Position numbers and translations under genes: made by a program. A model generated the notes under the pieces. That model saw only the letters and a list, made by a program, of their open reading frames with translations. It did not search any database and was not told the origin of the DNA. 56,509 nucleotides of DNA, from contig DATERP010000008.1 of the NCBI GenBank assembly GCA_035271385.1, forward strand, positions 1 to 56,509, in the 5' to 3' direction. Positions 1 to 56,509 of the stretch are shown here, in pieces. Each line of letters starts with the position of its first letter. The stretch's first letter is position 1. Origin of the DNA: Thiopseudomonas sp. Lineage in GTDB: Bacteria; Pseudomonadota; Gammaproteobacteria; Pseudomonadales; Pseudomonadaceae.

Positions 1-54
1 AGTTCTCACTGTCCGTCAACTTGCCATTCACTTTAGGACAACAGGTCTACGCAG

Positions 55-1284
55 ATGAGTAAAACATCGCTTGATAAAAGCAAAATTCGTTTTCTTCTTC
101 TTGAAGGTGTTCACCAGAACGCAATCGATACATTGAATGCAGCTGGATATACGAACATTGAGTATATTACCGGCGCCCTGCCAGAAGCAGAATTAAAAGA
201 AAAAATCGCTGATGCCCACTTCGTTGGTATCCGTTCGCGCACTCAGCTGACTGAAGAAATTTTTCAGTGCGCACAAAAACTGATTGCTGTTGGTTGTTTC
301 TGTATTGGTACCAACCAAGTTGACCTCAATGCTGCGCGTGAGCGTGGTATTGCTGTATTTAACGCACCCTACTCCAACACTCGTTCTGTGGCTGAGCTGG
401 TTTTAGCCCAAGCGATTATGTTGATCCGCGGTATTCCAGAGCGCAACGCTGTGAGTCACCGTGGCGGCTGGATGAAAAGTGCAACAGGCTCCTATGAAAT
501 CCGTGGTAAAAAGCTCGGTATCATTGGTTACGGCTCGATTGGTATGCAATTCTCTGTCTTAGCGGAAGCGCTAGGCATGGACGTGTTTTACTACGACGTT
601 GTCACCAAGCTGCCATTGGGTAATGCCACTCAGGTTGGCACTCTCAATGAGTTGTTAGCGATGTCTGACGTGGTGTCTTTACACGTTCCAGAGTTGCCAT
701 CGACTGAGTGGATGATTGGTGAGAAAGAAATTCGCACCATGAAAAAAGGCAGCATTTTAATGAACGCTGCACGCGGCACAATCGTAGTGATTGAAGCGCT
801 GGCTGACGCGATTAAAGATGGCCACCTACTGGGCGCGGCAATTGACGTATTCCCCGTTGAGCCTCGCGCTAACGGCGAAGAGTTTGAAAGCCCACTGCGC
901 GGCTTAGACAACGTCATCTTGACTCCGCACATTGGTGGTTCAACCCAAGAAGCACAAGCCAATATTGGTCTGGAAGTGGCTGAGAAACTGGTTAAGTACA
1001 GCGATAACGGTACCTCAGTATCCTCTGTTAACTTCCCAGAAATGGCATTGCCATCGCACCCAGGTAAGCACCGTATCCTGCATATTCACCAGAATATTCC
1101 AGGCGTGATGGGCGCAATTAACAAAGTCTTCGCTGATAACAAAATCAACGTGTCCGGTCAGTTTTTACAGACCAACGAAACAGTGGGTTATGTGGTGATT
1201 GATATTGATGCTGCACACTCTGAGCTGGCGTTAAGCAAGCTGCAAGACGTGGAAGGCACGATGCGCTGCCGTATTCTGTACTAA
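55..1284 (+). CDS. serA: D-3-phosphoglycerate dehydrogenase
   Basis: GCFCIGTNQV, NAD-binding GIIGYGSIG, TPHIGGST and C-terminal ACT domain; typical gammaproteobacterial SerA. Confidence 0.97.
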   Translation: MSKTSLDKSKIRFLLLEGVHQNAIDTLNAAGYTNIEYITGALPEAELKEKIADAHFVGIRSRTQLTEEIFQCAQKLIAVGCFCIGTNQVDLNAARERGIAVFNAPYSNTRSVAELVLAQAIMLIRGIPERNAVSHRGGWMKSATGSYEIRGKKLGIIGYGSIGMQFSVLAEALGMDVFYYDVVTKLPLGNATQVGTLNELLAMSDVVSLHVPELPSTEWMIGEKEIRTMKKGSILMNAARGTIVVIEALADAIKDGHLLGAAIDVFPVEPRANGEEFESPLRGLDNVILTPHIGGSTQEAQANIGLEVAEKLVKYSDNGTSVSSVNFPEMALPSHPGKHRILHIHQNIPGVMGAINKVFADNKINVSGQFLQTNETVGYVVIDIDAAHSELALSKLQDVEGTMRCRILY

Positions 1285-1307
1285 GTTAAGTGCAGTCAGC
1301 GTTATCG

Positions 1308-1336
1308 AAAAGGGAAGCTTAAAGCTTCCCTTTTTT
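1308..1336. terminator. Bidirectional intrinsic terminator
   Basis: AAAAGGGAAGCTT-A-AAGCTTCCCTTTTTT between convergent genes. Confidence 0.9.
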
Positions 1337-1347
1337 GTATCGACAAT

Positions 1348-1959
1348 TTAAGCGCGACGACGTAACCAGCCAGTAATAGATAAACGATCGCGGGTGGCCG
1401 GCAACACCTCATGCGGCCACTGCGCCGACATAAAAACAATCAGCGTACCGGCTTGCGGCACCACATCATGGGTCTGCCCATCGTCTAGATACATACGCAA
1501 CTCACCACCCTGCTCATGCAACCAGTGCTCGTTTAAGTAAGCGACACAGGTCACGACACGCCGATCATCATCACGAAAACGATCCAAGTGCTTCTTATAA
1601 AAAGCTCCCGGTGGATATAAAGCAAAATGCCCTTCAAAATCCTCTAAACCTAAAAACAGCGTTTGATTAATCGCACTGCGCAACTGCTCCATCAAGGCCA
1701 AATAACGATCCACCGTGCTGTTTTGACCTTCTTCAAGCCACTGAATCTGATCGCCACGAATACCCGCATGCACAACTTTAGCCACACCTCGCCCCACTCC
1801 AGCCAATTCTAATTGACCCCGTTGTGCACGTTGACGGCACTCTTGTGCCAATTGTGTTGTCAGATCTGTAGGAATAAAAATGCTCTGCTGCGACCAACCA
1901 TGTGTAGCCAAATCATCCACGATACGCGCAAATAATGGTGCAATAGTTAATGTATTCAT
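1348..1959 (-). CDS. 2OG-Fe(II) oxygenase, prolyl-4-hydroxylase (PHD/SM-20/PPHD-like)
   Basis: IRGDQI, FYKKHLD (HxD), HEV and RLSITGW motifs; start placed at ATG 1959 (ORF track extends to 2001). Confidence 0.85.
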   Translation of the reverse strand: MNTLTIAPLFARIVDDLATHGWSQQSIFIPTDLTTQLAQECRQRAQRGQLELAGVGRGVAKVVHAGIRGDQIQWLEEGQNSTVDRYLALMEQLRSAINQTLFLGLEDFEGHFALYPPGAFYKKHLDRFRDDDRRVVTCVAYLNEHWLHEQGGELRMYLDDGQTHDVVPQAGTLIVFMSAQWPHEVLPATRDRLSITGWLRRRA

Positions 1960-2163
1960 TTTCAACCCAAGTAAAGAGCTTATGATGTTCAAGTTGAACA
2001 ATGTTTAATAAAGCTTATGTGCGCATAACCGTACATATGTGCTGCATAATAAGCTGAACTTGATTGGCCAGATATCTATTTTACCGGCCACCCTCAAACC
2101 GCTCGACTAAGAGACTTTCCCAAGCATTACTGTTGATTTTTACTACTATTTTCTGGGGGTTAT

Positions 2164-2892
2164 ATGCGTTTTTTATTATTGTTAGGCGTGCTGATGAGCA
2201 GCACCAGTATTTTTGCTGACCAGTACCAAGAGCTCTATCAAAAAGCGGGTTGGCCACAGCAACAAATACACTTTGCCGGTGCAGTCAAACAAGCTCAACT
2301 GCGCTACCAAGACACTTTACCCAGCGCTATTTATCAAGCATTGGTTAACAACAGTAATCAACGTTTTGCTGCACAGGCGATGCATCAGCGCGCACAACAA
2401 GCTTTGCGCCAGCACTTAAACAGCCCGACACCTGCACTCGCTTTTTTCGAGTCGAGTATTGGTCAAAAAGTCAGGGCCGCAGAAGTTGCCGCATCCAGTC
2501 CTGAACAGCTCCAGCGTTATGCGGCAGGTCTGCCAGAAATCAATGCCGACGCCACGCGCCGCCTGCTGATTCGCCACTTAGCTAACGCCATTCCTGCCAG
2601 CCAAGCCGGTGCTGAAGTAACTCTGGCGCTCGGCAGTGTAGCGGCTGATAGCTTGAGTCAAATGTTGCCCGGATTAATGGGCTCAGGACAAGCCAATTCA
2701 CTGCTCAATGCACAACGCCAACGTCTGATTACGGAGATTTCCGCTAATATCGATAACTCACTGCTGCATGTGTATCAATCATTATCCGATGCTGAGCTCG
2801 AAGAGTTTGTCACCTTTGCGCAATCACCCGAAGGACAAGCTTACTACAAGGCCGCACTTAAAACGCTGGAGGCCAGTTTACGCCAATCTTAA
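2164..2892 (+). CDS. Exported protein, DUF2059-like
   Basis: Signal peptide; C-terminal YQSLSDAELEEFVTFAQSPEGQAY resembles DUF2059. Confidence 0.65.
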   Translation: MRFLLLLGVLMSSTSIFADQYQELYQKAGWPQQQIHFAGAVKQAQLRYQDTLPSAIYQALVNNSNQRFAAQAMHQRAQQALRQHLNSPTPALAFFESSIGQKVRAAEVAASSPEQLQRYAAGLPEINADATRRLLIRHLANAIPASQAGAEVTLALGSVAADSLSQMLPGLMGSGQANSLLNAQRQRLITEISANIDNSLLHVYQSLSDAELEEFVTFAQSPEGQAYYKAALKTLEASLRQS

Positions 2893-2911
2893 AGCACTAA
2901 CCGGTACGGAC

Positions 2912-3847
2912 TTAAGGCAGCTGCGCTTGTAAAAACCTAAAGATTTGCTCACGCCATACCGCTTGCTCATTAGCCAAGTGATGGCGTGCTTGCGGCAGCA
3001 ATAATATTTTTGGCTGATTAAACTTATCAGTTAACACGCTTAAATTATGCTGCCAGTCCACAGTCATATCCGCCTCACCCTGCACAATAATCGGGCTATG
3101 GACACTGGGCTGCGCCTGTTCAATATAAGGTATCCACTGCGCCAGTGCGCCCACCCAAGCCGTCGGTAAAATCTGTGCCTGTAAGGGATCATTGCGTACA
3201 AAATCCACAAAGGCACCATCATGTGAGTTATTGGAATAGCGCCGCGGCACACTGCGACGAAAAGGTTTAATCATTTGATACAGTAGTTTGGATTGTTGCC
3301 ATGCACGGGGTCGCACCAGCGGCGCCAGCAAAATAGTTTCACCTATGGGTTTACTCGGCTGTTGGTGTACCAAATAGTCCAGAGCAATCGCCGCACCGGT
3401 GCTTTGCCCCAAGATATGCCATGGTTTAGGTAACTGCAGTTGCTGCGCCTTTGCCAGCATGGCTTGCAACACCTGCTGATACTCTTGAAAACTATGAATA
3501 CTGGCACGTGCTCCTGTGGATAAGCCATGCCCAGGTAAATCACAAGACAACAATGCAAAGCCTTGTGCTAAGGCCCACAGGTACACATGACCGTATAAGC
3601 CCATATGATCGTAGTAGCCGTGTAAGACCAGCAGCGTAGCGCGCGCCTCAATCGGCCGACAGACTTGCATAGCCACTTGATAAGCCCCCACCCTGACCTG
3701 CCCTAAACGACAATCAAGCTCGGGGTTGTACTGTGCAAAATCAATCTGATAAAACTGCCGCCAACCTTTTGCTAGCGCTGGATCAATGCTGTGCCGAGTC
3801 AACGCTGGTAAAACACGCTGTAACGCTTGCGGATCAAACTCAATCAT
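2912..3847 (-). CDS. Alpha/beta hydrolase (lysophospholipase/monoglyceride lipase-like)
   Basis: LHGYYDH, DLPGHG, GQSTG nucleophile elbow, D and H of the catalytic triad near the C-terminus. Confidence 0.88.
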   Translation of the reverse strand: MIEFDPQALQRVLPALTRHSIDPALAKGWRQFYQIDFAQYNPELDCRLGQVRVGAYQVAMQVCRPIEARATLLVLHGYYDHMGLYGHVYLWALAQGFALLSCDLPGHGLSTGARASIHSFQEYQQVLQAMLAKAQQLQLPKPWHILGQSTGAAIALDYLVHQQPSKPIGETILLAPLVRPRAWQQSKLLYQMIKPFRRSVPRRYSNNSHDGAFVDFVRNDPLQAQILPTAWVGALAQWIPYIEQAQPSVHSPIIVQGEADMTVDWQHNLSVLTDKFNQPKILLLPQARHHLANEQAVWREQIFRFLQAQLP

Positions 3848-3944
3848 TCACAGTCACTCTTAATAAACCACTGCTGCGACATTCTGGACATATAGATTTT
3901 AAGCAACTCATGGCACTCTATACCATCTTCAACGTGCGGTATTT

Positions 3945-4520
3945 ATGAAACGGACTCTTTTGAAAAAAACACTGATTGGACTCACTCTGATCCTTTGGAT
4001 CGGCTCAATGCTGACCGGTCTATGGTGGTATAAAACACGCTTTATTCGCCCTTTCAGTGAGACCACAGCAGTGTTCAGTGGCCAGCAATTGCGCCTACCC
4101 AACACTATAGCGGGTGCGGGCAAGATTCGTTTTGTGCATTTTTGGGACCCCGCCTGCCCATGCAATGTGGGCAATCAACAGCACTTAGTGGAAATGCTGG
4201 AGCGCTACGACGGTAAAGTTGAGTTTTATCATGTGCAAAAACCTGGCAGCAAAGGCCAATTACCTAAGGCTTTAAACAGTATGCGCCATTTAAGCGGCTT
4301 ACCCGGTGCAGAGACCTTACCTGCTAGCCCTGCAGTGGCGATCTGGAATAACTCGGGCGAACTCTCCTACTTTGGCCCCTACAGTGAAGGAGCAGTGTGC
4401 AACTCGAGCAATAGCTTTATTGAGCCGGTGCTCGATGCCTTGCTCGAAAACCGACCTGTCGCTGCAGCCAACACTTTAGCGGTGGGATGCTTTTGTGAGT
4501 GGCAAGATGTTAAGCAATAG
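3945..4520 (+). CDS. Membrane-anchored thioredoxin-like protein (DUF6436-like)
   Basis: N-terminal TM helix; HFWDPACPCN, YFGPYS and GCFC motifs. Confidence 0.65.
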   Translation: MKRTLLKKTLIGLTLILWIGSMLTGLWWYKTRFIRPFSETTAVFSGQQLRLPNTIAGAGKIRFVHFWDPACPCNVGNQQHLVEMLERYDGKVEFYHVQKPGSKGQLPKALNSMRHLSGLPGAETLPASPAVAIWNNSGELSYFGPYSEGAVCNSSNSFIEPVLDALLENRPVAAANTLAVGCFCEWQDVKQ

Positions 4521-4532
4521 CCAGACATAAAA

Positions 4533-4571
4533 AACCCCAAAAAGTCAGTCCAACTTTTTGGGGTCAGTTCA
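4533..4571. mobile_element. Relic resembling IS3-family (IS150-group) inverted repeats, inside a terminator
   Basis: AACCCCAAAAAGTCAGTCCAACTTTTTGGGGTCAGTTCA; 38/39 identical to 55839-55877; right end matches my recollection of the IS150 IR (GTCCAACTTTTTGGGGTCAGTACA). Confidence 0.65.
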
Positions 4572-4604
4572 GTGTGAGCTGGGTTTTGTGTTGATTAAGC
4601 TCAA

Positions 4605-5375
4605 CTAAAAGGTTGGAACAACCGCACCTTTATATTTGTCATTGATAAAGGCTTTAGCTTCATCACTGTGCAGCGCTTTGACTAATTTCTGTACAGCGTC
4701 GCTGTTTTTATTATCTTCACGCGTCACTAAAATATTTACATAAGGTGAATCAGCGCCTTCAATAATCAACGCATCTTTGTTTGGATTTAAGCCCGCTTCC
4801 AGTGCATAGTTGGTGTTGATCAACGCTAAGTCGACTTGATCAAGCACACGTGGCAGAGTGGCTGCTTCAAGCTCACGCACTTTGATTTTCTTGGGGTTCT
4901 CCGCGATATCACGCGGTGTAGCGGTGATACCGGCATCTTCTTTGAGCTTAATCACGCCAGCGGTTTGCAGTAGTAATAAAGCACGGCCACCATTGGTGGC
5001 ATCGTTTGGAATCACTACGCTTGCACCCTTTTTCAAATCATCCAGCTGTTTAATTTTGCTGGAGTAGGCGCCAAAAGGCTCAATATGCACGCCAGCAACG
5101 CTGGTCAAGGTCGTGCCTTTGCTTTTATTAAACTCATCCAAGTACGGCTGGTGCTGGAAGAAGTTCGCATCTAAACGGCCTTCTGCCACTTGCACGTTCG
5201 GCTGTACATAGTCGGTGAAAACTTTAACGTCCAGCTCCACACCTTGCTCAGCTAACGCAGGCTTTAAGAACTCTAAAATCTCCGCATGGGGTACCGGTGT
5301 CGCCGCAACTGTTAATGGCTCAGCTTGCACTGAAAAAATGCTCAGGGCTGCTAAAGCGAGTAATGTTTTTTTCAT
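4605..5375 (-). CDS. metQ: MetQ/NlpA-family methionine ABC transporter substrate-binding protein
   Basis: DANFFQHQPYL, PNDATNGGRALLLL; in operon with metN and metI. Confidence 0.93.
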   Translation of the reverse strand: MKKTLLALAALSIFSVQAEPLTVAATPVPHAEILEFLKPALAEQGVELDVKVFTDYVQPNVQVAEGRLDANFFQHQPYLDEFNKSKGTTLTSVAGVHIEPFGAYSSKIKQLDDLKKGASVVIPNDATNGGRALLLLQTAGVIKLKEDAGITATPRDIAENPKKIKVRELEAATLPRVLDQVDLALINTNYALEAGLNPNKDALIIEGADSPYVNILVTREDNKNSDAVQKLVKALHSDEAKAFINDKYKGAVVPTF

Positions 5376-5443
5376 AAGAATGCTCCAAATGAATCAATAA
5401 TATGCCGTAAACGGCTCATTTTTCGATAGGTTATTAGCTAAAA

Positions 5444-6109
5444 TTACTTTCGAGAAAACCGTAACACAAGACGGTCACCAACACTCTGTAACACCTGCAC
5501 CAACAGCAGCAATAACACTACGGTCACCACCATCACATCGGTTTGAAAACGCTGGTAACCAAAGCGAATCGCTAAGTCACCTAAACCACCAGCGCCCACC
5601 ACACCCGCCATCGCGGTATAGGACACCAAGGTAATCGCGGTGACTGTAGTCGCAGCAATAATCCCAGGGCGAGCCTCAGGTAACAGCGCATTAAAAATAA
5701 TCTGCCGCGTACTCGCGCCCATCGCTTGCGTCGCCTCAATAATGCCACGATCCACTTCACGCAAAGCGGTCTCAACTAAGCGGGCAAAAAACGGTGTTGT
5801 GCCAATCACTAACGGTGGAATCGCACCGGCGACACCTAAGGATGTGCCAGTCATCAACACAGTAATCGGGATCATCACGATTAATAGGATAATAAACGGC
5901 AATGAACGCAGCACATTCACCACAAATGACAGCAACATATATAAAGTCGGCTGAGCAAACATTTGTCGCGGTCCGACTAAAAACAGCAAGATACCTACAG
6001 GCAAACCCAGAATTACGGTGAAGAGCAGCGAACCACCCAGCATCAGCAAGGTATCCAGCGTTGCTTGCCAAATCTCATACCAATCAATATTTATCAGTAA
6101 GTCACTCAT
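5444..6109 (-). CDS. metI: Methionine ABC transporter permease
   Basis: [12 protein letters not shown], EAxxAMGA loop, [17 protein letters not shown]. Confidence 0.94.
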
Positions 6110-7116
6110 GGACGTAATACCTCCACATGCACACCTGCGGCACGCAGTTGTTGTTCAGCCAGTAATTCTTTACCACCGGTCAGCGCTAAAGTGAGCTGGC
6201 CACAAGCTTGGTCTTTAATTCGGCCAATACGGCCCGCTAAAATACTGTAATCCACGCCAGTATCACGGGCGACCTGGCCCAATAGAGGTGCGTAAGTGGC
6301 TTCACCCAAGAAAGTTAAGCGCACAATCCGCCCACTGACTTGCTGATATTCTTCTTCTGGCGATAGACCCGCATCACCTTCAGATTCCTGCACAAAATTT
6401 TGGGTGGTGGGGTGCTGTGGATGTAGAAAGACATCACTGACCAAACCACTTTCAACAATCACCCCGCCATCCATCACGCCAACACGATCACACACACGGC
6501 GGATCACATCCATCTCATGAGTGATCAAGACGATAGTCAGACCCAGCTCTCGATTGATTTGCGCCAACAATTGCAAGACCTGCGCAGTGGTTTGCGGATC
6601 CAGCGCACTAGTGGCTTCATCACATAACAAAATCTTTGGATCCGTGGCTAACGCACGGGCAATACCCACGCGCTGCTTCTGCCCGCCGGACAGTTGCGCT
6701 GGATACTTGCTGGCATGATCGCTTAAGCCCACACGCGCCAACAATTCAGCCACGCGCACTTTAATTTGTGCCTTGCTCAACTCGCCCGCCAACTTTAACG
6801 GCATCGCCACGTTATTGGCGACAGTCTTGGAGGACAGCAAATTAAAATGCTGAAAAATCATCCCCACCCGTTGGCGAAAACCGCGCAAGCCTTGTGCATC
6901 CAGCGCAGTGACATCTACACCATCCACGACAATACGGCCACCACTGGGCTCTTCTAGGCGGTTAATCAAACGTAATAAGGTGCTTTTACCAGCACCAGAA
7001 TGACCAATCAGGCCAAAAATCTCACCTGGCTGCACAGCTAAGCAAGTGGGTTGTAAAGCGACAATACTTTGCCCGTTTACTGCATAGGCTTTATGCACTT
7101 CGTGGAATTCAATCAC
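6106..7116 (-). CDS. metN: Methionine ABC transporter ATP-binding protein
   Basis: [26 protein letters not shown]-terminal NIL domain; likely GTG start at 7116. Confidence 0.94.
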
Positions 7117-7206
7117 GGGGTAACCTTGTTGGGGCGATACCGACAACCAGTGTGCCAAGCATCGCTTAGAATTAGAAGTTCTTTTAAACTCTATATATAG
7201 AATAAT

Positions 7207-8082
7207 TTAGAATGACAGATTCGGCGTAATCACTAACTGTGCGGCCTCATCACTGCGAATAACTTCCTGTAAACGCGGATTGAAATTGGCATCCAGTTTT
7301 TTCACTCGTGCCGATAAAAGCGCTGCCACCCAATGAAAATCACGGGTATCTGCTACTTCAATACTCACTGCAGCGCGAAACCTCACCACATCTGCTGCCA
7401 CATCATCCAATAAACGTCCTAACTGGTGATTATTACGGTTGGCCAGCATGGGTAAAGCAATCGTAGTTTGTGCTGCATTCAGGTCTAAAACACGCGCCTT
7501 GAGTTTGCTACGTATAGGTGGCGTTAACTCAATCAGCTCCTGCGGCTGCGGCTGTTCGACGACAACTTCAGGAGCTTCAGGCTGAGCTGCCACAGACTCT
7601 TTGACGGGTTGCTTTGGTGCCGGTGCAAGTCTGGGCAATGGCTGTTTGCGCACAACTGACGGCTGCACAGGAGGAGTTGTAGGCTCAAGGATAGGCTCTT
7701 GTACCGCAGCTAAAGCCGTACTTAAACCTTGCGTTAATGCCGGTGCTTTAGGTAATAAACGCTTAGCCTGCATCAAAGCGGCACTGGCGGTATCGATATC
7801 AGCATCTTTTAGTGCCTGCTCACCTGTGGCGAGCCAAGCTGTGGCTAAACGTTGCTGTAACTCCTCAAGACGCGGCTCACTTGGGTCACTGTCACGTAAA
7901 GCATCCAATTGCTGGCCAGCCGACTCAAGTTCTTGAGCAGCCAAATGGGTATTGAACACCAGTTCAGCTGCAGCAAAGTCATCAATCGTCGGTTCTGGAT
8001 TTTTCTGTGCGTTGTTTTGGCACGCACTCAAAACAACAAATAAACTCAAGGCGACTAAGCTGCGCCCTATTAAAGGTGACAT
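7207..8082 (-). CDS. Lipoprotein (PA5502-like)
   Basis: Lipobox LSAC, Pro-rich linker; position between znu and metN as in Pseudomonas. Confidence 0.6.
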   Translation of the reverse strand: MSPLIGRSLVALSLFVVLSACQNNAQKNPEPTIDDFAAAELVFNTHLAAQELESAGQQLDALRDSDPSEPRLEELQQRLATAWLATGEQALKDADIDTASAALMQAKRLLPKAPALTQGLSTALAAVQEPILEPTTPPVQPSVVRKQPLPRLAPAPKQPVKESVAAQPEAPEVVVEQPQPQELIELTPPIRSKLKARVLDLNAAQTTIALPMLANRNNHQLGRLLDDVAADVVRFRAAVSIEVADTRDFHWVAALLSARVKKLDANFNPRLQEVIRSDEAAQLVITPNLSF

Positions 8083-8147
8083 GCAATGCATCCCCAACTA
8101 AAAAAACAGTTGGCAGTCTACACTGCTCTGGAATGATGCAGAAGATA

Positions 8148-8195
8148 CTGCTCAACACAGCTTGAGCTAAATTAGGCTCAGGCTGTGTTGAGCAG
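8148..8195. repeat. 20-bp-arm inverted repeat downstream of ecotin
   Basis: CTGCTCAACACAGCTTGAGC...GCTCAGGCTGTGTTGAGCAG, one mismatch, no U-tract. Confidence 0.75.
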
Positions 8196-8208
8196 GGTAT
8201 TGCGGATC

Positions 8209-8715
8209 TTACTCAGTGGTTGCGGACTGCAGCTCTTTAGCGCCAGTCCAGATACGGTAACGCAGTTCAAGATCTTGCGGTGTATAGACAACAATGGGTA
8301 GTTTGCTGTTGTAGTTTAAGGTGTATTCATAACCATGTGCAGCGACAAAGCCTTCTTTCTCACTGCCTTCTGGGCAAGCCATCATGGTCGCAATAGGGCC
8401 TTTAACATCAGTCACTTCATAGTAGGTATAACCAAAACCAGAAAGATCTTTTGTCGTAAAAGTAGCCATCAGACCACGGGTGTTGCAGTCAGTTTTCATC
8501 ACCTGACCCGGCGCCAACTCAACTTTCAATAAATCTTCGTTATCTTTTTCAGCTAACCAAATCACATGGCGTTTTTGCCCTGCTGTTGCGGCTGGAAAGG
8601 GGGCAACATCTTCTAACGCAGGCATTGCTACGCTTGGCGCATGCGAATCTGTTGCGCAGGCAACGGTAGTGCATGAAAGTGCGGCAAGAAACGTCATTGT
8701 CAGTGCTTTATTCAT
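8209..8715 (-). CDS. eco: Ecotin, serine protease inhibitor
   Basis: APFP, KVEL, DCN, reactive loop TMMAC, YNSKLPIVVY, YRIW; start 8715 has AGGA RBS. Confidence 0.93.
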   Translation of the reverse strand: MNKALTMTFLAALSCTTVACATDSHAPSVAMPALEDVAPFPAATAGQKRHVIWLAEKDNEDLLKVELAPGQVMKTDCNTRGLMATFTTKDLSGFGYTYYEVTDVKGPIATMMACPEGSEKEGFVAAHGYEYTLNYNSKLPIVVYTPQDLELRYRIWTGAKELQSATTE

Positions 8716-8794
8716 GTTGCGGTATCCTTGGATCATCTATTATCTAGAGTGTACTGACCGCTCATCGGCGCGTCAGTTCCTGCATGAGATGACA

Positions 8795-9580
8795 TTAACG
8801 GCGGCGCGGCACTATAAAACTGATTAAAAACACCCCTGCGGCACACACCACAATCGATGGACCCGCTGGTGTATCGTAGTGCCACGACATCGCTAAACCA
8901 GCACACACCGAGAGCATACCCACGACAGTTGCACCTAAAGCCATATGCTCAGGACTGCGCGCATGCCGCTGAGCCGCAGCAGCTGGAATAATCAGCAGTG
9001 AAGTGATCAGCAGCACACCGACAATTTTCATCGCTACAGCAATCACTAAGGCCATCAACACCATCAGCACTAAGCGTAATTGCGCGACCGGCAGGCCCTC
9101 CACTTGTGCCAGTTCCTCATGCACGGTAATCGCCAGCAAGGGTCGCCACAAGGCAATCATGCACACTAAAACAATCACACTGCCGGCACCAATCCAAATT
9201 AAATCCATCGCACTGACGGCCAATAAGTCACCAAACAAGTAGCCCATTAAATCGACCCGCACTGAGTCCATAAAGCTTAATGTCACCAAACCTAAGGACA
9301 AAGTACTGTGTGCTAAAATCCCCAAAATGGTGTCTGAAGCTAAAGGTTGGCGTCGCTGCAATGCCACCAAGACAAAGGCCAATAGCAAACAGCCAACAAT
9401 CACCGCTAGCGCCAGATTGATATCAAACAATAAGCCCAGCGCCACACCAAACAAAGCCGAGTGTGCCAAAGTGTCACCGAAATAGGCCATGCGCCGCCAG
9501 ACTACAAAAGACCCCAACGGCCCTGCTACTAATGCTAACAACAGTCCTGCGCACAGCGCATATAAAAGAAAATCAGGCAT
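8795..9580 (-). CDS. znuB: Zinc ABC transporter permease
   Basis: [28 protein letters not shown]; start MPDFLL at 9580. Confidence 0.95.
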
Positions 9581-10352
9581 GTGTGCAATCCGGCCCATGT
9601 TGGTGAGTTTTGGGCGTGATAACACAGCCATGTAAGTCATGCTTATGGTCGTGGTCATGATGATAGACCGCCAGATCATTGGCTGCGCGTGAGCCAAACA
9701 GCTCAACAAAGGCCGGATCATGGCTAACTTGCTCAGGCAAGCCGGAACAACACACATGGCGATTAAGGCAAATCACTCGATCAGTGGAGCCCATCACCAG
9801 ATGCAGGTCATGAGAAATCATTAACACACCACAACCGTAACGATCACGCAGCTGCCCAATCAGCTGGTACAGTTCCAGCTGGCCGTTGACATCAACACCT
9901 TGCACTGGCTCATCCAGCACGAGCAGTTGCGGTTTACGCAACAAGGCCCGCGCTAACAATACGCGCTGTAATTCGCCACCAGAAATACGCTGCAAGGGAC
10001 TGTTTAATACTTTGGCCGCCCCCACTTCTTCCAATGCAGCAATCACATCAGCACGACTGACACCGGGTACTAAGCGTAAAAAACGTAATACCGACAAGGG
10101 TAAAGTGGCATGCACTTCTAGCTTTTGCGGCATATAGCCAATGCGCAACTGCGGCGCGCGCCATAGGCTGCCCGAGTCCGCTTTCAGCAAACCCAGTAGC
10201 ACCCGTACTAATGATGTTTTACCCGAGCCATTGGGCCCGACCAAAGTGACAATCTCGCCGGCAGCCAATTCAAGACTCACATCAGCAAGAACACTTTGCG
10301 CGGATAACGAAAGATTCAGGTGTTCAGCTCGTAATAACAAGGACTGGGTCAT
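9573..10352 (-). CDS. znuC: Zinc ABC transporter ATP-binding protein
   Basis: [31 protein letters not shown], His-rich tail; ATG overlaps the zur stop. Confidence 0.95.
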
Positions 10353-10840
10353 GCCTGCGCTCGACATGCAGCGCAAGTGCCTAGAATTTCAACAGTTTGC
10401 GTTTGCACCGCAAAGCCCATCAGCAAGGCTTCCTGTGCAATTGCCGCATCAATAGCCGTGTGCTGCGCGAGCTCGTAAGCATTGCTGCACTGCTGACAAA
10501 TCATAAAATAGCCTTCATGCGCCACTTCTGGATGACTGCAGCCTATATAGGCATTAAGTGATGCGAGGCGATGAATCAAGCCATTTTCTAATAAAAAATC
10601 TAAACCACGATACACAGTGGGTGGCGCGGCACGGCGATCATCTTCACGGCTGAGCATTTCTAAAATATCGTAAGCACCGAGCGGCTTATGGCTTTGCCAA
10701 ACCAGTTCTAACACACGCTTACGCAAGAGTGTTAAACGTACACCGCGCTGCGCACACACCTCTTCAGCCAGTTCAAGGGCTTGGGTAATGCACTCATTAT
10801 GGTGATCATGTGAGTGGCACGGTGTTGATGTTTTTAACAT
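10349..10840 (-). CDS. zur: Zinc uptake regulator (Fur family)
   Basis: [18 protein letters not shown], two CxxC motifs; heads znuCB. Confidence 0.93.
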
Positions 10841-10866
10841 AACAGCAGCATCCTTCTTAAAGAGAC

Positions 10867-10879
10867 GTTATTATATAAC
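10867..10879. promoter_or_regulatory. Zur box
   Basis: GTTATTATATAAC, one mismatch to the GTTATA-N-TATAAC core; lies between divergent zur and znuA. Confidence 0.75.
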
Positions 10880-10903
10880 TCTTTACTCTCGGAGTGTACT
10901 GCA

Positions 10904-11893
10904 GTGTTTCGTTTCTTGCTGATCAGCTGTTTATCGTTATGGGGCATCAGCGCGCAGGCGCAGGTGCAAATTTTAACCAGCATCAAACCCTTACAGCTGA
11001 TTGCTGCAGCCATTCAAGAGGGTCAAGGCGAACCGCAAGTTCTGCTGCCGCCGGGCGCTTCACCGCATTATTTTGTCTTGCGCCCATCCGATGCCAAGCG
11101 TCTCGATCAAGCTGACTTATTTTATTGGGTTGGACCTGATCTGGAAAACTTTCTGCCCAAACTGTTACAAAAACGCAGTAAAAGCAGTATCGCTGTGCAG
11201 GACTTAGCCAAATTACAGCTACAGTATTTTGCCGAAGCACATCAGCACGATCAACATGACGCACATGACGCACATGACGCACATGACGCACAGAATCATC
11301 ACGCGACACAGAGCAAAAAAGCCACTCACTCCGACACTTTAGTTGAACACGATCATGCGCATGCACCCGGCACGGTCGATGTGCATTTATGGTTACTGCC
11401 TCACAACGCGCAAGTGATTGCTGAGCGTATCAGTGCTGATTTAAGCCAGCATGATCCAGCTAATGCTGCACACTATGCAGCAAATTTAGCTGCTTTTAGT
11501 CAGCGTTTAGCGCTGTTAGACCAGCAACTGCAAGCACAATTAGCCCCGTTACATGACAAGTCGTTCTTTGTCTTTCATGAAGCCTTTAACTACTTTGAGC
11601 ACGCTTACGGTTTAAAGCATGCCGGCGTTTTTGCGGTATCGCATGAGTTACAGCCCGGCGCCAAACACGTCAGCCAAATGCGTACACGCTTGCAACAAGC
11701 AGGTCCCAGCTGTGTGTTTAGTGAGCCGCCAATGCAACCGCGTTTAGCCCATACTTTAGCTGCAGGCTTACCTGTCACTTTAGCTGAGCTGGATGCGCTC
11801 GGTAGCACTGTGGCTGTTTCCGCTGAGGGCTATGAGCAATTGCTGAAAAATCTAGCTACACAATTTTCCACCTGCTTATCCGCGCTTGAATAA
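10904..11893 (+). CDS. znuA: Zinc ABC transporter substrate-binding protein
   Basis: SIKPL, GASPH, His-rich loop, DVHLWL, FHEAFNYFE, CVFSEP. Confidence 0.95.
   Translation: MFRFLLISCLSLWGISAQAQVQILTSIKPLQLIAAAIQEGQGEPQVLLPPGASPHYFVLRPSDAKRLDQADLFYWVGPDLENFLPKLLQKRSKSSIAVQDLAKLQLQYFAEAHQHDQHDAHDAHDAHDAQNHHATQSKKATHSDTLVEHDHAHAPGTVDVHLWLLPHNAQVIAERISADLSQHDPANAAHYAANLAAFSQRLALLDQQLQAQLAPLHDKSFFVFHEAFNYFEHAYGLKHAGVFAVSHELQPGAKHVSQMRTRLQQAGPSCVFSEPPMQPRLAHTLAAGLPVTLAELDALGSTVAVSAEGYEQLLKNLATQFSTCLSALE
11255..11290 (+). repeat. Perfect tandem 9-mer x4 (CATGACGCA) encoding (HDA)4
   Basis: Seen directly in the znuA His-rich loop. Confidence 0.9.
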
Positions 11894-12053
11894 CCCATAG
11901 GAATGACTGGCGCTGCTGCTCTAGCGCAGCCGCCAGCATTTGCACGGCAACACCCAGATGAGCACGGCAAAAAGTATAGAGCAGCAACATCAGCGCATAG
12001 GGTTATACTGCCCACTGTTATTTTACCGCACTCCTGATTGAACGAGGTTTTTT

Positions 12054-13673
12054 GTGGCCCTCCCTGCTCAACGCCGTTGGTATCCGATTGCCTTATTTTT
12101 TGCAGCGCTCGTCTGCTTACCTATCAGCGTCTTATTGCTGAGCTGGCACTCGATCGATACACAGATTTGGAGTCATTTGTGGGATACGCAAATGACACGC
12201 CTGCTATCCAATACCGCGATCTTAGTTGTGGGTGTTGGGATTGGCGTAACGCTGCTGGGAGTGAGCTTAGCTTGGCTGACCAGTTTGTGTGAATTCCCCG
12301 GACGGCGCTGGCTGGACTGGGCATTGATGCTGCCTTTTGCTATTCCCGCCTATGTTTTAGCCTTTGTCTTTGTCGGCTTACTGGATTTTTCCGGCCCAGT
12401 ACAAAGCTTGATGCGTGAATGGTTTGGCAGCGGCATCAGCTTTCCCCGGGTGCGCTCGACGGGCGGTGTCATTACCGTCTTTACCTTAGTGTTTTATCCC
12501 TATGTTTACTTACTCGCGCGCACAGCATTTTTAGCTCAAGGCAAAGGCTTTATGGAGGCGGCACGCGTTTTGGGTTTAACGCCTTGGCAGGCCTTCTGGC
12601 GCGTCGCTTTACCGGTTGCTCGCCCAGCCATTGGTGCAGGTATTGCTTTGGCTTTGATGGAGTCTTTAGCTGACTTTGGCGCTGTGTCTGTGTTTAACTT
12701 TGACACCTTTACTACCGCTATTTATAAAACCTGGTATGGCTTTTTTAGCCTATCCAGCGCCACACAATTGGCCAGTTTGCTGCTGCTATTTGTCGCCCTA
12801 TTGATTTTTGCGGAACAGCGGGCACGCGGTGCGATTCGCCCCAGTAACGAGCGACCTAGAGGTAAAGCACTGTATACCTTGCGCGGCTGGAAAGCAGTAC
12901 TGGCCTCAAGCTGGTGCGGTTTGGTCTTTTTGTGTGCTTTTGTGATTCCCATGCTGCAACTACTTGCTTGGTTTTGGCAGCGTGGACGCTTTGATTTAGA
13001 TGAACGTTATGCGGCCCTGATTACCCATACACTGTATTTGGGCTTAATGGCCGCAGCACTCACGGTCACCGCCGCACTTTTGTTAGCCTTTGCCAAGCGC
13101 CTCACAGCAAGTCGCCCCATGAACACTATCGTGGGTTTTGCGAATCTAGGTTATGCCCTGCCCGGTTCGGTATTAGCAGTAGCGATTATGTTGGCCTTTA
13201 GCTACCTTGATGAACATGCCGTAATTCCCATGTCGACTTGGCTCGGCGGTGCTGGGCGCCCTATTTTACTGGGCAGTTTAAGTGCGCTGTTATTAACCTA
13301 TGTGATTCGTTTTATGGCAGTTGCCCATGGGCCGCTAGAAGGTGCGTTGGCGCGCATTAAACCCTCATTACCTGAAGCTTCACGCAGCCTAGGTATTGGT
13401 GGTGTAGCTTTATTTAGACGTGTGTATTTGCCTTTACTGATCCCTGGTAGTTTATCTGCCGCGCTGCTGGTGTTTGTTGATGTGTTAAAAGAAATGCCCG
13501 CGACCTTACTGATGCGCCCCTTTGGTTGGGATACCTTAGCGGTGCGGATTTTCGAGATGACCAGTGAGGGTGAATGGGCGCGCGCGTCGTTACCGGCACT
13601 GACTTTAGTGATGGTTGGCTTATTGCCGGTCATTCTGCTGATTCGTCGTTCAGCGCATCGCCCAGGGCACTAA
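12054..13673 (+). CDS. Fe3+-type ABC transporter permease (FbpB-like)
   Basis: Two BPD_transp domains with EAARVLG and EASRSLG loops; ADFG and KEMPAT motifs. Confidence 0.88.
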   Translation: MALPAQRRWYPIALFFAALVCLPISVLLLSWHSIDTQIWSHLWDTQMTRLLSNTAILVVGVGIGVTLLGVSLAWLTSLCEFPGRRWLDWALMLPFAIPAYVLAFVFVGLLDFSGPVQSLMREWFGSGISFPRVRSTGGVITVFTLVFYPYVYLLARTAFLAQGKGFMEAARVLGLTPWQAFWRVALPVARPAIGAGIALALMESLADFGAVSVFNFDTFTTAIYKTWYGFFSLSSATQLASLLLLFVALLIFAEQRARGAIRPSNERPRGKALYTLRGWKAVLASSWCGLVFLCAFVIPMLQLLAWFWQRGRFDLDERYAALITHTLYLGLMAAALTVTAALLLAFAKRLTASRPMNTIVGFANLGYALPGSVLAVAIMLAFSYLDEHAVIPMSTWLGGAGRPILLGSLSALLLTYVIRFMAVAHGPLEGALARIKPSLPEASRSLGIGGVALFRRVYLPLLIPGSLSAALLVFVDVLKEMPATLLMRPFGWDTLAVRIFEMTSEGEWARASLPALTLVMVGLLPVILLIRRSAHRPGH

Positions 13674-13805
13674 TCTAGTGTTTGTTAAAACACAGGCTAT
13701 ACTTACTACAATCATCGGTGCAGCGCTGAATCAACACGGCTACACTATGCGCCGAGTGAATTACCCACAGGTACAAACACTGCGTTTGACCAGTTAGGAG
13801 ATCCT

Positions 13806-14888
13806 ATGGGATTGCGTACCCCTTTGTATGATATGCACCTGGCTCTGGGTGCAAAAATGGTTGATTTTAATGGCTGGGATATGCCATTACATTACGGCTC
13901 GCAAGTGGAAGAACACCACCATGTGCGCAAAGAGTGCGGTGTGTTTGATATTTCCCATATGAGCATTTTTGATATTCAAGGCGCTCACGCAAAAGAATTT
14001 TTGCAGCTAGTGCTCAGTAATGATGTCGCACTGCTTGATGCCGTAGGCCATGCACAACACAGCCTGTTGCTCAACGAGCAAGGCGGTATTATTGATGATG
14101 TAATGGTGTTTCGTACTGAAACGGGCTATCGCATCGTCAGTAATGCTGTCACTCGTGAGCGCGTACAAGGCTGGCTTGAGCAGCATGCACCAGCCTTTGA
14201 CTGCGTGATCACTTGGCGTCATGACCTGTGCCTGTTTTCAATTCAAGGCCCTCTAGCGCGCGAGCGTCTTGCCAGCATTGTCAGCTCATCACGCGCCAAA
14301 CTGATTGAACAACTACAGCACCATGAGGCTGCTGTTGACCGTGACTGGCTGATTTCCTGCAGTGGTTACACCGGTGAAGACGGTATCGAAATTATACTTC
14401 CTGCTAGCCAAGCCATCGACTTTCTAAATGAGTTGGTCGGTGCAGGTATCAGCCCAATAGGTATTGGTGCGCGTGACACCTTACGCTTAGAAGCTGGCTT
14501 TAATTTATATGGCTTAGATACCAACGAAGCAGTGTCACCGCTGGCCGCTAACATGGAAGGCTTAATCTGCTGGCAACCTGAGACGCGCAACTTTATCGGC
14601 CGCGCTGCTGTACAAGCGCAGTACACTCAAGGTGTAACCGAGAAACTTGTAGGTTTAGTGCTCGAGGAGCGCGGTGTTTTACGTGCCGGTCAACCTGTAC
14701 GCATTGATAACCAAACCAATGGCGTGATCACCAGCGGTAGTTTTTCACCCACCCTTGGTAAAGCCATTGCCTTAGCGCGAGTGCCGATGAATACCGCTGA
14801 CCGGGCTGAAGTTGAAATTCGACGCAAATGGTTTCCAGTGCGAGTGGTTAAGCCGCGTTTTGTCAGTCGTGGAAAGATTCTGATTTGA
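13806..14888 (+). CDS. gcvT: Glycine cleavage system aminomethyltransferase T
   Basis: [45 protein letters not shown]. Confidence 0.92.
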
Positions 14889-15032
14889 TCTTGTATCAAC
14901 AAGATCAATAATTTATAAGTGACTCTATGTAAGCTGTTTTAAGTTGATTCATCAATGTGTTGGCGACTGTCCGTACTATAAACACATAGACCTATAAAAA
15001 TTTGCATTGCATCTGCTAAGGATATTAATAAT

Positions 15033-15410
15033 ATGAGTTCAATTCCTGCCGATTTACGTTATGCCAGCACTCACGAATGGGCGCGTCTCGAAGCCGATGG
15101 CACAGTGACTGTAGGCATTACTGATCACGCACAAGAAGCCTTAGGCGATATCGTATTTTTAGAGTTACCAGCACTCGAAAGCACTCTAACTGCTGCCCAG
15201 CCTGTGGGTGTAGTTGAGTCAGTGAAAGCTGCATCGGATATCCACGCACCGATCAACGGTACAGTCATAGCCGTCAATGAAGGCTTAACTGAAGCGCCTG
15301 AAGGTGTGAATACTCATCCGTATGAGAGCTGGTTTTACCGCTTACAGCCCAGCAATCCGGAGGAACTGCAGCAACTGTTAGATGCTGCAGGTTATGAGGC
15401 GGTTTGCTAA
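15033..15410 (+). CDS. gcvH: Glycine cleavage system H protein
   Basis: [15 protein letters not shown], lipoyl motif VESVKAASD. Confidence 0.95.
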
Positions 15411-15418
15411 AGCGACAC

Positions 15419-15937
15419 TTAAGCTGAAGTACGCTGCCACACTTCGAAGGTATAACCCGGCTCGGATGCTTGAGCTGGGTGTGCTTGTGCATCTGTGAGT
15501 TGCCAATGCTGCGCATCCAGCACAGGGAAAAACGTATCACCCTCAAGCTCAAGATCAATGCGGGTTAAATAGACGCGCTGCGCTAAGTTAATCGCCTGCT
15601 GATAAATCTGCCCACCACCAATTACCATCACCTCATCCACGCCCTGCTCGGCTGCCCACGCTTGACCGCGAGCGATGGCATCAGTGAGATTAGTAAAGAC
15701 TTCAGCGCCAGCAAGAACAGTATCAGCCTGACGACTGATGACAATATTTAAGCGACCAGGTAACGGACGACCTAAAGATTCCCAAGTTTTGCGCCCCATA
15801 ATAATCGGCTTAGCCAAAGTACGCTGCTTGAAGTAACGCAAATCAGCGGGCAAATGCCATGGCATATCATTGTCACGTCCAATCACTTGATTGCGTGTCG
15901 CTGCGACAATTAAACTGACGGGCAATGTATTGTGCAT
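15419..15937 (-). CDS. folA: Dihydrofolate reductase
   Basis: IGRDNDMPWHLPADL, IMGRKTWES, LPGRLN, IGGGQIY, GDTFFP. Confidence 0.96.
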   Translation of the reverse strand: MHNTLPVSLIVAATRNQVIGRDNDMPWHLPADLRYFKQRTLAKPIIMGRKTWESLGRPLPGRLNIVISRQADTVLAGAEVFTNLTDAIARGQAWAAEQGVDEVMVIGGGQIYQQAINLAQRVYLTRIDLELEGDTFFPVLDAQHWQLTDAQAHPAQASEPGYTFEVWQRTSA

Positions 15938-16021
15938 AACGATGCTCTCTTAAATATACTGAAGGCTATGGTGCTATCTTAAAGGATTCTGACGTCAATT
16001 TGGCGTTCGTTATCAGGCAGA

Positions 16022-17422
16022 ATGGTGCACTTATTGAAACTCAATGGAATGCTTGTGACTGACGCGCTCTCACCCTTACAAACGCTCTGGCTGTGCGAAA
16101 CTGTACGTCTACGCGAAGAACACACCGGACTGTTAGAAGACAGCGAAGCCTGCCGTGCGGCGCGCGTTGCGAAGGGCTCACTGGCTGAGCGCTTGCAAAT
16201 ACGCGGACTGTTTTTAGCACGTCGTGATGGCTTAGTCAGCGCTCTGCAACACTGGTTACAAGGTGCAAAACTAGCACTCTGGCTATTGATTATCAGTGCG
16301 ATTCTATCTGGCGTAGTGTTAGCCAAAACCGCACTCAGCGGTGTGCCATTAGAGATTAATATCTTTTGGGCACTGGCTGGGCTTGTCGGTTTAAATCTGC
16401 TCAGCTTACTGGCTTGGGTTTTCAGTCTGCTATTTACCCGTAAAGCCAATTCGCCATTGAGTCACGCTTGGTTATGGCTGAGCAGTAAATTAGCCCGTGA
16501 TGCTCAAGCAGCGCAATTAGCGCCAGCCTTACTCGTGTTGCTACAGCGTCATAAGCTGCTGCGCTGGGGTGTTGGACGTATTTTACACGGCTGGTGGCTG
16601 CTGGCTTTATCTACTGCCCTACTGACGTTAATTGCCCTACTGGCGACTCGGCGTTATGGCTTTGTCTGGGAATCCACCATTGTTGCCAGCGATTCATTTA
16701 TTACTTTAGTGAGCAGTTTAGGCCGCCCAGCAGCGTGGTTGGGTTTTGCATTGCCCGATAGTGACTTGATTCAGCGCAGCGGTATGCAAGCCTTAGTTGA
16801 TGAGCAAGCACGGCATATGTGGGCCAGTTGGCTACTGGGGATGCTGGTGGTGTATGGCATTGTGCCGCGCTTCGTGTTGAGTTTGCTGTGTGAGTGGCGC
16901 TGGCGACGTGGAATAAACAACTTAGCCCTACCAGTGGACGACCCTGCTTGGCAGATATTTCATGAGCGCGTGCAACCTAGTAGCGAGCGTCTTGGTATAG
17001 TGGATGCAGCACCTGAGCACTTACCGAGCAGTAGCGCCGGCGCACAACTCACAGGGGAAGCTGCGGTATTGGTAGCCATTGAGTTGGATAACAGTATTGA
17101 CTGGCCACCTGAAGTACCTGCAAGCGTAATCAATGCAGGGGTTTTAGATACTCGCGAACAACGTCGGCAGCTCTTGGAGCAGCTCAGTAGCAACCCCCCA
17201 GCGCGCTTGCTGATTGCTTGTAACCCACAGCGCTCAGTCGATCGCGGCACTCTGCATTTAATTGCTGAACTGTCACGTACAGCAGCGCAAACACAGGTGT
17301 GGTTATTACCTACCGATACGGCAGACGAGCGTTTACACAACTGGCAAGAACAACTGGATCACTTACAACTAGCGCACCACCGGATTGCACCTTGGGCTTG
17401 GCTGGAGCATGGCAATGAATAA
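16022..17422 (+). CDS. DUF2868-family membrane protein
   Basis: About 4 TM segments; YGFVWEST and YGIVPR motifs; true start may be GTG 16055. Confidence 0.7.
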   Translation: MVHLLKLNGMLVTDALSPLQTLWLCETVRLREEHTGLLEDSEACRAARVAKGSLAERLQIRGLFLARRDGLVSALQHWLQGAKLALWLLIISAILSGVVLAKTALSGVPLEINIFWALAGLVGLNLLSLLAWVFSLLFTRKANSPLSHAWLWLSSKLARDAQAAQLAPALLVLLQRHKLLRWGVGRILHGWWLLALSTALLTLIALLATRRYGFVWESTIVASDSFITLVSSLGRPAAWLGFALPDSDLIQRSGMQALVDEQARHMWASWLLGMLVVYGIVPRFVLSLLCEWRWRRGINNLALPVDDPAWQIFHERVQPSSERLGIVDAAPEHLPSSSAGAQLTGEAAVLVAIELDNSIDWPPEVPASVINAGVLDTREQRRQLLEQLSSNPPARLLIACNPQRSVDRGTLHLIAELSRTAAQTQVWLLPTDTADERLHNWQEQLDHLQLAHHRIAPWAWLEHGNE

Positions 17423-18794
17423 ACCCTTAAAGCTTGCCGTAGTGGGCCATACCAATGTGGGCAAAACCTCATTGCTGCGCACCCTGACCCGTGATGTCGG
17501 CTTTGGTGCTATATCGCACCGTCCCAGTACCACTCAACACGTGGAAGGCGCGCGCTTATCGGTGGATGGCGAAGCGCTAATTGAGCTGTACGACACGCCA
17601 GGTTTTGAAGATGCGGTGGCTTTATATGACTATCTCGAACAACTGCCACGTCAGGGCGAACGCTTAGACGGCCCAGAACAAGTCCAGCGTTTTTTGCACA
17701 GCAGCGAAGCAGGCCAGCGTTTTGAGCAAGAAGCCAAGGTGCTGCGCCAATTGCTGCAATCCGATGCCGGCTTTTATGTGATTGATGCCCGTGAACCCGT
17801 ACTGGCCAAATACCGTGACGAACTGGCCATCTTAGCCATGTGCGGCAAACCTTTATTACCCGTCCTCAATTTTGTAAATAGTCCCGAACAACGTGAAGCC
17901 CAATGGCGCGAAGTACTAGCGCGCCTAGGTCTGCATGCGGTGGTGCGTTTTGACACCATCACGCCACCAGTCGATGGCGAACAGCGCCTGTATGAAAACC
18001 TCAGTCTGGTGCTTGATAGCCAGCGTCCACGCCTGCAACGCCTGATTGATTACAACCAAGCACAAGTGCAAGTTCGACGCAGTGCCGCTTACCGCTTGAT
18101 TGCTGAATTACTGCTTGATGTCAGCGCTTGCCGTCGTAGCGTGCACCCTGATCACTTAGATGCGGCTATACAAGAACTGCATGATGATGTGCGCCAGCGT
18201 GAACAGCGCTGTGTGGAAGCCCTGCTCAAGCTCTATGCTTTTCGTAAAGACGATGCTTTAGCAGCAGCTTTACCGCTAGAAGAAGGTCGCTGGGGTGATG
18301 ATTTATTTAACCCCGCGACCATGAAACAAATGGGCGTCAAACTCGGTGGCGGCATGGCGGCAGGTGCGGTGACCGGCGCGGGCATTGACCTGATCACGGG
18401 TGGCTTAAGTTTAGGGATGGGCACAGTGGTGGGCGCAGCAGTCGGTGGTTTAACACAAACCTTTCGTAACTATGGCGACCGTTTAAAGGGCAAATGGCGT
18501 GGTGAGCGTGAACTGACAGTCAATGACAGCACTTTACGTTTACTAGCAATTCGCCAACAACGCTTACTGCATGCTTTGGAGTTGCGTGGGCATGCGGCGC
18601 AAGAGCAGATTCAATTGCAATCACCACAAGAGCACGCTTGGCGCAGCGGTGATTTAGCACAACCCCTAATCACCGCACGCGCTTACCCTGCGTGGTCGAG
18701 TTTAAATGGCAACAAGCCGCGCCAAAACTCTGAACGCAGCGAAGCAATAGCCAGTTTAGCTGCAAGCTTAGCCCAGCAAACAACAGACATTTAA
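17415..18794 (+). CDS. P-loop GTPase with DUF3482 domain
   Basis: GHTNVGKT (G1), STT (G2), DTPG (G3); Gly-rich hydrophobic hairpin; overlaps upstream stop. Confidence 0.8.
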   Translation: MNKPLKLAVVGHTNVGKTSLLRTLTRDVGFGAISHRPSTTQHVEGARLSVDGEALIELYDTPGFEDAVALYDYLEQLPRQGERLDGPEQVQRFLHSSEAGQRFEQEAKVLRQLLQSDAGFYVIDAREPVLAKYRDELAILAMCGKPLLPVLNFVNSPEQREAQWREVLARLGLHAVVRFDTITPPVDGEQRLYENLSLVLDSQRPRLQRLIDYNQAQVQVRRSAAYRLIAELLLDVSACRRSVHPDHLDAAIQELHDDVRQREQRCVEALLKLYAFRKDDALAAALPLEEGRWGDDLFNPATMKQMGVKLGGGMAAGAVTGAGIDLITGGLSLGMGTVVGAAVGGLTQTFRNYGDRLKGKWRGERELTVNDSTLRLLAIRQQRLLHALELRGHAAQEQIQLQSPQEHAWRSGDLAQPLITARAYPAWSSLNGNKPRQNSERSEAIASLAASLAQQTTDI

Positions 18795-18821
18795 AGAGCA
18801 ACCTAACGCTGCTCTTTAAAT
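18789..18821. terminator. Hairpin between convergent GTPase and bfr
   Basis: ATTTAAAGAGCA...TGCTCTTTAAAT, 12-bp arms. Confidence 0.6.
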
Positions 18822-18834
18822 CATCCGCATCTGC

Positions 18835-19311
18835 TTACTCAGGCTCGCCCATCTGAGTTTGCAAGTAGTTCTGAATACCAACCTTTTCAATCAAGCCCAG
18901 TTCAGTTTCTAACTGATCAATATGCTCTTCTTCGTCATCCAAAATCACTTTTAGCATATCGCGACTGACGTAATCCTGCACTGCTTCACAATGCGCAATA
19001 GCTGCAATTAAATCGGTACGCGCTTGATGCTCTAGCGCTAGATCGCTGGCGAGCATTTCTTGAGTGTTTTCACCGATATGCAGTTTGCCTAAATCCTGCA
19101 GATTGGGCAGGCCTTCGAGGAATAAAATGCGTTTAATAATGGTGTCAGCATGACGCATTTCTTCGATGGATTCTTTGTACTCCCACTTGGCGAGTACATT
19201 TAAACCCCAGTCTTTATACATACGTGAATGTAAGAAGTACTGGTTAATAGCTACGAGCTCATTCCCCAGAATACGGTTGAGATGCTCAATGACTTTGCTA
19301 TCGCCCTTCAT
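18835..19311 (-). CDS. bfr: Bacterioferritin
   Basis: [26 protein letters not shown] (heme-ligand Met), [17 protein letters not shown]. Confidence 0.97.
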
Positions 19312-19406
19312 GCGCCTGCCCTCATTAAAATAAGTCTTGAGAACAGCATAGCAGACAGCTATAGCATCACGACTAAAAACTGCAGTAACGCAAAGTCAGG
19401 TGTGAC

Positions 19407-19613
19407 TTAGATGGCGTAAGCTAAATCATCGACCGAAGCCATAAGCGTATCTTTAATCGCATGCTGAGTGATGGCTTTTGCTGTGCAGGCACACTTACCA
19501 CATTGTGTGCCACAACCTGTGACTTCACGTACGTTACGCCAACTGCGCGCGCCATCTTCAACCACTTGACGGATTTTGTGGTCCGTAACATCTTTGCATA
19601 GGCAGATATACAT
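19407..19613 (-). CDS. bfd: Bacterioferritin-associated ferredoxin
   Basis: MYICLC...VTD...CGKC [2Fe-2S] pattern directly upstream of bfr. Confidence 0.93.
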   Translation of the reverse strand: MYICLCKDVTDHKIRQVVEDGARSWRNVREVTGCGTQCGKCACTAKAITQHAIKDTLMASVDDLAYAI

Positions 19614-19644
19614 AGGATAAGCTCTCGCAAGAAAAACAACTGTT

Positions 19645-19663
19645 ACGAATGCTAATGATTCGC
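19645..19663. promoter_or_regulatory. Probable Fur box upstream of bfd
   Basis: ACGAATGCTAATGATTCGC, 12/19 to GATAATGATAATCATTATC with dyad CGAAT/ATTCG; bfd is typically Fur-repressed. Confidence 0.6.
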
Positions 19664-19757
19664 ATACATAATTGCAAGAAGCTATTTCCCTTTTGTCTAG
19701 CGTTAGTCGATTTAGTACATAAAATCATGCTGATCATCACTGCCGCCAGACTGCCCC

Positions 19758-19782
19758 CTGCTGGATAAAACACATCCAGCAG
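19758..19782 (-). terminator. Hairpin downstream of DAHP synthase
   Basis: CTGCTGGAT-N7-ATCCAGCAG; no clear U-tract. Confidence 0.4.
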
Positions 19783-19800
19783 TCTATGCCGCTCATGTTT

Positions 19801-20898
19801 TTATACCTGTAACTGTTGCACAGCATCCAGTAGCATTTGCTCAGTTTTTGACCAGCCTAAGCAACCATCAGTAATCGACACGCCATACTGCAAGTTATCG
19901 CACAGCGCTTGCTGACCATCCATCAAGTTACTTTCCAGCATCACCGCACGCAAACTGCGCTCACCAGCGGCACGCTGCGCTAAGACGGACTGTAAAACCT
20001 GCGGCTGCACCTGCGGATCTTTGCCGCTATTGGCATGACTGCAGTCCACCATTAATGACGCCTCTAAACCCACTTTACGCATCGCAGCGCAGGCTTGAGC
20101 AATACTGTCTGCATCATAATTAGGACCTGCATGACCTCCGCGTAAGACTAAATGCGTATCTGGATTACCTTGGGTTTCCACCAAGGCGGCGCGGCCTTGC
20201 TGGTCTAAGCCAAAATGCTGATGGGCATGAGCGGCAGAGCGCATCGCATCTAAAGCAATACCCACACTGCCATCGGTACCGTTTTTAAAACCCACCGGCA
20301 GCTCTAAACCACTGACCATTTCTCGGTGAATTTGCGACTCACTGGTGCGCGCACCAATCGCCGCCCAGCTCAATAGGTCATCAAAGTAGCTGGCAGCTAA
20401 GGGCTGTAATAACTCTGTGGCAACCGGTAAATCCAACTCCAACATGCGCAACATCAACTGACGTGACAGTTGTAAACCCTGCGCCATATCAGCGCTACCA
20501 TCTAAATGCGGGTCATACAGCAAACCTTTCCAGCCCACAGTGGTGCGTGGCTTTTCAATATAAATACGCATAGCGAGCAACATATGCTCGCTAACCTGAC
20601 TGGATAACTTAGCCAAACGCTCAGCATACTCAAGCGCTTCGTCGATGCTATGAATTGAGCAGGGGCCAACCACTACGAGCAATCGCGAATCTTCGCCACT
20701 TAGAATCGCTCGCACTTGCTCGCGCTGCTGCTGCACGCGACGCGCCAGCTCTGCACTTAAGGGTAATTGTTGGCGCAGCTCGTGAGGGCTGGCAAGAGCC
20801 TGCGTTTTACGGCCTGTGGGTAACACAATATTAGCATTGGCTGCGGTAAGGGCTGCAGTGTTGTGATCGAATGCTAGAGCAGTATGTAGAGCGTTCAT
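19801..20898 (-). CDS. 3-deoxy-7-phosphoheptulonate (DAHP) synthase, class I (AroF/G/H family)
   Basis: GPCSIH, EKPRTTVGWKG, IGARTSESQIHRE, GFKNGTDG, VDCSHANS, YGVSITDGC; isoenzyme not assignable. Confidence 0.96.
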   Translation of the reverse strand: MNALHTALAFDHNTAALTAANANIVLPTGRKTQALASPHELRQQLPLSAELARRVQQQREQVRAILSGEDSRLLVVVGPCSIHSIDEALEYAERLAKLSSQVSEHMLLAMRIYIEKPRTTVGWKGLLYDPHLDGSADMAQGLQLSRQLMLRMLELDLPVATELLQPLAASYFDDLLSWAAIGARTSESQIHREMVSGLELPVGFKNGTDGSVGIALDAMRSAAHAHQHFGLDQQGRAALVETQGNPDTHLVLRGGHAGPNYDADSIAQACAAMRKVGLEASLMVDCSHANSGKDPQVQPQVLQSVLAQRAAGERSLRAVMLESNLMDGQQALCDNLQYGVSITDGCLGWSKTEQMLLDAVQQLQV

Positions 20899-20935
20899 AA
20901 TTGTCCTTATATCAGCGGTTGAACCGCTGTAGGTT

Positions 20936-21040
20936 TTATCGAGTCAATCGTCTTAAGCTATTGGGTAGGGCTAATTTATGGTTACTAAATCGCCAGCTCA
21001 AATCATCGAAACGCTGTGGATAACGTGCATAGATTGCCAT
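20936..21040 (-). CDS. Putative leader peptide 2 (34 aa) MAIYARYPQRFDDLSWRFSNHKLALPNSLRRLTR
   Basis: Translated by hand; GAGGA RBS before ATG; Y,Y,F,W,F within the first 18 codons; stops 37 nt before the DAHP synthase ATG. Confidence 0.6.
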   Translation of the reverse strand: MAIYARYPQRFDDLSWRFSNHKLALPNSLRRLTR

Positions 21041-21077
21041 GTTGCTGTCCTCTTAAATATTCAAAAACTTAAATTCT

Positions 21078-21117
21078 AAAAACAAAAAACCCCGGGTGGG
21101 AAGCCAACCGGGGTTTT
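21078..21117 (-). terminator. Attenuator-type intrinsic terminator within the DAHP synthase leader
   Basis: Minus strand AAAACCCCGG-TTGGCTTCCCAC-CCGGGGTTTTTTGTTTTT. Confidence 0.88.
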
Positions 21118-21167
21118 CATAAAGCAGTGGTAGGCGTCCTAGTTAAAGAGGCCCACCTGTATGGATA

Positions 21168-21299
21168 TCAGGCGCGCCTTGGGCTAAACCAATATCCATA
21201 AAAATAATACGCAACAGAGTCATTTAATCCACGCGCACGGTTCATCGCAGCAGCACTAGGCTGAGTAATCAATAGTGTTTTCAATGCGTGATTTAACAT
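21168..21299 (-). CDS. Putative attenuator leader peptide 1 (43 aa) MLNHALKTLLITQPSAAAMNRARGLNDSVAYYFYGYWFSPRRA
   Basis: Translated by hand; GGAG RBS; 7 of 8 consecutive codons aromatic (21186-21209); followed by hairpins and a terminator. Confidence 0.8.
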   Translation of the reverse strand: MLNHALKTLLITQPSAAAMNRARGLNDSVAYYFYGYWFSPRRA

Positions 21300-21322
21300 A
21301 AATAACTCCAAACAATGCAATT

Positions 21323-21351
21323 AACATACTGCATGCGTATCAGCAGCGCAA
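21323..21351 (-). promoter_or_regulatory. Candidate sigma70 promoter for the leader/DAHP synthase transcript
   Basis: TTGCGC-17 bp-TATGTT on the minus strand, 23 nt before the leader 1 ATG. Confidence 0.5.
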
Positions 21352-21357
21352 GCGCGC

Positions 21358-21912
21358 TTAACGGTCAGTGCGGTAAATTTTCTCGCCATTCAGTTTGCTG
21401 CTCCAAGGTAAACCTGAGTTTTGCCAGCCGTTTTTCACCCGCATACCGGCTTGTGGGCCTTCACTTTCTGCACCACCCTGAAAACCATTCACCACAAAGC
21501 GTGCATTGACTAAACCGGCTTCACGTAAAACGATAGCACTGGGCTCACCACGCTCACTACCCGAGCGGCACATGGTAATCACTTCAGTATTTTCATCCCA
21601 ACCACGCTTGGCCAGTTCAGCTTTAATTTGCGCAACAAACTCTGGGTTGCGCTCCATGGGAAAAATATTACGCTCAGCATTCCACTTGCTGCGATCCGCC
21701 ATTAAAAATGGAATATTGACATCCACCGCATCAGTAAAACCCACAAACATAATTTCAACCGGATCACGCACATCGACTAACAGCACGCGCTCTTCAGTTT
21801 GCTGAGTTTTCGCATAAGCATCTTCAGCACTGATAGCCAGTTCAACGGCCTGCACAGAAAACACCGCTAAAGATAGTACCGCAGCACTGATTAAACTTTG
21901 TAGACGAGTCAT
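21358..21912 (-). CDS. Exported single-domain rhodanese/sulfurtransferase
   Basis: Signal peptide ending VQA; LVDVRD, CRSGSERG active-site loop, GFQG, GWQNSGLPW. Confidence 0.82.
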   Translation of the reverse strand: MTRLQSLISAAVLSLAVFSVQAVELAISAEDAYAKTQQTEERVLLVDVRDPVEIMFVGFTDAVDVNIPFLMADRSKWNAERNIFPMERNPEFVAQIKAELAKRGWDENTEVITMCRSGSERGEPSAIVLREAGLVNARFVVNGFQGGAESEGPQAGMRVKNGWQNSGLPWSSKLNGEKIYRTDR

Positions 21913-22012
21913 GTTGGCTCTCCAATCAATAAGTATCAACACAATACACTATTATAGATTATCTGTAACAGCCCATCTTATCACCCGTCCACTTAAGCTG
22001 AATCAGGATGTA

Positions 22013-22669
22013 TCAATCGCGCAAACTGAGTACTGTCCAACCACGCTGCACAGCAATCTCACGCAAGGTATCATCAGGATCAACGGCTATCGCATGCGCC
22101 ACTTGCTCGAGCAGCGGTAAGTCGTTATAAGAATCGCTGTAAAAATAGCTGTCGTCTAGAGTGGCTTGATGCTCAGCCAACCAGGTATTAAGACGAGTGA
22201 TTTTCCCCGCCTGAAAGCTGGGCACATCCACCAATTCACCGGTGTACTGGCACTCGTGCATACCGCATTCAGTGGCAATTAAATGCTCAACGCCCAAACG
22301 CTGAGCAATCGGCCCAGTAATAAAACGATTGGTCGCAGTAATAATCATCACTAGATCACCTGCCGCACGGTGCTTAGCGATTAGCGCCTCACCTTTGGGC
22401 AAGATCATCGGCTCAATACAGTCACGCATAAAACCTGCATGCCATTCATCGAGCACAGCTTTATCAGTCTGGCCCAAGACTTCTTGGCAGAAATTTTGAT
22501 AAGCAATCACATCCAACTGACCGGCAACATAGTCAGCATAAAACTGATCATTTTTTGCACGATAAGCATCAGCATCCACCAAACCACGCGAACATAAATA
22601 CTCGCCCCACTGGTGATCACTGTCGCCCGCTAATAAGGTGTTATCCAAGTCAAAAATAGCCAATCGCAC
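22013..22669 (-). CDS. HAD-IB hydrolase (SerB-like; putative histidinol-phosphatase)
   Basis: [24 protein letters not shown]; divergent from rppH; likely GTG start at 22669. Confidence 0.85.
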
Positions 22670-22811
22670 GGCAGATACCTTAATCAATGATAAAAGAGCC
22701 TCCAGCATAACGATTTTCAGCGCGCCTGCCCATGCGGACTAGAAAGCGCGTTGCCGCTCTAGCGCGCTTTGTGGAACAATGGAGACAATAATTTTAATCT
22801 AGGATGCGGAC

Positions 22812-23291
22812 ATGATTGATTCAGATGGGTTTCGTCCGAACGTCGGCATCATCCTGACCAACGATAACGGACAAGTACTGTGGGCGCGCCGCGTCAACCA
22901 AGATGCGTGGCAGTTTCCACAAGGTGGAATTAACCCCAACGAAAGCGCTGAACAGGCGTTATACCGTGAGTTACATGAAGAAATTGGCCTGCAAGAGCAT
23001 GATGTTGAAATCCTCGCTTGCACCCGTGGCTGGTTGCGCTATCGTTTACCGCAACGCTTAGTACGCACGCACAGTCAGCCTTTGTGTATCGGTCAAAAAC
23101 AAAAGTGGTTTTTGCTGCGTTTGCGTAGCAGTGATGAACGTGTGCGTATGGATCTGACTCCCAAGCCTGAGTTTGATGGCTGGCGTTGGGTCAGCTATTG
23201 GTATCCGTTGGGGCAAGTCGTTGCCTTTAAACGTGATGTTTACCGCCGTGCTTTAAAAGAGCTGGCCTACCAACTTCCTATTCGAGACTAA
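22812..23291 (+). CDS. rppH: RNA pyrophosphohydrolase
   Basis: [12 protein letters not shown], Nudix box [29 protein letters not shown]. Confidence 0.97.
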
Positions 23292-23328
23292 ACCTAAGTT
23301 GTCCGACTCCACGCGCACTGATAGCAGC

Positions 23329-25608
23329 ATGCTCACTATGCTGCGCATGATCTCCCAAGAAGTGAACGCTGCTAAAGATTTACCCGCAGCGTTGGCGATT
23401 ATCGTTAAGCAAGTGCGCGTAGCGATGAACAGTCACGTCTGCTCAGTGTATTTATATGATATTGAGCGTGACCGTTATGTGTTGATGGCCACTGAAGGTT
23501 TAAATAAGCGCGCGGTGGGCAAGGTCAGCATGGCTTCACATGAAGGCTTAGTCGGCTTAGTTGGCAGCCGCTCAGAAACCATTATCTTGGAAGATGCCAC
23601 CAGCCATCCGCGCTTTGCCTATTTCCCAGAAACTGGCGAAGAGCGTTATGCATCTTTTCTAGGCACCCCAATTATTCACCACCGCCAAGTGATGGGCGTC
23701 TTAGTGGTGCAGCAAAAAGAACGTCGCCAATTTGACGAGGGCGATGAGGCCTTCTTAGTAACCATGAGCGCGCAACTCTCTGGCGTCATCGCTCACGCCG
23801 AAGCCACCGGTTCCATTCGCGGTTTGGGTAAGCAAGGTAAAGGGATCCAAGAAGCGCGCTTTATTGGTGTACCCGGTGCGCCAGGTGCCGCTTTAGGTAC
23901 GGCCGTCGTGGTGTTGCCTATTGCTGATTTGGATGTGGTGCCGGATAAAATGGTCAGCGGTGTTGCCGAGCAGTTAGCCTTGTTTGAGCACGCACTCGAA
24001 TCAGTGCGTGCAGATATTCGCAGCCTGTCCAAGCGTTTATCCACACAACTGCGCCCGCAAGAGCGCGCCTTATTTGATGTGTATCTAATGATGCTGGATA
24101 ACACCGCACTGGCCGGTGATGTGATGCGTGTGATTCGCACCGGCCAATGGGCACAAGGTGCATTACGCCAAGTGGTTAGCGAGCATGTGCAACGTTTTGA
24201 GCATATGGATGACGATTATTTGCGTGAACGCGCTTCCGATGTCAAAGATCTGGGGCGGCGTTTGCTCTCCTATCTGCAGCAAGCACAGCAACAAACCTTG
24301 GTCTATCCCGATAATACGATTTTAGTCAGTGAAGAACTGTCGCCGGCGATGCTCGGTGAAGTGCCAGCAGAAAAACTGGTCGGCTTGGTCTCAGTACTGG
24401 GCTCACGTAACTCGCATGTGGCGATTTTAGCCCGCGCCATGGGCATCCCAACTGTTGTAGCGGCGGTTGACCTACCTTACACCCGCCTCGATGGTATTGA
24501 GTTGATTCTCGATGGCTATCATGGCGACGTGTTCACTAACCCCAGTGCTTTATTGCGCCAGCAATACGCTGAAGTGGTGGAAGAAGAGCGCTTAATCAAT
24601 AAAGATTTAGACAGCTTACGCAGCCTGCCCTGTGTCACCTTAGACGGTCATCAATTACCGCTCTGGGTCAATACGGGCTTACTCGCAGATGTGAAACGAG
24701 CGCAACAACGCGGCGCTGAAGGCGTTGGTCTGTATCGCTCTGAAGTCGCCTTTATGGGCACGTCGCGCTTTCCGAGTGAAAGCGAGCAAGTGCAAATGTA
24801 CCGTGAACAGCTGGAAGCATTTCACCCTTTACCCGTGACCATGCGCACCTTAGATATCGGTGGTGATAAGCCGCTCAGCTATTTCCCGATTAAGGAAACC
24901 AACCCCTATCTGGGCTGGCGTGGCATACGCATTACCTTAGACCATCCAGAGATTTTCCTCGTGCAAGTGCGGGCCATGATTAAAGCCAGCGTAGGTCTGA
25001 ATAACCTGCATATTTTGCTGCCAATGATTTCGGGCGTGCATGAACTGGACGACGCCCAGCATTTGATTCATCGCGCTTGGGGTGAGCTGACTCAGGAAGG
25101 TTTAGATGTACAGATGCCACAAGTTGGCGTGATGATTGAAGTGCCTTCTGCGGTCTATCAAGCCCGTGAACTGGCGCGCATGGCTGATTTTTTATCGGTT
25201 GGCTCCAACGACTTAACCCAATACTTACTGGCTGTAGACCGCAATAATGCACGGGTTGCTGCTTTATACGATTACTTGCACCCAGCAGTATTAATGGCGC
25301 TGCAAGATGTAGTCACCGCAGCGCATGCTGAGGGCAAGCCGGTGAGTATTTGCGGAGAAATGGCCGGTGATCCGGTCGCTGCAGTGCTGTTATTGGCGAT
25401 GGGCTTTGATAGTTTATCAATGAACTCCACCCACCTGCCGAAAGTAAAATGGCTGCTGCGAAAAATGACTTTAGCGCACGCGCAAGCCTTACTTGCAGAA
25501 GTCGCACACTTAGATAACCCACAAGTGATTCACAGCACACTCAATCTGGCACTGGGTAATTTAGGCTTAGGTAAAGTGCTTAATCCCGCTTCCAGTGTAC
25601 AAACTTAA
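23329..25608 (+). CDS. ptsP: PTS-Ntr enzyme I
   Basis: N-terminal GAF domain, SHVAILARAMG phospho-His motif, RTLDIGGDK, ICGEMAGDP; follows rppH. Confidence 0.96.
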   Translation: MLTMLRMISQEVNAAKDLPAALAIIVKQVRVAMNSHVCSVYLYDIERDRYVLMATEGLNKRAVGKVSMASHEGLVGLVGSRSETIILEDATSHPRFAYFPETGEERYASFLGTPIIHHRQVMGVLVVQQKERRQFDEGDEAFLVTMSAQLSGVIAHAEATGSIRGLGKQGKGIQEARFIGVPGAPGAALGTAVVVLPIADLDVVPDKMVSGVAEQLALFEHALESVRADIRSLSKRLSTQLRPQERALFDVYLMMLDNTALAGDVMRVIRTGQWAQGALRQVVSEHVQRFEHMDDDYLRERASDVKDLGRRLLSYLQQAQQQTLVYPDNTILVSEELSPAMLGEVPAEKLVGLVSVLGSRNSHVAILARAMGIPTVVAAVDLPYTRLDGIELILDGYHGDVFTNPSALLRQQYAEVVEEERLINKDLDSLRSLPCVTLDGHQLPLWVNTGLLADVKRAQQRGAEGVGLYRSEVAFMGTSRFPSESEQVQMYREQLEAFHPLPVTMRTLDIGGDKPLSYFPIKETNPYLGWRGIRITLDHPEIFLVQVRAMIKASVGLNNLHILLPMISGVHELDDAQHLIHRAWGELTQEGLDVQMPQVGVMIEVPSAVYQARELARMADFLSVGSNDLTQYLLAVDRNNARVAALYDYLHPAVLMALQDVVTAAHAEGKPVSICGEMAGDPVAAVLLLAMGFDSLSMNSTHLPKVKWLLRKMTLAHAQALLAEVAHLDNPQVIHSTLNLALGNLGLGKVLNPASSVQT

Positions 25609-25695
25609 GCATCACGCGCTCAGCTGCTTACTCTGTGCGCGTTAACCTGCACTACACAGGCAGGTCACGGATCCAGCCTCAACAAAGCCGTTTGA

Positions 25696-26442
25696 TCAGT
25701 TCAGCTCAATCTGTGCCTGCCCAACATACTCACCTTGCACGCTATAGCTGCGCTCGGTCAGTGCGGTGAATCCATCTGCACGGCGGCGCAGCAAGCTGGT
25801 CACCCGTGTACCGTAAGCGTCCCCACGAATAAAAATGCTGGAAAGCATGCGCTCCATCGCTAAACCCACACCCGTATCAGGCAATTGATCATCCGCAGCG
25901 CGCTGCTCATCCTGCATCAATGCGAACAGCTGCGCATCTGTCGCCTCTAAATGCTGGGAAAAAGCACTACGCACTCGCACTAACTTTGGCCAAGGTGTGT
26001 CTAAACTGCCATTACACAGCGCATAAATGCCTGGACTTAAACGTATTGGGCGTGGCTGTGTAGAGCTGAGATACCACATGGACTGCGCATCACCGACCAA
26101 CAGGTTAAAGCCACTGTATTGGCTGATCTGGGTTGCGACTTCAAGCAAATATGCCTGCGGGGATTGTTGTCCAGCCAGGTAATCACTGACCAAAGCACCG
26201 CGTGACTGCGCACCTAATGGCAGCCTGGTATTGCGGATATTAGTTAAAGTCGCAAAGCGCCCCTGCTGAGCAACACCCAACCAAGTACCACCCGCTTCTA
26301 AATCACGACCAGCATAAATTGCCGGCTGATCGGTCCACTGTGCTAATGCGGCACTCGGGCGCGCATGCATTTCATCACGGTTAGCGAGCAACAATAAAGG
26401 CTGTTGACTATCAGGTTGCCAAGCAAATACCACTAAACACAT
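25696..26442 (-). CDS. NRDE/TANGO2 family protein
   Basis: MCL...ANRDE, GGTWLG, SRG, GFNL, YGTR. Confidence 0.92.
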   Translation of the reverse strand: MCLVVFAWQPDSQQPLLLLANRDEMHARPSAALAQWTDQPAIYAGRDLEAGGTWLGVAQQGRFATLTNIRNTRLPLGAQSRGALVSDYLAGQQSPQAYLLEVATQISQYSGFNLLVGDAQSMWYLSSTQPRPIRLSPGIYALCNGSLDTPWPKLVRVRSAFSQHLEATDAQLFALMQDEQRAADDQLPDTGVGLAMERMLSSIFIRGDAYGTRVTSLLRRRADGFTALTERSYSVQGEYVGQAQIELN

Positions 26443-26505
26443 AGAAAACTCGAGAACAATATTATAGATAAATGATTATAAGACGCTGACACAGCCAAAC
26501 TGAGC

Positions 26506-28284
26506 TTATTTTTGCTGGCTTTGCGGTGTAACTCGCAAAACCTCTTCGATTGTCGTTAATCCTGCAGCAACTTTTTGTGCTCCCGACAGACGTAAACTAC
26601 GCATACCGTCACGAAAAGCCTGATGTTTTAACTTTACCAAATCAGTATTTTCCAGAATCAAGGGCTTAATGACCTCATTAATCTGCATGATTTCATAAAC
26701 ACCAGCGCGACCATGATAGCCCGTATCTCGACACTCTAAACAGCCAACAGCTTGCTGAGCTCCTTTGGGCAAAGGAGCACTCCATGGCTGAGTCAAGGCT
26801 TGCCAGGCATCCTCATCAATCGCAACCGGCTCTTTGCAATGCGGACACAGGGTGCGCACCAAACGCTGCGCCATCACCCCCAGCAGCGTTGCTTTAAGCA
26901 AATAATATGGCACTCCCAATTCCAACAAACGAGTAATCGCACTGGGCGCATCATTAGTATGCAGAGTCGAAAGCACCAAATGCCCAGTTAACGCAGCTTG
27001 AATAGCCATTTCAGCGGTTTCTAAGTCGCGAATTTCGCCGATCATGATGATATCGGGGTCTTGACGCATAAGCGCACGAATCCCGGTGGCAAAGTTTAAA
27101 TCAATATTATGCTGCACCTGCATCTGATTAAACGCCGGCTCAATCATCTCAATCGGGTCTTCAATGGTGCAGACATTCACCTCTTCAGTCGCCAACTGTT
27201 TGAGCGTGGTATATAAAGTGGTGGTTTTTCCTGATCCGGTTGGACCCGTGACCAAAATAATGCCGTTAGGCTGGCTCGTCATACTACGCCAGCGCTGCAA
27301 ATCATCCGCTGAAAAGCCAAGCTGATCAAAAGTTTTGAGCAGCACTTCGGGATCAAAAATTCGCATCACCAGCTTTTCACCAAAGGCAGTCGGCATAGTT
27401 GAAAGGCGCAGTTCAACTTCACTACCATCAGGCGTTTTAGTTTTCACACGACCATCTTGCGGCTTGCGCTTTTCCGCGACGTTCATGCGTCCTAGCGACT
27501 TTAAACGGCTGGTCACCGCCATAGTAACTTGCGCAGGCAAGCGGTACACCGTATGCAATACACCATCAATTCGAAAGCGCACAGAACCTTGCTCACGCCG
27601 CGGCTCGATATGAATATCACTGGCACGCTGCTGAAAAGCATACTGAAACAGCCAATCCACAATATTAACAATATGCGCATCATTGGCATCAGGTTCTTGA
27701 TCGCTGGCACCTAAATTCAACAGTTGCTCAAAATTACCGACGCCACTGATCAATTGATCGCTAGCTGATGCACCAGAGACTGAGCGCGCTAGGCGATAAA
27801 ACTCATTGGTAAAACGCTGAATATCACTGGGATTAGCAATAACTTGCTTAATGGGGCGGCGTAAGGTGTGCGCTAAATTACTTTCCCAACTGCGGGCAAA
27901 AGGCTGCGCACTGGCGATGGTAACGCAGGTGTTATCAGCCGCAATGGCTAAGATTTTATGGCGTTTTGCAAAAGCATAGGACATCAGCGGGGTGACCGCT
28001 GCAACATCAATCTTTAATGGATCAATACGTACATAAGGCTGCTGCACCCACTGCGCCAGCCACACTGTAAGTGCTTCAAGGTCAAGCTTGCGGCCAGGAT
28101 GTAAAAGGTCGGTGAGTTGTTGCGTTGCCAGATACTCAAGCGGATGTAGGCTTAAGGTTGCGGTATCGCCACGTCGCGCGGCTAAACAGGCATCTGCGGC
28201 GTCTTGACTTATCCGCCCCTGTTGAACCAACTGCACTAAGATTTCAGTCAAATCAAGCAAGCGATCTCTAGCTATAGATGACAT
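26506..28284 (-). CDS. GspE/PulE/PilB-family secretion ATPase (stand-alone)
   Basis: ASDIHIEP, PQDGR, GPTGSGKTT, EDPIE, RQDPD, TGHLVLSTLHTN, tetra-Cys motif. Confidence 0.92.
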   Translation of the reverse strand: MSSIARDRLLDLTEILVQLVQQGRISQDAADACLAARRGDTATLSLHPLEYLATQQLTDLLHPGRKLDLEALTVWLAQWVQQPYVRIDPLKIDVAAVTPLMSYAFAKRHKILAIAADNTCVTIASAQPFARSWESNLAHTLRRPIKQVIANPSDIQRFTNEFYRLARSVSGASASDQLISGVGNFEQLLNLGASDQEPDANDAHIVNIVDWLFQYAFQQRASDIHIEPRREQGSVRFRIDGVLHTVYRLPAQVTMAVTSRLKSLGRMNVAEKRKPQDGRVKTKTPDGSEVELRLSTMPTAFGEKLVMRIFDPEVLLKTFDQLGFSADDLQRWRSMTSQPNGIILVTGPTGSGKTTTLYTTLKQLATEEVNVCTIEDPIEMIEPAFNQMQVQHNIDLNFATGIRALMRQDPDIIMIGEIRDLETAEMAIQAALTGHLVLSTLHTNDAPSAITRLLELGVPYYLLKATLLGVMAQRLVRTLCPHCKEPVAIDEDAWQALTQPWSAPLPKGAQQAVGCLECRDTGYHGRAGVYEIMQINEVIKPLILENTDLVKLKHQAFRDGMRSLRLSGAQKVAAGLTTIEEVLRVTPQSQQK

Positions 28285-28359
28285 CAGCAACTCCCAGTTA
28301 AACCCTGTCCAGTAGGCGACACAATACTATATACACTAACATTGTGTCGCATGGAGAGC

Positions 28360-29730
28360 TTACACAGCGCGCATTAATTGTTTCCAAGCATTCAGCGTTA
28401 AGACTGTCCCCAGCAACTCTCGACGCGCAACGAGCGCCTCAGCGTCCAGCGGCTGCAAAGCGAGTTGATGTAGCTCACGTAACACACCAAATAAGCGATC
28501 ACTGTCAACGAGGTCTGTAATATGACGAGCAGCCTGTAACCAAGCCAGTAGGCGTTCAATACGTGGCGTCTGCTCAACAAGATCTTCTGGTTGACGCATA
28601 TAGCGATTCACCTGCAGAGCTTGAGCTTCTTCTTTTAAGAACTGCAATAACCAGCTTTCTAATGCTGCAGCACCCTGACGCGCACCACGTGCGGTACGCT
28701 TTTGCTGCCATTGTGCACCCTGCAACCAAACAGCCATCTGCAGTGATAACACCCCCCAGCGCGTATTGTTGAGCTCATTCGCAAACTCCACTGGCGTTGC
28801 CTCTCGTACATCCTGATCATCAGCCCCAGCTAGAATCCGTACACGCCAATCATCAATTAAAGCATCCAACTGTGCACGTAATGCACTACTAGAAGCTCGA
28901 GGTACCGCTTGGCCTAAGCTCGCTAATACAGCACGTAAACTGACCAACTGCTGCAACCATTGCTCGAGCAATTTCCAATGACCATTAAAGCGGTACTGCT
29001 CAGCTAAACGCTGACTGTTACCCAATAACTGCCAAGCCACTGCTGCAAACGCGTCATCTAGCGGCATCTCAGCAGTCAATTCAGCAGGCTGTGCTGCGAC
29101 GCTATAGCTATTGGCATCAAATAAACGATAACCACGCTCCGCTTTACTGATATCACAAGGCATTAACGCCACATCAGCTGCTAATTCCAGCGCTAGCTCA
29201 AATAATGCGGCTGGATCACCTGCGCGCAACTCTAACTCTACTTCGCAAATATCTTCTTGTTGCGTATCCGCAATAACTAAACCTTGATCCAGAGCTACTT
29301 CAACCACAGTCTCTACACCATCGCGCTGCCAGCGTAATTCAGCAAATTGGCGCTTAAAGTCGGTACTGAACACAACCTTTAATTGCTTCTTATCCAACTC
29401 ACGCAAACTTTCAGGCCAGCAACTATCATCAAGATGGCTGAGCACTAAACGATTACTTTTTAAATACCAATCAAACTCATTACGCTCAGATAATCCAGCA
29501 ACACTGGCACCCTTACTCTTTAAAGTTTGGATCAATTGCTCGCCATCACGACGAATGCGCAGCGCCACTTGGCTGTTAGCCAAGGCAAAATCGGCTGTAT
29601 CGTAATACCGGTTAAGCAGTTCACGGGTCTGCCACTCACCTACGCCACGCGCCACTAAACTGGGGTGTTCACGCAGCGTAGCAAGGCTTGTAGGGCTGAT
29701 GCGGAGCTTTATTTCGGTTTCTTTAGCCAT
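28360..29730 (-). CDS. CYTH-domain inorganic triphosphatase (YgiF-like) with CHAD-like C-terminus
   Basis: ETEIKL (ExExK), YYDT, LRIR, EVELEL, SKAERGY. Confidence 0.85.
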   Translation of the reverse strand: MAKETEIKLRISPTSLATLREHPSLVARGVGEWQTRELLNRYYDTADFALANSQVALRIRRDGEQLIQTLKSKGASVAGLSERNEFDWYLKSNRLVLSHLDDSCWPESLRELDKKQLKVVFSTDFKRQFAELRWQRDGVETVVEVALDQGLVIADTQQEDICEVELELRAGDPAALFELALELAADVALMPCDISKAERGYRLFDANSYSVAAQPAELTAEMPLDDAFAAVAWQLLGNSQRLAEQYRFNGHWKLLEQWLQQLVSLRAVLASLGQAVPRASSSALRAQLDALIDDWRVRILAGADDQDVREATPVEFANELNNTRWGVLSLQMAVWLQGAQWQQKRTARGARQGAAALESWLLQFLKEEAQALQVNRYMRQPEDLVEQTPRIERLLAWLQAARHITDLVDSDRLFGVLRELHQLALQPLDAEALVARRELLGTVLTLNAWKQLMRAV

Positions 29731-29835
29731 GTTATTCTCAATTCAAATTGTTGCTAGTGTATCGCTATGCTGGTCGAACCCTATAACAGCATCGTATAAT
29801 CAAGGCTGTCATTAGAAAATCGAGCGCAGCTCTCT

Positions 29836-30513
29836 ATGTCGATAAACCCGTTTGTTAGTTTGTTTGGTCGTTCGCCCATTGGGCCCATGCAGCAGCATAT
29901 TGCTAAAGCACACGAATGTGCTTCAAATCTGGTGCCTTTCTTTCAAGCAGTCATTGCTGAAGATTGGGCGCGTGTTGAGCAAGTACAGCAAGAGATGTCT
30001 CGGCTTGAAAAAGAAGCCGATAAACTCAAGCGCAACGTGCGTATTCACCTACCTAAAAGTCTATTTTTACCAGTGCCGCGTTCAGACTTACTTGAACTGC
30101 TCAGTGTACAGGACAAAGTGGCCAACCGCGCAAAAGACATTGCTGGGTTAATGCTGGGTCGTCAAATGACCATCCCGCAACCACTGCAGCCGATGATTCT
30201 TGCCTTTGTGCAGCGCGTAGTGGATGCCAGTGATCAAGCTCTGACCGCGATGAATGAGTTAGATGAAATTCTGGAAACAGGTTTTGGTAACCGTGAGGTC
30301 AATCGTGTCACTGCCATGATCGAGGTGCTTGAAGAGATTGAGCACGACACGGATCGCATGCAGATTGAAGTACGCCGTACACTTTTCAAGCTGGAAAAAG
30401 ATCTGCCACCTGTCGATGTTATGTTTTTGTACACCATCATCGAATGGATCGGTGATGTGGCTGATCGCGCTGAGCGCATCGGTAACCGATTGGAACAATT
30501 GCTCGCACGCTGA
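29836..30513 (+). CDS. TIGR00153/DUF47 phosphate transport regulator
   Basis: FGRSP, EKEAD, FLPVPRSDLL, EHDTD; upstream of PiT gene. Confidence 0.9.
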   Translation: MSINPFVSLFGRSPIGPMQQHIAKAHECASNLVPFFQAVIAEDWARVEQVQQEMSRLEKEADKLKRNVRIHLPKSLFLPVPRSDLLELLSVQDKVANRAKDIAGLMLGRQMTIPQPLQPMILAFVQRVVDASDQALTAMNELDEILETGFGNREVNRVTAMIEVLEEIEHDTDRMQIEVRRTLFKLEKDLPPVDVMFLYTIIEWIGDVADRAERIGNRLEQLLAR

Positions 30514-30550
30514 TGTATAGCGTGCCCCACCTGGAACAAGCGGATTTTTT

Positions 30551-31816
30551 ATGTCTCTTTTAACAGACTATGGCTTCATACTTCTATTATTGGCCTGTCT
30601 TTTTGGTTTTTTTATGGCGTGGGGCGTGGGTGCCAATGACGTTGCTAACGCCATGGGTACTTCAGTCGGCTCAGGCGCTCTGACCATTAAACAAGCCATT
30701 ATCGTAGCAATGGTATTTGAGTTTTGTGGTGCTTATTTAGCGGGCGGTGAAGTTACTGAGACCATTAAAAACGGCATCGTTGATATCGATGTTATGACTG
30801 CAGATTTATTGGTACTGGGGATGATGTCAGCACTGCTGGCGGCAGGAACATGGCTGCTCATTGCTACAAGCAAAGGCTGGCCGGTCTCTACCACTCATAC
30901 CATTATTGGTGCTGTAGTTGGTTTTGCAGCCTTTGGTGTGTCATTTGATGCTGTGCATTGGAGTGCCATTATTCCAATCACTATGAGCTGGGTGGTCACA
31001 CCATTCTTATCCGGTTTGTTAGCTTTTGGCTTATTTGTTAGCGTACAAAAATTGATTATCAATACTGATAACCCGTTTGAAAATGCTAAACGTTATGTGC
31101 CTTTTTATATGTTTCTAACCGGTTTTATGGTTGCCTTAATGACTCTGTCTAAGGGACTTAAGCATGTTGGTTTAAATATCAATAGTGAGCAAAGCGTAGT
31201 CTTGGCGGTATGTGCGGGACTGCTAGTGATGATGCTTGGTATCTTCTTGCTACGCCGTGTACAAATTGAGCCTAACGCTGACCGCAGCACCTATTTTGCC
31301 AGCGTAGAAAAAGTCTTTGCGACTTTGATGATTTTTACCGCTTGTTCAATGGCGTTCGCGCATGGTGCCAATGACGTAGCTAATGCTGTGGGTCCATTAG
31401 CAGCCATTGCAGGTGTGATTCAAAACAATGGTTTGGCTGAACTAGGTGCCAAATCTGCAGTTCCAGCTTGGGTATTGTTGCTAGGTGCTTTGGGTATTGT
31501 GATTGGTTTAGCAACTTATGGTTATAAAGTGATTGCGACTGTTGGCCGTGGCATCACAGAACTGACTCCAAGCCGTGGTTTTGCAGCTGAACTGGCGACG
31601 GCATCTACAGTAGTAGGCGCATCAGCCATTGGCTTGCCGGTCTCAACCACCCACACTCTAGTTGGTGCTGTATTGGGTATTGGTTTAGCTCGCGGTATCA
31701 GTGCCTTGAACCTGCGTGTAATTGGCTCGATCTTTATGTCATGGGCTATTACCTTGCCGGCTGGTGCTTTCTTAGCCATTGTGTTCTTTAGTATTTTGAA
31801 ACTCATCTTTCTTTAA
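30551..31816 (+). CDS. Inorganic phosphate transporter, PiT family
   Basis: Two GANDVANA and two PVSTTH signature motifs. Confidence 0.95.
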   Translation: MSLLTDYGFILLLLACLFGFFMAWGVGANDVANAMGTSVGSGALTIKQAIIVAMVFEFCGAYLAGGEVTETIKNGIVDIDVMTADLLVLGMMSALLAAGTWLLIATSKGWPVSTTHTIIGAVVGFAAFGVSFDAVHWSAIIPITMSWVVTPFLSGLLAFGLFVSVQKLIINTDNPFENAKRYVPFYMFLTGFMVALMTLSKGLKHVGLNINSEQSVVLAVCAGLLVMMLGIFLLRRVQIEPNADRSTYFASVEKVFATLMIFTACSMAFAHGANDVANAVGPLAAIAGVIQNNGLAELGAKSAVPAWVLLLGALGIVIGLATYGYKVIATVGRGITELTPSRGFAAELATASTVVGASAIGLPVSTTHTLVGAVLGIGLARGISALNLRVIGSIFMSWAITLPAGAFLAIVFFSILKLIFL

Positions 31817-31831
31817 TACTTAAACACTACG

Positions 31832-31868
31832 TTTTTCAGGTCTGCGTGATTGCGCATGACCTGAAAAA
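31832..31868. repeat. Hairpin downstream of PiT gene
   Basis: TTTTTCAGGTC...GACCTGAAAAA; no 3' U-tract on either strand. Confidence 0.55.
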
Positions 31869-31949
31869 ACGGCACTGTTACTGTTCAGTGACAGCTTATA
31901 ATTCTAAATATTAACTCCTTTTTAGCTGTCGCCATGACTGGATGCACTC

Positions 31950-33260
31950 ATGCACGATTACGTTAACTCGCTACGTCACTCTTTACCTTATATTAACGCT
32001 CACCGTGAGCGCACTTTTGTGGTGATGCTGCCCGGTGAAAGCATCGCCCATGAGAACTTTGGCAACACCATCCATGACTTAGTCTTACTGCACAGCTTAG
32101 GTGTACGTTTGGTCTTGGTGTTTGGTTCGCGCCCACAAATTGAGGCGCGCCTGACTCTGCAAGGTTTAGAGTCCCACTACCATCAAGATTTACGCATTAC
32201 CGATACGGCTACGTTGAGCTGCGTTCTGGATGCGGTAGGCCAATTGCGCGCGGCGATCGAAGCCCGTTTATCCATGGATATGGCCGCCTCACCCATGCAC
32301 GGTGCGCGCTTGCGTGTGGCTGGCGGTAACTTTGTCACCGCACGGCCTTTGGGGGTCATTGATGGCGTGGACTATCAACACACTGGCGAAGTACGCCGTA
32401 TTGATAGTAAAGGCATCAAGCGCTTACTCGATGACCGCACCATTGTCCTGTTACCCCCCATAGGTTACTCACCAACGGGCGAGACATTTAACCTAGCCAG
32501 TGAAGATATCGCTACGCGCGCAGCGATTGAACTCGAGGCGGATAAGTTACTGTTATTCAGCGCTGAGCAAGGCTTACTTGATATCAATGGTACATTGATT
32601 CGTGAGTTACCTACTCTGCATGCCGAACAACATATCCAACGCTTTAAAACCCACAAGCAACTAGAACAAGCTGAGCTATTGCAGGCTGCAGTCAGCGCTT
32701 GCCGTGGTGGCGTTCAGCGCTGTCATATTATTAGTTACCATGCCGATGGTGCGCTACTTACAGAAATGTTCACTCGCGATGGTTGTGGCACCTTGGTTGA
32801 TGAGGGTCAATTCGAACAAGTACGTGAAGCGCAGATTGAAGATGTGGGCGGGCTCTTAGAGCTTATTCGTCCACTGGAAGAACAAGGCATTCTAGTGCGC
32901 CGTTCGCGCGATCTGCTTGAACGTGAAATCACTCAATTTAGTATTGTTGAGCGCGATGGTTTGATTATCGCTTGTGCAGCACTGTACCCATTCCCCGAGC
33001 AAGCCACTGGGGAACTGGCTTGTTTAGCTGTGCATCCTGAATACCGTCACGGTGGTCATGGCGATATATTACTGGAACGTATTGAGAAACGCGCTCGTAA
33101 TTTACAGCTCAATTCACTGTTTGTACTGACAACACGCACCGCTCACTGGTTTCAAGAACGCGGCTTCCAGAGTTGTGCTGTTGAACAACTACCGCAGACT
33201 AAAGCCTCTTTATACAATTTTCAGCGTAACTCTAAAGTCTTTAGAAAAACCTTGGACTAA
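31950..33260 (+). CDS. argA: Amino-acid N-acetyltransferase (N-acetylglutamate synthase)
   Basis: PYINAHR, AAK domain, FTRDGCGT, GNAT domain with LTTRTAHWF and RNSK. Confidence 0.96.
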   Translation: MHDYVNSLRHSLPYINAHRERTFVVMLPGESIAHENFGNTIHDLVLLHSLGVRLVLVFGSRPQIEARLTLQGLESHYHQDLRITDTATLSCVLDAVGQLRAAIEARLSMDMAASPMHGARLRVAGGNFVTARPLGVIDGVDYQHTGEVRRIDSKGIKRLLDDRTIVLLPPIGYSPTGETFNLASEDIATRAAIELEADKLLLFSAEQGLLDINGTLIRELPTLHAEQHIQRFKTHKQLEQAELLQAAVSACRGGVQRCHIISYHADGALLTEMFTRDGCGTLVDEGQFEQVREAQIEDVGGLLELIRPLEEQGILVRRSRDLLEREITQFSIVERDGLIIACAALYPFPEQATGELACLAVHPEYRHGGHGDILLERIEKRARNLQLNSLFVLTTRTAHWFQERGFQSCAVEQLPQTKASLYNFQRNSKVFRKTLD

Positions 33261-33389
33261 TGGTGTTTATCCTTAAAAGTCATTAGAGTGTTGATATGTT
33301 GCTATTTATTTGATACTTAGCGGCTAACAACACAGTACAGCAGCTCAAAAGACTCTGCGCTGTGTTTACAATAATTAAGGAGAACTCCC

Positions 33390-34364
33390 ATGATCAAAGG
33401 CAAAACCCTCGCATGGGCACTGTCCATGACCCTAGCTGGTATGAGCTTAAGTGGTATGGTGCAGGCCGAAGAAAAGTACGTCACTATTGGTACTGGCGGA
33501 CAAACCGGCGTGTACTACGTTGCTGGCCAATCTATTTGTCGCTTTATCAACCGTGACAGTAAGAAAACCGGCGTACGCTGCAATGCTCCAGCTAGTGGTG
33601 GCGGTGTTGCTAACGTTAACGGTATTCGTAGTGGCGAATTTAACTTTGGCGTCATGCAATCAGACCACCAATACAAAGCGATGAAAGGTCTTGCACCTTT
33701 TGCAGCTGAAGGTCCAATGGACGATATGCGTGCATTATTCTCACTGCAGAGTGAAGTATTCACTGTATTAGCTCGCCGTGACTCTCATATCGCCAACTTC
33801 AATGATTTAAAAGGTAAGCGCGTTAATATCGGTAACCCAGGTTCCGGTCAGCGTGACACTCTTGAAGAAATCATGCAGAAAAAAGGCTGGACTAATAAAA
33901 GCTTTGCTTTAGCTTCGGAGCTTAAACCCGCCGAACAAGCCAGCGCACTCAATGACAACAACATTGATGCTATGACTTACTTTGTTGGTCACCCCAATGG
34001 TGCAATTCAAGAAGCAACCACTACGGTTGATGCTGTTTTAGTGCCAGTGACAGGACCAGAGATTGATGCTTTGTTAGCTGAAAAAAGCTACTACACCAAA
34101 GCTGAAATCCCAGGTGGTATCTATACTGGTAACGACCTGCCGACCCCTTCTATTGGTGGTAAAGCAGTACTCTCAACCAGTAGCAAAGTCAGTGACGACT
34201 TAGTTTATCAACTGGTTAAATCTGTATTTGACAACCTCGATCGCTTCAAGCGTCTGCACCCTGCATTTAAAGATTTAAAAGCTGAAGAAATGATTGAAGC
34301 AGGATTATCAGCGCCGTTGCATGACGGTGCGATTCGTTACTACAAAGAGCGTGGCTGGTTATAA
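33390..34364 (+). CDS. TAXI-family TRAP solute-binding protein
   Basis: IGTGGQTGVYY, DLKGKRVNIGNPGSG, PLHDGAIRYYKE. Confidence 0.92.
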   Translation: MIKGKTLAWALSMTLAGMSLSGMVQAEEKYVTIGTGGQTGVYYVAGQSICRFINRDSKKTGVRCNAPASGGGVANVNGIRSGEFNFGVMQSDHQYKAMKGLAPFAAEGPMDDMRALFSLQSEVFTVLARRDSHIANFNDLKGKRVNIGNPGSGQRDTLEEIMQKKGWTNKSFALASELKPAEQASALNDNNIDAMTYFVGHPNGAIQEATTTVDAVLVPVTGPEIDALLAEKSYYTKAEIPGGIYTGNDLPTPSIGGKAVLSTSSKVSDDLVYQLVKSVFDNLDRFKRLHPAFKDLKAEEMIEAGLSAPLHDGAIRYYKERGWL

Positions 34365-34395
34365 CTGTCCACGACTGGAAGTTGTTGCACCATCT

Positions 34396-34431
34396 CAATA
34401 CGTCGGCGCTAAACTCAGTGCTGACGTATTG
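34396..34431 (+). repeat. Intercistronic hairpin after the TAXI binding-protein gene
   Basis: CAATACGTCGGCGCT...AGTGCTGACGTATTG with G-U pairs; probable mRNA-stabilising stem. Confidence 0.55.
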
Positions 34432-34462
34432 GCTTCTTTAGATTTTAAGCAGGTTAGCTGCC

Positions 34463-37054
34463 ATGTCCGACAAACATATTTCCGCCGAAGAACTTATTGC
34501 ACAAGACTCAGGCGCACGTTTACCTGACGGCGTGATGGCGCATGTTATTGCCAGCCTTGCTTTACTCTGGTCAATGTTCCAACTGTGGATTGCTTCACCA
34601 CTACCCTTTATATTTCGTATCGGTGTATTTAACGATACTGAAACACGCTCGATTCACTTAACATTTGCGCTGTTACTGGCATTTCTAGCTTATCCAGCCT
34701 TTAAACGCTCCCCGCGCAATCGCGTCCCCTTACAGGATATTGCTCTGGGCTTAATTGCTGCTGCGAGTGCTGCTTATTTATTTATTTTTTATAAAGATTT
34801 ATCGCTACGTCCAGGCAGCTTAACCACCTTTGACTTAGTCACCGCCTGTATCGGTGTTCCTTTATTGCTCGAGGCTACACGCCGTACTTTAGGGCCACCA
34901 CTGGCCATTATTGCCTTACTGTTCTTAACTTATAGTGTCGCCGGACCTTATATGCCGGACATGCTCGCGCATCGCGGTGTCAGTTTTACTGCGCTGGCCA
35001 ACCACCAATGGATCACTACTGAAGGTGTATTTGGTATTGCTCTGGGTGTCTCTACTAGCTTTGTTTTCTTATTTGTACTCTTTGGCGCTTTACTAGAGCG
35101 TGCTGGTGCCGGTAACTATTTTATTCAGCTCGCTTTTAGCTTATTAGGTCATATGCGTGGCGGCCCTGCTAAAGCAGCTGTTGTAGCCTCTGGTTTGACG
35201 GGAATGATTTCAGGTTCCTCAATAGCCAACGTTGTGACCACGGGTACCTTTACCATTCCAATGATGAAGCGCGTTGGTTTTTCATCTGAAAAAGCCGGTG
35301 CTGTAGAAGTTGCCTCATCAGTGAACGGACAGATTATGCCGCCAGTCATGGGCGCTGCTGCATTTTTAATGGTCGAGTATGTCGGTATTCCCTATGTAGA
35401 AATCATTAAACATGCATTTTTGCCAGCGGCAATTTCCTATATCGCACTGCTCTATATTGTGCATTTAGAAGCCCTAAAACTGGGTATGCAGCCAATAGGA
35501 AACCATAAGCCTAAACCTTGGCTGCGCCGCTTAACAGGCTTTGCCTTTGGCGCTGCTTTGATTTCTGGTATCTCATTATTTGTGTACTACGGCTTAGGTT
35601 GGCTCAAGCCTGCTTTGGGTGAGCACGCACTCTTAGGTATTGGTATTTTATTAGCAGCAACTTACCTTGGCTTACTCAAAGTTGCTGCCAGTAATCCGCC
35701 GCTACCTGCAGAAGATCCTGATAAGCCACTAGAAGAGCTACCCAAAACACGGACCGTTTTACTATCTGGCTTACATTTTATTTTGCCGGTTGTAGTGCTT
35801 GTTTGGTGCTTGATGGTTGAACGCTTATCCCCTGGCCTATCGGCGTTTTGGGGTAGCGTGATGCTTATCTTTATTCTGCTCACACAACGCCCTATTTTGA
35901 CTTGGATGCGCACTGATCGCAGCTATGACCATGGCGGTTGGACAGATGGCATCATTGATCTACGTGAAGGCATGATTGCCGGCGCGCGCAATATGATTGG
36001 TATTGGTATTGCGACTGCAGCAGCAGGGGTCATCGTTGGTGCCGTATCACAAACTGGCGTCGGCTTAGTACTGGCAGACTTAGTCGAATTACTCTCCATG
36101 GGTAATTTACTGTTGATGCTACTGTTTACCGCTGTATTCAGCTTGATTCTGGGCATGGGTTTACCGACCACAGCTAACTATATAGTCGTGTCGAGCTTAT
36201 TAGCACCGGTGATTGTGACCTTGGGCCAACAAAACGGTTTAATCGTGCCGCTGATTGCTGTGCACCTCTTTGTCTTCTATTTCGGCATTATGGCTGACGT
36301 CACTCCACCTGTGGGGCTGGCCTCATTCGCTGCAGCCGCAGTTTCAAAAGGGGATCCGATTAAAACAGGGATACAGGCTTTCTATTACAGTTTACGTACC
36401 GCTGCCCTGCCGTTCTTATTTATCTTCAATACAGATTTACTACTGATTAATATTGGTGTGATGCACGGTATTTTAATCTTTATTGTCGCGACCATAGCCA
36501 TGCTGATTTTTGCAGCGGGCACCCAAGGTTGGTTTATCACCCGCAGCCGTTGGTATGAAAGCGCCTTACTCTTATTAGTTGCCTTTACTTTATTCCGCCC
36601 AGGCTTCTGGATGGATATTGCCCATGACCCTTATCAGGACATTCCACCTAGTCAGTTACAGCAAGCCTTAGGCGCTGTCGATGAAGGCAGCCAACTGCGC
36701 TTGCGTATCCAAGGTGAAGATGAACTGGGCGAGCCACGGGAGTTTGTTGTATTACTACCAGTGCCCGCCGGTGATAGCGCAGATACGCGCATGCAAGCAC
36801 TCGGTTTAAGTCTGATTGAAGAAGACGGGAGAACATTAGTGGATAGCGTCACGTTTGCCAGCCAAGCTGCTGATCTAGGTCTCGAGTTTGATCAGCAAAT
36901 ATTACTTGTGCGCGCTCCCACTGATCGGATGCCTAAAGAAATAATGTGGATACCCGGTCTATTATTACTTCTGGTTGTGAGCACATTGCAGTGGCGTAGA
37001 AAACGTAGAACACAACTAGGCTTACGCAATAACGAGAGAATGGTCTCTCATTAA
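34463..37054 (+). CDS. TRAP transporter fused 4TM/12TM permease with DUF3394-like tail
   Basis: RGGPAKAAV, SGSSIANV, IMPPVMGAAAF, GMGLPT, DVTPPVGLA. Confidence 0.93.
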   Translation: MSDKHISAEELIAQDSGARLPDGVMAHVIASLALLWSMFQLWIASPLPFIFRIGVFNDTETRSIHLTFALLLAFLAYPAFKRSPRNRVPLQDIALGLIAAASAAYLFIFYKDLSLRPGSLTTFDLVTACIGVPLLLEATRRTLGPPLAIIALLFLTYSVAGPYMPDMLAHRGVSFTALANHQWITTEGVFGIALGVSTSFVFLFVLFGALLERAGAGNYFIQLAFSLLGHMRGGPAKAAVVASGLTGMISGSSIANVVTTGTFTIPMMKRVGFSSEKAGAVEVASSVNGQIMPPVMGAAAFLMVEYVGIPYVEIIKHAFLPAAISYIALLYIVHLEALKLGMQPIGNHKPKPWLRRLTGFAFGAALISGISLFVYYGLGWLKPALGEHALLGIGILLAATYLGLLKVAASNPPLPAEDPDKPLEELPKTRTVLLSGLHFILPVVVLVWCLMVERLSPGLSAFWGSVMLIFILLTQRPILTWMRTDRSYDHGGWTDGIIDLREGMIAGARNMIGIGIATAAAGVIVGAVSQTGVGLVLADLVELLSMGNLLLMLLFTAVFSLILGMGLPTTANYIVVSSLLAPVIVTLGQQNGLIVPLIAVHLFVFYFGIMADVTPPVGLASFAAAAVSKGDPIKTGIQAFYYSLRTAALPFLFIFNTDLLLINIGVMHGILIFIVATIAMLIFAAGTQGWFITRSRWYESALLLLVAFTLFRPGFWMDIAHDPYQDIPPSQLQQALGAVDEGSQLRLRIQGEDELGEPREFVVLLPVPAGDSADTRMQALGLSLIEEDGRTLVDSVTFASQAADLGLEFDQQILLVRAPTDRMPKEIMWIPGLLLLLVVSTLQWRRKRRTQLGLRNNERMVSH

Positions 37055-37075
37055 TTTAAAACATTTAGGTACAGC

Positions 37076-38098
37076 ATGAAGCAATCTATATTAGTTACCG
37101 GTGGTGCAGGCTATATCGGCTCACATACCACTTTAGCCCTGCTGGAAGCAGGGCATGATGTCATTGTTTTAGATAACTTAGCTAATAGCTCGCAGGAGTC
37201 ACTGCGTCGTGTTGAGCGTATTTGTGGTAAAACGGCCACATTTATTGAAGGTGATATTCGGGATCGCGAATTACTCGATTCAATTTTTGCTCGTCACTCG
37301 ATTCAAGCTGTCTTACATTTTGCCGGTTTAAAAGCTGTTGGAGAAAGCGTACAACAACCACTGGCTTATTATGAAAACAATGTCAGCGGCAGTGTTGTCT
37401 TATTTCAAGCCATGGCTGCAGCAAATGTTTTTAACTTGGTATTCAGTTCTTCTGCTACGGTTTATGGCGAACCTAAAGAAATGCCAATCAGCGAAAGTTG
37501 CCCAACCGGTACACCTACCAATCCTTATGGTCGCTCCAAATTGATGGTGGAAGAAATACTCCGTGATCTCGCAATTTCAGAATCACGCTGGAGTATCGCT
37601 TTGCTACGCTACTTTAACCCAGTAGGTGCACACGCCAGCGGACTGATTGGTGAAGACCCAAATGGTATTCCAAATAATCTAGTTCCCTATATCAGCCAAG
37701 TTGCTGTGGGTAAACTGCAGCAGCTTTCTGTATACGGTAACGACTATCCAACTGTAGATGGCACTGGTGTGCGTGATTATATTCATGTTGTCGACTTGGC
37801 GAAGGGTCACTTAAAAGCTCTGGATAAAATTACCGATTCGCAAGGTGTCCATATCTGGAATTTAGGCACTGGACAGGGTTATAGCGTATTGCAGATGGTT
37901 AACGCTTTTGAACAGGCTGCTGGCGTAAAAGTACCCTATGCTTTAGTTGCACGGCGCAGCGGTGACATCGCTGAGTGCTGGGCTGACCCGAAAAAGGCGG
38001 CACGCGAGCTGGGCTGGACAGCAGAGCATAGCTTGGACGATATGATGCTTGATACCTGGCGCTGGCAGCAAAACAATCCCAATGGGTTTAGTCAGTAA
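37076..38098 (+). CDS. galE: UDP-glucose 4-epimerase
   Basis: [51 protein letters not shown]. Confidence 0.96.
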
Positions 38099-38134
38099 AC
38101 GTAGCCGTGTGCGTAGCACTATACTTAACTGCTT

Positions 38135-38187
38135 AAAAAATAGCCGCCTTACTGCTGAGTTAAACCTCAGATTGCAAGGCGGCTATT
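38135..38187 (-). terminator. Intrinsic terminator of the liv-like operon
   Basis: TAGCCGCCTT...AAGGCGGCTA with a U6 tract on the minus strand. Confidence 0.7.
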
Positions 38188-38270
38188 GCTTTAAAAACAC
38201 TTAGGAGTACTAAGTACTGATGGTTTCGGTTTGTCACAACACAAATACCTATACCGCATCCTTGTCAGTG

Positions 38271-39275
38271 TTATTTAAAGTTCTTCTGGATCAGCTTATT
38301 GAGCCAACCGACGATGCCCGCACGGAACATCAATACGCAAATAACGAAAATCCCCCCTAAAATCACATGCACCCATTCGCCAAGCGGGCCGCTACTCAAA
38401 TAAGTTTGTAATGTAACGACAATCGTCGCGCCAACAAAAGGCCCAAGTACAGTACCTACACCACCCAGTAAGGTCATCAGAATCACTTCACCTGACATAT
38501 GCCAATGTGCATCAGTTAACGAAGCTAACTGGAAGACCACCGTTTTAGTCGAACCTGCTAAGCCTGTTAAGGCGGCTGAGAGTACAAAGGCGAGCAGCTT
38601 ATGGGCGTCAACGTTATAACCAAGGGATACTGCTCGCGGCTCATTTTCACGAATTGCTTTTAGTACTTGACCGTAAGGTGAATGAATCGTGCGTTGAATA
38701 AGCAGAAAGCCAAAGACAAACACGGCTAAAACAAAGTAGTACATATTGAGATTATCTTTTAGGTCGATAAACCCAAATAAATGCCCACGTGGCACCCCTT
38801 GTAGACCATTCTCACCGCCAGTAAAACTAGACTGCATAAACATAAAGAATACGAGTTGCGCTAAAGCCAAGGTAATCATCGCAAAGTAAATACCTTGCCT
38901 ACGAATCGCCAATAAACCAAAGCCTAGGCCTAATAATGCAGACGCTGCAGTTCCGGCTAAAATACCCAACTCAGTGCCTAAGCCACTGTATTCAGTTAAG
39001 ACAAAACCAGTGATATAGCCACCCGTCGCTAAAAAGGCAGCGTGGCCAAATGACAAGAGCCCTGCATAACCTAAAAGCAGATTAAACGCGCATGCAAATA
39101 AGGCAAAACACAGTAATTTCATTAGAAATACGGGGTAAATGCCAAAGGGCGCAACCAGAGCGATGGCGATAAACACTGCAAAGAACACTTTATTACGACG
39201 ACTTGCAGCAATCCGACGTTCACGCTCAACACGTATACGCTGTTGTTGTGCCGGGTTTTTGATCGCTTCAGACAT
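38271..39275 (-). CDS. Branched-chain amino acid-type ABC permease (LivM-like)
   Basis: GYAGLLSFGHAAF, YFAMITLA, TGGENG, AIRENE. Confidence 0.9.
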   Translation of the reverse strand: MSEAIKNPAQQQRIRVERERRIAASRRNKVFFAVFIAIALVAPFGIYPVFLMKLLCFALFACAFNLLLGYAGLLSFGHAAFLATGGYITGFVLTEYSGLGTELGILAGTAASALLGLGFGLLAIRRQGIYFAMITLALAQLVFFMFMQSSFTGGENGLQGVPRGHLFGFIDLKDNLNMYYFVLAVFVFGFLLIQRTIHSPYGQVLKAIRENEPRAVSLGYNVDAHKLLAFVLSAALTGLAGSTKTVVFQLASLTDAHWHMSGEVILMTLLGGVGTVLGPFVGATIVVTLQTYLSSGPLGEWVHVILGGIFVICVLMFRAGIVGWLNKLIQKNFK

Positions 39276-39276
39276 G

Positions 39277-40164
39277 TTATGTCTCCTTACCAAATAGGCC
39301 GGCTGGACGTACTAACAACACCAGCACCATAACTAGAAAAACTACTGTGTTGGCCGCTTCTGGGTAAAACACTTTAGTTAAGCCTTCGATCAAGCCCATC
39401 AATAGTCCAGTAATAATAGCGCCCATAATCGAGCCCATACCGCCAATCACCACCACAGCAAAGACCACGATCAAAAGGTTCGCGCCCATACCTGGTGCAA
39501 CCGGATAAATTGGTGCGGCTAAAACACCAGCAAAAGCAGCTAATGCCGCACCATAACCGTAGGTTAAGGTGACTAATAAGGGTACGTTAATACCAAAAGC
39601 CTGCATCAGTTTTGGGTTCTCAGTTCCAGCACGCAGATATGAACCAAGCCGTGTACGCTCAATCATGTACCAAGTTACAAAACAGACAACTACTGCTGCC
39701 ACAATGACCCACGCACGGTATTTGGGTAAGAACATAAAACCTAAATTAAAGCCACCTTTGAGCGCATCAGGCATGGGGTAAGAACTACCCGATACACCAA
39801 ATAACTTAACGAACAAACCTTCAATAATCAGCGCCAAACCAAAGGTAAGCAGCAGACCATAGAGGTGATCCTCTCCAGTAATTCTGCGTAGCAGGTATTT
39901 TTCAATCACCATGCCCACGAGACCAACGGTGAGCGGTGCTAAAAACAAGGCAAGCCAGTAATTCACACCGAGGTACTGCAAGCTCAACAAGGCGACAAAA
40001 GCACCCAGCATATACAGCGCACCATGAGCAAAGTTAATAATACGCAGTAAGCCAAAAATAATTGCTAAACCTAGACTTAACAACGCATAAAATGCCCCAT
40101 TAATCAGTCCCAGCAGCAGTTGCCCCAGTAGCACACTGAGGGGCACTCCAAAAAGTATCGTCAT
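39277..40164 (-). CDS. Branched-chain amino acid-type ABC permease (LivH-like)
   Basis: GLAIIFG, INFAHG, FAVVVIGGMGS. Confidence 0.9.
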   Translation of the reverse strand: MTILFGVPLSVLLGQLLLGLINGAFYALLSLGLAIIFGLLRIINFAHGALYMLGAFVALLSLQYLGVNYWLALFLAPLTVGLVGMVIEKYLLRRITGEDHLYGLLLTFGLALIIEGLFVKLFGVSGSSYPMPDALKGGFNLGFMFLPKYRAWVIVAAVVVCFVTWYMIERTRLGSYLRAGTENPKLMQAFGINVPLLVTLTYGYGAALAAFAGVLAAPIYPVAPGMGANLLIVVFAVVVIGGMGSIMGAIITGLLMGLIEGLTKVFYPEAANTVVFLVMVLVLLVRPAGLFGKET

Positions 40165-40230
40165 TGGTTGTCACCCACTCCAAAGAGCCGCTGCAAGACA
40201 ATTACAACGGCTCATAACGGCATTAAACAA

Positions 40231-41442
40231 TCAGTTCTTGATAAGTTTGCACTGGCTGTCGGCCAATGAGCGGTAGGCTTGGTCACCTGGGATCGTGCGC
40301 AGGATTTTATATAAATCCCACTCTGACTTAGACTCTGCTGGCGTCTTTACTTGCGCTAAGTACATGTCATGCACCATGCGGCCGTCTTCACGTAGCTGTC
40401 CGTTTTTGGCAAACATATCGTTGATTGGCGTTTCAATCATTTTTGCGCGAACCACTTGCGAGTCATCCGAATCGGTTTCTTTAACCGCATTGAGGTAATG
40501 CAAGGTCGATGAATACACGCCCGCATGCGTCATACTTGGCATGCGTCCAACACGTTTGTGATAACGCTGCGCCCACTCACGGGTTTCATCATTCATATCC
40601 CAGTACCAACCGGTGGTTAGCATCAGTCCTTGCGCAACCTCTAAACCCATCGAGTGCACGTCGTTTAGAAACACCACCATACCTGCAAGCTTTTGGCCTG
40701 ACTGGGTGACACCAAACTGACTGGCGGTTTGCAGAGAGTTAACCATATCAGCGCCAGCATTCGCTAAAGCGACAACTTCAGCGCCAGAGCCTTGCGCTTG
40801 CAAGATATAAGAAGAGAAATCATTACTTGGGAAAGGGTGGCGTACCTTACCAACAACTTTACCCCCGCCCCCTTCTACAACCTTAGTAATATCCGCTTCT
40901 AAAGAGTGACCGAAAGCATAGTCAGCTGCCAAAATAAACCAATCTTTACCTCCTTCTTCTAAAACAGCACGCGCTGTACCATTGGATAATGCATAGGTGT
41001 CATACACCCAATGCACATGGTTAGGAGAGCAGTATTCATTGGTTAACGACGAAGAGGCTGAGGCTGAAATAAGCGCTAATTTATTTTCTTGCTCAACAAT
41101 TTTGTTAACCGCCATTACCACTGAGGTGGCTACCAGACCGGTAATCACATCAACGTTTTTCTCGTCAATCCACTGACGTACGGTATTAGCCCCCACATCA
41201 GGCTTATTTAGATCGTCAGCATTGTAAATAACAATTTTTTTACCGTTGACCTGGCCGCCAAAATCCTCGACTGCCATTTTTAACGCTTCTAAACCACCAG
41301 GACCTGAAAGATCACGGTAGGTACCTGACATATCGGCAAGATAACCAATACGAATTTCATTATCACTGATGGCTGCTTGTGCTGTACTTGACAGTAAACC
41401 TGCCGCGACGACCAAACTAATGGCTTTTCTTAAACCTTTCAT
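40231..41442 (-). CDS. HAAT-family ABC substrate-binding protein (LivK-like)
   Basis: Signal peptide, DMSG, ADYAFG, REDGRMVHDMY; start 41442 has an RBS. Confidence 0.88.
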   Translation of the reverse strand: MKGLRKAISLVVAAGLLSSTAQAAISDNEIRIGYLADMSGTYRDLSGPGGLEALKMAVEDFGGQVNGKKIVIYNADDLNKPDVGANTVRQWIDEKNVDVITGLVATSVVMAVNKIVEQENKLALISASASSSLTNEYCSPNHVHWVYDTYALSNGTARAVLEEGGKDWFILAADYAFGHSLEADITKVVEGGGGKVVGKVRHPFPSNDFSSYILQAQGSGAEVVALANAGADMVNSLQTASQFGVTQSGQKLAGMVVFLNDVHSMGLEVAQGLMLTTGWYWDMNDETREWAQRYHKRVGRMPSMTHAGVYSSTLHYLNAVKETDSDDSQVVRAKMIETPINDMFAKNGQLREDGRMVHDMYLAQVKTPAESKSEWDLYKILRTIPGDQAYRSLADSQCKLIKN

Positions 41443-41516
41443 AGAATACCTTTTGAGTTTTATTGTTGTTGTCACACTAAGTGGTTTCTTACGAGGTTTC
41501 TCTGCTGAGAAATAGG

Positions 41517-42230
41517 CTATACGCCTAAACTTTTACTCAAATACTCCTGTTTTGCTGGCAGTTCAGCCGCACTGATTTCATCAATAATTTTGCCGTGCTC
41601 CATTAGATAATGACGGTCAGCCAGCGGTGCAGCAAAACGAAAGTTTTGCTCTACAAGAACAATAGTGAGCCCTTTTTCTTTCAGTTTAATCAGCACTTCG
41701 CCTAACTTCTGCACAATGACCGGGGCAAGACCTTCAGTGATCTCATCCAGTAATAATAAGTTGGCGCCTGTGCGCAAAATGCGAGCCATAGCTAGCATTT
41801 GCTGCTCCCCACCCGATAAACGCGTGCCTTGGCTAAAGCGGCGCTCATATAAGTTAGGAAACATTTCGTAGAGCTCATCGAGATCCATGCCACCGCTGCG
41901 GACGGTCGGTGGCAGTAATAAGTTTTCTTCAACGTTCAGGCTGGCAAAAATGCCGCGCTCTTCAGGGCAAAAGCCAACACCAAGTCGTGGAATATGGTGC
42001 GCAGGAATATTCATCGTTTCGGTACCATTAATCATAATGGAGCCGCTGCGCTTACCGACCATACTCATAATCGCACGTAAAGTGGTACTGCGCCCGGCGC
42101 CATTGCGCCCCAGCAAAGTAACCAACTCACCACGACGCACCACCATATCAACACCATGCAAGATATGTGATTGACCGTAATAGGCGTGTAAATCTTCGAC
42201 CAGCAGTTGTTCACGATTAGACGCATTCAT
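41517..42230 (-). CDS. ABC ATPase (LivF-like)
   Basis: GRNGAGRST, LSGGEQQML, LDE..EGLAP, VEQN. Confidence 0.9.
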   Translation of the reverse strand: MNASNREQLLVEDLHAYYGQSHILHGVDMVVRRGELVTLLGRNGAGRSTTLRAIMSMVGKRSGSIMINGTETMNIPAHHIPRLGVGFCPEERGIFASLNVEENLLLPPTVRSGGMDLDELYEMFPNLYERRFSQGTRLSGGEQQMLAMARILRTGANLLLLDEITEGLAPVIVQKLGEVLIKLKEKGLTIVLVEQNFRFAAPLADRHYLMEHGKIIDEISAAELPAKQEYLSKSLGV

Positions 42231-42997
42231 ACCGCCACCTCTTCGGTGACTGCTGTACCTAAGTACGCTTCACGTACGGCCGCGTTGGCGGATACTGTTG
42301 CATAATCGCCCTCGGCTAAAATAGCGCCGCGCGCCAGCACAGTAATCGCATCACATAAACGACTGACCACACTTAAATTATGCTCAACCATAAGCACAGT
42401 GCGGCCGACAGCAGCGCGACGCACTAAGTCAACCACCATATCAACGTCTTCCTGACCCATTCCCTGGGTGGGCTCATCAAGCAGAAGCATGACTGGATCT
42501 AGAGCCATGGTTGTCGCCAGCTCTAAGGCGCGCTTACGGCCATAGGACAGTTCATTGGTTACCGTATCGGCAAAATTGTCCAGCCCTACGCTCTCCAGTA
42601 ATTCCATCGCGCGATCATTTAAGCTATTTAACGTGCGCTCTGATTTCCAAAAGTGAAATGAATTACCCTGTTTGCTTTGCAAGGCTACGCGCACGTTTTC
42701 TAATACAGTCATCTGTCCAAAGACAGCAGAAATCTGAAACGAACGAACCAGCCCTAACTTAGCAATCTGATTTGCTTTAGTGCCTGTAATCGCTTTGCCT
42801 TGGAAACTAATCTCACCGCGAGTTGGCGGTAAAAAATGGGTCAGCAAATTAAAAAAAGTCGTTTTTCCAGCACCGTTAGGACCAATGAGGGCATGGATAT
42901 GACCTTTCTGAACTTTTAAATCAACATTATTAACAGCTGTAAAGCCCCGAAACTCTTTGGTTAACCCGCGAGTTTCTAAAATAATATCCGATGACAT
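42227..42997 (-). CDS. ABC ATPase (LivG-like)
   Basis: IGPNGAGKTT, LSYGRKR, LLDEP, VEH, EAYLG. Confidence 0.9.
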   Translation of the reverse strand: MSSDIILETRGLTKEFRGFTAVNNVDLKVQKGHIHALIGPNGAGKTTFFNLLTHFLPPTRGEISFQGKAITGTKANQIAKLGLVRSFQISAVFGQMTVLENVRVALQSKQGNSFHFWKSERTLNSLNDRAMELLESVGLDNFADTVTNELSYGRKRALELATTMALDPVMLLLDEPTQGMGQEDVDMVVDLVRRAAVGRTVLMVEHNLSVVSRLCDAITVLARGAILAEGDYATVSANAAVREAYLGTAVTEEVAV

Positions 42998-43055
42998 GTG
43001 CAGCCCTCTAACCTTGATTATTTTTGTTGGTTATTAGCTTTATAGACGCCTTACC

Positions 43056-43071
43056 TTTACGTTAACGATAA
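43056..43071. promoter_or_regulatory. LiuR-like operator upstream of the liv-like operon
   Basis: TTTACGTTAACGATAA, 14/16 to the palindrome at 46898. Confidence 0.6.
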
Positions 43072-43152
43072 CAAGAGAATCGTTTTTAAAGCAAGAGCAA
43101 TTAACAAAAGTGTGACTCAATGGTCAATCGCCCTTACTCGTACCTTAAGGGG

Positions 43153-44427
43153 CTAGAACTTAAATGTGTAATTCACAATCACACGATTTTCGTCAACGTC
43201 AGTGGTATGAGAGCCACGGTACATAACGTTACGTACCAATAAGCTGACATCTTTTAACGGGCCAGACTGAATGGTGTAGCCGAGATCAATATCGCGTTCC
43301 CATTCTTTCGCGCTCTTACCACCTATCTTAAAGTTGTCACCACTGGCATAACGCGCCATTAAATTAAGGCCTGGTACACCAATTTGTGCAAAGTTATAGT
43401 CATAGCGTACTTGCCAAGAATCTTCTTTAGCACGCAAAAATGGCTGGTAGGTTAAAGTATTCATCGTCCATGGGTCAGTACCGCCACCTAAATAGGGTGT
43501 TCCGGTTTTACCACTGGAATCTTGATAACCTAAGCCCAACCAGTGCCCTGCATAACCCAGCGAGAACATACCACTGGCTAAACGGTTATCAACGTTGGTG
43601 TTGCCCTTATCCGAGCTTTTAAAGTAGCGCAGGTCGGTCTTAAATTTAAAGTCTTCGGTTAGATCAGTTAAGAACTGTAGATTGGCATGGTGCTGACTGT
43701 AGTTGTCTTTCAGTTCAGCATAATAGTAAGTACCCGTCAGGCCTGGGATAAACTGATAACTGGCGCCACCATAATTAAATTTATTACTTCTTACACCACC
43801 TGTTGCACCATCGGCAGCCATGACCATATTTTCGTAGTCAGTCGAGTCACGTAAGCGGACTTTCTGAAATTGCCCCGCGGTTAAAGTTAGGTTTTCAATG
43901 TCTTTCGATTGAATCTGCCCGCCCTGAAAGGTCTGTGGCAACATACGAGTATCATTACGAAAGGCAATGGGCAGCACAGGCTCATGGGTACCCACTGTCA
44001 GCACTGTTTCCGATACTTTGGCTTTTGCGGTAAAGCCTACAAAGCCATGGTTATCTGCTGATTTTCCAGTACGCGCACTGCGCACTAAAGTTCCCGTACC
44101 ACCAGTACCACCGCCCGAATCCAGTTTAATCCCTGCCAGACCCAAAGCATCAACCCCAACGCCAACTGTGCCTTCGGTATAGCCAGACTTGAGTCGCAAC
44201 ATAAAACCTTGGCCCCAGTCTTCAGACTTCGACTGGGTTTTAGCTTTACCCGCATGTGGGTACCCTCCAGGTTTACCTGTATCACGGTAGTCACGATTCA
44301 TATAAAAGTTACGTAGGCTTAAGCTGCCTTCGCTATCCTCAACAAAGGCAGCTTGAGCCAAACTCGGCGCAGCAATCGCTGCCGCCAAGGTGCTGACTAA
44401 AAATATTTTATTAAGTTTAACGTGCAT
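43153..44427 (-). CDS. OprD/Occ-family outer membrane porin
   Basis: LRNFYMNRD, WGQGF, SGYTEG..GVGVD, LPQTFQG, SWQVRYDY, ENRVIVNY, C-terminal F. Confidence 0.93.
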   Translation of the reverse strand: MHVKLNKIFLVSTLAAAIAAPSLAQAAFVEDSEGSLSLRNFYMNRDYRDTGKPGGYPHAGKAKTQSKSEDWGQGFMLRLKSGYTEGTVGVGVDALGLAGIKLDSGGGTGGTGTLVRSARTGKSADNHGFVGFTAKAKVSETVLTVGTHEPVLPIAFRNDTRMLPQTFQGGQIQSKDIENLTLTAGQFQKVRLRDSTDYENMVMAADGATGGVRSNKFNYGGASYQFIPGLTGTYYYAELKDNYSQHHANLQFLTDLTEDFKFKTDLRYFKSSDKGNTNVDNRLASGMFSLGYAGHWLGLGYQDSSGKTGTPYLGGGTDPWTMNTLTYQPFLRAKEDSWQVRYDYNFAQIGVPGLNLMARYASGDNFKIGGKSAKEWERDIDLGYTIQSGPLKDVSLLVRNVMYRGSHTTDVDENRVIVNYTFKF

Positions 44428-44487
44428 AGTGAGTCTCTCTTGTTATTATTGACGACTTCTTATGTGAGAGCAGTGTGCTCTCTTGAG

Positions 44488-45072
44488 TTATTTTGCACGG
44501 GGAATCCGTCCCATCAAATAAAACTCATCATTGGGTGGTGTGCCGGCCATGGACACCAGTCGGTTCGACAGCCCAAAAAACGCTGCAATCGCACCCATAT
44601 CCCAAATATCATCCGCACTAAAACCTTGCGCCTGCAGCTTAGCGAACCACTCATCAGTCAATACGCCACACTCAATCGCTAAGTGATAGGTGTAATCCAG
44701 CATCACCCGCTGCGGCTCAGTAATAGGCGCATTACGAAAATTAATTGAAATCTGATCCGACAAGTGCGGCTGCTTCGAGTAAATACGTAACAAGGCTCCA
44801 TGCGCGACCACACAATAAACGCACTCATGTTGCGCACTCATCGCCACCACAATCATTTCGCGCTCCACCAGCGATAAGGTAGGCGACTCGCGGTGCATCA
44901 AGGCATCGTGATAGTCAAAGAATGCTCGAAACTCAGCTGGACGGTGCGCCAGCATTAAAAAGACATTGGGAATAAAACCCGCTTTTTCCTGCACCTTAAG
45001 CATGCGTTGCTGCAAATCTTCCGGTAAATCCTCAATAGAATCAGGCACCGGGAAACGGCTTAATTGGGACAT
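44488..45072 (-). CDS. AhpD-like peroxidase-related enzyme
   Basis: GFIPNVF, EREMIVV, CVYCVVAHG, SNRL. Confidence 0.88.
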   Translation of the reverse strand: MSQLSRFPVPDSIEDLPEDLQQRMLKVQEKAGFIPNVFLMLAHRPAEFRAFFDYHDALMHRESPTLSLVEREMIVVAMSAQHECVYCVVAHGALLRIYSKQPHLSDQISINFRNAPITEPQRVMLDYTYHLAIECGVLTDEWFAKLQAQGFSADDIWDMGAIAAFFGLSNRLVSMAGTPPNDEFYLMGRIPRAK

Positions 45073-45094
45073 AGTGCAACCTCTTTTTTATTAT

Positions 45095-46789
45095 TTATGA
45101 CTGAACAACGGCAACACCGTTAGGGCAAAACTCAATAACACTCTCTTCACGCATCTTGAACTTTTGCACTTTGCCACTGATAGTCATTGGAAACTCATCG
45201 ACAAACTTAATGAAGCGCGGGATTTTAAAGTGTGCAATTTTACCTTTGCAGTACTCTTTTAATTCGTCTTCAGTAATGATGTCTCCGGGATGTAACTGCA
45301 CCCAAGCTACAATTTCTTCACCATATTTTTCGCAAGGGATACCCACCACCTGCACATCAGCAACGCATTCATGGGTGTAAATATATTCTTCAATTTCGCG
45401 CGGATATACGTTTTCGCCACCGCGAATAATCATATCTTTATTGCGACCGACAATTTTCACGTAACCATCTTCGTCCATTACGGCCAAGTCACCGGTATGC
45501 ATCCAGCGTGCACTATCCAACGCTTCTTTGGTGGCATCAGGATTATTCCAATAGCCTAGCATCACGCTATAACCACGGGTGCACAGCTCGCCAATTTCAC
45601 CTCGCGGAACAATTTTTCCTTCTTCGTTAATAATTTTACTTTCTAAATGCGGTTGAGTACGCCCCACAGTTGTGGTGCGGTGCTCAAGATCATCATCAGG
45701 TGCAGTTTGCGTAGAAACAGGACTGGTTTCTGTCATGCCATAAGCAATTTGCACTTCGGTCATATGCATATCTGCAATCACACGCTTCATGACTTCAATC
45801 GGGCAAATAGAGCCTGCCATAATGCCTGTGCGCAAGCTGCTAAGGTCTAAACTAGGACGCTCTTCGCTATCCAACATAGCAATAAACATCGTGGGAACAC
45901 CGTACAAGACGGTCGCTCTTTCTTCAGCTACGGTGCGCAATGTCGTCACCGGATCAAAAGCAGCACTTGGATAAATAATAGTGCTGCCATGGGTCATCGC
46001 ACCTAAGTTACCCATCACCATGCCAAAGCAGTGATACAGCGGCACAGGGATAACCAGACGGTCATGCTCGGTCAAGCCAAGGCTTTCACCCACCATATAA
46101 CCATTATTTAAAATATTGTAATGGCTCAGTGTTGCACCTTTAGGGAAACCAGTGGTGCCTGAGGTGTACTGAATATTAATCGGATCATCAAACTGCAAAG
46201 CATTGCTCACTTCAGCCAGCGTTTCTTCGCTGACTGCATGTGCACCGGATAACACACTTTGCCAACTCATCATGCCAGGAGCAGGGTGATCACTCAGACT
46301 CACAACTCCTTTAAGCATTGGTAAACGCGGGCTATCCAGCTTACCTGGCTCAGCAGGTGCTAACTCGGGCAATAAATCACTGATCATGGCGTGATAATCG
46401 GAGCTTTTAAACGACGACGCACTAATCAACCACGCACAACCGGATTGCTTAAGCGCATATTCCAATTCGTTGGTCCGATAAGCAGGGTTAATATTGACTA
46501 AGATTGCACCAACTTTAGCTGTAGCGAACTGGGTAACTAACCATTGCACACAGTTGGGTGACCAAATACCCACTCGGTCACCTGGTTTAATATCTAGAGC
46601 CAGTAAAGCACGCGCAGATTTATTAACTAAAACACTCAATTCAGACCACGTCATACGTACGTCTTGTTCGCGTGCAACTAAGGCTTCACGATCAGGAAAG
46701 CGAGCAACTGTCTGGTCAAAAGCTGCGCCAATCGTCATAGCCAATAAGGGTTTATCCTGCGGCCCGCAGGTGTAGCTTGGAATACTCAT
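45095..46789 (-). CDS. AMP-binding acyl-CoA synthetase (ACSF2-like)
   Basis: [32 protein letters not shown]; start 46789. Confidence 0.92.
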
Positions 46790-46897
46790 CGTAAAATTCC
46801 CTCGATATTTTATGTTTGTTATTGAGGTTGCTTTATTTGAATTAGCTGTTTGCTTTCTTGTTTTCAAGATTATTGTTGACAGCTAATCTATGGCTGG

Positions 46898-46913
46898 TTT
46901 ACGTTAACGTAAA
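46898..46913. promoter_or_regulatory. LiuR operator (perfect 16-bp palindrome)
   Basis: TTTACGTTAACGTAAA; overlaps a candidate -10 (TACGTT) 18 bp downstream of TTGACA at 46876. Confidence 0.82.
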
Positions 46914-47057
46914 GGTCATTCCCATGGTTACAACATACAACGCAATTGAAGCCGATGTAAACACCCTAAAAACAGTAAATTGATGTGACACTGAATTTAA
47001 TAACTTGGCGAATTGCCTCTTACAACAAATAAAAAAACAAATTAAAGGTACCAACAC

Positions 47058-48221
47058 ATGACATATTCCAGCCTTAACTTCGCTCTTGGTGAAACCGCTG
47101 ACATGCTGCGCAATCAAGTGCGTAGCTTTGTTGCAAGCGAGATTGCACCACGCGCAGAAGCCATCGATCGAGACAATCTTTTCCCTGCAGATTTGTGGCG
47201 TAAATTCGGTGACATGGGCCTGTTAGGTATCACTGTGCCAGAAGAGTACGGCGGTGCTGGCATGGGCTATTTAGAGCACGTGATTGCAATTGAAGAAATC
47301 AGTCGCGGCTCAGCTTCTGTCGGTCTTTCATACGGTGCACACTCCAACTTATGCGTGAATCAAATCAACCGTAATGGTACCCATGAGCAAAAACTAAAGT
47401 ATTTACCAAAATTGATTTCAGGAGAGCATATCGGTGCGCTGGCTATGAGTGAGCCAAATGCCGGTTCTGACGTGGTCTCTATGCGTTTACGTGCTGACCG
47501 TAAAGGTGATCATTTTGTACTTAATGGTAGCAAAACGTGGATTACCAACGGCCCAGATGCCAACACCTATGTGATTTACGCTAAAACTGATGCCGAAAAA
47601 GGCGCACACGGTATTACCGCATTTATCGTTGAACGTGATTTAGAAGGCTTTAGCCGTGGCTCTAAATTCGACAAATTAGGTATGCGTGGCTCTAACACCT
47701 GCGAGCTTTTCTTTGACGGCGTTGAAGTGCCTGCAGAAAACATCTTAGGCGAGCTCAATGGCGGCGTTAAAGTCCTGATGAGCGGCTTAGATTATGAGCG
47801 TGTAGTACTGGCCGGTGGCCCAGTTGGTATTATGCAAGCCTGTATGGATATTGTTGTTCCCTATATTCATGATCGTAAGCAGTTTGGTCAAAGTATTGGT
47901 GAGTTCCAGTTTATTCAAGGCAAGATCGCCGATATGTATTCACAAATGAATGCCAGTCGCGCTTACTTATATGCAGTTGCCAATGCCTGTGACCGCGCGG
48001 AAACCACTCGCAAAGATGCAGCCGGGGTGATTCTGTATACCGCTGAAATTGCTACTAAGATGGCGCTTGAAGCTATTCAAATCTTAGGCGGTAACGGTTA
48101 TATCAACGAATTCCCTACCGGTCGCTTACTGCGTGACGCCAAGCTGTATGAGATCGGCGCAGGTACCAGTGAAATTCGCCGTATGCTGATTGGTCGCGAG
48201 TTATTCCGCGAAACTAAGTAA
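47058..48221 (+). CDS. liuA: Isovaleryl-CoA dehydrogenase
   Basis: [37 protein letters not shown]. Confidence 0.96.
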
Positions 48222-48300
48222 GCCTTCTCTATCCGCCCCTTGAAAGCATCCATCACTTTCAAGGGCGGCTAAAACAATAACAACAGTAGAGGAACAGCCA

Positions 48301-49908
48301 ATGGCCACCTTGCATACTAAAATTAATACTCGCTCTCCTGAATTTGCTATCAACACCCAAGCGATGCAAACACAGGTGGATGATCTGCGCGCTTTGCTCA
48401 ATAAAACCAGCTTAGGTGGGGGTAAAGCAGCACAAGAGCGCCATCAGTCACGTGGCAAATTATTAGTTCGCGACCGTATTAATGCCTTGCTGGATATCGG
48501 CTCAGCATTTTTAGAGGTGTCACCATTAGCGGCCTATGAGGTCTATGCTGACAATATTGCTGCGGCAGGATTGGTTGCCGGCATTGGTCGTGTAGAGGGT
48601 GTCGAGTGCATGATTATTGCCAACGACGCCACAGTAAAAGGCGGTACTTACTATCCGCTTACCGTAAAAAAACACATCCGTGCGCAAACCATCGCTCAGC
48701 AAAACCGTCTGCCCTGCATTTACTTGGTGGATTCAGGTGGCGCTAACCTGCCTAACCAAGATGAAGTATTCCCAGACCGCGAGCATTTTGGCCGTATTTT
48801 CTTCAATCAAGCCAATATGAGTGCACAAGGCATCCCACAAATCGCCGTGGTGATGGGCTCCTGTACCGCCGGTGGTGCTTATGTCCCGGCCATGTCTGAC
48901 GAAACCATTATGGTGCGCGATCAAGCGACCATTTTCTTAGCTGGCCCACCTTTAGTTAAAGCCGCCACCGGTGAAGTGGTAACCGCTGAAGAATTAGGTG
49001 GGGCTGATACCCACTGCCGTATTTCTGGTGTGGCTGACCATTATGCTGAAGATGATCATCACGCTTTAGCGATTGCCCGCCGTTGTATTTCCAACTTAAA
49101 TTGGAAGAAAAAAGGCGAGTTACAAACCCGTCCTGTACAAGCACCTTTATATGATCCACAAGAACTCTACGGTGTTATTCCTGCCGATGCGAAACAACCA
49201 ATGGATGTGCGTGAAATTATCGCGCGGCTAGTGGATGGTAGCGAATTCGATGAATTTAAAGCCCTGTTCGGCACCACATTGGTGTGTGGCTTTGCTCATT
49301 TGCACGGCTACCCTGTCGCAATCCTTGGTAACAACGGTATTTTATTTGCTGAAGCCGCACAAAAAGGCGCGCACTTTATTGAACTGGCCTGCCAACGCGG
49401 TATTCCACTGATTTTCTTACAAAACATCACAGGCTTTATGGTCGGTAAAAAGTACGAAGAAGGTGGCATTGCCAAGCACGGTGCGAAATTAGTAACAGCT
49501 GTGGCTTGCGCACAAGTCCCTAAATTTACTGTATTGGTCGGTGGCAGTTTCGGTGCCGGTAACTACGGTATGTGCGGTCGTGCATATGATCCACGCTTCT
49601 TATGGATGTGGCCGAACTCGCGCATTGGCGTGATGGGCGGCGAACAAGCTGCGGGCGTACTGGCACAAGTGAAGCGCGAACAAGTGGAGCGTGCCGGTGG
49701 TAGTTTCTCTGCAGAACAAGAAGCAGCAATCAAAAAGCCCATCCTTGCGCAGTATGAACATCAAGGCCACCCCTACTATTCTAGTGCGCGCCTGTGGGAT
49801 GACGGAGTGATTGATCCAGCACAAACCCGTGATGTTCTTGGTTTAGCGTTGTCCGCAACGCTGAATGCACCCATTGAGCCGACCACGTTCGGCGTGTTCC
49901 GCATGTAA
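48301..49908 (+). CDS. liuB: 3-methylcrotonyl-CoA carboxylase, beta subunit
   Basis: [38 protein letters not shown]. Confidence 0.95.
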
Positions 49909-49919
49909 GGAAAGCAATT

Positions 49920-50714
49920 ATGGCTTATCAAGAAATACAATTAGAACGTGGTGAGCTGGGTGTTGCGACCCTTTGGTTAAACCGTCCAGAAAAAAACAAT
50001 GCCTTTAATGCCGGAGTGATCCGCGAGCTGATTCAGGCGCTGGAAGAGATTAAACAAGATCAAAGTATCCGCATCTTGGTCTTACGTGGACGTGGTAAAC
50101 ACTTCTCCGCTGGTGCCGATTTAGGCTGGATGAAAGCTTCAGCACAGCTGGATTACGCAGCAAACTTGGCTGACTCTCATGAGTTAGGCGAACTGATGCA
50201 CAAACTCTATCACCTGCCCCAGCCAACCTTGGCGGTGGTGCAAGGTGCAGCTTTTGGCGGCGCAGTGGGTTTAATTTCTTGCTGTGATATGGCCATTGGT
50301 GCTGATGATGCGGTGATTTGCTTATCTGAAGTGCGCATCGGTTTAGCACCAGCTGTAATCAGTCCTTTTGTGGTTAAAGCATTAGGTCAACGTGCGGTGC
50401 GCCGTTATGCGCTCACCGCTGAGCGTTTTAGTGGGGCAACAGCGGCACAGCTTGGCCTATTAGCTGAAAGCTACCCTGCTGAATCCTTAGATGCAGAGGC
50501 TGAAAAATGGCTGGCTAACTTACGCTTAAACAGCCCGCAAGCCATGACCGCAACAAAAGCCCTGTTGATAGCTGTGGACGAAGGCAAAATTGATGCCGAT
50601 ACCCGCGCTAAAACCGAACAAACTATTGCAGCTTTACGCGTCAGCCCTGAAGGGCAAGAAGGCTTAAATTCCTTCTTCGAAAAACGCTCACCTTCTTGGC
50701 AGGAATCACGTTAA
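49920..50714 (+). CDS. liuC: Methylglutaconyl-CoA hydratase
   Basis: Crotonase fold FSAGADL, AFGGAVGL, SEVRIG; position in liu operon. Confidence 0.9.
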   Translation: MAYQEIQLERGELGVATLWLNRPEKNNAFNAGVIRELIQALEEIKQDQSIRILVLRGRGKHFSAGADLGWMKASAQLDYAANLADSHELGELMHKLYHLPQPTLAVVQGAAFGGAVGLISCCDMAIGADDAVICLSEVRIGLAPAVISPFVVKALGQRAVRRYALTAERFSGATAAQLGLLAESYPAESLDAEAEKWLANLRLNSPQAMTATKALLIAVDEGKIDADTRAKTEQTIAALRVSPEGQEGLNSFFEKRSPSWQESR

Positions 50715-52669
50715 TGAATCGTCATATTGATACTTTACTTATTGCAAACCGCGGTGAAATTGCTTGCCGTATTATGAAAACTGCCAAGGCTCAAGGCCTA
50801 AAAACCGTGGCAGTGCACAGTGAAATTGACCGCCATGCACGCCATGCGCGCATGGCAGATATTTGCTACAACTTAGGCGGCGCTAAACCCGCGGAAAGCT
50901 ACCTGCTGATTGATAAAATTATTGAAGCAGCAAAAGCTACCGGCGCACAAGCAATTCACCCAGGTTACGGTTTTCTTGCTGAAAACAGTGGTTTTGCCCA
51001 AGCGATTGAAGATGCTGGTTTAATCTTTCTAGGCCCTCCGGCCAGTGCGATCGTGGCTATGGGTAGTAAGTCAGCCGCTAAATTATTAATGGAAGAAGCT
51101 GGCGTACCTTTGGTACCAGGTTTCCACGGCGAAGAACAAGATTACGAAACCTTCCGTGCGGCCTCTGAAAAGATCGGCTACCCAGTACTGCTAAAAGCCA
51201 CAGCCGGCGGCGGTGGTAAAGGTATGAAGGTCGTAGAAAAAGAGTCTGAGCTCAAAGAAGCCTTGGAATCAGCACAACGTGAAGCAAAATCAGCATTTGG
51301 TAACTCCATCATGCTGGTAGAAAAATATGTCCTGAAACCACGTCACGTAGAAATCCAGATTTTTGCTGATATGCACGGTAACTGCATCTATCTCAATGAG
51401 CGTGATTGCTCGATCCAACGTCGTCACCAGAAAGTTGTTGAAGAAGCACCAGCGCCAGGCTTAAGTCCGGAGTTGCGTAAAACTATGGGCGAAGCAGCGG
51501 TAAAAGCTGCGCAAGCCATTGGTTATGTCGGTGCAGGTACAGTTGAATTCTTATTGGATGCTCGCGGTGAGTTCTTCTTTATGGAGATGAACACACGTTT
51601 ACAAGTTGAGCACCCAATTACTGAGTTAATTACTGGACAAGACTTAGTTGCTTGGCAAATCCGTATTGCCCGTGGTGAAAAACTCCCACTGACGCAAGAT
51701 CAAGTCCCACTCAATGGCCACGCTATTGAAGTGCGTTTGTATGCAGAAGATCCCGATAATGATTTCTTACCGTCTACCGGTACGTTAAATCTATATCGTG
51801 AACCAGCTGCGGGTGAAGGTCGTCGCATGGATACAGGTATTGAAGAAGGCGATAGCATTTCACCTTTCTACGACCCAATGATTGGTAAGCTGATTGCTTG
51901 GGGCGAGAACCGTGAAGAAGCACGCCAGCGCTTATTAGCGATGCTGGCTGAGACCCATATCCATGGTGTGCGCACCAACTTAGCCTTTTTAAGCCGTATT
52001 TTAGCCCACCCAGCCTTTGCTGCGGCGGAGCTCGATACCGGCTTTATTCCACGTCATGAGCACGACCTTTTTGTTGCTCCAAGTGAGTTACCAGCCGAGT
52101 TTTGGAGTGTTGCGGGCCGCGCTTGGGCATTATCGCAAGATGCACGCGTGCGTGAAGATGATCAAACCTCGCAATGGGCGATGGCGTCCGGATGGCGTAG
52201 CGCACAACCACAGCTCTATACGCTGAACTTACAAAGCGGTGAGCAACAGCAAAAAATTGTGGTGTATTGTGACGACTTAGCCCACACCAAACTGATCAAC
52301 GATAAGCTGATTATTGAAGAAAACAATATCACTCAGCACTATTCAGCGATGCGTGTTGGCAATACTTTATACCTTGAATGGCAAGGCGAGTTGCATCCAG
52401 TAACTCAAGTCGACTTTATTGCTAAAGCAGCAGCAAGTTCACAGCAACAAGGCGGCTTAACTGCTCCGATGAACGGCAATATCGTACAAATCTTAGTCGC
52501 ACCGGGGCAAACCGTTAAGCAAGGCGCAACGCTAGTGGTGTTGGAAGCCATGAAAATGGAACACAGCATTATCGCTCCACACGACGGCATCGTACAAAAT
52601 ATCTTCTGTGCAGAAGGCGATATGGTCAGCGATGGCATGGTACTGGTTGAACTTGACGGGGGTGAGTAA
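50714..52669 (+). CDS. liuD: 3-methylcrotonyl-CoA carboxylase, biotin (alpha) subunit
   Basis: [31 protein letters not shown], biotin motif EAMKM; TAATG coupling with liuC. Confidence 0.94.
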
Positions 52670-53574
52670 TGAGTTTTCCCTCGCACGTACGCATCGTTGA
52701 AGTTGGCCCACGTGATGGTCTACAAAACGAAAAACAACCGATCAGCGTGGCTGATAAGGTCGCGTTGATTAACGCGCTTAGTAACAGCGGTTTATCTTAT
52801 ATTGAAGCCGGCAGCTTTGTGTCGCCCAAGTGGGTGCCACAAATGGCGGGCAGTGCTGAAGTGTTTGAACAAATCAAACGATCTGACTCAATCACCTACG
52901 CTGCACTAACGCCGAATATGCAAGGGTTTGAAGCCGCCATGGCGGCGGGCGTAAAAGAAGTTGCGGTATTTGCCGCAGCTTCAGAATCCTTTTCACAAAA
53001 AAACATTAACTGCTCAATAAGTGAGAGTCTGCAGCGCTTTGAGCCAGTAATGGAAGCAGCCAAGCAACATGACATTCGTGTACGCGGCTATGTTTCTTGC
53101 GTACTGGGATGCCCATACGAGGGTGAAATTGCACCTGAGCACGTACGTTCAGTTGCTCAAGCTTTATATGACATGGGTTGCTATGAAATTTCATTGGGCG
53201 ACACCATTGGTGTGGGTACCCCTCAAAAAGCTGCTGCACTCTTTGCTGAAGTTGCTAAAGATATCCCGCGCTCACAACTGGCTGGGCACTTTCATGACAC
53301 CTACGGCCAAGCCTTAGCTAATATTTACGCCAGCTTATCGGAAGGCATCGCGGTCTTCGATAGCTCAGTAGCTGGCTTAGGTGGTTGCCCGTACGCTAAA
53401 GGAGCCAGTGGTAACGTTGCTACAGAAGATGTGCTCTATATGCTCAACGGTCTAGGTATTAACACAGGTGTTAGCCTAGAAAAAGTCATTGCTGCAGGAT
53501 TAAAAATCAGCGCTGTATTAGGCCGCGAAACAGGCTCCAAAGTTGCTCGTGCCTGGCAAAGTTCTGCACATTAA
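52669..53574 (+). CDS. liuE: Hydroxymethylglutaryl-CoA lyase
   Basis: [24 protein letters not shown]. Confidence 0.95.
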
Positions 53575-53589
53575 ACACGTGAGGTCACA

Positions 53590-54285
53590 ATGAATAAAAT
53601 ATATGCATCTGCCGCAGAAGCCCTCGATGGAATAGTTGAAAACGGCATGACCTTAGCCGTCGGTGGTTTTGGTTTATGTGGTATTCCAGAAGCCCTCATT
53701 GACGCCTTGCGCGACACGGGTAAAAAAGAACTCACCGTCATCAGCAATAATGCGGGCGTTGATGGCTTTGGTTTAGGTAAGTTATTAGAAACCCGCCAAA
53801 TTAAGAAAATGATTTCTTCTTATGTGGGTGAAAATAAAGAGTTTGAACGCCAATATTTAGCAGGCGAGTTAGAACTGGAGTTCACTCCACAAGGCACTCT
53901 TGCAGAAAAACTGCGTGCCGGTGGTGCGGGTATTCCTGCCTTCTTTACTAAAACAGGTTACGGCACTTTAGTCGCTGAAGGGAAAGAGTCCCGTGAGTTT
54001 GATGGTGAGCAGTATATTATGGAGCGCTCACTCGTCGCTGACATTGGTTTAGTTAAAGCCTGGAAAGCCGATAAAGCAGGCAACCTGATGTTTAATAAAA
54101 CAGCTCGTAACTTCAACCCACTGGCAGCTATGGCCTCTAAAGTTTGCATTGTTGAAGTGGAAGAAATTGTTGAAGTTGGCACCTTCGATCCTGACCACGT
54201 GCATTTACCTGGTGTTTATGTGCAGCGCATTGTCATCAACGCTAACCCCGAAAAACGCATTGAACAACGTACATTAAGGAGCTGA
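53590..54285 (+). CDS. scoA: 3-oxoacid CoA-transferase subunit A
   Basis: [34 protein letters not shown]. Confidence 0.9.
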
Positions 54286-54287
54286 TC

Positions 54288-54917
54288 ATGGCTTGGACTC
54301 GTGAACAAATGGCACAACGTGCCGCACAAGAACTGCAAGATGGCTTCTATGTAAATCTAGGCATCGGCTTACCGACCTTAGTAGCTAACTACATACCAGA
54401 AGGTATGGATGTTTGGTTACAAAGTGAAAACGGTTTACTGGGCATCGGCCCATTCCCAACCGAAGAAACCATTGATCCAGACCTGATTAACGCGGGTAAG
54501 CAAACCATTACTACGTTGCCGGGTGGTAGTATCTTTAACAGCGCAGACAGTTTTGCAATGATTCGTGGCGGCCATATTAACCTATCTATTTTGGGCGCAA
54601 TGCAAGTCTCAGAAAAAGGAGACTTAGCCAACTGGATGATTCCAGGAAAAATGGTTAAAGGTATGGGCGGCGCAATGGATTTAGTTGCTGGGGTAAAGCG
54701 TGTTGTGATACTTATGGAGCACACTGCACGCGGTGGAGATCATAAAATACTGAAGGTCTGCGACCTACCCTTAACTGGAGTAGGAGTAGTCGATCGTATT
54801 ATCACTGACTTAGCTGTATTAGATGTCACACCTGAAGGCATAAAGTTGGTTGAGCTGGCTGAAGGCGTAAGTTTTGAGCAGCTACAAGAAGCGACAGGCT
54901 GTACGATTATTGCCTAA
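54288..54917 (+). CDS. scoB: 3-oxoacid CoA-transferase subunit B
   Basis: VNLGIGLPT, catalytic [12 protein letters not shown]. Confidence 0.9.
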
Positions 54918-54961
54918 TGTATAATCCAAAATATTGAATGATTGAGTTTGATATCTAACTT

Positions 54962-54987
54962 AACGCGGAATTTAATTCCGCGTTTTT
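54962..54987 (+). terminator. Intrinsic terminator after liu-sco operon
   Basis: AACGCGGAATT-T-AATTCCGCGTTTTT. Confidence 0.75.
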
Positions 54988-55008
54988 ATATGCTTCTAAG
55001 AGTAATCT

Positions 55009-55419
55009 ATGAATAAAGCACAACGTACGTATAGTATTTCTGACCTAGCGAGCGAGCTTGATATCACTACGCGCGCGATTCGCTTTTATGAAGAGCAAGG
55101 CATGCTGCATCCCACCCGTCGCGGCCAAGAGCGTGTCTATACCCCCAAGGATCGTGTCGCTTTAAAACTTATCTTGCGCGGTAAACGTATTGGCTTTTCA
55201 TTAGCAGAATGTAAAACTTTAATTGAGTTATATGACCCGCAAGCCGGTAATCAAAAACAACTGAACATCATGCTGGAAATGATTAATGAACGTCGTGCGC
55301 AATTAGAGCAGCAAATTTTAGATATTAAGCAAATGCAGCTTGAACTCGATACCGCTGAAGAACGTTGCCAATTTGCTCTAGAGCAAACGAAACAAGCTAA
55401 CAGTAAGGATAAATTATGA
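55009..55419 (+). CDS. liuR: MerR-family regulator of liu genes
   Basis: YSISDLA, TTRAIRFYEE, LKLILRGKRIGFSL; next to liu operon. Confidence 0.88.
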   Translation: MNKAQRTYSISDLASELDITTRAIRFYEEQGMLHPTRRGQERVYTPKDRVALKLILRGKRIGFSLAECKTLIELYDPQAGNQKQLNIMLEMINERRAQLEQQILDIKQMQLELDTAEERCQFALEQTKQANSKDKL

Positions 55420-55781
55420 ACAAGGTTCCTGCTAACCAAGTACGCCGCGAAGTGATGGGTGATGCTTTTGTTGATCGAGCAATGGGCAATACCACTAAAT
55501 TTACCCAGCCCTTGCAGGACTTTATTAACCAGCATGCCTGGGGTTCTGTATGGGAGCGTGAAGGGCTTACTCGCAAAGAGCGTAGTCTCATTACCATTGC
55601 CGCGTTAACAGCATTAAAATCACCACAAGAGCTTAAGGGACACGTACGTGGTGCACTAAATAACGGTTGCACTGCAGATGAGATCTGCGAAGCTATTTTA
55701 CATTGTGCTGTCTATGCTGGCGTACCTGCAGCCAGTGAAGCATTTCGTGCCGCTCAAGAAGTCATTGAGCCGAATACTTAA
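55416..55781 (+). CDS. Carboxymuconolactone decarboxylase (CMD) family protein
   Basis: RREVMG, AWGSVW.R, RSLIT, HVRGALNNG, VYAGVPA; ATGA overlap with liuR. Confidence 0.88.
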   Translation: MNKVPANQVRREVMGDAFVDRAMGNTTKFTQPLQDFINQHAWGSVWEREGLTRKERSLITIAALTALKSPQELKGHVRGALNNGCTADEICEAILHCAVYAGVPAASEAFRAAQEVIEPNT

Positions 55782-55813
55782 AGATTTATAAAGATCAGTC
55801 GTTTCTCAAAATC

Positions 55814-55896
55814 AAAAGCCCAGACCCTATCGTGAACTAACCCCAAAAAGTCAGTCCAACTTTTTGGGGTTAGTTCACGATAGGGTCTGGGCTTTT
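55814..55896. repeat. 83-bp palindrome (38-bp perfect arms, 7-nt loop) acting as a terminator
   Basis: AAAAGCCCAGACCCTATCGTGAACTAACCCCAAAAAGT-CAGTCCA-exact reverse complement, ending in a T-tract. Confidence 0.9.
55833..55877. mobile_element. 45-bp TG...CA mini-element resembling IS150-group inverted repeats
   Basis: TGAACTAACCCCAAAAAGTCAGTCCAACTTTTTGGGGTTAGTTCA; second copy at 4533-4571. Confidence 0.65.
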
Positions 55897-55976
55897 TTGT
55901 CAGTGTTGCGGCGGCATCCGTGGCATGGTGCTTTAAGCGGTCTGTTTTTGTGTGGGTATATCACTTTTTTGGGCAT

Positions 55977-56011
55977 AAAAAAACCCCAGATCAATAATGA
56001 TCTGGGGTTTT
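55977..56011 (-). terminator. rrn operon terminator
   Basis: AAAACCCCAGATCA-N4-TGATCTGGGGTTTTTTT on the minus strand, just 3' of 5S. Confidence 0.9.
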
Positions 56012-56020
56012 GGTGTAAGC

Positions 56021-56138
56021 GCTTGACGATGACCTACTCTCACATGGGGAAACCCCACACTACCATCGGCGATACATCGTTTCACTTCTGAGTTCGGGAT
56101 GGGATCAGGTGGTTCCAATGTTCTATGGTCGTCAAGCA
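56021..56138 (-). rRNA. rrf: 5S ribosomal RNA
   Basis: TGCTTGACGACCATAG...CCACCTGATCCCATCCCGAACTCAG...GCCGATGGTAGTGTGGGGTTTCCCCATGTGAGAGTAGG. Confidence 0.98.
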
Positions 56139-56272
56139 ATTCTTTTTGAGGAGCCGTTTTCCACTTGCGTGGTCATCGTCTTCTCGAATTAGGCATGTAA
56201 TAGTGTACTAAATTTATGTGTTTTGCAAACTTTCGGTCACAATTCGTTCTTCCCAAATTGTTTGGGTGTTAT

Positions 56273-56509
56273 ATGGTCAAGCCTCACGGGCAATTAGTAT
56301 TGGTTAGCTCAATGCCTCACAGCACTTACACACCCAACCTATCAACCTTGTAGTCTTCAAGGGCCCTTCAGGGAGCTTAAAGCTCCAGTGAGATCTCATC
56401 TTGAGGCAAGTTTCCCGCTTAGATGCTTTCAGCGGTTATCTCTTCCGAACATAGCTACCCGGCAATGCCACTGGCGTGACAACCGGAACACCAGAGGTTC
56501 GTCCACTCC
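56273..56509 (-). rRNA. rrl: 23S ribosomal RNA, 3' end (runs off the window)
   Basis: Conserved GATAACCGCTGAAAGCATCTAAGCGGGAAAC and terminal GTGAGGCTTGACCAT. Confidence 0.98.

Follow-up and report, generated by a model that had tools for sequence, protein, structure and literature searches.

A class I DAHP synthase gene in the window (the whole 56,509-nt stretch of a Thiopseudomonas sp. contig analyzed here) is preceded by two consecutive short reading frames that both carry tyrosine, phenylalanine, and tryptophan codons. We conclude that this tandem aromatic leader element is real and widespread, and that it is probably undescribed in this form. With high confidence, leader 1 is a ribosome-coupled transcription attenuator of the his type, and the RNA catalogued as P15 is its terminated product. 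Leader 2 is most likely an RtpLP-like ribosome-coupled brake on synthase translation, backed by Rho, with folding tests that were mixed on its sign. A serial two-stage model, in which the leader 1 attenuator is followed by the leader 2 translational brake, is the one toward which we lean on balance.

How is the region in front of the synthase organized? A gap of 459 nt (20899 to 21357) separates a rhodanese-like gene, which ends at 21358, from the synthase gene (20898 to 19801, minus strand; TIGR00034, 443 bits, and PF00793 in profile searches). An earlier sequence-only reading had placed a promoter, a first leader, stems, a terminator, a second leader, a hairpin, a Shine-Dalgarno (SD) sequence, and the synthase on the minus strand across this whole gap; all of these features were present in the sequence, and the extent was confirmed. 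The sigma-70-type promoter (21323 to 21351, minus strand) has its −35 box at 21351 to 21346, a 17-nt spacer, and its −10 box at 21328 to 21323, with a predicted start near 21316. Judged by eye, the boxes recur at the same spacing in most clade representatives; the site is absent from the list returned by a simple promoter scan, and the call therefore rests on conservation and on the start mapped in Pseudomonas aeruginosa. Leader 1 (21168 to 21309, minus strand) consists of an SD (21309 to 21304) and a 43-codon open reading frame (ORF; 21299 to 21168) with a Tyr/Phe/Trp cluster at its end. Its start is best placed at the SD-led ATG at 21299, which is kept throughout the genus, and the cluster places 7 aromatic residues within 8 codons, a density reached by only 2 of 14,890 short ORFs of the window's own genome. 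Four alternative-pairing segments (21129 to 21199, minus strand), A (21199 to 21189), B (21178 to 21169), C (21159 to 21150), and D (21139 to 21129), form the 5′ part of the match to the Rfam family P15 (21210 to 21089, minus strand). The intrinsic terminator (21078 to 21114, minus strand) is made of segments E (21114 to 21103) and F (21100 to 21089) and a U tract that runs to about 21078.

Beyond the terminator, leader 2 (20936 to 21052, minus strand) has its own SD and a 34-codon ORF (21040 to 20936) with a Trp-Arg-Phe motif from 20995. A hairpin (20913 to 20929, minus strand) stands between its stop codon and the synthase SD (20908 to 20903), with which the last feature (19801 to 20908, minus strand) begins; the first 90 nt of the synthase gene are unusually C-rich. 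Neither leader has a Pfam or NCBIfam family in profile searches, and a search of a plasmid collection was without match. A named Denitrificimonas caeni record has closely similar leaders and an enzyme of 88% identity.

Several observations concern the surroundings. The rhodanese-like gene (21358 to 21942) likely carries a signal sequence and is the same-strand upstream neighbor throughout the genus; its stop codon lies 6 nt upstream of the −35 box, with no evident terminator in between. A divergent Mg-chelatase gene occupies this place in P. aeruginosa. The hairpin at 20913 to 20929 also scores on the plus strand as a terminator-like site, and antisense reads occur close to where the P. aeruginosa-like synthase gene ends. 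Elsewhere in the window, ORF translations gave adjacent glycine-cleavage T-like and H-like genes (13806 to 15410), an ordinary arrangement.

The sequence-only reading had proposed an Rfam search and a comparative alignment. The former identified leader 1 and its terminator as P15 (RF00627), which that reading had missed: the window scored 84.5 bits (E = 3.9e-17; gathering cutoff, 70) over model positions 1 to 119, the full model, and leader 2 lies outside it. P15 was detected by Northern blotting as a stable RNA and is filed in Rfam as a Pseudomonas sRNA, in an entry without stated function (Livny 2006, PMC1524904); a later report guessed from synteny that it was a riboswitch (Livny 2008, PMC2527527). 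Nowhere in the literature that we searched was P15 or its region described as an attenuator, or leader 2 described at all, although older comparative papers on attenuators may predict leader 1; a word search of PMC2965389 for P15 or the region as an attenuator likewise found nothing. P. aeruginosa leader 1 is annotated solely as a hypothetical protein.

Can leader 1 switch its terminator? The attenuator fold of the window had a z score of −5.43, and none of 200 shuffles was as stable. The predicted six-segment fold took the A:B and C:D plus terminator form when no ribosome was present, the B:C plus D:E form when a ribosome sat on the aromatic cluster, and the C:D plus terminator form when it had reached the stop codon. 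In an equilibrium model, the cost of an open terminator in the window was 6.3 to 6.5 kcal/mol with a stalled ribosome, compared to 13.3 kcal/mol at the stop codon and 11.6 kcal/mol without a ribosome; stalling at the final Phe codon had little effect (12.0 kcal/mol). Under the same model, a stall lowered the cost of the open terminator relative to a ribosome at the stop codon in 178 of 182 loci. Since related genomes are not independent, tests were repeated on 37 clade representatives, all of which (37/37) behaved in this way. A cruder helix-occupancy test, in which D:E was compared between stall and stop, was flat (34 loci up and 37 down; n = 181, with the window's row excluded). The comparative alignment revealed that both conformations are kept across 47 sequences, with 94% and 88% of cells paired versus 30 to 59% in slid controls, and that the terminator stem is 95% paired; covariation was modest, with 3 and 4 pairs of two-sided change and none in D:E. 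Tyr, Phe, and Trp codons occurred together in leader 1 of all 179 complete loci, most of which had been selected via the leader 1 region.

RNA ends reported for P. aeruginosa bear on the same point. In strain PA14, P15 is given as a 227-nt RNA on the strand of PA14_25980, from −449 to −223 relative to the gene (PMC3460626). PA14_25980 corresponds to PA2943 and is the P15-linked gene. Our locus L190, where leader 1 matches named P. aeruginosa proteins at every residue, has a geometry that fits the PA14 coordinates: position −449 falls behind the conserved promoter and 19 nt upstream of leader 1, and the terminator stem ends at position −223. RNA depth over leader 1, in three stranded RNA-seq samples from one study, was 3.7, 6.7, and 12 times that of the gene body; it fell at the terminator and climbed again over leader 2, to 2.2, 3.5, and 2.2 times the gene body in the same samples. 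In sample X21 this second step was within noise (leader 2 depth of 25 versus 23 in the top gene-body bin). Poly-A loose ends in run X24 lay at genomic A runs; these were treated as mispriming and not used as evidence.

Loss of MiaA impairs the decoding of Tyr and Trp codons (PMC13434334), and supplement ES1 of that report lists PA14_25980 with a log2 fold change of +6.44 in the miaA mutant (87-fold; FDR, 3.6e-9). The value lies between +6.0 and +6.8 across four miaA comparisons, and it is +6.57 when changes to trpL codons normalize the aromatic pools. In the same data, trpE and trpG rose by +3.97 and +3.82 (16-fold for trpE), the two other DAHP synthases changed by 0.17 to 0.67, and neighboring genes changed by less than 0.7. 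The 87-fold value is a row of the supplement; the main text mentions neither DAHP, aroF, P15, nor the PA14_25980 locus tag. Because PA14_25980 is induced when aromatic pools are high or normalized, its response points to decoding rather than metabolite sensing. Taken together, an RNA whose ends coincide with the mapped start and the terminator and the 87-fold rise in the miaA mutant make leader 1 very likely an attenuator. The miaA effect does not separate leader 1 from leader 2. A 30-gene signature of human-infection versus in vitro expression also includes PA2943 (log2 fold change, 3.2; PMC5984494); this could reflect slowed ribosomes. In a Pseudomonas putida producer strain, aroF-2 (PP3080) was up together with the trp genes (PMC2874742); we do not assume that PP3080 is linked to P15.

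We then asked how general leader 2 is. From 240 loci we removed 41 without a synthase hit in the locus, 7 leaderless paralogous loci, and 9 duplicates, leaving 183 picked by leader 1 or by the enzyme. Leader 2 with its own SD was present in 182 of these: a script found the second SD-led ORF in 181, one further locus (L076) has an ORF with a weak SD, and L117, from an Alcanivorax-labelled metagenome-assembled genome (MAG), is without one. The loci were mostly chosen via leader 1, so the conservation of leader 1 is partly by construction and that of leader 2 is not. Aromatic residues make up 1,050 of 3,002 leader 2 positions (35%) up to the Trp-Arg-Phe motif and 42 of 3,861 (1.1%) beyond it. The motif is nearly fixed at the codon level. 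Among 178 loci, arginine is encoded by CGA at the motif in 170, and a second CGA precedes the stop by four codons in 166, compared to 3.6% CGA among synthase Arg codons; leader 2 of the window has a Tyr-bearing 5′ half and this rare CGA four codons upstream of its stop. The distance from motif to stop is 19 to 21 codons in 27 of the 37 representatives, and a longer form carries a folded insert. The insert, with two overlapping alternative hairpins, is shared by the L031 group (P. fluorescens group) and by loci L249 to L273 of family f49, and it is possibly ancestral or transferred.

The end of leader 2 is kept close to the synthase start. In 34 of 37 representatives the hairpin lies between the two, beginning at most 4 nt from the leader 2 stop in 32 of 37, and in one clade the stop is 15 nt upstream of the start. 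Of the 24 loci of family f49, 9 have a stop codon that overlaps the start codon and another 12 have it 2 to 19 nt upstream. The hairpin is followed by the SD and by no U tract, and therefore does not qualify as a second intrinsic terminator. All 37 representatives have a C-rich synthase start; in the window's own genome, which contains Rho, the first 90 nt rank among the top 7 of 417 gene starts for excess of C over G. Two other candidates were set aside. Pairing of the Trp-Arg-Phe motif with the synthase ribosome-binding site (RBS), considered as a universal feature, exceeded that of swapped partners in just 19 of 37 clades; it surpassed the average gene-body block in 26 of 40 cases and was the best of all blocks in 7. 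It was strong in L212, L217, L038, L047, and L211 but poor in the genus of the window, with the window itself the worst. A frameshift from leader 2 into the synthase was rejected because the stop-to-start distance occurs in all three frames (14, 10, and 13).

On the serial two-stage model, transcription would start about 17 to 19 nt upstream of leader 1. With the ribosome absent or at the leader 1 stop, C:D and the E:F terminator would form, and the short P15 RNA would be released. A ribosome slowed on the Tyr/Phe/Trp cluster would cover segment A, so that B:C and D:E could form and polymerase could read through. On the read-through RNA, we infer that completion of leader 2 and departure of its ribosome would keep the synthase start inaccessible, through termination of that ribosome at this start or through pairing of the leader with it, and that Rho would then stop transcription in the untranslated C-rich beginning of the gene, or this RNA would be degraded. 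Were the ribosome instead held at the aromatic codons of leader 2, mostly 19 to 21 codons before its stop, the synthase start would be left free. Either leader would respond to a shortage of any one of the three charged tRNAs; as the leaders stand in series, the response would be multiplied.

The sequence-only reading had spoken of a double RNA lock that integrates tyrosine, phenylalanine, and tryptophan supply. Its first lock is well supported by the predicted attenuator fold, the RNA ends, and the miaA data; of the second it can be said that leader 2 is conserved at the synthase start and that its sign is mixed in folding tests. All three codon types occur in both leaders, which would make each an OR gate; together the leaders would have a multiplicative effect on the response, not an integration of distinct inputs. 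In its broadest form our proposal is an all-RNA two-stage sensor, an attenuator and then a translation/Rho checkpoint, both reading the three aromatic tRNAs, with the Trp-Arg-Phe/CGA element as the second switch, that replaces repressor control of shikimate entry across the Pseudomonadaceae and related families and has a range of about 90-fold in P. aeruginosa. We advance this full version tentatively, at somewhat less than even chances.

Does a stalled ribosome on leader 2 raise or lower synthase expression? The leader 2 region of the window folded no better than shuffles (z = −1.29), and no conserved fold emerged over the 37 representatives (alifold energy, 0). Simulations for 178 loci found the RBS easier to open with the ribosome at the leader 2 stop in 81 and with a Trp stall in 58. 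Opening it in the window cost 3.4 kcal/mol at the stop versus 6.9 kcal/mol at the Trp stall, which favors the sign opposite to a brake. The result for the window suits a different arrangement, in which leader 1 is the sole starvation sensor and leader 2 is a positive translational coupler, such that stalling damps expression. The terminating ribosome would melt the hairpin or reinitiate at the synthase. The placement of the hairpin within 4 nt of the leader 2 stop agrees with it, as does the ATGA overlap in 9 of the 24 f49 loci, a classic signature of translational coupling. However, coupling leaves unexplained the confinement of aromatic codons to the 5′ half (35% versus 1.1%) and the near-fixed stop distance, and the 87-fold rise in the miaA mutant exceeds that of the single trp attenuators. 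Positive coupling is on the whole unlikely, yet the mixed folding tests and the opposite sign in the window keep it a serious rival to the brake.

A 5′ end within the region raises another possibility. At −203, PA14 has an end annotated as a transcription-unit start (PMC3460626). By mapping onto L190, this end lies downstream of the terminator and 51 nt upstream of leader 2. For the sequence-only reading, a synthase promoter downstream of both the terminator and leader 2 would have counted against the double lock; the end at −203 precedes leader 2, and what it may provide is a bypass of the first lock. The two leaders could then serve parallel inputs, with a promoter after the terminator yielding a basal transcript that contains leader 2 only and leader 1 adding an inducible one. 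The annotated start, the dip in RNA depth at the terminator with its renewed rise over leader 2, and a promoter-like site in the window (21102 to 21073) are in line with such an arrangement. Promoter-like sites in the window are at chance level, however (2 found, 1.5 expected), the start-calling study used read height with TAP enrichment validated solely in aggregate, and no −10 box is visible at the −203 end, which lies within a GU/UUUU run. This run resembles an RNase E site, and the end may be a processing site. We consider parallel inputs doubtful, somewhat more so than positive coupling.

It is very unlikely that P15 acts in trans as an sRNA, or that the leaders encode functional peptides, with the synthase controlled by a regulatory protein, for example a TyrR/PhhR homologue: the stability of P15 in Northern blots and RNA-seq, its filing in Rfam as a gene, and the TyrR-type regulators of two P. 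aeruginosa-like genomes (G175 and G182) speak for this, but in the parsed loci P15 is on the synthase strand and always upstream of the synthase, the 5′ part of leader 1 varies alike at all codon positions while the leader 2 motif is conserved at the codon level, the miaA induction persists with high or normalized aromatic pools, and neither TrpR nor a TyrR-type helix-turn-helix (HTH) domain over the cutoff was found in the window's own genome (89% complete). From its position and the miaA data, we favor a cis role for P15. No class II synthase was found in that genome either; it has one further class I synthase, which lacks such a leader, and a frame ending in Arg-Trp-Arg-Trp-Arg before trpE (contig C11, about 3250 to 3320, plus strand; locus L241), of the Pseudomonas trpL type.

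P15 was found in 111 of 151 Pseudomonadaceae genomes, representing 14 of 21 genera, and in all 34 genomes of one genus (g25). At the level of the order it occurred in 8 of 151 genomes, four of them outside the family. In family f49 the leader 2 pattern was present in 33 of 101 genomes (reversed control, 0); the 25 loci fetched from this family contained 24 DAHP synthases; aromatic leader 1 was evident for 23 of these and, by a simple pattern, a terminator for 18. One-leader forms, in which leader 1 and the terminator are followed directly by the synthase, occur in Alcanivorax-type genomes (L117, L174, and L246).

These findings assign a function that can be tested to an "sRNA" long catalogued in Pseudomonas, and they propose how one entry enzyme of aromatic biosynthesis is regulated across a large family that includes P. 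aeruginosa. They also offer a possible explanation for the 87-fold change of PA14_25980 in the published miaA data (PMC13434334). Tandem ribosome sensors are rare, and the natural one-leader, overlap, and hairpin variants provide ready comparisons, the one-leader forms being controls for leader 2. The region is also relevant to strain builders interested in aromatic production in pseudomonads.

How does the element compare with known systems? The Escherichia coli leaders hisL, trpL, and pheL combine a control-codon ORF, mutually exclusive hairpins, and an intrinsic terminator, and hisL has six segments. Leader 1 of the window resembles them in its short control-codon ORF, exclusive hairpins, and terminator; unlike them, the window has control codons of three kinds, its first leader is 43 codons long, and another leader lies past the terminator. 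Bacillus subtilis yfmH has a leader for multiple amino acids, and ermBL/ermBL2 reportedly set a precedent for tandem leaders. The statement of the sequence-only reading that it knew of no characterized example was too strong, given the mixed leader of Corynebacterium glutamicum and the tandem designs of the B. subtilis at operon and Salmonella mgtCBR. In C. glutamicum, the aroR leader of aroF, which likewise precedes a DAHP synthase, carries Phe-Tyr-Phe and is reported to respond to Phe but not Tyr limitation (PMC4046766, PMC11802643). It is described as one leader, is without Trp codons, and belongs to another phylum. The B. subtilis at operon has a T-box followed by the RtpLP leader, whose full translation prevents translation of the next gene (PMC2311275, PMC10327191), and thus shares with the window the order of a transcriptional sensor and a translational leader. 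Leader 2 has the RtpLP-type feature of control codons upstream and a stop at the next RBS, mostly via the hairpin in Pseudomonadaceae. The first sensor of the at operon, however, is a T-box, and the system reads Trp only and controls a regulator, whereas the window has two ORFs of three codon types before a pathway entry enzyme. In Salmonella mgtCBR, the tandem short ORFs mgtM and mgtP share one leader (PMC3641672); they sense different signals, ATP and proline, additively, whereas the leaders of the window carry the same aromatic codon types. Closest in lineage are the Pseudomonas trpL1 and trpL2 leaders, which are single, read Trp only, and are MiaA sensitive (PMC13434334); they come from the same family and share with the element described here both the sensitivity to MiaA and the Trp-Arg codon motif.
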